Positions 1 to 26,154 of a stretch of DNA of 26,154 nucleotides are shown here, piece by piece (the stretch's first letter is position 1; the number at the start of each line of letters is the position of its first letter). The position numbers and the translations under genes were made by a program. The notes under the pieces were generated by a model. That model was given only the letters and a program-made list of their open reading frames with translations, was not told where the DNA came from and searched no databases. Origin of the DNA: Solirubrobacteraceae bacterium (GTDB lineage: Bacteria > Actinomycetota > Thermoleophilia > Solirubrobacterales > Solirubrobacteraceae); the NCBI GenBank assembly GCA_050015415.1, contig JBEKBL010000023.1, forward strand, positions 1 through 26,154. Direction: 5' to 3'.

Positions 1-1
1 C

Positions 2-562
2 TGCGCCCTGCAGGCGGCGATGCAGGGCTACCAGGTCGCGACGCTCGAGGATGTGCTCGAGACCGCCGACATCTTCGTGACCGCGACGGGCAATCTGAAC
101 ATCATCAGCGCCGAGCAGATCGGGCGGATGAAGCACCAGGCGATCGTCGGGAACATCGGCCACTTCGACAACGAGATCGACATCGCCGGGCTCGCCGCGG
201 TCCCCGGAATCCGGCGCGTCAACGTCAAGCCGCAGGTCGACGAGTGGGTCTTCCCGGACGGGCATTCGGTGATCGTTCTGTCCGAGGGTCGCCTGCTCAA
301 CCTCGGCAACGCGACCGGCCACCCGAGCTTCGTGATGTCGAACTCGTTCACCAACCAGACGATCGCCCAGATCGAGCTCTACACCAAGCGCGACTCCTAC
401 GAGAAGCGCGTCTATGTGCTGCCGAAGCTGCTCGACGAGAAGGTTGCGCGCCTGCATCTCGACGCGCTCGGCATTCACCTGACGGAGCTCCGTCCCGAGC
501 AGGCCGCCTACATCGGCGTCCCCCTCGATGGGCCCTACAAGAGCGATCACTACCGCTACTAG
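2..562 (+). CDS. ahcY: S-adenosyl-L-homocysteine hydrolase, C-terminal part (5' end lies outside the window)
   Basis: Frame is open from position 2. Motifs [39 protein letters not shown] and the canonical terminus [10 protein letters not shown]. Confidence 0.97.
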
Positions 563-1830
563 TGCCGGCCGGGCGGCGTAGCGCGCGCGCCTCTCACGAC
601 GCCGTCCTCGCGGACGCCGGTGCGGCCCGAATTGCCTGGGCCGACCGGCAGATGCCCGTGCTGCGGGCGATACGCGAGCGCTTCGAACGCAAGCGTCCGC
701 TCGCCGGCCTGCGCGTCGCCGTCTGCCTGCACATCACCGCCGAGACCGCGAACCTCGTTCGCACCCTGCTGGCGGCCGGGGCCGAGGTGGACCTGTGTGC
801 GGCCAACCCGCTCTCGACGCAGGACGACGTCGCCGCCGCACTGAGCGCGGTGCATGGCGCCGAGGTCCACGGGGAGCGCGGGGAGGACCGTGCCGCGTAC
901 GCGCGCCATATCGAGCGACTGGTTGCCGCTCGCCCGCAGATCCTCATCGACGACGGCGCCGAGCTGATCGTCACCGCGCACGCTGGTCTCGCGCCGATCG
1001 CGGCGGAGCTGATCGGTGCCACCGAGGAGACGACGACCGGCCTCGTGCGGCTACGCTCGATGGAGGCCGACGGCGCGCTTCGTTGCCCGGTCCTGGCCGT
1101 CAACGAGACGCTCACCGAGCGCGTCTTCAACGACCGTTACGGCACCGGCCAGTCGGTGATCGACGGGATCCTCCGCGCGACCGACCTGCTATTCGCAGGG
1201 CGCTCCGTGGTCGTCCTCGGCTACGGCTCGGCGGGCCGGGGTGTGGCGGCCCGCGCGAAAGGCGCGGGAGCAAACGTTGCGGTCTGTGAGGTCGACCCGG
1301 TGCGCGCGCTCGAGGCACGGATGGAGGGCTATGCCGTTTTGCACTCGCTCGCCGCGGCGGCGATCGGAGAGGTGTTCATCACCGTCACGGGTGCGCCGGG
1401 AGTCCTGCGGCGCGAGCATTTCGAGTTGATGATGGACGGCGCCGTACTCGCGAACGCCGGCCATTTTGATGTCGAGATCAGCCTCGCCGATCTCGCGGCA
1501 ATCGCCGTTTCGCCGCCGCGTGCCGTGCTGCCGTTGATCGACGAGTACGAGCTCGCGGACGGTCGTCGGCTCAACCTCGTCACACAGGGGAGGGTCGTGA
1601 ACCTCGCGGCGGCTGCCGGCCACCCTGCGGCGGTGATGGACATGTCGTTCGCGGCGCAGGCCCTCGCCGTCGCCCACCTGGCGCGCCAGGAAGCCCGGGT
1701 CGGTCCCGGTGTGCGCCTGCCGCCATTCGCGCTCGACCACGAGGTGGCACGGCTCAAGCTTGCCTCGCTCGGCATCGAGATCGACGTTCTCAGCGACGCG
1801 CAGGAGCGCTATCTGCGCTCGTTTCGCTGA
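562..1830 (+). CDS. Second, short-type adenosylhomocysteinase-like protein (422 aa) with a substituted catalytic motif
   Basis: GTG at 562 overlaps the TAG of ahcY (TAGTG). AhcY motifs IAWADRQMPVL, CLHITAETA, ANPLSTQDD, IDDG, EETTTG, GYGSAG, NAGHFD, GRVVNLAAAAGHP. The TKxxFDNxYG motif reads TERVFNDRYG. The ORF-track start at 244 lies inside ahcY and is not credible. Confidence 0.9.
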   Translation: MPAGRRSARASHDAVLADAGAARIAWADRQMPVLRAIRERFERKRPLAGLRVAVCLHITAETANLVRTLLAAGAEVDLCAANPLSTQDDVAAALSAVHGAEVHGERGEDRAAYARHIERLVAARPQILIDDGAELIVTAHAGLAPIAAELIGATEETTTGLVRLRSMEADGALRCPVLAVNETLTERVFNDRYGTGQSVIDGILRATDLLFAGRSVVVLGYGSAGRGVAARAKGAGANVAVCEVDPVRALEARMEGYAVLHSLAAAAIGEVFITVTGAPGVLRREHFELMMDGAVLANAGHFDVEISLADLAAIAVSPPRAVLPLIDEYELADGRRLNLVTQGRVVNLAAAAGHPAAVMDMSFAAQALAVAHLARQEARVGPGVRLPPFALDHEVARLKLASLGIEIDVLSDAQERYLRSFR

Positions 1831-1898
1831 GCATGCGAGACCTCGCGCCGCGCGAGCCGCAATCGCGATCACGATTGGCGTGAGGCGGCACCAGCCGC

Positions 1899-1907
1899 TG
1901 GTACGCT
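1899..1907 (+). promoter_or_regulatory. Extended -10 box (TGG-TACGCT) of a probably leaderless secA promoter
   Basis: TACGCT at 1902-1907, preceded by TGn and 7 nt upstream of ATG 1915; no SD in between. Confidence 0.55.
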
Positions 1908-1914
1908 GAACTCA

Positions 1915-4794
<2,880 letters not shown>

Positions 4795-5911
4795 ATGGCC
4801 AGCGCTCCGAGCGAGGAACCGACTCCCGCACGGCTCGCCGCGATACGCGACCAGCTCAAGCTGCTCGCGGACTATCTTTGACCCAGCTTCGCTGAGCGAG
4901 CGCGTCGCAGCGCTCGAAGCGCAGATGGGCGAGCCAGGCTTCTGGGACGACCAGACTCTTGCCGCGAAGGTTGGCGCCGAACACGCGCGTGCGCAGCGCC
5001 GCTTAGACCTATTCAAGGCCGTCGAGTCAGAGGTTGAGGATCTAGAGACGCTGTTCGAGCTCTCTGCCGATGATGCGGAGCTGGCCGGCGAGCTCGACGC
5101 CGCGATCGCGTCGGTCGAGGCTCGGCTGGCGTCGCTCGAGGAGGAGCGCCTGTTCTCCGGTCGCTACGACGCCGGTGACGCGCTCGTCACGATCAACGCG
5201 GGTGCCGGCGGGACTGACGCCCAGGACTGGGCCGAGATGGTGCTGCGGATGGAGATGCGATGGGCCGAAAGGCGCGGATTTGAGACCGAGCTGCTCGAGC
5301 TGAGCCCGGGCGAGGAGGCGGGCATCAAGTCGGCGACGTTCCGCGCGTCGGGTGAGAACGCCTACGGGCTGTATGGCGCCGAGAAGGGAGTTCATCGCCT
5401 TGTCAGGCTGTCGCCGTTCGATTCGGCCCATCGTCGCCAGACGAGCTTCGCGGGACTCGAGGTCGCGCCCGTCGTCGAGGATGAGGCCGCGATCGAGATC
5501 AACGACGATGATCTGCAGGTCGACACCTACCGCGCCAGCGGGGCCGGCGGGCAGCATGTCAACAAGACCGACTCAGCCGTGCGGATAACCCATCGCCCGA
5601 GCGGGATCGTCGTCCAGTGCCAGAACGAACGCTCGCAGACGCAGAATCGCCAGACGGCGATGGGGATGCTGCGTGCGAAGCTCGCCGAGCGCGAGGAGCG
5701 GGCCCGTCAGGAGGAGATCGCACGCGAGAAGGGGGAGGCGCAGGACGTCAACTTCGGCTCCCAGATCCGCTCATACGTGCTGCATCCTTACTCGCTCGTC
5801 AAGGATCACCGGACGAACTACGAGGTGGGCGACGTACAACGCGTCCTCGACGGCGATCTTGACGCCTTCGTCAGGGCCTACCTGCTCGGCGGGCCGGGGG
5901 AAAGTGGCTGA
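4795..5911 (+). CDS. prfB: Peptide chain release factor 2 (~371 aa), decoded via a +1 programmed frameshift
   Basis: ATG 4795 follows the secA stop directly. 28 codons run to CTT TGA (4876-4881); the +1 frame from 4880 has GGTDAQDWAEM, GVHRLVRLSPF (SPF anticodon motif), GAGGQHVNKTDSAVR (GGQ) and FGSQIRSYVLHPY. Confidence 0.97.
4867..4882 (+). other. RF2 autoregulatory +1 frameshift site TAT CTT TGA C
   Basis: GCG GAC TAT CTT TGA C matches the conserved prfB slippery site and weak stop context. The internal SD is only GGA. Confidence 0.92.
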
Positions 5912-6761
5912 CGTCACGTTCCCGGCGGGGATGACTGAGCTCGTGGGGCGCGCCGTCGCCGAGGATCTGGGCTCGGGCGACGTCACCAGCGAGGCCACGG
6001 TAGCTGCTGCTGCGCGCGCTCGTGCGGCGATCATCCAGAAGCAGGCCGGCGTGATCTACGGACTCGATGCCGCGGCGCTCGCGTTCGAGCTCCTGGATCC
6101 CGGGGCCGTTGTCGAGCGGATCGCGGTGGAAGGGGCGTGGCGCGAACCGGGTGGGGAGGTGCTGCGCATCGAGGGGCTGGCGCGGGCGCTGTTGGCGGCG
6201 GAGCGGACGGCGCTGAACTTCCTGGCGCACCTGTCGGGGATCGCGACGTTCGCGGCGCGCTGCGTGCGTGAGGTGGCGGGCACCGGGGCGCAGGTCCTCG
6301 ACACGCGCAAGACGACCCCCGGTCTTAGGGCGCTCGAGAAGGCCGCTGTCGCGGCTGGAGGGGCCACGAACCACCGCGTCGGGCTCTACGACGCGGTTCT
6401 GATCAAGGAAAACCACGCCGCGGCGGCGGGTGGAATCGCGGCGGCCGTCGCCGCGGCGCGTTCTGGTGCGCCGGGCCTCCCGCTCGAAGTCGAGGTTCGC
6501 GACGCGGATGAGATCGCGCAAGCGCTCGAGGCGGGGGCCGAGCGGCTGCTGCTCGACAACATGAGCATCGGCGAGCTGCGCGCCGCGGTGGCGCAGGTCG
6601 CTGGACGGGCCAGCCTCGAGGCGAGCGGCGGCGTGACGCTCGAGACGCTCCGAGCGGTTGCCGAGACGGGCGTACAATTCATATCGGTGGGCGCCCTGAC
6701 GCATTCCGCGCCGGCGCTCGACCTCTCGATGATTCTCCAGCCGCTGAACGGGCTCCAATGA
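5904..6761 (+). CDS. nadC: Nicotinate-nucleotide pyrophosphorylase (quinolinate phosphoribosyltransferase)
   Basis: [71 protein letters not shown] 5904 follows a G-rich SD and overlaps the end of prfB. Confidence 0.96.
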
Positions 6762-7765
6762 TGAACCTCCCGATGGCGATGGCCCTCCCGCCCCCGCTCG
6801 AGCCCGGCGAGATCGCCGAGCTGCAGGATGAGGTGCGCGATCTCGCGCGGGCCCGCGACGCCGTGATCCTCGCGCACAACTACCAGCTGCCCGAGGTCCA
6901 GGACGTCGCCGACCTGGTCGGTGACTCGCTCGCGCTCTCGCAACAGGCCGCGCGGACGGCGGCGACGACGATCGCGTTCTGCGGCGTCCATTTCATGGCC
7001 GAGACGGCGGCGATCCTCTCGCCGGAGAAGACGGTCCTGATCCCCGACCTCGACGCCGGCTGCTCGCTCGCCGAGTCGATCACAGCCGCACAGCTCGCCG
7101 CATGGAAGGCGGAGCATCCAGGAGCGATCGTCGTGATGTACGTCAACACCTCAGCCGAGGTCAAGGCCCTGAGCGACTACTGCTGTACCTCCTCGAACGC
7201 CGTCGGAGTTGTGCGCCAGATCCTCGCCGAGCACGGCGCGGACACCGAGATCCTGTTCGGCCCCGACCTGTTCCTCGGCACCTACGTCGAACGCGTCATC
7301 GGTCGCTCGCTGCGGATCTGGGATGGGGAATGCCACGTCCACGCAGGCATTCGTCCGGCCGATATCACGGCGAGCAGGGCTGCGCACCCGGATGCCGAGT
7401 TCCTGATCCATCCCGAATGCGGCTGCGCGACCAGCGCCATGGAGTACGTCGCCGCCGGCGACATCGCCAGCGATGGCGTTCACATGCTTTCGACCTCGGG
7501 CATGCTCCGCTACGCCGTGGACGCGCAGCCAGGCTCCAGCGCGATCGTCGCGACTGAGGTCGGCATGCTCTACCCCCTGCGGCAGGCCGCGCCGGAGGTC
7601 GAGTTCATCGCTGCCAACGCCGAGGCCAGCTGCCGCTACATGAAGATGATCACGCTGCCGAAGCTGCGCGACGCACTGCGCGACGGCGTCCACGAGGTGC
7701 AAGTACCGGACGCCACCGCCGACGCCGCGCGACTTGCGATCGAGCGCATGGTCGCGATCAGCTGA
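6758..7765 (+). CDS. nadA: Quinolinate synthase
   Basis: [18 protein letters not shown], [4Fe-4S] Cys motifs AGCSLA, ECHVH, CRYMK, plus HPEC. ATGA overlap with nadC. Confidence 0.97.
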
Positions 7766-7844
7766 TCTGGCGGATTCGCTGCGCTTAATCGGTAGGGTGA
7801 GATCCCACGGACACCGGTTCGCTCGACAAACACCGGGGGGAAAG

Positions 7845-8378
7845 ATGAAGCCAGGCGTCGCGCTCCTCGCCATCGGCGCACTCGTAGGCTCTGCCGTGGC
7901 CAGCACGGCAGCTGCCGAAGCGTCCTCTCCCGGTGCCCACGCGGCGTCGAGCCTGCCTCCGTGCATCCCCAAGATCACAACCGCAAAGGGCCACGAAGCG
8001 GTCGAGTACTGCGGCCCGGCAACCGCGAAGCTGGTGTTTGGCGGCAAGAGCTACAACTTCAAGAGCGGCTACTGCAGCGCCGATCCGAAAGCCGGCGTGC
8101 AGCTCGAGGTCACCCTCGGCACGATCGTCGCTGGTCAGACATCGAAGGGCAACGCTGGACTCTCGTTGTTCGAGCTAGAGGTCGTCAAGAGCTCCGGTCT
8201 GACGATCGAAACCGTCAATGCCGACGTCGCCGGGAAGGTGCTCGCCGCGCTCGACACTGCGACCGTCAAGGGCTCGATCTCATCGAGTGGCACGTTCACC
8301 TCGGCTAAGAGTGCGCTCGGCGGCTCCACTCACTTCACCGGATCCTGGAACTGTCACAGCTCGATCTTTACGACGTGA
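7845..8378 (+). CDS. Hypothetical secreted protein (177 aa, Sec signal peptide, 4 Cys)
   Basis: ATG 7845 follows GGGGGG. MKPGVALLAIGALVGSAVASTAAA signal-like N-terminus; Ser/Thr/Gly-rich body. Confidence 0.75.
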   Translation: MKPGVALLAIGALVGSAVASTAAAEASSPGAHAASSLPPCIPKITTAKGHEAVEYCGPATAKLVFGGKSYNFKSGYCSADPKAGVQLEVTLGTIVAGQTSKGNAGLSLFELEVVKSSGLTIETVNADVAGKVLAALDTATVKGSISSSGTFTSAKSALGGSTHFTGSWNCHSSIFTT

Positions 8379-8395
8379 TCCGCCCGCTGCCCCGG

Positions 8396-8410
8396 CGGCA
8401 GAGGCTGCCG
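8396..8410. terminator. Possible hairpin between convergent genes
   Basis: CGGCAG-AGG-CTGCCG, between stops at 8378 (+) and 8424 (-). No U-tract. Confidence 0.3.
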
Positions 8411-8423
8411 GCGGCGGCGTCGA

Positions 8424-9674
8424 TCAGCTGAAGTCGCGCTCTGAGTGCGGCCCGACGCAGGCGACCGCGACGTCGGTGCTGATGGCGCGTGCGATCGTGT
8501 CGACCTCGTCGAAGCTGACGGCGTCGATGCGGGAGATCGCCAGGTCGGGATCAATCTCGTCGCGGTGAACGATCGCCTGGTTGGCGGCGTAGCGTGCAAC
8601 GGTGCCCGAGTTCTCGAAGCTGAGGACCCGCCGCCCAGCGGCGTACGCCCGCGCGCGCTCCAGCTCCTCCTCGCGCGGGCCATCGTTGCGGAGCCGATCG
8701 ACGATCTCGCGCATCAGCGCATACGCCTCGACACACTTCGACGAGTCGAGACCGGCTCCGAGCTGCAGGATCGGCGCATCCGCGAAGCTGTGGTCCACCG
8801 ACCAGACCGAGTAACAGAGGCCGCGCTGCTCGCGCAGCTCATCGAACAAGCGCGATCCCATCGAGCCGCCGAGGAGCGTCGAGTAGATGGTCAGAGCTGC
8901 GCGCTGCCTCGGTTCGCGCGAGTCGATCTGCGGCCGGTAGAGCAGACGCAGGTGGGACTGGTTGCTGTCGCGGTGCTCGACGAGCGTCGCCGAGCGGAGC
9001 GCCGGCGCCGGCTCGACCGGCCCCGGCGGATCGAATGCCGGGAAGCGGGCGAACGCCTCGGCGAGCGCGCCGTCATCGGGCAGATGGTCGGTATTGCCGA
9101 CGAGGAAGGCACCGCCGAGTGGCGGCGACCAGCGGCGTGATCGAAAGTCGACCATCGTCTCGCGGCTGAAGCTGCGCAGGTGCTCCACTCCTCCGAGCAC
9201 CGGCCGACCGAGCGGGTGCTCGCCAAAGGCGGCCTCGTCGATCAGGTGCTCGGCGACGGTCGCCGGTTGATCGTTCGAGCGGGCGATCTCCTGGATCACG
9301 ACGCCGCGCTCGCGTTCGAGCTCGGACGCGTCGATCAACGGCCGCCCGACGATGTCGGTCAGGAGATCGATCGCCGCGGCTGCTGCCTCGGCGCGGGAAG
9401 TGATGTGGAACGCGACGAGATCGTGGCTCGTGTAGGCGTTGAGGATCGCGCCCATACGCTCGGCGGTCTCGTTGACCTCGCGGTAATTGCTGTAGCGCTC
9501 GCCGCCCTTGAACACGAGGTGTTCGAGGAAATGCGCGATGCCGTTCTCGGCCTGACGCTCGGCACGGGCGCCGGCGTCGAAGGCGACCAGGGTCGTCAGC
9601 GCGCGCGTTCCCGGGATCGAGATGCGGTGGATCGGTAGGCCGTTCGGGGCCGTCGTTGTGGCGATGGTCGGCAG
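8424..9674 (-). CDS. M16 family (pitrilysin/MPP-like) zinc metallopeptidase (~416 aa), inferred CTG start
   Basis: GIAHFLEHLVFKG (HXXEH at 9533-9519), LNAYTSHD, ERERGVVIQEI, LGRPVLG, SRLFDELREQRGLCYSV. The frame is open upstream of the track start (9515) to an in-frame TGA at 9713-9711. Confidence 0.9.
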   Translation of the reverse strand: MPTIATTTAPNGLPIHRISIPGTRALTTLVAFDAGARAERQAENGIAHFLEHLVFKGGERYSNYREVNETAERMGAILNAYTSHDLVAFHITSRAEAAAAAIDLLTDIVGRPLIDASELERERGVVIQEIARSNDQPATVAEHLIDEAAFGEHPLGRPVLGGVEHLRSFSRETMVDFRSRRWSPPLGGAFLVGNTDHLPDDGALAEAFARFPAFDPPGPVEPAPALRSATLVEHRDSNQSHLRLLYRPQIDSREPRQRAALTIYSTLLGGSMGSRLFDELREQRGLCYSVWSVDHSFADAPILQLGAGLDSSKCVEAYALMREIVDRLRNDGPREEELERARAYAAGRRVLSFENSGTVARYAANQAIVHRDEIDPDLAISRIDAVSFDEVDTIARAISTDVAVACVGPHSERDFS

Positions 9675-9791
9675 ACTCCGAACCGTATTGCAAAGCGCCG
9701 TCGTAGCAGCTCAGCCGCCCCAGCACGCTCTTGCTGGCCGGAATCGCTGGGCTGATCGCTAGGCTGGCTTGGCGACGCGAACGCGGACGCG

Positions 9792-11006
9792 GTGGCGATG
9801 CAGAACTCGATTCAACGAACCATGCTGGCGGTCGTCGCGCTCGTGCTGGTTTTGATCGTGGGAATCTGGTGGGGCGGGCACCCATCCGATCTGCCGCCAT
9901 TCCTGCGTAACGCCTTCGTCTCGCATCCAGACGGGACCGTCGTCGACGAGGCGCTCGCCGATATCGAGCACGACTACCTCCAGCGCCTGCGCGCCACGCA
10001 GCTACAGAACAACGCGATCTCCGGCGCAATCGACGGACTCGGCGATCCCTACGCCGAGTATCAGACACCGGCCGAGTTTCGCGACTTCGGCAAAGCGGTC
10101 GGTCCGGCGCATTTCTCGGGCGTCGGCATCAACGTCCTCGCGCTCCGGCGCGGTCTGCTCGTTGAGTCGGTGATCGCCGGCACGCCGGCCGCTCGCGGCG
10201 GCGTCAAGCCAGGCGACGTGATCGTCAAAGCCGACGGCAGGTCGTTTGTCGGTCGCCCGTCGTCATATTCGACAGGCCTGATCCAGGGCAGAGCGGGCAC
10301 GACCGTGACGCTGACGATCGATCGCGGCAACCACCGGCTGACCTTGGCGCTGAAGCGGGCGATGATCACGGCGCCGGCGACACCGCTCGTCGTCGGCCGG
10401 CTGGTGGACTTCCACCGCACGAAGGTCGCGGTGATCGAGCTGGCCACCTTCGACGTGGCGGGCATTCACACGCAGGTGGCAAACGCGCTGCGACGACTGC
10501 TCCGGCGCGGCGCCCAGGCGATTGTCCTCGACCTGCGCGACAACGGTGGCGGGCTCGTGAGCGAGGCACAGCTCGTCGCGAGCCTCTTCATCCGCCATGG
10601 TGCGATCGTCACGACGCGCGGTCGCACGCAGCCGACGCAGACGCTCTACGCCACCGGTGAGCCGCTCGCTGCGAGTCAGCCGATGGCGGTGCTCGTCAAC
10701 GGCGGGACCGCATCGGCCGCGGAGATCGTCACCGGGGCTTTGCAGGTCGACCATCGCGCGATCGTCGTTGGCACCCATACCTACGGAAAGGGCGTCTACC
10801 AGGAGGTTCTCGGCCTCTCGAACGGCGGCGCGATCAACATCACCGTCGGCGAGTACTTTCTCCCCAACGGCAGGAACCTCGGGGCGGGCGGCCTGCGCCG
10901 CGGGCACGGCATCCAGCCAAACGTGGTCGTGCGAGGCGCGGTCACAGCGCGCGGCGATCCGGTGCTGGCCACGGCTCTGCGCCGAGTCGCGGCGCTAGTG
11001 CGTTGA
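9792..11006 (+). CDS. S41 family C-terminal processing protease (CtpA/Prc-like) with N-terminal anchor and PDZ domain
   Basis: LGDPYAEY, FSGVGI (PDZ loop), LDLRDNGGG, catalytic Ser in GTASAAEI, Lys in TYGKG, GIQPN. Confidence 0.93.
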   Translation: MAMQNSIQRTMLAVVALVLVLIVGIWWGGHPSDLPPFLRNAFVSHPDGTVVDEALADIEHDYLQRLRATQLQNNAISGAIDGLGDPYAEYQTPAEFRDFGKAVGPAHFSGVGINVLALRRGLLVESVIAGTPAARGGVKPGDVIVKADGRSFVGRPSSYSTGLIQGRAGTTVTLTIDRGNHRLTLALKRAMITAPATPLVVGRLVDFHRTKVAVIELATFDVAGIHTQVANALRRLLRRGAQAIVLDLRDNGGGLVSEAQLVASLFIRHGAIVTTRGRTQPTQTLYATGEPLAASQPMAVLVNGGTASAAEIVTGALQVDHRAIVVGTHTYGKGVYQEVLGLSNGGAINITVGEYFLPNGRNLGAGGLRRGHGIQPNVVVRGAVTARGDPVLATALRRVAALVR

Positions 11007-12733
11007 GCGGCCAACAGCCCCAGTTTGCTGCCGTCCTCGAGCGTCGCGGCCGGTTCGTCGTCGCTCGCGAGCTGTTTGCTCGAGGCCGCGGCGGGGGCGC
11101 CCTGCCGGGCACCGGCGGCCAGCTCGCAGTTGATCCGGCGAGATCGCGCTCGCGCGTCGGCGACCTCGTGCTCGTGCGGCTCCTACCTGGCAGGCGTGGT
11201 GGGCGCGCCGAGATAGTCCAGAGGCTGGGGCGCCCAGACGTCGCACGCGACGTGATCGAGGCACTGATGCTCGAACGCGGACTCCGGCGCCGCTTCGATC
11301 CCGCGGTCGAGCGCCAGGCGCGGGAGTCCGTGGGCGCAGCCGGAGATCGTCGCGACCTTCGCGAGCTCCCGACCTTCACGATCGACCCCACCGGCGCCCG
11401 CGACTACGACGATGCGATCTCGGCCGAGCGCCTCGCGGATGGTCGAACGCGGATCCACGTCCACATCGCTGACGTGGCGGCGTTCGTCACGGCGGGCTCG
11501 CTGGTTGATCGCGAGGCGCAGCGGCGCGGCACGAGCGTCTATGTCCCCGGTGGCGTCGAGCCGATGCTCCCGCCGGCGCTGTCGAATGAAAAATGCTCGC
11601 TCGTGCCGGGTGAGGATCGCTTCGCAGTCACGGTGGAGCTCGATTTCGACGGCCCGCGCGTCACGCGCGCCGCGTTCACGCGCTCAGTCATCCGCTCCGA
11701 CGAGCGCCTCGACTACGCACGAGTCGACCGCATCTTCGCCGGCCGCGAGGAGCCGCTCGATCCCTGGGCGCAGCCGCTTTCGCTGGCACGCGATGTGGCC
11801 CGAGCGCTGGCCGCGGAGCGCGCCCGGCGAGGCGGCCTCGAGATCACGAGCGCGGAGCCCGACTTCGAGCTCGACCGCTCCGGTCATGTGCGCCGACTGA
11901 CGCTGGGGGCGCAAACAGAGTCGCACGCGTTGATCGAGCACCTGATGATCGCTGCCAACGAGCAGGTCGCAAAGCTGCTCGAGGAGCGCGCGTTGCCGGC
12001 GCTCTACCGTGTGCACGAGCAGCCGGATCCGGAGCGTGTGGAGCGCCTCGTCGAGCAGCTCGCTTCGTTGTCTGTGCCGACACCGCCGCTGCCCCAGCAT
12101 CTGGCGCCGGCCGCGGCGGGCGAGCTGGTTGGCAAGATTTCGCAGGCGGTCGACGCTTACGTGCGCTCGAGTGGGCGTGGTCGCCTCGCATTTGGCACGC
12201 TGATCCTGCGCTCGCTGAAGCAGGCCTACTACTCGCCGCGCAATCTCGGCCATGCTGGTCTGCGCTCTGCCCGCTACTGCCATTTCACCTCTCCGATTCG
12301 CCGTTACCCGGATCTCATCTGCCACCGCTCTCTGCTGGCGGCGATCGGCGCCGGCGAGCCGGCGCTTGACGCGACCCGGCTCGCAGAGCTCGGGCAGTGG
12401 ACGTCGATGCGCGAGCGCGACGCGGTCGACATCGAGCGCTCGGCCGACGACGTTGCCCGCTGCTTCGCGCTCCTGCGCGAAGATCCCGAGCGTCTCTGGG
12501 ACGGCGAGGTCGTCGGCGTGATCGGCGCCGGCGCGTTCGTCGCCTTCGGCGGCGGCTATGAGGGGATGGCCCCGGTCCGGCGGATGCGTGGCGACTGGTG
12601 GGAGCTGAACGAGCAGGGCACGATCCTCGTTGGCACGCGCAGTGGCAAAACGCTGCGGCTGGGGGACTCCGTCCGCGTCGCGGTCGGTTCGATCGATCCG
12701 CCGCGTGGCCGGGTCGACCTCGACATCGTTTAG
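11003..12733 (+). CDS. rnr: RNase II/RNase R family 3'-5' exoribonuclease (RNB and S1 domains)
   Basis: TIDPTGARDYDDAIS catalytic Asp motif, VHIADVA, LIEHLMIAANE, HFTSPIRRYPDL. TTG start overlaps the upstream stop (TTGA). Upstream of smpB. Confidence 0.88.
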   Translation: MSGQQPQFAAVLERRGRFVVARELFARGRGGGALPGTGGQLAVDPARSRSRVGDLVLVRLLPGRRGGRAEIVQRLGRPDVARDVIEALMLERGLRRRFDPAVERQARESVGAAGDRRDLRELPTFTIDPTGARDYDDAISAERLADGRTRIHVHIADVAAFVTAGSLVDREAQRRGTSVYVPGGVEPMLPPALSNEKCSLVPGEDRFAVTVELDFDGPRVTRAAFTRSVIRSDERLDYARVDRIFAGREEPLDPWAQPLSLARDVARALAAERARRGGLEITSAEPDFELDRSGHVRRLTLGAQTESHALIEHLMIAANEQVAKLLEERALPALYRVHEQPDPERVERLVEQLASLSVPTPPLPQHLAPAAAGELVGKISQAVDAYVRSSGRGRLAFGTLILRSLKQAYYSPRNLGHAGLRSARYCHFTSPIRRYPDLICHRSLLAAIGAGEPALDATRLAELGQWTSMRERDAVDIERSADDVARCFALLREDPERLWDGEVVGVIGAGAFVAFGGGYEGMAPVRRMRGDWWELNEQGTILVGTRSGKTLRLGDSVRVAVGSIDPPRGRVDLDIV

Positions 12734-12777
12734 CGCCCGGCCCGGTGGGGCGAGCGCGCGCACGCTACTGTCGAGCG

Positions 12778-13222
12778 ATGGCCAAGGCCAAGAAAAAGGT
12801 CGCCGCCGGCGATGTCGCGTCCAATCGCTACGCCTCATACCGCTACAACCTGCTCGAGCGCCTCGAGTGCGGCGTCGTGCTCCTCGGCACAGAGGTCAAG
12901 TCGCTGCGCGGCGGAAGCGCCCAGTTGAAGGACGGCTTCGCGACGATTCGCGACGGCGAGCTTTGGCTGCGCAACGTCCACATCCCGCCCTACGCTCCGG
13001 CCAGCCGCGCTTCTGCACCGTCGCGAGATCGACCGTCTCGCAGCACGCGTGGCCGAGCGAGGCCTCACGCTCGTGCCGACACGGATCTACTTCAAAGGGC
13101 CCCATGCGAAGATCGAGATAGCTCTCGCAAAGGGCAAGGACGTCCACGACAAACGCGAGACCCTGCGTCGTCGCGACTCGCAGCGGGAGATCGAGCGGGG
13201 CCTGCGCGAAGCGCGGCGCTGA
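12778..13222 (+). pseudogene. smpB: SsrA-binding protein SmpB, disrupted as assembled by a frameshifting internal deletion near 13009
   Basis: 12778-13008 encodes MAKAKKK...GVVLLGTEVKSLR...WLRNVHIPPYAPASR. From 13010 another frame encodes LLHRREIDRL...GLTLVPTRIYFK...KGKDVHDKRE...ERGLREARR-stop (TGA 13220-13222). The conserved NHxPxRxRK segment is absent. Confidence 0.85.
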
Positions 13223-13225
13223 GGC

Positions 13226-14068
13226 TCAGCCGATCGTGCGGTGAACGTAGGTGAAGTGCATGCCGACTGCCAGCACGATGATCAGCCCGACATAGACCGC
13301 GCCGACGATCATCCGGTTGCGGGGGGAGACCTTGTAGTAGGCGGTCTGTGCCGCCGTCGGGCTGCGACGGCGCTCCCAGCGCCGGTAGAGCTCGAAGCCC
13401 GCGACCAGCGTGATGATCAGCAGCACCGGGTTTGGTGAAACGAAGTCCAGCACGACCATCGCGCCGAAGCCGAGGAACCACATCCACGGCGCCATCGCCG
13501 CCATCGCGCGGCCGCCGTCGAGCGGCACGACCGGCAGCAGGTTGAAGAGGTTGAGGAAGAAGCCGATGTAGCCGAGCGCCTCGAGCAGGCCGGTGTGCGT
13601 CACGAGCCCGACGATCGCGACAGCTGCCGAACCGATCGTCCCGAGGATCGGGGCGGCGAGGCCCACGCGCGCTTCGGCGAGCGCGTCGTCACCGAGCGTC
13701 CGCGCGGTGATCACCGCGCCGAGGAACGGCACAAACATCGGCGCGCTCGCCTTGACCCCCTCGCGCCGCAGCGCGATCACGTGCCCAATCTCGTGGACGA
13801 ACAGCAGCACGACAAAGCCGACCGCGAACTGCCAGCCCCATAGAAGGCTGTAGGCGCCGACCGAGACCAGGGCGCTGGCGGCAGTGACGAGGATCTTGAT
13901 CTTCGGCAGGAACAGCAGTAGCGCCTTGAGCTTGGCGATCAGCGCGACCAGCGCCGCGACGACCGCGCCCAGCTTCTCGCGCAGCCACGAGCGTTTGTGG
14001 CGGCCAAACGCTTCAGTAGGCGCAGCCGGCTCGAGCACGGGCGGGATGGCGGCGGACGGGGGCTCCAT
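13226..14068 (-). CDS. Site-2 protease family (M50) intramembrane metalloprotease
   Basis: VHEIGH (HEXXH), MFVPFLGAVI, LAAPILG, LNLFNLLPVVPLDGGR (NPDG-type motif); several TM segments. Confidence 0.93.
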   Translation of the reverse strand: MEPPSAAIPPVLEPAAPTEAFGRHKRSWLREKLGAVVAALVALIAKLKALLLFLPKIKILVTAASALVSVGAYSLLWGWQFAVGFVVLLFVHEIGHVIALRREGVKASAPMFVPFLGAVITARTLGDDALAEARVGLAAPILGTIGSAAVAIVGLVTHTGLLEALGYIGFFLNLFNLLPVVPLDGGRAMAAMAPWMWFLGFGAMVVLDFVSPNPVLLIITLVAGFELYRRWERRRSPTAAQTAYYKVSPRNRMIVGAVYVGLIIVLAVGMHFTYVHRTIG

Positions 14069-14174
14069 ACCTCTCAGAGTGTGGCAGGAGCTGGTACGGC
14101 GCTTCTAAATGCTGGCCCAAAACACGCTCAACGCACTTTTTTGCGCAAGATGCGGGTTCTCTCCAAAGTGGCCC

Positions 14175-14204
14175 TTGCATCCGCCGGAGCGTCAAAGGTA
14201 TGTT
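14175..14204 (+). promoter_or_regulatory. Housekeeping-sigma-type promoter upstream of the structured RNA candidate
   Basis: TTGCAT (14175-14180), 18 nt, TATGTT (14199-14204), with a T-run upstream. Predicted +1 is about A14211. Confidence 0.6.
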
Positions 14205-14210
14205 GCACCC

Positions 14211-14329
14211 AGACGCGGATTTGAGTCGCAAAGAGCGAGGCCACCGAGGTGTGAGGCCGCGCCACCCAGAGACCGGAAACCCCTCGGGGCGACCGGAGGA
14301 GGGTTCCTCAAGCGGCTCGGTCCGCGTCT
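14211..14329 (+). ncRNA. Unassigned structured small RNA candidate (~119 nt)
   Basis: 5' 14211-14229 pairs with 3' 14312-14329 (18 bp, 3 G-U, one bulge). Inner helix 14240-14249/14282-14290; hairpin 14296-14309. Starts at the predicted +1 of the upstream promoter. Confidence 0.6.
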
Positions 14330-14376
14330 ACTTCGTTGTGTTGCCGGCGCGATATGGCGGGCGGAATCCTGAACGT

Positions 14377-14406
14377 TTGGGCGATCCCGCTCCCCGGCGC
14401 TACGAT
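14377..14406 (+). promoter_or_regulatory. Probable ssrA promoter
   Basis: TTGGGC (14377-14382), 18 nt, TACGAT (14401-14406), 20 nt before the mature tmRNA 5' end. Confidence 0.5.
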
Positions 14407-14426
14407 GTCCCATAGACATTCACCCA

Positions 14427-14790
14427 GGGGACGACAGGCTTCGACGCGGTCGGCTCGTGGGAGTGGTTGCGAGTCGAGGTCCCGGGCGGCCTCGTAAAAC
14501 ACCCGGGAAAACCATACGTGCGGACTCTCACGAGTACGCCCTCGCCGTCTAGCTAAAACTAGAGCGATGAGGTCTCGGCCCCCGCAGCCTGCGGCGGGGA
14601 TCACCGGGATCAGATAGCAGGCTCACCCGGGGCGGCCCGCCTGCGCCAATCCGGGGAAACACCAGCAGGCTGGTCCCCCGCAACCCCGCCGGCGAGGCGA
14701 GCGGAGGACGAGATCAGAGCGCCGGCTACGCTCGTAGATGCCACTTTCACGCGATCGCGGACGTGGGTTCGATTCCCACCGTCTCCACTA
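14427..14790 (+). ncRNA. ssrA: tmRNA (one-piece)
   Basis: 5' GGGGACG pairs with 3' CGTCTCC, giving a G3-U Ala identity pair and discriminator A14787. T-arm GTGGG-TTCGATT-CCCAC. Pseudoknot pk1: CGAGG 14475-79/CCTCG 14490-94 and CCCGGG 14481-86/14502-07. Tag ORF in the expected position. Confidence 0.97.
14520..14552 (+). other. tmRNA tag reading frame: (A)ADSHEYALAV-stop
   Basis: GCG GAC TCT CAC GAG TAC GCC CTC GCC GTC TAG after pk1 and ATACGT; the stop sits in a TCTAG/CTAGA helix. Confidence 0.88.
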
Positions 14791-14913
14791 GAGGCAACTA
14801 ACTGCTGCGGGTCGGCCGTCTGCTGCGCTCCCGCGATCACGCGTTTGGGCCTAAGTCGCGCCTCCTTCGGCCCCAGCGTCGCTCGCAACGGCACGTGCTT
14901 GTCGCAGAATTGG

Positions 14914-16005
14914 TTAGACGACGGCGTCTGCTGGTTTGCCGGCGGCGGCGCGACGCGTGAGGAGCGTTGTCCCGCTGAGGGCCATGACTGCGGCGACGAC
15001 GATGTAGAGGGAGATGATGAGGAGGTTGCCGGTAATGTTGAAGGAGCCGAAGTAGACGATGCGTCGGAGGGCTTCGACGCCGGCGCCGTTGGGGAGCGCG
15101 GGGCTGATCGCGCGCCAGAAGCCAGGGAGGAGGGGTGCCGGATAGGCGCCGCCGGCGCTGGGGTTGCCGAGGACGACGAATAGGATCAGCGTGAGCCCGA
15201 CGCCGATCGTCCCGAGGAAGACTTGAAAGGCCATCGTGACGGTCGCGGCGCAGTAGACGATGAGCGCTCCGAGTGCTGCGATCGCTACGAAGTGGCCAGC
15301 GAGCGCGCCGAGAACCGGGCCCACGACGATCGCTCCGCCGAGGCCTGAGAGGATGGCGTAGGGGACGAGCACGATGAGGCGAATGATCGCCCGGCGAGCG
15401 CTGGCCGGTCGTGCGCGCGTGGCGATGCCGAGCAGGGCAGCGACGAGGTAGCCGCCGATCAGCCAGCCGACGACAAGGTAGAAGCCAGTCAGGCCCCTCC
15501 CGTCTCCGGTCTGGGCTGGCACGGCGTCGGTGACCGTCGCGTTGCGGTGCTGGGCAGCTTCGACCTGTGCGATCACGTCCTCCACAGCCGTCGCGAGCGC
15601 TGCGCCACCGCCACCGGCGACGAGCAGCGCGTCGGTCTTGCCGGTCGGGCTGACGATCAGCACACCGCTGATCGAGCCGTGCCGTAGAAGGGTCCGTCCA
15701 ATGGCCTCATCGCGCACGGCGGTGGCGTGGAGCGGATGTCCGTGGAGCGCATTGAGCTCGCCGACGAGCCGGCCGGAGACCTGTGCAGGCGCGACGAGCG
15801 CGATCGGCACTCCGTGGGGCGTGGGGTGGTGGAACGCGCCGACGTAGGAGAACACGAAGCCCAGCTGGATCAGCAGCACCGCGATCACCAGGGCGAACGT
15901 TCGTCCTGGCGCGACGGCGTCCCACAGCTCGCCGAGAAAGCCTTGCCTTGTCGCGGGCGCCGCCTCGGCTGCAGGGCGTTGGGGGTTGGGCGTCTCGTTC
16001 ATCAC
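14914..16005 (-). CDS. DUF3533/ABC-2-like multi-pass membrane protein
   Basis: GAGGAG SD before GTG-ATG (16005/16002). FSYVGAFHHPTP, GDGRGLTGFYLVVGW, LGNPSAGGAYP, LPNGAGV; about six TM segments. Confidence 0.75.
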   Translation of the reverse strand: MMNETPNPQRPAAEAAPATRQGFLGELWDAVAPGRTFALVIAVLLIQLGFVFSYVGAFHHPTPHGVPIALVAPAQVSGRLVGELNALHGHPLHATAVRDEAIGRTLLRHGSISGVLIVSPTGKTDALLVAGGGGAALATAVEDVIAQVEAAQHRNATVTDAVPAQTGDGRGLTGFYLVVGWLIGGYLVAALLGIATRARPASARRAIIRLIVLVPYAILSGLGGAIVVGPVLGALAGHFVAIAALGALIVYCAATVTMAFQVFLGTIGVGLTLILFVVLGNPSAGGAYPAPLLPGFWRAISPALPNGAGVEALRRIVYFGSFNITGNLLIISLYIVVAAVMALSGTTLLTRRAAAGKPADAVV

Positions 16006-16293
16006 GGCTCCTCTTGGTGTCCAAACGATCGCGAGGACTCTCGAGCTGCTCACGCCGACCAACATCGTGTCGATCACGCTACGCGTCTCCGGCGCGCTCC
16101 TAGCACCCGGCGTGCACGACGGACTTTACGAGCTGACCATCCCCGTACTGGTCGCGCTCACCAGCGGCGTCACAAGCGCCTAGCTATTCCTCACCAAAAT
16201 CACCGCCGAGCAGACCGGCCCAACCCGGAACCGACCGAAACGTGACGAAACGCTCGTAGCGAGCCCAACGCGCAGCGCCGAAGCATCAGTGGT

Positions 16294-17172
16294 TCAGTCG
16301 TGTTCGAGGAGCGCCGCGCGGATCGCTTGGTCGAAGGTCGTGCGTGGCACTCCGAGGAGGTCCCAGATCCGGTCGTCGTGTGCGATCGTGGGGATGCGAA
16401 GGCCTTCGACCAGCGGGCGCGCTACGGCCACACTTGCGGGTGTGACGAGGTATAGCCATAGCGAGGAGAGCCGCGGCGTCAAGAACGGCACCTCAACGAG
16501 GACCGGATGCTTTCCGCGTAGCCGCGCGACTCGTTCCATCATCGTCCGGTAGGTCATCACCTCGGGTCCGCCAAGATCGAAGGTCTGGTCATAAGTGGCC
16601 TTGTTGCCGCACACGCCGAGGAGCGCCGCCAGCACATCCGCGAGCGCGACGGGCTGCGTCTCGACCGAGACCCAGCGGGGGCAGATCATGATCGGCAGCC
16701 GCTCGACGAGCGCGAGGATCGTCTCGAACGCCGTGCTCCCGCTACCGACGATCATCGCCGCGCGCAGAACCGTCACCGGAACGGCTCCGGCCTGGAGGAT
16801 CGTCGCGGTCTCGGCCCTGCTTCGCAGATGCGGCGACAGCTCGTCGGCTGCTTCGCCAAGCCCGCCGAGATAGACGATCTGGCTTGCGCCACCAGCTGCG
16901 GCGCCTCCCGCGACCGCCGTCGCTGCCGCGCGATCGAGCGCTTCGAAGTCGCCACGACCGAGAGAGTGCACGAGGTGATAGACGACGTCGACGCTGTCGA
17001 GTGCGCGACGCATCGCATCGCTGTCCGTCGCATCCGCGGCGACCCACTCGACACCGCCGTCCCCGAGCGGGCCAGCGTGCCTCGCTACACCCACGACGTC
17101 GTACTCCGCTGAGAGTGCCGCCGTTAGCGGCAGCCCGATCGTGCCACTCGCCCCGACTACGGCAACGCGCAC
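16294..17172 (-). CDS. NAD(P)H-binding atypical SDR (YbjT-like)
   Basis: N-terminal VVGASGTIG, VVYHLVHSL, IVYLGGLG, HLRSRAET, LRAAMIVGSGS, GGPEVMTY. Confidence 0.85.
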   Translation of the reverse strand: MRVAVVGASGTIGLPLTAALSAEYDVVGVARHAGPLGDGGVEWVAADATDSDAMRRALDSVDVVYHLVHSLGRGDFEALDRAAATAVAGGAAAGGASQIVYLGGLGEAADELSPHLRSRAETATILQAGAVPVTVLRAAMIVGSGSTAFETILALVERLPIMICPRWVSVETQPVALADVLAALLGVCGNKATYDQTFDLGGPEVMTYRTMMERVARLRGKHPVLVEVPFLTPRLSSLWLYLVTPASVAVARPLVEGLRIPTIAHDDRIWDLLGVPRTTFDQAIRAALLEHD

Positions 17173-17589
17173 TCAGCCAGCCTCGCGCGCGACGCGTGCC
17201 AGAAAGCGTCTGCCGACCAGATCGTGCAGCAACGACTCGATCCGCCACAACGGCCCGCGCAGCAACGGACTGAAACCCGCGACGTCCACGGCCACGTCAC
17301 CACCGTTGGCGCGCCACTCAATCGTCCCGCCCGGCCGCCGCGCGAACAACCCGCCAAGAATCGCGCGGCGACCGTCCACCAGCGGGCCAAAACGCAACAG
17401 GACCGGCCAAACACCAAGGAAACGCAGGGCATCGCTTGAGAACCGCACCCAGCCCAGCGTAACCCGCCGAACGGCTTCCCAATACAACAGCTCGAGCCGC
17501 ATCACATCGACCGCCGCTGCGATCGGCGCACGCTGACACGTATCGATCGTCCCACTTGCGTGCATCACGCTGACACTCTCCATCGCCAC
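17173..17589 (-). CDS. Hypothetical protein (~136-138 aa) abutting the SDR gene
   Basis: Its TGA is directly followed by the SDR GTG. TAGCCT box 9 nt upstream of ATG 17583. Confidence 0.6.
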   Translation of the reverse strand: MAMESVSVMHASGTIDTCQRAPIAAAVDVMRLELLYWEAVRRVTLGWVRFSSDALRFLGVWPVLLRFGPLVDGRRAILGGLFARRPGGTIEWRANGGDVAVDVAGFSPLLRGPLWRIESLLHDLVGRRFLARVAREAG

Positions 17590-17957
17590 CAGAGGCTAGC
17601 GCCGACGCAGAAGCCGACGCGTGCCATCACGGCCACAACGGCTAAGCGATCGCGCAGGGACCGCGACGACGGCCCGACAGATAAGGCCGGCTCGCGCGGG
17701 ACGCGGGGGTGCTTGAAATCAACGGCGCCGCAGCCTATGTGCTGATGGTTCGAGACTCGACTCAACCTTGACAGCGGCTTCGTCGATGTTGGTAAAAGCG
17801 GGCCAGTACTGTGAGGCTCCTGCTCCAGTTTCGGCGGGACTCGCGGCGCTAGTGACCTCTCTCGCCGGATGGCGAGCCGCTCTTCGCGGACACGTGTTTT
17901 CGCGCCCCCGGACCCCGAGTACTCGCCGCCCTGTCGCCGGCCTTATATGAGAGATGG

Positions 17958-18188
17958 GTGCAACCGACCGTGTCATTGACACTTGTGATGGTTATAAACG
18001 TGGCACTTGCTGCCGCGAGCGTTGTCGTGCTAGCCGTCGTAATGTCGTGGGCTGCGCGCGTGACGTCCGATGAGCCAATCCTTTCGTCCACGCCTCGGCC
18101 TCTTGGGCCTCGGACGGTGGGCCTACCACGCCGGCCGCGTTCAACGCACGTCACGCGCCCTCGTGCACGGCCGCGTGCCCACGCGTGA
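17958..18188 (+). CDS. Small single-pass membrane protein candidate (<=76 aa)
   Basis: Hydrophobic LTLVMVINVALAAASVVVLAVVMSW followed by an Arg/Pro-rich tail. Lies in an otherwise empty gap; start uncertain. Confidence 0.45.
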   Translation: MQPTVSLTLVMVINVALAAASVVVLAVVMSWAARVTSDEPILSSTPRPLGPRTVGLPRRPRSTHVTRPRARPRAHA

Positions 18189-18301
18189 CGGCACGGGGAT
18201 GTCTTGTGTCATCGGCGCTGTGGCTGCCCATTCGGCGTGCCGTGGGCAGTCCACCATGCGCCGGCGCGTCAGCGAACTAGCACACGAAACGCTAACGAAT
18301 G

Positions 18302-19708
18302 TCAGCGTCGTGAGGGCTGAGTGTCTGTTGCGACGCGGAGGATCGCCTCGAGCGAGCGCTCGACGTCCTCGCTCGTCGTGGCCCAGTTCGACACCGAAAC
18401 ACGCATGGCGCCCATTCCGTGCCAGGTCGTGCCGCTCAGCCAGCAGGTCCCGTCGTCCTGGACCGCCTCGATCACGGCCCGCGTGCAGGCGTCGTGATCG
18501 CCGGCGTCGTCGAGGAAGCGGACGAGCACCTGGTTGAGTACGACGTCGTTGAGCACCTCGACATTCGGGGCTGCTCCGAGCACCTCGCCGAAGCGGCGGG
18601 CGTGCATGCAGCAGCGCTCGATGAGTTCGGCGACGCCGGAGCGGCCGAGTGAGCGGATTGCGGCGTAGACCGAGAAGCCACGTGCGCGGCGAGAGAACTC
18701 GGGGTTCCAATCGAGTTCGTCTCGAGGCCCGCCGTCGTCGGCGTGGATCAGGTAGTTCGCACGAACACCCATCGCCGCCTGCTGAGCGTCGGGGTGCGCG
18801 CAGAATGCAAGCCCGCTGTCGTAGGGAACGTTGAGCCACTTGTGCGCATCGGTTGCCCAAGAGTCGGCGCGCTCAGCGCCCGCGACGAGGGGCCGCAATG
18901 CCGGGCTCGCCGCGGCCCACAGTCCGAAGGCCCCGTCGACGTGCAGCCAGGCGCCCGCGTCCTCGGCGATGTCGGCGATCTCCTCAAACGGGTCAAACGA
19001 GCCCGTGTTGACGTTGCCGGCCTGGGCGCAGACGATCGTCGGCCCAGCAACCCCCGCGAGCGTCTCGCGAAGCAGGTCAGAGCGCATCCGCCCCTGCGTG
19101 TCAGTTTCAACCGCCACGAGTCCCCCTGTGCCGAACCCAAGGAACCGCAGGGCGCGGTCGACGGTGACATGGCGCTCCGCGCCCACCACCACACGAACCG
19201 CCGGCGCGCCGATCAGACCGCGCTCGTTGACGTCCCAGCCGACCCGGGCGAGCACGGCGTGGCGAGCGGCAGCGAGCGCCGTGACGTGTGCCATCTGGCA
19301 GCCGGTGACGAAACCAAACGAGACTCCGTGCGGCAGCCCCAGGAGCTCAGCCGTCCACGCGCCCGCTACCTCTTCGGCGACCGCCGCCGACGGCCCACAG
19401 ACGTAAAGCCCGGCGTTCTGATCCCAGACCGAGGTGAGCCAGTCAGCCGCGACGGCGACCGGGAGCGCCCCGCCGATGACGAACCCGAAGTAGCGCCCGC
19501 TCGGACTGGCAACAAGCCCGGGATCGGCGGCCGCCACGAGGTCGGCAATCACCGCCCGCGGATCGACCGGCAGCTCCGGCAACGGCCCGCCGAGACTAGA
19601 GCGGAGCTCGTCCACGCCGGCAGTCGCCCCCACGCGACGTTGCGGGATTCCCTCGAGATAGTCCCCAGCAAGGCCAGCGGTCTCATCGAGCAGTCTACGA
19701 ACCGTCAT
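18302..19708 (-). CDS. PLP-dependent group II decarboxylase (aromatic amino acid/glutamate decarboxylase family)
   Basis: PSGRYFGFVIGG, GFVTGCQMAH, AGNVNTGSFD, WLHVDGAFG, DSWATDAHKWLNVPYDSG (PLP Lys), EFSRRARG. Confidence 0.93.
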   Translation of the reverse strand: MTVRRLLDETAGLAGDYLEGIPQRRVGATAGVDELRSSLGGPLPELPVDPRAVIADLVAAADPGLVASPSGRYFGFVIGGALPVAVAADWLTSVWDQNAGLYVCGPSAAVAEEVAGAWTAELLGLPHGVSFGFVTGCQMAHVTALAAARHAVLARVGWDVNERGLIGAPAVRVVVGAERHVTVDRALRFLGFGTGGLVAVETDTQGRMRSDLLRETLAGVAGPTIVCAQAGNVNTGSFDPFEEIADIAEDAGAWLHVDGAFGLWAAASPALRPLVAGAERADSWATDAHKWLNVPYDSGLAFCAHPDAQQAAMGVRANYLIHADDGGPRDELDWNPEFSRRARGFSVYAAIRSLGRSGVAELIERCCMHARRFGEVLGAAPNVEVLNDVVLNQVLVRFLDDAGDHDACTRAVIEAVQDDGTCWLSGTTWHGMGAMRVSVSNWATTSEDVERSLEAILRVATDTQPSRR

Positions 19709-19912
19709 GACCGGCGCAATCTAGCGCGCACCGGCTGGCAGCGACGGCGCCTGCAACCCCGCCGCGACTGTTCATAAACAGGCCGAGTTTGATCGCCAAA
19801 ACCACGGCCCGCCGCTGCGCCGCCAGCAGTCTGGTGGCCGCGTCGACCGCGCCGCTCGCTCGCGCGAACAGCAGCGGTCAGGCACGGGTAATGGACCAGC
19901 GGGGACTGCGAG

Positions 19913-20377
19913 CTACCGTCCGAACGTGGCGTTCGGTAGGGGCTGACTGGTTCCGATCGTCTTGCGCATCCCCGTGAGTGCTTGGTCGCCGATGCGCTTG
20001 AAAGCGATGCCGAGCAGCGGATCCGCGATCTTCAGCCACCCCCTCAACGTCAGGTCCGCGTCGTAGGTCACTCGCGTGCCGCCCTCGGAACGCTCGAACG
20101 TGATCCGGTCAAGCGAAACGACGGTCGAGTTCTCGCCGCGGAACGCGACGGCATTTGGCGGGTCGTACTCGACGATCCGGTAGATCAGCGTTGTCTTGCG
20201 GCCCAGGAAGGACGCCACGAGACGGAACTCCGCCCCCTCGCCGAGCGGACCCTCGCCGATACGCTCAGACTGCACGGTGCCCGGATCCCACTGCTGGGCC
20301 GTGGAGAAGTCGCTCAGATAGGCGAATACCTCATCTGGCGGGTGCGGCGTGTCAACGGTTGCGTTGTAGCGAGCGAT
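19913..20377 (-). CDS. SRPBCC/polyketide cyclase-like protein (~154 aa), start uncertain
   Basis: ARYNATVDT..PDEVFAYLSDFSTAQQWDPG, YRIVEYDPP, TRVTYDADL. A strong SD (GAAGGGG) precedes ATC at 20377; an alternative in-frame GTG is at 20431. Confidence 0.8.
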   Translation of the reverse strand: MARYNATVDTPHPPDEVFAYLSDFSTAQQWDPGTVQSERIGEGPLGEGAEFRLVASFLGRKTTLIYRIVEYDPPNAVAFRGENSTVVSLDRITFERSEGGTRVTYDADLTLRGWLKIADPLLGIAFKRIGDQALTGMRKTIGTSQPLPNATFGR

Positions 20378-20405
20378 AGAACCCCTTCTTCCCTCGCGTT
20401 GATCG

Positions 20406-20422
20406 TGACAGGACCTGACAGG
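20406..20422. repeat. TGACAGG direct repeat (10-bp period) in a divergent intergenic region; candidate operator
   Basis: TGACAGG at 20406-20412 and 20416-20422. The second copy lies within the palindrome CCTG-A-CAGG. Confidence 0.4.
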
Positions 20423-20515
20423 CGATGCCACGAGCCGAGGTCGATAATGCTGCTGGAGACGATCCTCGATCACGGAGGCGATGGACACGGTGCGGGCGAA
20501 GGCAGGCCGGAGCGC

Positions 20516-20989
20516 ATGAACGACGACGAGCGTCATTTGATCTCCTCACTCGAGGCTCAAGAGCAACGGCTGGTCTTCACCCGCTTCGACAACGCGGACG
20601 CGTGGCGGCTGGGCAGTGCGATGGTGGCGGCAGCGACCGAGCGCTCGCTGCCTGTCACGATCGACATCCGCCGCCACGGCCAGCAGCTGTTCCATGCCGC
20701 CTTACCGGGCACCACCGCTGAGAACGACTCGTGGATCGAGCGGAAGGTCAATGTCGTCGACCGTTTCGCTGCTGCGTCATATCTTGTGGGCCGGCGCCTT
20801 GCGGCGACTGGGACCGCGTTGGACGAGGCGCTGGGCGTCGAGCCACGGCTGTTCGCGGCACACGGCGGCGCGTTCCCGATCCGCATCAGCGAGGTCGGGG
20901 TGGTCGGCAGCGTCACCGTCTCCGGCCTGCCGCAGGCCGATGACCATGCCTTCGTCGTTGAGATGATCGAAGCGTTCCTCGGCGCATGA
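20516..20989 (+). CDS. UPF0303/GlcG-HbpS-like (heme-degrading domain) protein (157 aa)
   Basis: GGAG SD before ATG 20516. FDNADAWRLG, LFHAALPGT, NDSWIERKVNVV, HGGAFPI, VTVSGLPQADDH. Confidence 0.85.
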   Translation: MNDDERHLISSLEAQEQRLVFTRFDNADAWRLGSAMVAAATERSLPVTIDIRRHGQQLFHAALPGTTAENDSWIERKVNVVDRFAAASYLVGRRLAATGTALDEALGVEPRLFAAHGGAFPIRISEVGVVGSVTVSGLPQADDHAFVVEMIEAFLGA

Positions 20990-21115
20990 GCAGGGCTGAA
21001 GGTCAGCGGGAGCCGGATCGGGTTTGTTTCGCGCTCGTCGCAACCGCCGTCTGGGCTCCGTGAACGCAACCACGTTGCGCCGTTCGCTCCAACGCGAGCG
21101 ATAGCGTCCCTGCCG

Positions 21116-23107
21116 GTGCATTCGCAAGCCCCGCCATCGTCGTGGACCGCCGGCTCCGAGCCTGGCCCGCGCCGCCGGTCGCTCGCCAGCGCGGGCATCT
21201 CGGCGCTCACGCTGGGCGCGCTGGGCGTCGTGTTTGGCGACATTGGAACGAGTCCGCTGTACGCGGTGCAGGCCGTGTTCACGAAGGCCAACGGCCATCC
21301 GGTGCACCTCGACAGTGCGAACGTCTACGGCGTAATCTCGCTCGTGTTCTGGGCTATCACGATGATCGTCTCGGTCAAGTACGTGATCTTCATCATGCGC
21401 GCCGACAACCAGGGCGAAGGCGGGATCATGGCTCTCACAGCGCTGATCCAGGGGAGGCTGAATCGCAGCGCGACGACCCTGGTGCTGATCACGCTCGGTG
21501 TCCTCGGTGCGTGTCTGTTCTACGGCGACGGCGCGATCACGCCGGCGATCTCCGTCGTCTCGGCGGTGGCTGGACTGAAGGTTGCCGTTCCGAGCCTCGG
21601 CTCCCTTGTACTTCCGGTCACCGTGGCCGTGCTCTGCGGGCTGTTCGCGATCCAGCGCTTCGGCACGCGCCTCGTGGGCAACCTCTTCGGGCCCGTGATG
21701 CTGATCTGGTTCTCCGTTCTCGCCCTGCTCGGCGTCATCGAGCTTGTACACCACCCCGGCATTCTCAGGGCTCTCTCGCCCAGCTACGGAGCCCGGTTCT
21801 TCCTCGACAACGGCGGCGTCGCGTTCATATCGCTGGCGTCTGTCGTGCTCGCGGTGACCGGGGCGGAGGCGCTTTACGCGGACATGGGCCACTTCGGGCG
21901 CGCGCCGATTCGACGCGCGTGGTTCTTCGTCGTCTTTCCTGCGCTCACGATCAACTACCTCGCACAGGGCTCGCTGATCCTGCGCTCGCACAAGGCGGCC
22001 CTCAACCCGTTCTACTTCCTCGTGCCCGGATGGGCGCAGATACCGATGGTGATCCTCGCAACGGTCGCGACGGTGATCGCCTCGCAGGCGGTGATCTCGG
22101 GCGCGTTCAGTGTCTCCCAGCAGGCGGTGCAGCTCGGCTTCCTTCCGCGCCTGACGATCCGCCACACGTCAGAGCGCGAGGTTGGCCAGGTCTACGTTCC
22201 GGCGATCAACGCACTGCTGTTCGTGTCTGTCGTCGCGATCGTCATCGGCTTCGGCTCGGCGACGGCGCTCTCGAACGCCTACGGCGTGGCCGTGACCGGG
22301 ACGTTCTTCCTCACAACGGTCCTGTTCCTCGCCGTATGCCGGCTCCTCTGGCACAAGCCGTGGAGGCTGATCGGTCTCGGCGCCGGGGTCTTTCTGACGA
22401 TCGACGCCGCCTTCTTCTCCGCCGACCTGACGAAGATCGTCCACGGAGGCTGGTTGCCGCTGGCGATCGCGTCGGGAGTCTTCTTCGTCCTGATGACCTG
22501 GAGCAAGGGACGCGAGATCGTCGCCGCCAACCGCGACCGGGCCGAGGGACCGTTGCGTGATTTCATCGAGCAGGTCGGCGAGCGCGACTTCCCGGTTCGG
22601 GATGTGTCGGGCGTCAGCGTGTTCCTCAACCCGAACCTGCAGACCACGCCGCTCGCGCTGCGCGCCAACGTTGAGCTCAACCACGTGCTGCACGACCAGG
22701 TGATCATCGTCTCGGTGGAGATCGAGCGCGTCCCGCACGTGCCAGAAGGCGAGCGAGTCGTGGTGCAGCCCGGCTTCCTCTACAGCGGGGCCACCGGTGA
22801 CCCGATCGAGGGCTCGTCCAACCGCTTCACACGCCTCACGCTCCGCTTTGGCTTTCTCGATGAGCCGGACATTCCCGCTGCACTTCGCGTCGCGGCCGAA
22901 GAGCATCTGATCGCGGGCAATCCCGACGTCGCTCACGCCTTCTACTTCGTCACGCAGATTGCGATCGTGCCGACCGACGCCCCGGGGATGAGTCCGTGGC
23001 GCAAGAAGATCTTCGTCGCGATGGCGCGCAACGCGGCGAACCCGGCCGAGTACTACCGCCTTCCCGACGACCAGACGGTGACAATGGGCGGCCGCGTCGA
23101 CGTCTGA
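21116..23107 (+). CDS. kup: KUP/HAK/KT family potassium transporter
   Basis: LGVVFGDIGTSPLYA, RADNQGEGG, YGDGAITPAISV, GAEALYADMGHFG, SQAVISGAFS, GQVYVP, YGVAVTG, GGWLPL. Confidence 0.97.
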   Translation: MHSQAPPSSWTAGSEPGPRRRSLASAGISALTLGALGVVFGDIGTSPLYAVQAVFTKANGHPVHLDSANVYGVISLVFWAITMIVSVKYVIFIMRADNQGEGGIMALTALIQGRLNRSATTLVLITLGVLGACLFYGDGAITPAISVVSAVAGLKVAVPSLGSLVLPVTVAVLCGLFAIQRFGTRLVGNLFGPVMLIWFSVLALLGVIELVHHPGILRALSPSYGARFFLDNGGVAFISLASVVLAVTGAEALYADMGHFGRAPIRRAWFFVVFPALTINYLAQGSLILRSHKAALNPFYFLVPGWAQIPMVILATVATVIASQAVISGAFSVSQQAVQLGFLPRLTIRHTSEREVGQVYVPAINALLFVSVVAIVIGFGSATALSNAYGVAVTGTFFLTTVLFLAVCRLLWHKPWRLIGLGAGVFLTIDAAFFSADLTKIVHGGWLPLAIASGVFFVLMTWSKGREIVAANRDRAEGPLRDFIEQVGERDFPVRDVSGVSVFLNPNLQTTPLALRANVELNHVLHDQVIIVSVEIERVPHVPEGERVVVQPGFLYSGATGDPIEGSSNRFTRLTLRFGFLDEPDIPAALRVAAEEHLIAGNPDVAHAFYFVTQIAIVPTDAPGMSPWRKKIFVAMARNAANPAEYYRLPDDQTVTMGGRVDV

Positions 23108-23135
23108 GACGCTCAGGCTGGCATACGATCGCGCC

Positions 23136-23165
23136 GTGACACGACTCGTTCGGAGTGCTCCGTGA
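23136..23165 (+). CDS. Putative leaderless 9-codon uORF (VTRLVRSAP) overlapping the methyltransferase start
   Basis: TACGAT (23124-23129) is 6 nt before GTG 23136. Its TGA (23163-23165) overlaps GTG 23162 (GTGA). Confidence 0.35.
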   Translation: MTRLVRSAP

Positions 23166-24067
23166 TCGATTCGGAGCGGGAGCGCACCGCACCCAGGGGG
23201 CTGAGCTCGCGGGCTGGCCTGCTGGCCCGCGCTATCGCCGGACGCTCCCTGGGGTCGGCCGCCGGCCGGCTCGGCTACCGGCTCGTTCGCGATGGGTTCT
23301 ACTCGCCGCTGGCGGACCTGGACTCGCTTCCGCCGGAGGACAGGCGCAGCGCGATGGCGGGGATCCACTTCGACTCCGAGGAGCAGTTGCGTTATCTGAC
23401 CGATCGGCTCGGCCGCTATCTCGGCGAGCTCGACATTCCCGATTCTGGCGAGCCGGGCGAGCTCTTTCTCCGCAATGGCTTCTACGAGGCCGGCGACGCG
23501 GAGACGCTGTACGCGACCATCCGTGAGCGCCGGCCGGCGCGTGTGCTCGAGCTCGGCTCAGGCTTCTCGACCCAGATCATCGCGCGTGCGCTGGCGGCCA
23601 ACGGCGCGGGCGACCATCACGTCTTCGACCCCCATGCGCGGGCGGGGACTGACGCGCTTGCGTCGGTGACGCGGCGCTCGGCTGGCGAGATCGCCGACGC
23701 CGAGTTCACCCGCCTCGAGCGCGGCGACGTTCTGTTCGTCGACTCGACGCACATCGTCAAGATCGGTAGCGAAGTGAACCGTGTCGTGCTCGACGCCTTG
23801 CCGCTGCTTGCGCCAGGCGTGGCGGTGCACTTCCACGACGTCTTCCTGCCGTGGGACTACCCGCACGGCTTCTTCACGCGCCTGCACATGTACCTGAACG
23901 AGCAGTACCTGCTGCAAGCCTTCCTCGCGATGAACCCGGAGTACCGGATCCTGCTCGCGATGAACGCCGTCGGACGGCTTCATCCGCGCGAGGTCGCCGA
24001 GCTGATCCCGAGCGTTCGCGCCGGCGCGGCCCCTGCCGCGTTCTGGATCGAGCGGCTCGCGAGCTGA
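23162..24067 (+). CDS. Class I SAM-dependent methyltransferase (Methyltransf_24-like)
   Basis: VLELGSGFST motif I, DVLFVDSTH, LAPGVAVHFHDVFLP, NEQYLLQAFL. Confidence 0.85.
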   Translation: MIDSERERTAPRGLSSRAGLLARAIAGRSLGSAAGRLGYRLVRDGFYSPLADLDSLPPEDRRSAMAGIHFDSEEQLRYLTDRLGRYLGELDIPDSGEPGELFLRNGFYEAGDAETLYATIRERRPARVLELGSGFSTQIIARALAANGAGDHHVFDPHARAGTDALASVTRRSAGEIADAEFTRLERGDVLFVDSTHIVKIGSEVNRVVLDALPLLAPGVAVHFHDVFLPWDYPHGFFTRLHMYLNEQYLLQAFLAMNPEYRILLAMNAVGRLHPREVAELIPSVRAGAAPAAFWIERLAS

Positions 24068-24092
24068 CGCTCCCTGCGTAGACTCCCGGGCG

Positions 24093-25436
24093 GTGCGGGG
24101 TGTCCGCTTCAGTCTGCTCGGTGCGGCGCTCGTTGCGCTAGGCGTTGCCGCCACCACGTCAAGCGCGGCAGCAACCCCGCCGCCGCATGCGATCGCCCTC
24201 GGGGCGACGAGCGGAGCGCCCGTGACCGTCGTCACCGATCCGGTCGGGCTCAGCGTCGAGTATCCCGTGCTGGCCTCAGACCTCGGGACCGGCAGCTGCC
24301 CGCCGCCCGAGCTCGTCAGCACGATCGAGGCCCTCGGCGTTCCAACGATCCGCATCGGAGGCGACTCGGGCGACGAGACTGCGCCGGCCGGAACGCCGCC
24401 GTTCGCCGGGGTAACCGACCTGCCGGCCGCGTTCTGGAGCCAGCTTGGATGCCTCGAGGGCCAGACACAGGAGCCCTTCGTCATCGGTCTCAACCTCGCC
24501 TCCCAGATGCCCGCCTGGACCGCGACCATGGCCGCCGGCGCGCGCAGCGCGGTGCCGGCGAATCTGCTCAGCTTCGAGATCGGCAACGAGGCAGACATCG
24601 ACGGGCCGTCGGTCGCCTGGTGGAACGCGACAGCACAGGCCAAGTCGCTGCTTCCGTTTCCAACCTACCTCGACGATGCCGAAGCGGTCGAGGGGCAGCT
24701 CGGCCCGGGCGCAGACGTCGAAGGCCCGGACTTTGCAACGCCGCGCTGGACATCGGAGATCCCGCAGATCGCGACGGCGCTGTCGCTACGCGCGATCGAC
24801 GCACACTTCTATCCGCTCAACGCCTGCACCGGCCTGCGCCAGGCGACGGTCAGGGCACTGCTGGCTCGCGGGGCCTCCGAGCCGGGCGGCGCGATCCTCG
24901 CGACCCTCGCGCAGGCCGAGCGGATCCACCTGCCGATGGTGATCTCCGAGAGCAACTCCGTCGCGTGTCGCGGCAAGCCTGGTGTTTCGGACTCGCCGGC
25001 CTCGGCCGTGTGGGCGCTGCGCCTGGTTGTCAACATGCTCATGAGCGGCATCGAATCGGTCCGCTTCCACTCGAGCGGGTCGAGCTACGATCCGTTCGTC
25101 GTCAGCGGCACCACGGTGACGACGCGGCCGCTCTACCTCGGGCTCGAGGCCGCGGTTCAGCTGCTCCCCGTTGGCGCGACGCTCACGGCGCTGGCGACAC
25201 CGAAGGCTCTGAGCGGCGTACTCGTGTCCACCGCGAGCGGACCAACCAGTTACATCGTGACCAACTACGCCTCGTCAACAAGGCTCGTGACGGTTCGCGC
25301 CGCGAGCGCTTCCGCCACGGTTCTCCGCGTCGCCCCGAGCGCAGCCGTCGTCACGACAGCGCAGATCAGCCCGCGGGGCGGCAAGTTCAGCGTTGCCGTG
25401 GCGGCGAACACGGTCGTCGCGATCACCCCCGGCTGA
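24093..25436 (+). CDS. Secreted clan GH-A glycoside hydrolase, GH79-like (beta-glucuronidase/heparanase family)
   Basis: Signal peptide; IRIGG, FEIGNEAD (acid/base), AHFYP, ISESNSVACRGKPGVSD (nucleophile), ASAVW, YDPF, RPLYLG. Confidence 0.75.
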   Translation: MRGVRFSLLGAALVALGVAATTSSAAATPPPHAIALGATSGAPVTVVTDPVGLSVEYPVLASDLGTGSCPPPELVSTIEALGVPTIRIGGDSGDETAPAGTPPFAGVTDLPAAFWSQLGCLEGQTQEPFVIGLNLASQMPAWTATMAAGARSAVPANLLSFEIGNEADIDGPSVAWWNATAQAKSLLPFPTYLDDAEAVEGQLGPGADVEGPDFATPRWTSEIPQIATALSLRAIDAHFYPLNACTGLRQATVRALLARGASEPGGAILATLAQAERIHLPMVISESNSVACRGKPGVSDSPASAVWALRLVVNMLMSGIESVRFHSSGSSYDPFVVSGTTVTTRPLYLGLEAAVQLLPVGATLTALATPKALSGVLVSTASGPTSYIVTNYASSTRLVTVRAASASATVLRVAPSAAVVTTAQISPRGGKFSVAVAANTVVAITPG

Positions 25437-25456
25437 CGGCGACGCAAAGAGGACGG

Positions 25457-25518
25457 CGCCACGTTCGCCGGTGGCGATGCGCGAGACTCACCCCGGCACG
25501 AGCGGCCGCGTCGGCCGC
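25457..25518. terminator. Two GC-rich hairpins between the GH79-like and ABM genes
   Basis: CGCCAC 25457-62/GTGGCG 25471-76 and GCGGCCG 25502-08/CGGCCGC 25512-18. No U-tract. Confidence 0.25.
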
Positions 25519-25552
25519 CGCCGGTCCGTCAAGCCCGACCCGCGGAGGCATC

Positions 25553-25873
25553 ATGGTCTTGGAGCGCGCGCTGATCCGCATCGCCGTCGGGCAGGAGCCC
25601 GAGTTCGAACACTCGCTGATCGCGGCGCGCGAAGTGATCGCGAAAGCCGCCGGCTTTTGCTCGTTTCGCGCCCTGCGCGGGATTGAAAGCCCGCAGGACT
25701 ACCTGCTGCTGATCGAATGGGACAGTCTCGCGGCGCACACCGAGGGCTTCCGCGGTTCGCAGCTGTTCGATCAGTGGCGAGCGCTCATCGGGCCGTACTT
25801 CGACGGCACGCCGCAGGTCGAGCACTACGCACCGCTCCGCAGCGCTGAGACAGCTCCTGAGCAGAGCGGGTAG
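25553..25873 (+). CDS. Antibiotic biosynthesis monooxygenase (ABM) domain protein (106 aa)
   Basis: GGAGG SD. GQEPEFE, RGIESPQDYLLLIEWDSLAAHTEGFRGS, WRALIGPYF, VEHY. It is the tail of the 24449..25873 track ORF. Confidence 0.88.
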   Translation: MVLERALIRIAVGQEPEFEHSLIAAREVIAKAAGFCSFRALRGIESPQDYLLLIEWDSLAAHTEGFRGSQLFDQWRALIGPYFDGTPQVEHYAPLRSAETAPEQSG

Positions 25874-25881
25874 AGCAGGAC

Positions 25882-26154
25882 TCAGCGGTCGGCGCGCAGC
25901 CCTCGCAGCACTCGCTCGACGCGCGCGAGCTCCTCGAGCAGCGCGTCACTCGCCTGCTCCATCGTCTCGTTCGCGTTGACGGCGCCGGCGTCGTCGATGA
26001 ACTGGTGGACGAAGGGGATCGAGACCGCATCGGTGAGCGGAAACATCCTTAGCGTGCTCACCACCTGCTTGAGCTGCTGCACGGAGCGCGTACCGCCCGA
26101 GACCCCGCCGTAGGAGACGAAGCCGACCGGCTTGTAGCACCACTCGTAATGGAG
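25882..26154 (-). CDS. NADPH-dependent FMN reductase, C-terminal part (5' end lies outside the window)
   Basis: Reverse strand reads LHYEWCYKPVGFVSYGGVSGGTRSVQQLKQVV, the typical KP..VSYGG.SGG motif. Confidence 0.85.
   Translation of the reverse strand, partial: LHYEWCYKPVGFVSYGGVSGGTRSVQQLKQVVSTLRMFPLTDAVSIPFVHQFIDDAGAVNANETMEQASDALLEELARVERVLRGLRADR

Follow-up and report, generated by a model that had tools for sequence, protein, structure and literature searches.

The window analysed was positions 1-26,154 of contig JBEKBL010000023.1, read on the forward strand. The source, a Solirubrobacteraceae soil bacterium (GCA_050015415.1), is a fragmented metagenome-assembled genome of 340 contigs, 74% complete. 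The start of the window holds the 3′ part of a canonical ahcY and, overlapping its stop codon, a second AhcY gene (the paralogue). The features used below were as follows.

2-562, forward strand: canonical long-type ahcY, 3′ part (last 186 codons and TAG), with Pfam AdoHcyase and AdoHcyase_NAD matches; the product ends ...KSDHYRY.
560-564, forward strand: stop/start overlap TAGTG, read directly (ahcY TAG 560-562, paralogue GTG 562-564).
562-1830, forward strand: short-type AhcY paralogue of the 'E..ND' subfamily (P0001), 422 aa, assigned from NF004005, TIGR00936, an AF2 model and dN/dS.
730-744, forward strand: H57-I-T59-A-E61, the HxTxE adenine-type substrate signature, kept in at least 98% of 151 subfamily members (H57 of CLHIT at 730-732).
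949-954, forward strand: D130-D131 of IDDG, kept in at least 98% of the 151 members; D131 (952-954) is the equivalent of the human SAHH catalytic Asp131.
1024-1041, forward strand: EETTTG (E155-G160), the ribose- and NAD-contacting motif, kept as judged by conservation; ESQASG in a sister lineage.
1114-1140, forward strand: rewired catalytic segment T185-E186-R187-V188-F189-N190-D191-R192-Y193, from codons and alignment; the canonical short type reads T-K-H-x-F-D-N-R-Y.
1219-1242, forward strand: GYGSAGRG dinucleotide-binding loop, kept, followed by E243 of VCEVD (1288-1290); at least 98% of members share G220, G222, G225, G227 and E243.
1462-1467, forward strand: H301-F302 of GHFD, 'molecular gate' and 5′-position contact, kept as judged by conservation (H301 at 1462-1464).
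1621-1623, forward strand: H354 of GHP, equivalent of human H353, kept as judged by conservation.

The paralogue reading frame is uninterrupted from GTG (562-564) to TGA (1828-1830). No alternative ATG, GTG or TTG was found between position 562 and the SAHH-alignable residues (residue 13 onward). An earlier, sequence-only reading of this DNA had placed the paralogue start on the last base of the ahcY stop, read codons 1114-1140 as TERVFNDRY and listed CLHIT, IDDG, EETTTG, GxGxxG, GHFD and GHP as retained. All of these were located as described, with Glu at 1117-1119, Asn at 1129-1131 and Asp at 1132-1134, and residue-by-residue alignment places the three opposite the Lys, Asp and Asn of Pyrococcus furiosus SAHH (7R37). 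The TAGTG junction recurs identically at loci L005, L006 and L007 and takes the form TGATG at L010, with ahcY/paralogue spacers of 1 nt at L013 and 4 nt at L015. No promoter-like or terminator-like sites were found in positions 1-2100 of the window. RNA-library evidence for the paralogue consists of a single exact 165-nt contig over 1752-1900. Most metatranscriptome contigs over 1-1900 match, at 90-95%, the conserved canonical ahcY genes of organisms other than this one, and the set was put aside as evidence of co-transcription. The 5′ part of the upstream ahcY was located on another contig of the assembly, C13, at whose end it lies, and carries TKSKFDNLYGC and a ∼40-aa insertion; the ends of C13 and of the window contig overlap, with two amino-acid differences between them.

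The paralogue scored 530.1 bits with NF004005 (cut-off 275) and 519.5 bits with TIGR00936 (cut-off 497.6). Both PF05221 and PF00670 matched, giving the two-domain SAHH fold. The AF2 model (pLDDT 94.5) superposed on closed, ligand-bound SAHH structures with TM values of 0.92-0.93, and in it the segment with TERVFND opens helix 184-207. The short ('archaeal/cyanobacterial/Thermotoga') SAHHs of P. furiosus (7R37), Synechocystis (7O5L) and Sulfolobus (7R39) are 48-51% identical to the paralogue and equal to it in fold and length. Like them, it lacks the ∼40-aa insertion and the long C-terminal tail, and it shares HxTxE, D131, EETTTG, GxGxxG, GHFD and GHP. Unlike them, it reads T-E-R-x-F-N-D in place of the T-K-[HY]-x-F-D-N of the solved short-type structures, and at loci with upstream sequence its E..ND relatives are never the sole AhcY, always lying behind a long-type ahcY.

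Residue conservation was assessed in a subfamily set of 151 sequences with sampled pairwise identities of 61-98%. The SAHH substrate pocket (His55, Asp131, Glu156, His301 and His353 in human numbering, plus HxTxE) is represented in the paralogue by H57, T59, E61, D131, E156, H301 and H354, all present and kept in at least 98% of the set; positions 58 and 60 of HxTxE are variable. The NAD-site residues (GxGxxG, E243, T157/T159, N347) are likewise present and at least 98% conserved, which predicts NAD binding. The HxTxE signature is a predictor of an adenine-type ligand in SAHHs (PMC10978960). At the position of catalytic Lys186, the base for 3′-OH oxidation, the paralogue has Glu186, and the Asp190/Asn191 of FDN are swapped to Asn190/Asp191.

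Each of the 120 nearest database homologues (70-92% identity) showed the E..ND state, as did the 36 genomic loci of the clade and every Solirubrobacterales-type locus recovered; every carrier seen was a metagenome-assembled genome. The E..ND clade has a single origin, and this holds (SH-aLRT 99) in a tree built without the motif columns. E186, R187, N190 and D191 are 100% conserved within the clade, and fixed substitutions separate it from K..DN short types at five positions only: K186E, H187R, D190N, N191D and V161L. The dN/dS values of the paralogue were 0.08-0.25 (∼0.1), against 0.02-0.21 for the adjacent canonical ahcY. At least 98% conservation was found at 36% of subfamily positions, more than 150 independent sequences have an unbroken frame, and the three codon changes recur in samples of many studies. 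The sequence-only reading had held that three coordinated changes do not look like random decay, and this stands: no close relative carries K..FDN, relatives down to ∼61% identity being E..ND throughout; the motif lies next to a canonical ahcY at every locus with enough upstream sequence; and dN/dS resembles that of the neighbouring gene. H187R, absent from that reading, adds a fourth coordinated change to the three. E..ND is a fixed, selected state of the whole subfamily. No published description of the subfamily was found in a literature search.

At every E..ND locus with upstream sequence a canonical long ahcY lies directly upstream, so that in none of these is the E..ND copy the genome's sole candidate for SAH hydrolysis. 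Short types that are the sole AhcY, in five Gaiellales genomes and in genome G045, keep K..DN. Within the Thermoleophilia short-type clade Lys186 has been lost at least four times independently. Two other non-Lys lineages had loci that were inspected, and both are tandem copies: AASLIEN, and TARL[LF]D[AG], in which EETTTG has also become ESQASG and which is conserved over 81-100% identity. The Lys186 replacements in sister tandem lineages are Ala, Ser or Gln. Lys is retained in the tandem short copies of P0305 (KR..DN), Conexibacter woesei (KR..DD) and locus L066 (K..DN), and these three overturned a rule by which every short copy beside a long one would be E..ND. Since P0305 and L066 keep K..DN, tandem position alone neither proves loss of activity nor predicts E..ND. 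The nearest K..DN sister, P0123, has only 177 nt upstream on its contig, too short to judge a tandem arrangement.

A class-wide search for the DNA pattern of E-R-x-F-N-D-x-Y-G-T-G-Q gave a patchy distribution (12 of 28 genomes of the same family), an artefact of an over-strict pattern: four pattern-negative genomes do carry a tandem copy, three reading ER.LND..H or ER.FNDHH and one TARLLDA.

The operon order is merR, long ahcY, short paralogue, with no further pathway genes linked. The MerR-family regulator has 124 aa and no Cys. A 26-bp palindrome, the putative operator, lies upstream of merR in 53 loci; the source genome has two such sites, at merR-ahcY and at metH, and in relatives the palindrome likewise occurs at metH and metF, while controls gave 0 hits. 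The paralogue gene is thus part of a MerR-controlled methyl-cycle regulon, a point absent from the sequence-only reading. Wherever found, the regulator and operator lay immediately upstream of a short-type-AhcY arrangement, either a single K..DN copy (Gaiellales) or merR, long, short. Both are absent from the long-only genomes G015, G051, G063 and G093 of sister family f2, and the regulator is absent from the short-only f2 genome G045 too. The operator was not found in Conexibacter woesei by a strict regular expression, and a search upstream of ahcY and metH gave no SAH riboswitch. The gene set ahcY, metH and metF is also that of SahR (Proteobacteria) and SAH riboswitch regulons; SahR is described as the regulator of an SAH-responsive regulon in Proteobacteria (PMC4239095). 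The regulator here belongs to a different family from SahR. A literature search for a MerR-ahcY regulon or inactive bacterial SAHH paralogues returned nothing relevant.

In canonical SAHH, Lys186 takes the proton of the ribose 3′-OH and NAD+ takes the hydride, with Asp190 one helical turn away. In the paralogue the ribose-facing pair is Glu186/Asn190, with the charged pair shifted to the neighbouring helix face as Arg187/Asp191. With this exchange 3′-oxidation would probably be lost or crippled, and hence SAH hydrolysis as well. The corresponding residues of rat SAHH (K185, D189, N190) were reportedly mutagenised by Takata et al. in 2002. The product is a stable AhcY-fold protein under selection, which would still take up NAD(H) together with adenosine or SAH as the adenine nucleoside.

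On sequence grounds, we give slightly better than an even chance to the paralogue being a modulator of the methyl cycle that binds NAD and a nucleoside but lacks SAH hydrolase activity, akin to animal AHCYL/IRBIT. It would be a ligand-binding partner co-produced with the real AhcY through the stop/start overlap and the shared MerR-headed operon. Most likely it would tune SAH hydrolase activity, or else buffer or sense SAH/adenosine, possibly by oligomerising with the long AhcY in the way that animal AHCYL does with AHCY. The sequence-only reading had proposed a non-catalytic or regulatory subunit of a hetero-oligomeric SAH hydrolase, an NAD/adenosine sensor, or an enzyme with a different substrate or chemistry. 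The repeated loss of catalytic residues in tandem copies, together with E..ND never being the sole AhcY, favours a role independent of SAH hydrolysis, and fits the regulatory subunit and the sensor alike.

The best functional analogy is with the AHCYL proteins of animals. AHCYL1/IRBIT and AHCYL2 (dAhcyL1/L2 in Drosophila) are SAH hydrolase paralogues that are thought to have lost activity by point changes in the AHCY domain, are under selection and influence the methyl cycle through binding to the active enzyme (PMC4926864). AHCYL proteins suppress AHCY through heteromultimers (PMC4926864). The paralogue likewise has an AHCY domain under selection (dN/dS ∼0.1) with point changes, K186E, D190N and N191D, that are predicted to inactivate it. 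It differs in having only ∼12 low-confidence residues before the conserved core, with no N-terminal IRBIT (Ser/Thr-rich) or P/A extension, and its heteromer is only putative. Its origin is independent, as it nests within the bacterial Thermoleophilia short-type AhcY, with 3GVP and 3MTG as distant matches. A more specific version can be put forward tentatively, in which an ancestral Thermoleophilia short AhcY became a dedicated SAH/adenosine-sensing pseudoenzyme, acting post-translationally via mixed tetramers that throttle the long AhcY and/or transcriptionally as a co-factor of MerR (ahcY, metH, metF). If true, IRBIT-type regulation would gain its first counterpart in bacteria, and Glu186/Asn190 with Arg187/Asp191 would form a purpose-built 'bind but do not oxidise' site.

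A carboxylate is able to serve as a general base, and the paralogue might instead still catalyse an NAD-dependent reaction, by other chemistry or on another substrate, in which Glu186 is the general base, Asn190/Asp191 are re-tuned and the substrate is an adenine nucleoside related to the methyl cycle. The variation could lie in a different 5′-substituent, a partial reaction or a different equilibrium. Invariance of E186, R187, N190 and D191, along with D131, H57 and H301, the C4′/C5′ residues of a pocket that is invariant outside the triad, is equally expected of a working site with new chemistry, which counts against the preferred non-hydrolytic reading, and the HxTxE signature predicts an adenine ligand for such an enzyme also (PMC10978960). 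SAHH-fold enzymes with new reactions are known, for example AgmF of Streptomyces angustmycin biosynthesis, an NAD-dependent dehydratase of the SAHH family in which K184A and D188A abolish activity (PMC8599513). Like the paralogue as interpreted here, AgmF comes from an actinobacterium, is homologous to SAHH and leaves SAH unhydrolysed (PMC8599513). However, this neofunctionalised enzyme retains and requires Lys184/Asp188 and belongs to a secondary-metabolite cluster (PMC8599513), whereas the paralogue is without both residues and lies in a housekeeping methyl-cycle operon. The persistence of sister tandem lineages with Ala, Ser or Gln for Lys, one of them also without EETTTG, points to a function independent of catalysis. 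Besides the paralogue, merR and ahcY are the only genes of the operon and the regulon adds metH and metF, with no extra pathway genes linked. Altered chemistry is considered unlikely.

Glutamine synthetase controls the MerR-family factors TnrA and GlnR, and by the same logic the paralogue could be a former 'trigger enzyme' that binds SAH/adenosine and contacts MerR to set expression of ahcY, metH and metF. The invariable position of merR and operator upstream of short-type AhcY, their absence from the four long-only f2 genomes and the small, Cys-free regulator would suit such a ligand sensor. However, a single ancestral operon, lost on one occasion, may account for the co-occurrence, f2 being a single lineage, and the short-only G045 lacks the regulator as well; the proposal is judged improbable. 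Complex prediction for the paralogue with the MerR regulator scored 0.00, which is no answer and counts neither way.

A redundant second SAH hydrolase isozyme that tolerates the substitutions is what the database name implies, adenosylhomocysteinase being the name in all sources and both NCBIfam 'equivalog' models being passed above their curated cut-offs. However, these models score the chain as a whole and do not register the three residues. Ala at the matching Lys and Asp abolishes AgmF activity (PMC8599513), and no E..ND copy stands as the sole AhcY, as some K..DN short forms do; a redundant isozyme is very improbable. A decaying duplicate or a sequencing/assembly artefact, suggested by the fragmented source genome and by degenerate motifs and long branches in tandem copies elsewhere, is already refuted for practical purposes by the more than 150 intact frames, dN/dS of ∼0.1, the 36% of near-invariant positions and the recurrence of the same codon changes across many studies.

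The database label of ordinary hydrolase is probably wrong for the E..ND copy. Hundreds of 'adenosylhomocysteinase' entries in Solirubrobacterales-type genomes are without the catalytic Lys/Asp/Asn and yet pass the two equivalog models, and metabolic reconstructions therefore count a probable non-enzyme as an enzyme. To our knowledge, only animals are known to have SAH hydrolase paralogues that lack catalysis and regulate the active enzyme. A bacterial family that is strongly selected, co-translated with AhcY and part of a MerR regulon would give a simple system for the study of SAH sensing and methylation potential. Within one operon context the short copies form a natural graded series: KH..DN, KR..DN, KR..DD, ER..ND and fully degenerate forms. 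Conexibacter woesei DSM 14684, a KR..DD carrier with the gene order merR, long, short, is cultured and fully sequenced. This makes the conversion of enzyme to pseudoenzyme directly testable.

The MAG from which the window derives (as contig C23) is 74% complete, and its closest relatives are Solirubrobacteraceae MAGs from peat and soil. The junction between the canonical ahcY and the paralogue P0001 was read directly:

560-562, + strand (frame 2): TAG stop at the 3' end of canonical long-type ahcY, tail ...KSDHYRY
562-1830, + strand: frame of the short-type paralogue P0001, GTG start, 422 codons

The first base of the GTG is the G of the ahcY TAG. Start codons other than 562 were searched for up to residue 13, the first that aligns with solved SAH hydrolases (SAHH), and none was found. 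An overlap or a 1-4 nt spacer was present at each junction read (the window, L005, L006, L007, L010, L013 and L015). The 5' part of canonical ahcY, containing TKSKFDNLYGC and the long-type insertion, forms the end of contig C13 of the same assembly (locus L004). The assembly break falls within this gene, and the contig ends overlap (window 1-90, L004 2360-2448) with two amino-acid differences (FITATGNV and FVTATGNL), which suggests that more than one strain was present in the sample.

P0001 exceeded the curated thresholds of both NF004005 and TIGR00936, and it shares 50-51% identity with two short-type enzymes, those of Pyrococcus furiosus (7R37) and Synechocystis (7O5L). In the 7R37 alignment T-E-R-V-F-N-D-R-Y-G faces M-K-Y-L-F-D-N-R-Y-G, so E186, N190 and D191 (E..ND) stand for the canonical Lys, Asp and Asn (K..DN), which in human SAHH are K186, D190 and N191 in literature numbering. 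The motifs and codon coordinates of the sequence-only reading were all right. An AlphaFold2 model (pLDDT 94.5) matched closed, nucleoside-bound SAHH structures with a TM of 0.92-0.93 and an rmsd of 1.5 Å. Fold and profile place P0001 in the SAHH superfamily; because it fails in three defining catalytic features and in the ability to stand alone, the name adenosylhomocysteinase should not be applied to it. The rewired segment starts helix 184-207 of the model, which puts E186/N190 on one helix face and R187/D191 on the adjacent one, each pair spaced i/i+4. In canonical enzymes K186 and D190 face the ribose, where P0001 would place Glu and Asn; its charged pair, as read from secondary structure, would be shifted to the next helix face (R187/D191).

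E-R-x-F-N-D was found in 120/120 closest proteins (70-92% identity) from a collection of 5.8 billion, and E..ND in every recovered Solirubrobacterales, Paraconexibacter or Thermoleophilaceae locus. E..ND proteins formed one clade in a maximum-likelihood tree (SH-aLRT 99), also recovered with the motif and EETTTG columns removed. Pairwise dN/dS was 0.08-0.25 for the paralogue and 0.02-0.21 for the adjacent canonical ahcY in the same genome pairs, with dN of the paralogue ∼1.5-2 times higher. The earlier proposal that the three changes are not random decay is borne out by this conservation, dN/dS and single clade; E..ND is a fixed, selected and real conserved state. Fixed differences between E..ND (n = 34) and K..DN short types (n = 97) were limited to K186E, H187R, D190N, N191D and V161L, and no position conserved in the K..DN proteins had become variable. 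Among 151 members of the subfamily, whose sampled pairs were 61-98% identical, H57, T59, E61, D130, D131, E155, E156, T157, T159, GxGxxG, E243, N298, H301, F302, N347, H354, M359 and every position of the ER.FNDRYGTGQS block were each at least 98% conserved.

Single and tandem short types were compared across the class. In Gaiellales the same MerR-family regulator and operator precede one short-type K..DN AhcY, and five such genomes are without the long type. In a sister family within the order of the source genome the long type occurs alone in four genomes and short K..DN alone in one; regulator and operator were looked for in these five and were absent from all. These patterns make the short type, linked to merR, the ancestral and active AhcY of the class. 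Tandem short copies most often carry ER..ND; others carry KR..DN (P0305), SR.LAN, AQ.VET, QH.FDT or AASLIEN. In cultured Conexibacter woesei DSM 14684 the order is merR, long, short, with an 11-nt overlap and KR..DD in the short copy. A TARL[LF]D[AG] tandem lineage, conserved at 81-100% identity, has also changed EETTTG to ESQASG, and a tandem pair in another actinomycete (L066) retains intact K..DN in its short copy. The triad is never lost in sole copies and often lost in tandem copies, the genes staying intact. Presence or absence of Lys186 changed at least four times on the tree built without motif columns. Arg187 is already present in the Lys-bearing relatives nearest to the E..ND clade; H187R is therefore older than K186E, D190N and N191D.

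In some Gaiellales there is an additional AhcY-like gene, more distant in sequence (37-41% identical to long-type AhcY) and not at the merR locus:

G407:C3:216941-217702: distant AhcY-like gene
G408:C1:164835-165632: distant AhcY-like gene

A representative search (P0123-P0272) returned many AhcY-like proteins with non-canonical triads (KEN in seven representatives, ADS, RLH, REN, KND, SDD, YTR and others); fusion proteins 555-827 aa long were also among the data. SAHH homologues with an altered triad are thus widespread outside Thermoleophilia as well.

The ahcY operon is headed by a MerR-family gene:

L004 1070-1444: MerR-family gene, 124 aa, upstream of long ahcY
L004 about 1033-1060: predicted operator, merR-ahcY
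L086 (contig C22) 3516-3543: predicted operator ∼30 nt upstream of metH (B12-dependent methionine synthase)

All clade loci with enough flank run merR, long ahcY, short copy, with canonical ahcY adjoining the paralogue throughout. A 26-bp palindrome, AACCTTGACAC-N4-GTGGTAAGGTT, lies immediately 5' of merR with fixed spacing in 53 loci, its end 4-20 nt from the start codon. When these sites were turned into a weight matrix, it gave exactly two sites in the source genome, at merR-ahcY and metH. Across four relatives with more complete genomes, matches to the pattern fell at the ahcY operon and metH, and in one of the genomes at metF, with 0 hits for a reversed control pattern; thus the paralogue belongs to a predicted MerR-controlled ahcY/metH/metF regulon. 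The same gene set is reported to be governed by SahR in Proteobacteria (PMC4239095). A SAH riboswitch was searched for upstream of ahcY and metH and none was found. One relative has two adjoining palindrome copies, lying between metH and an ORF that, judged by eye from its translation, resembles a sigma factor. Between the preceding gene and the operator, ∼20-110 nt 5' of the latter, L011, L014, L019, L021, L022, L033 and L036 have arrays of two or three GC-rich perfect hairpins with GCATGC as their core, such as GGTGCATGCACC and GGCGCATGCGCC; these resemble REP-type intergenic repeats or terminators.

Enzymes of the SAHH family need the Lys/Asp pair, and K185, D189 and N190 of the rat enzyme were reportedly mutated by Takata in 2002. 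In the first step of hydrolysis bound NAD+ oxidises the ribose 3'-OH (PMC10978960). With Glu and Asn at the catalytic places and an intact pocket and NAD site, P0001 would most likely still bind NAD(H) and adenosine or SAH without running the redox-elimination cycle. We consider it somewhat more probable than otherwise that P0001 is a non-hydrolytic NAD(H)/nucleoside binder with a regulatory or buffering role, likeliest in mixed oligomers with AhcY; this role is favoured because of predicted co-translation with AhcY inside a methyl-cycle regulon. Its predicted mode of working is most like that of animal AHCYL/IRBIT, although P0001 falls outside the animal clade and is without the IRBIT extension. 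AHCYL proteins suppress AHCY via heteromultimerisation (PMC4926864). The degenerate ESQASG lineage suggests that part of the retained function is independent of ribose/NAD contacts, pointing to a scaffold or partner role.

An enzyme using Glu186 as base in a new reaction is plausible, if doubtful, because D131, H57, H301 and the new residues are invariant, as expected of a working site. The reading of P0001 as a sensor for MerR has the appeal that the regulator was always found beside a short type; this association may however come from a single ancestral operon, and we regard the reading as improbable. An ordinary redundant hydrolase fits the data poorly and is slightly less probable again, and decay or artefact, also a poor fit, is scarcely credible.

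Papers on bacterial SAHH paralogues lacking the catalytic Lys, or on MerR control of ahcY together with metH, were looked for and none was found, in a literature coverage that was incomplete and is not proof. Elsewhere in the window, nadC and nadA (NAD biosynthesis, 5673-7765) follow secA and prfB. The two NAD-dependent AhcY genes lie 4 kb upstream of them, and nothing was found that ties the two pairs together functionally. The main frame of prfB (release factor 2) spans about 4890-5911, with CTTTGAC, the classical +1 programmed frameshift site, just upstream at 4876-4882. The window also has a tmRNA gene:

14427-14790: full-length tmRNA gene (Rfam RF00023, 162 bits)

It is flanked by M50 peptidase and ABC-2 permease genes, and an RNase R/II (RNB) gene lies upstream of it.

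Follow-up and report, generated by a model that had tools for sequence, protein, structure and literature searches.

We analysed a 26,154-nt stretch of DNA from a Solirubrobacteraceae bacterium (the window) and confirmed positions 14211-14329 as a real, separately transcribed small-RNA (sRNA) gene with its own promoter, closing helix and U-rich tail. The sRNA belongs to a new, well-supported and uncatalogued family of structured RNAs that occurs in many Solirubrobacterales of soils, the newness referring to the family and not to the mechanism. Covariation among homologous copies supports a conserved fold, in which a three-way junction of the helices P1, P2 and P3 is combined with a pseudoknot in which the P2 loop pairs with the 3' linker, and the RNA is present in RNA libraries. 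We estimate a probability of roughly 0.55 that the RNA works in trans as a stable folded molecule and binds a protein or a small ligand through an invariant core formed by P2, the pseudoknot and the junction. A sequence-only reading of the region had proposed a stable, promoter-driven RNA, possibly of a new class; promoter, U-tail and fold proved to be conserved, and the RNA combines a covarying fold of its own with the lack of any match in Rfam 15.

Scores against the covariance model were 137.6 bits for R1 and 133.6 bits for R2. The genome (G000) carries a second copy of the gene with 81% identity, in which both promoter hexamers are intact. At this locus the hexamers TTGCAT and TATGTT (Table 1) are separated by an 18-nt spacer. 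Among non-redundant copies, an element of the form TTGNNN-N16-19-TANNNT whose end lies 5-8 nt ahead of RNA position 1 was present in 138/155, compared to 0.4 expected from shuffled upstream sequences. The spacer was 17 nt long in 103 copies and 18 nt in 34, and the -10 hexamer ended 6-7 nt ahead of RNA position 1 in 133. Since these sequence features are conserved in homologous copies, they lie far beyond chance. A consensus promoter scan found no site at the locus, a null result that is uninformative because TTGCAT scores only 3/6 against TTGACA and fails the 4-of-6 rule. The promoter geometry predicts a 5' end at A14211. The two hexamers, the 18-nt spacer, A14211 and the terminal helix all sit where the sequence-only reading had placed them, and the promoter that it proposed is substantiated by the frequency with which such an element recurs in position.

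A T-run followed by a palindrome, centred about 62 nt before the start of the sRNA, lies further upstream. In 142/157 copies, TGCG precedes RNA position 1 by 59-61 nt (or 68-69 nt), the position weights of the element read T-rich..CG(C/G)A-N3-TGCGG, and the element was also found in S. soli. A search of the genome for the palindrome located the motif and promoter together only at the two sRNA genes. Similar-looking TGCGG repeats occur elsewhere in the genome in small number. As judged from the sequence, the palindrome is likely to be a transcription-factor site.

At the other end of the gene, P1 is followed by the tail ACUUCGUUGU, for which relatives have CUUUCGUU or UUUUUGUU, and at least 4 T (4-8 T) were counted within 10 nt after the terminal helix in 152/155 copies. 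P1 and the U-rich tail thus resemble an intrinsic terminator, and we infer that transcription terminates there; the transcript probably extends a few nucleotides into the tail. An unsystematic look for alternative terminator or antiterminator folds showed no conserved helix competing with P1 and the U-tail. The homologous copies ranged in length from 107 to 130 nt and differ by indels whose sizes are not divisible by 3, indicating that there is no conserved reading frame, in agreement with the earlier statement that no credible CDS covers the region.

Table 1. Features of the sRNA locus and its neighbours (positions in the window)
Feature	Position	Strand	Details
M50 (site-2 protease family) peptidase gene, divergent upstream neighbour	13226-14068	-	ORF; Pfam PF02163, E = 1.4e-12
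Conserved upstream element	14137-14156	+	T-run 14137-14142, then palindrome CGCA-AGA-TGCG(GG) 14144-14156
-35 hexamer TTGCAT	14175-14180	+	read directly; same in the genome's second copy
-10 hexamer TATGTT (TAnnTT in relatives)	14199-14204	+	6 nt before A14211
sRNA gene, 119 nt	14211-14329	+	covariance-model match, fold z, RNA-library contigs on bins 14206-14341
P1, 5' strand	14211-14229	+	pairs with 14312-14329
J1/2, AAAGA (ARAGA in relatives), unpaired purine strand	14230-14234	+	columns almost invariant in A2, A3 and A7
P2 hairpin	14235-14262	+	GCGAGGCC (14235-14242) pairs with GGCCGCGC (14255-14262)
L2, 12-nt loop of P2	14243-14254	+	ends in GNRA-like GUGA (14251-14254)
Pseudoknot, 5' strand GAGG, within L2	14246-14249	+	pairs with CCUC 14306-14309
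P3 arm	14264-14304	+	P3a, internal loop AGAGA/AGGA, P3b, apical hairpin
P3a	14264-14267 and 14301-14304	+	ACCC with GGGU
P3b	14273-14276 and 14293-14296	+	CCGG with CCGG
Variable apical hairpin of P3	14280-14289	+	
Pseudoknot, 3' strand CCUC	14306-14309	+	1 nt after P3a, 2 nt before P1
P1, 3' strand	14312-14329	+	pairs with 14211-14229
U-rich tail	14330-14339	+	3' of P1
ssrA promoter	14377-14406	+	TTGGGC 14377-14382, 18-nt spacer, TACGAT 14401-14406; read directly
tmRNA (ssrA), downstream neighbour, not part of the sRNA	14427-14790	+	Rfam RF00023 162 bits; ARAGORN tag ADSHEYALAV

The folding energy of the + strand was -60.9 kcal/mol (z = -3.27), a value that none of 200 shuffled sequences equalled; the - strand gave z = -2.59. 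In alignments of the homologues, about 92-94% of the cells were paired in the conserved fold, compared to 30-52% in slid controls. In alignment A3, 93.4% of cells were paired and changes on both sides were seen at 21 pairs and in 156 cells; no shuffle in 500 did as well, and slid controls reached 35-45%. Alignment A7 gave 92.0% paired cells and 388 cells changed on both sides.

Each helix was considered separately. The base of P1 (GACGCGG/CCGCGUC) is almost invariant in sequence; its outer segment was paired in 96-97% of cells with compensatory changes at 4 pairs, and its inner segment in 87-88% with changes at 4-7 pairs. P1 is rich in G-U pairs across the copies, and the same positions become C-A on the opposite strand, so that the assignment of the RNA to the + strand, previously argued from the G-U pairs of the terminal helix, is upheld in a helix that covaries. 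P2 was 99.8-100% paired, with one G-C pair replaced by A-U in 9/75 and 41/95 sequences, and the 3' part of its loop was always GNRA-like (GUGA, GAGA, GUAA, GAAA, GCAA, GGAA or GCGA). P3a was 93.5-95% paired and three of its four pairs changed on both sides (variants of ACCC/GGGU included GCGC/GCGC, GCGU/ACGC, CCUCU/AGAGG, GCUC/GAGC and ACCA/UGGU), as did all four pairs of P3b. The pseudoknot was 93.3% paired on A3 and occurs as GAGGU/ACCUC, GAGA/UCUC, GGGG/CCCC, GGGAU/AUCCC, GGAGU/ACUCC and AGGG/CCCU. The model behind A3 contained neither the pseudoknot nor P3a, and these two elements still showed at least 6 distinct compensatory variants.

Two hand-drawn folds had been put forward earlier. 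The multi-way junction, offered there as the alternative, is the one that covariation supports. The rod, with an inner helix GCCACCGAGG/CCUCGGGGC and a bubble hairpin GAGGA/UCCUC, did not survive: the inner helix was 81-85% paired, the hairpin 76%, only 0-2 pairs were compensatory, and the rod is incompatible with the nearly universal P2. By eye, a kink-turn was read into the P3 internal loop and a T-loop into GGGUUCCUC; these readings, like those of an SRP Alu-like domain and of a homology to tmRNA suggested by a 16-nt, 88% repeat (14285-14300 and 14693-14708), were unconserved or unconvincing.

Contigs assembled from peat metatranscriptomes of two studies (X16/P7 and X19/P16) cover both the sRNA bins 14206-14341 and tmRNA, and the same contigs do not cover 13900-14205, 14342-14409 or 14818-14900. 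Of 8 words sampled from the sRNA by itself, at least 5 occur in each of three additional RNA runs, which come from two studies; runs with fewer than 5 were left out. The evidence from RNA thus consists of assembled contigs, which give no strand, ends or level, and the abundance of the sRNA relative to tmRNA cannot be claimed because contig depth sums relatives at ≥90% likeness. Two of the four runs examined (X15 and X17) covered tmRNA and not the sRNA, a lack of cover that is uninformative either way.

The description of the RNA as unassigned was correct: Rfam 15 gave no match on the sRNA when the window was scanned at gathering thresholds and at E ≤ 10, nor did it at E ≤ 5 on 17 diverse homologues. 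Searches of the literature by topic and by sequence words found no relevant paper. SRP RNA and RNase P RNA were located on contigs C167 and C109, respectively, both apart from the sRNA.

The sRNA is patchily distributed among relatives. At the level of the genus, 33/36 genomes carry it, usually in two copies, and 46/151 genomes of the order Solirubrobacterales do so, with 1-3 copies per carrier genome. The counts by family were 17/39 in its own family (f1), 27/39 in f3, 1/18 in f2, 0/38 in f4 and 0/15 in f5. As the distribution is patchy even within its own family, where genus g16 has the sRNA in 0/8 genomes, it is not essential to the order. In order genomes without the sRNA (G061, G065, G068, G075 and G040), the vicinity of ssrA showed nothing comparable even when filters were switched off. 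Carriers include two species in culture, Solirubrobacter soli DSM 22325 and S. phytolaccae KCTC 29190, and tandem arrays of 2-3 complete units exist. Two pattern scans matched at least 119 and at least 120 contigs; the model confirmed 87 copies among the first 100 loci of the first scan and copies in 72/72 loci from the second, and among the matches listed all confirmed copies came from Thermoleophilia-type records. Pattern matches outside Thermoleophilia (Mycobacterium, Streptomyces, proteobacterial MAGs and others) fail the covariance model and are due to chance, as are 47 matches in viral contigs, none of which was a model match and which provide no link to phages. Among 124 genomes from other orders of the class there was one weak match (G272, 31 bits), in which a GGAGA/UCUCC pseudoknot is plausible. 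A sample of 151 genomes from the phylum included roughly 140 that belong to other classes, and none of these carried the sRNA.

Genes adjoining the sRNA were compared across copies. An ssrA gene lies on the same strand within 300 nt downstream of 61/156 copies, and in family f1 one sRNA copy is found 44-300 nt upstream of ssrA. Neither family f3 nor the second copies show this linkage, so that the proposed link to tmRNA stands as a syntenic one within the sRNA's own family and fails as a general one, being lineage-specific. At tightly packed loci, the -35 hexamer of ssrA abuts the U-tail of the sRNA. That ssrA has a promoter of its own, as suggested from the sequence, is borne out by a TAnnnT element (TACGAT, TAGAAT or TACAAT) that recurs at the same place upstream of tmRNA in relatives. 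Upstream neighbours (n = 87) included M50 peptidases in 47 cases, M29 in 9 and M3 in 4, and a rhomboid gene was the downstream neighbour in 16/52. The nearest downstream protein genes were convergent in 44/52 cases, some of them only 3-21 nt away; at two loci (L201 and L217) pepF follows on the same strand and starts about 105 nt after the sRNA. Neighbours in family f3 are a convergent gene of 325-346 aa with no Pfam match, and SURNod19 or copper-binding genes. The neighbourhood of peptidase genes and ssrA may be inherited synteny.

We favour the reading in which the sRNA binds a protein or a ligand because of its architecture, in which the junctions are invariant and the helices keep their sequence, and which includes a pseudoknot and a GNRA-like turn. 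So constrained a fold in a free-standing RNA usually means a specific molecular partner. Each copy is a transcription unit of its own, with the upstream element, a housekeeping-type promoter (TTGCNN-17/18-TAnnTT) and an RNA of about 120 nt that probably ends at the GC-rich closing helix and U-rich tail. P1 joins both ends of the molecule, the P2 loop closes with the GNRA-like turn, P3 carries the variable tip, and the pseudoknot GAGG/CCUC is placed to stack on P3a. The sRNA probably acts neither as a cis leader nor through long antisense pairing. Action in trans is favoured by the mostly convergent genes downstream and by the tandem arrays of complete units.

A base-pairing regulatory sRNA with sibling copies, which would alter the translation or stability of mRNAs such as those of the neighbouring peptidase genes, is a tentative alternative that we hold to be unlikely. 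It would account for a self-contained unit, bounded by a promoter and a terminator of its own, that occurs as 1-3 siblings, sometimes in tandem; base-pairing regulators, too, typically have siblings in tandem. The genes that adjoin the sRNA might be targets or co-regulated, and its 3' linker UCCUC resembles an anti-Shine-Dalgarno sequence; pairing could involve the purine-rich junctions, or CCUC/GAGG once the pseudoknot opens. However, nearly all conserved nucleotides lie within covarying helices or tight junctions and there is no long conserved single strand. The Shine-Dalgarno-like and anti-Shine-Dalgarno-like segments covary together (GGGAU/AUCCC and GGAGU/ACUCC), and therefore it is the pairing that is kept and not the sequence. 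Hfq (PF17209), which an Hfq-dependent sRNA would need, was found in 0/151 order genomes.

The genomic setting offers a weak hint, from the smpB-M50-ssrA cluster and the M29, rhomboid and PepF neighbours, of a link to ribosome rescue or proteolysis, which we consider doubtful. Equally speculative is the proposal that the sRNA forms the core of a novel ribonucleoprotein or ligand-sensing regulator for protein quality control, itself under the control of a palindrome-binding factor. Were this so, the sRNA would modulate ribosome rescue or peptide degradation, which would explain its co-inheritance with smpB-M50-ssrA and its placement beside M29, rhomboid and PepF genes.

Could the sRNA instead be a cis-acting switch, with a ligand-sensing core and with P1 and the U-tail as a conditional terminator that permits read-through into ssrA in its own family or into pepF (G050 and G108)? 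The junction and pseudoknot are aptamer-like, and the copies that precede ssrA or pepF on the same strand have the arrangement of a leader. Nevertheless, because the genes downstream are mostly convergent, the sRNA is not a leader in general, and second, tandem and all f3 copies have nothing downstream to regulate. The only co-oriented genes are ssrA, whose own conserved -10 element lies between the two genes, and a few pepF genes. No RNA contig spans the 14342-14409 spacer, which is weak evidence. We consider a cis function quite improbable.

A miniature 6S/Ms1-type RNA that binds RNA polymerase, as the sequence-only reading had suggested from the rod, is very improbable. There are resemblances, in that the sRNA is structured and stable-looking, has both ends within a long helix and co-occurs with tmRNA in RNA libraries. 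Its two paralogues per genome recall 6S-1 and 6S-2, a pair found in Bacillus, and canonical 6S was detected in 0/39 genomes of family f1. On the other hand, RF00013 did not match the sRNA in the window (E ≤ 10) or in 17 diverse copies, and its matches in 66/151 order genomes lie at other loci, none of them the sRNA. No central bubble resembling an open promoter is present in the conserved junction fold, 6S is longer by about 60 nt, and the rod, with its poor pairing (76-85%), lacks covariation support. Since 22/39 f1 genomes have neither RNA, the sRNA does not fill a 6S gap, and canonical 6S and the sRNA coexist in 12 genomes, which rules out a replacement.

For a small self-cleaving or otherwise catalytic RNA one could cite the multiple copies, the pseudoknot, the size and the invariant nucleotides in the junctions, which fit small ribozymes in general, but no Rfam 15 ribozyme family matched and no association with mobile elements or phages was seen (no model match among the viral pattern matches). 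The conserved promoter sets the 5' end at the correct distance, so that cleavage is not needed to generate it, and we regard catalysis as highly improbable. Scarcely credible is a role as a sponge that titrates CsrA. CsrA genes are present in 138/151 order genomes, including this one, and the sRNA is rich in GGA/GAGG, with AGGAUGU in the P2 loop of some f3 copies. The GGA motifs are, however, few, unconserved and mostly inside helices, in place of the many conserved GGA motifs in hairpin loops of CsrB/RsmZ-type RNAs, most copies have GAGGU in the P2 loop, and the near-universal CsrA contrasts with the patchy sRNA. A repeat, a miniature inverted-repeat (MITE) or REP element or a chance fold, which the 18-bp terminal inverted repeat and the two copies in the genome might bring to mind, is refuted by a copy number of just 1-3 per genome (2 in this one), conserved positions and synteny, promoter and terminator, compensatory changes and presence in RNA libraries.

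Solirubrobacterales (class Thermoleophilia, Actinomycetota) are among the commonest actinobacteria of soils, peat and permafrost, and to our knowledge almost nothing is known of their RNA biology. If the sRNA binds a protein or ligand as we propose, identifying its partner could uncover an RNA-protein or RNA-ligand system of a new kind. That the sRNA lies repeatedly by tmRNA and four different peptidase families provides a concrete, testable hypothesis, and experimental tests are feasible, since the gene is present in two Solirubrobacter species available in culture.

The sRNA was compared with known RNA systems. With bacterial Y RNAs in mind, we looked for their protein partner Ro60 (TROVE), which was present in 2/151 order genomes and not in this one, and no Rfam Y RNA model matched; the presence or absence of Ro60 (2/151), Hfq or CsrA showed no correlation with that of the sRNA. 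Like tmRNA, to which it is adjacent on the same strand in family f1, the sRNA contains a pseudoknot and occurs in the same RNA libraries. Unlike tmRNA, it has neither a tRNA-like domain nor a tag reading frame and was not seen by ARAGORN or RF00023; it has a separate promoter and terminator, and the linkage of the two genes is lost in f3 and in second copies. With 6S RNA and Ms1 it shares the character of a stand-alone, promoter-driven, stable-looking RNA that ends in a long closing helix, often has two paralogues and is found in RNA libraries with tmRNA. It differs in having a three-way junction and pseudoknot in place of a central bubble or rod, and in its length of about 120 nt, compared to about 150-200 nt for 6S and about 300 nt for Ms1 of mycobacteria.

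Two further systems offer analogies in architecture. The preQ1-II and SAM-II-like riboswitches are H-type pseudoknot aptamers with an embedded hairpin; as in the sRNA, a hairpin loop pairs with a downstream strand, an extra hairpin lies in the third loop, the junction strands are A-rich and helix sequences are conserved, as would be expected for base triples. The sRNA differs from them in that an 18-bp P1 closes it off and also serves as a putative terminator, that it is mostly not upstream of co-oriented genes and that it has no Rfam match. The raiA motif RNA, an orphan stand-alone structured RNA of Gram-positive bacteria that is in Rfam, shows no similarity to the sRNA in sequence or model; the sRNA is about half its size, is confined to one order and has its own upstream palindrome. 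Nevertheless, both are independent genes of Actinomycetota with an intricate pseudoknotted fold, helices conserved in sequence and neighbours that leave the function unexplained. In more general terms, the sRNA has the properties of a stand-alone, terminator-bounded sRNA gene: its own promoter and its own candidate terminator, conservation in relatives, and presence in RNA libraries.

The copies of the sRNA gave the same fold in a MAFFT alignment and in two model-based alignments, and the elements of this fold are listed in the table together with the features of the locus. In A3, an alignment of sRNA copies, 93.4% of the cells were paired, and two-sided changes were counted in 21 pairs and 156 cells; none of 500 shuffles reached the observed values, and slid controls were 35-45% paired. 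A second alignment, A7, which contained 99 copies, was paired in 92.0% of its cells, and 388 cells were changed on both sides. Support for P3a and for the pseudoknot is not circular, because the model behind A3 contained neither. Compensatory variants were seen both in P3a (GCGC/GCGC, GCGU/ACGC, CCUCU/AGAGG, GCUC/GAGC and ACCA/UGGU) and in the pseudoknot (GAGGU/ACCUC, GAGA/UCUC, GGGG/CCCC, GGGAU/AUCCC, GGAGU/ACUCC and AGGG/CCCU). In every copy, the P2 loop had a GNRA-type tetranucleotide as its 3' part. The base of P1 (GACGCGG/CCGCGUC) and P2 retained their sequence as well as their pairing, a pattern suggestive of tertiary contacts or of a sequence-specific partner.

Features of the sRNA locus and elements of the conserved fold (RNA position 1 is A14211)
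Feature	Window position	Strand	Sequence or pairing	Basis or remark
smpB region, upstream of the M50 gene	12598-13254			overlapping ORFs in ORF list
M50 peptidase gene, upstream and divergent	13226-14068	minus
T-run and palindrome	14137-14156	+		conserved upstream of homologous copies
-35 hexamer	14175-14180	+	TTGCAT	read in sequence
Spacer between sRNA promoter hexamers		+	18 nt	read in sequence
-10 hexamer	14199-14204	+	TATGTT	read in sequence
Predicted sRNA start	14211	+	A	read in sequence
P1 (terminal helix)	14211-14229 with 14312-14329	+	RNA positions 1-19 with 102-119	read in sequence
J1/2 (joins P1 and P2)			AAAGA
P2			GCGAGGCC with GGCCGCGC	12-nt loop
P3a			ACCC with GGGU
P3b			CCGG with CCGG	after internal loop; variable tip beyond
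Pseudoknot			GAGG with CCUC	P2 loop with segment one nucleotide 3' of P3a
16-nt repeat, sRNA P3 region	14285-14300		CGGGGCGACCGGAGGA
ssrA -10 element (TAnnnT)	14401-14406	+	TACGAT	recurs in relatives
tmRNA (ssrA), 3' of the sRNA	14427-14790	+		RNA-gene searches
16-nt repeat, tmRNA pseudoknot region	14693-14708		CGAGGCGAGCGGAGGA

Two folds had been put forward in the sequence-only reading. The one offered as an alternative was essentially correct, as judged by covariation. The other, with an inner helix GCCACCGAGG/CCUCGGGGC and a hairpin GAGGA/UCCUC, is incompatible with P2; it was 76-85% paired and showed hardly any compensatory change, in an alignment that had been fitted to the competing fold. 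The promoter hexamers, their spacer, the start and the terminal helix of that reading were all present as described. The 119-nt + strand folded at -60.9 kcal/mol, a value not equalled in any of 200 shuffles (z = -3.27); the opposite strand had a z of -2.59. The direct repeat shared by the sRNA and the tmRNA (88% identity) is probably due to chance in GC-rich sequence.

The sRNA is a separate transcription unit. Of 155 non-redundant copies, 138 had a TTGNNN-N16-19-TANNNT promoter whose end lay 5-8 nt upstream of RNA position 1, as against 0.4 in shuffled upstream regions, and 4-8 T residues occurred within the ten bases 3' of the closing helix in 152/155. Further upstream lies an element absent from the earlier description, in which a T-run precedes the palindrome CG(C/G)A-N3-TGCGG. 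In 142 of 157 copies, the TGCG of this palindrome was 59-61 nt (or 68-69 nt) upstream of the RNA start. Centred near -62, the element is a putative regulator site. Within the source genome, the element and the promoter occurred together only at the two sRNA genes; look-alike TGCGG-N4-TGCGG repeats were seen at a few other places (contigs C99, C121 and C208). In tightly packed relatives (L013, L162 and other loci of the host's own family, f1), the gap between sRNA and tmRNA is as short as 44 nt, and the U-rich tail abuts or overlaps the ssrA -35 region.

Contigs of four peat metatranscriptome runs were compared with window 13900-14900. Bins 14206-14341 carried contigs from two runs of different studies, X16 and X19 (among them pieces 14244-14319 and 14255-14326), and the tmRNA was covered in all four runs. 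No contig in any of the four fell on 13900-14205, on 14342-14409 or beyond 14818, flanks that serve as a silent control against DNA carry-over, and none joined the sRNA to the tmRNA. In three further RNA runs from two studies, 5 or more of the 8 words sampled from the sRNA alone were present. Since the contigs are silent on ends, strand and level, and depths sum relatives, the claim is limited to presence: RNA libraries contain the sRNA as a piece of its own.

The sRNA is a conserved gene and not a chance fold. In the source genome, which is 74% complete, a second copy was present on contig C102, 81% identical, with both promoter hexamers intact and compensatory changes in the terminal helix. 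A DNA search found the sRNA in 33/36 genomes of the genus, usually in two copies, and the covariance model in 46/151 genomes of the order Solirubrobacterales (f1, 17/39; f3, 27/39; f2, 1/18; f4, 0/38; f5, 0/15, by family). A single match, weak but plausible, came from 124 genomes of the class that lie beyond the order (L224:1501-1618 in G272, a member of another order; 31 bits). It retains AAGAGCG and a GGAGA/UCUCC pseudoknot as well as a P2-like hairpin, and could represent a distant homologue from beyond Solirubrobacterales. A phylum sample of 151 genomes, in which other classes accounted for approximately 140, yielded no match. In two pattern scans covering 185,579 species genomes, at least 119 and at least 120 contigs matched. 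The first 100 loci of the earlier scan yielded 87 model-confirmed copies, and the 72 loci taken from the second all contained copies that the model confirmed. Among the matches listed, all confirmed copies were titled Solirubrobacterales, Solirubrobacteraceae, Thermoleophilaceae or unclassified actinobacterial MAGs, while pattern matches from other phyla and each of the 47 viral matches failed the covariance model and were rejected. Cultured carriers are Solirubrobacter soli DSM 22325 and S. phytolaccae KCTC 29190. At loci L085, L090, L160, L329, L316, L319 and L335, 2-3 complete units stood in tandem, every unit having a promoter and a tail of its own; a convergent pyridine-nucleotide-disulphide oxidoreductase gene frequently came next, and the tmRNA lay ~1.4 kb beyond it.

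The typical gene order in f1 is smpB, M50 (opposite strand), sRNA and ssrA, and ssrA lay within 300 nt of the sRNA in 61/156 copies and within 1.5 kb in 76/156. Second copies have a divergent M29 aminopeptidase gene on one side and a convergent rhomboid gene on the other. The sRNA is divergent from pepF (M3) in genus g17 and precedes it in genomes G050 and G108; at loci L201 and L217, pepF comes after the sRNA on the same strand. In the neighbour-gene alignments A5 and A6, the upstream neighbour was M50 in 47/87, M29 in 9/87 and PepF/M3 in 4/87, and rhomboid was the downstream neighbour in 16/52. This association with four peptidase families and a ribosome-rescue locus seems to exceed what random placement would give (rough estimate, p 0.001-0.01) but is a hint only, because the shared ancestry of the arrangements is uncontrolled. 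Neighbours in family f3 have no connection with proteolysis; a conserved convergent gene of 325-346 aa directly follows the sRNA there (for example, L205:1594-2631, minus strand). Its product gave no Pfam match at E<=1e-5 and, on visual inspection, looks similar to a double split-barrel (PNPOx-like) protein.

We favour, with a probability of about 0.55, a trans-acting folded RNA that would bind a protein or a small ligand. The compact fold covarying throughout, the invariant junctions and the protected ends fit such a role, as do a putatively regulated promoter of its own, sibling copies and the lack of a downstream gene to control. A base-pairing regulator is a clearly less probable alternative; an Hfq-dependent one was rejected, as Hfq was found in 0/151 genomes. 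A leader was likewise rejected, since the protein gene nearest downstream is convergent in 44/52 cases, in some at a distance of 3-21 nt. Exceptions with the same orientation are ssrA and, in two lineages, pepF, which starts ~105 nt after the sRNA; a conditional terminator for these genes in some lineages is nevertheless unlikely, given the prevailing convergence and ssrA's own promoter.

The miniature 6S-type rod of the sequence-only reading is to be dropped, and an RNA polymerase binder resembling 6S or Ms1 RNA is improbable: there was no 6S model match and no rod, and 12 genomes carry canonical 6S together with the sRNA (22/39 f1 genomes carry neither). Canonical 6S was detectable in 17/18 f2 and 34/38 f4 genomes, and in 0/39 f1 and 0/15 f5 genomes. 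We consider a ribozyme slightly less probable again, and a CsrA sponge, which the anatomy of the sRNA does not fit, the least probable of all. CsrA itself was surprisingly common in the order (138/151 genomes), and its prevalence alongside the lack of Hfq is unusual for Actinomycetota. SRP RNA, RNase P RNA and tmRNA are all located elsewhere, and a Y RNA was rejected with Ro60 in just 2/151 genomes. No Rfam 15 family matched the sRNA region even at E<=10, and nothing on the sRNA was found in the searchable literature. The sRNA is a real, new RNA family, and its function is now open to testing in cultured Solirubrobacter.
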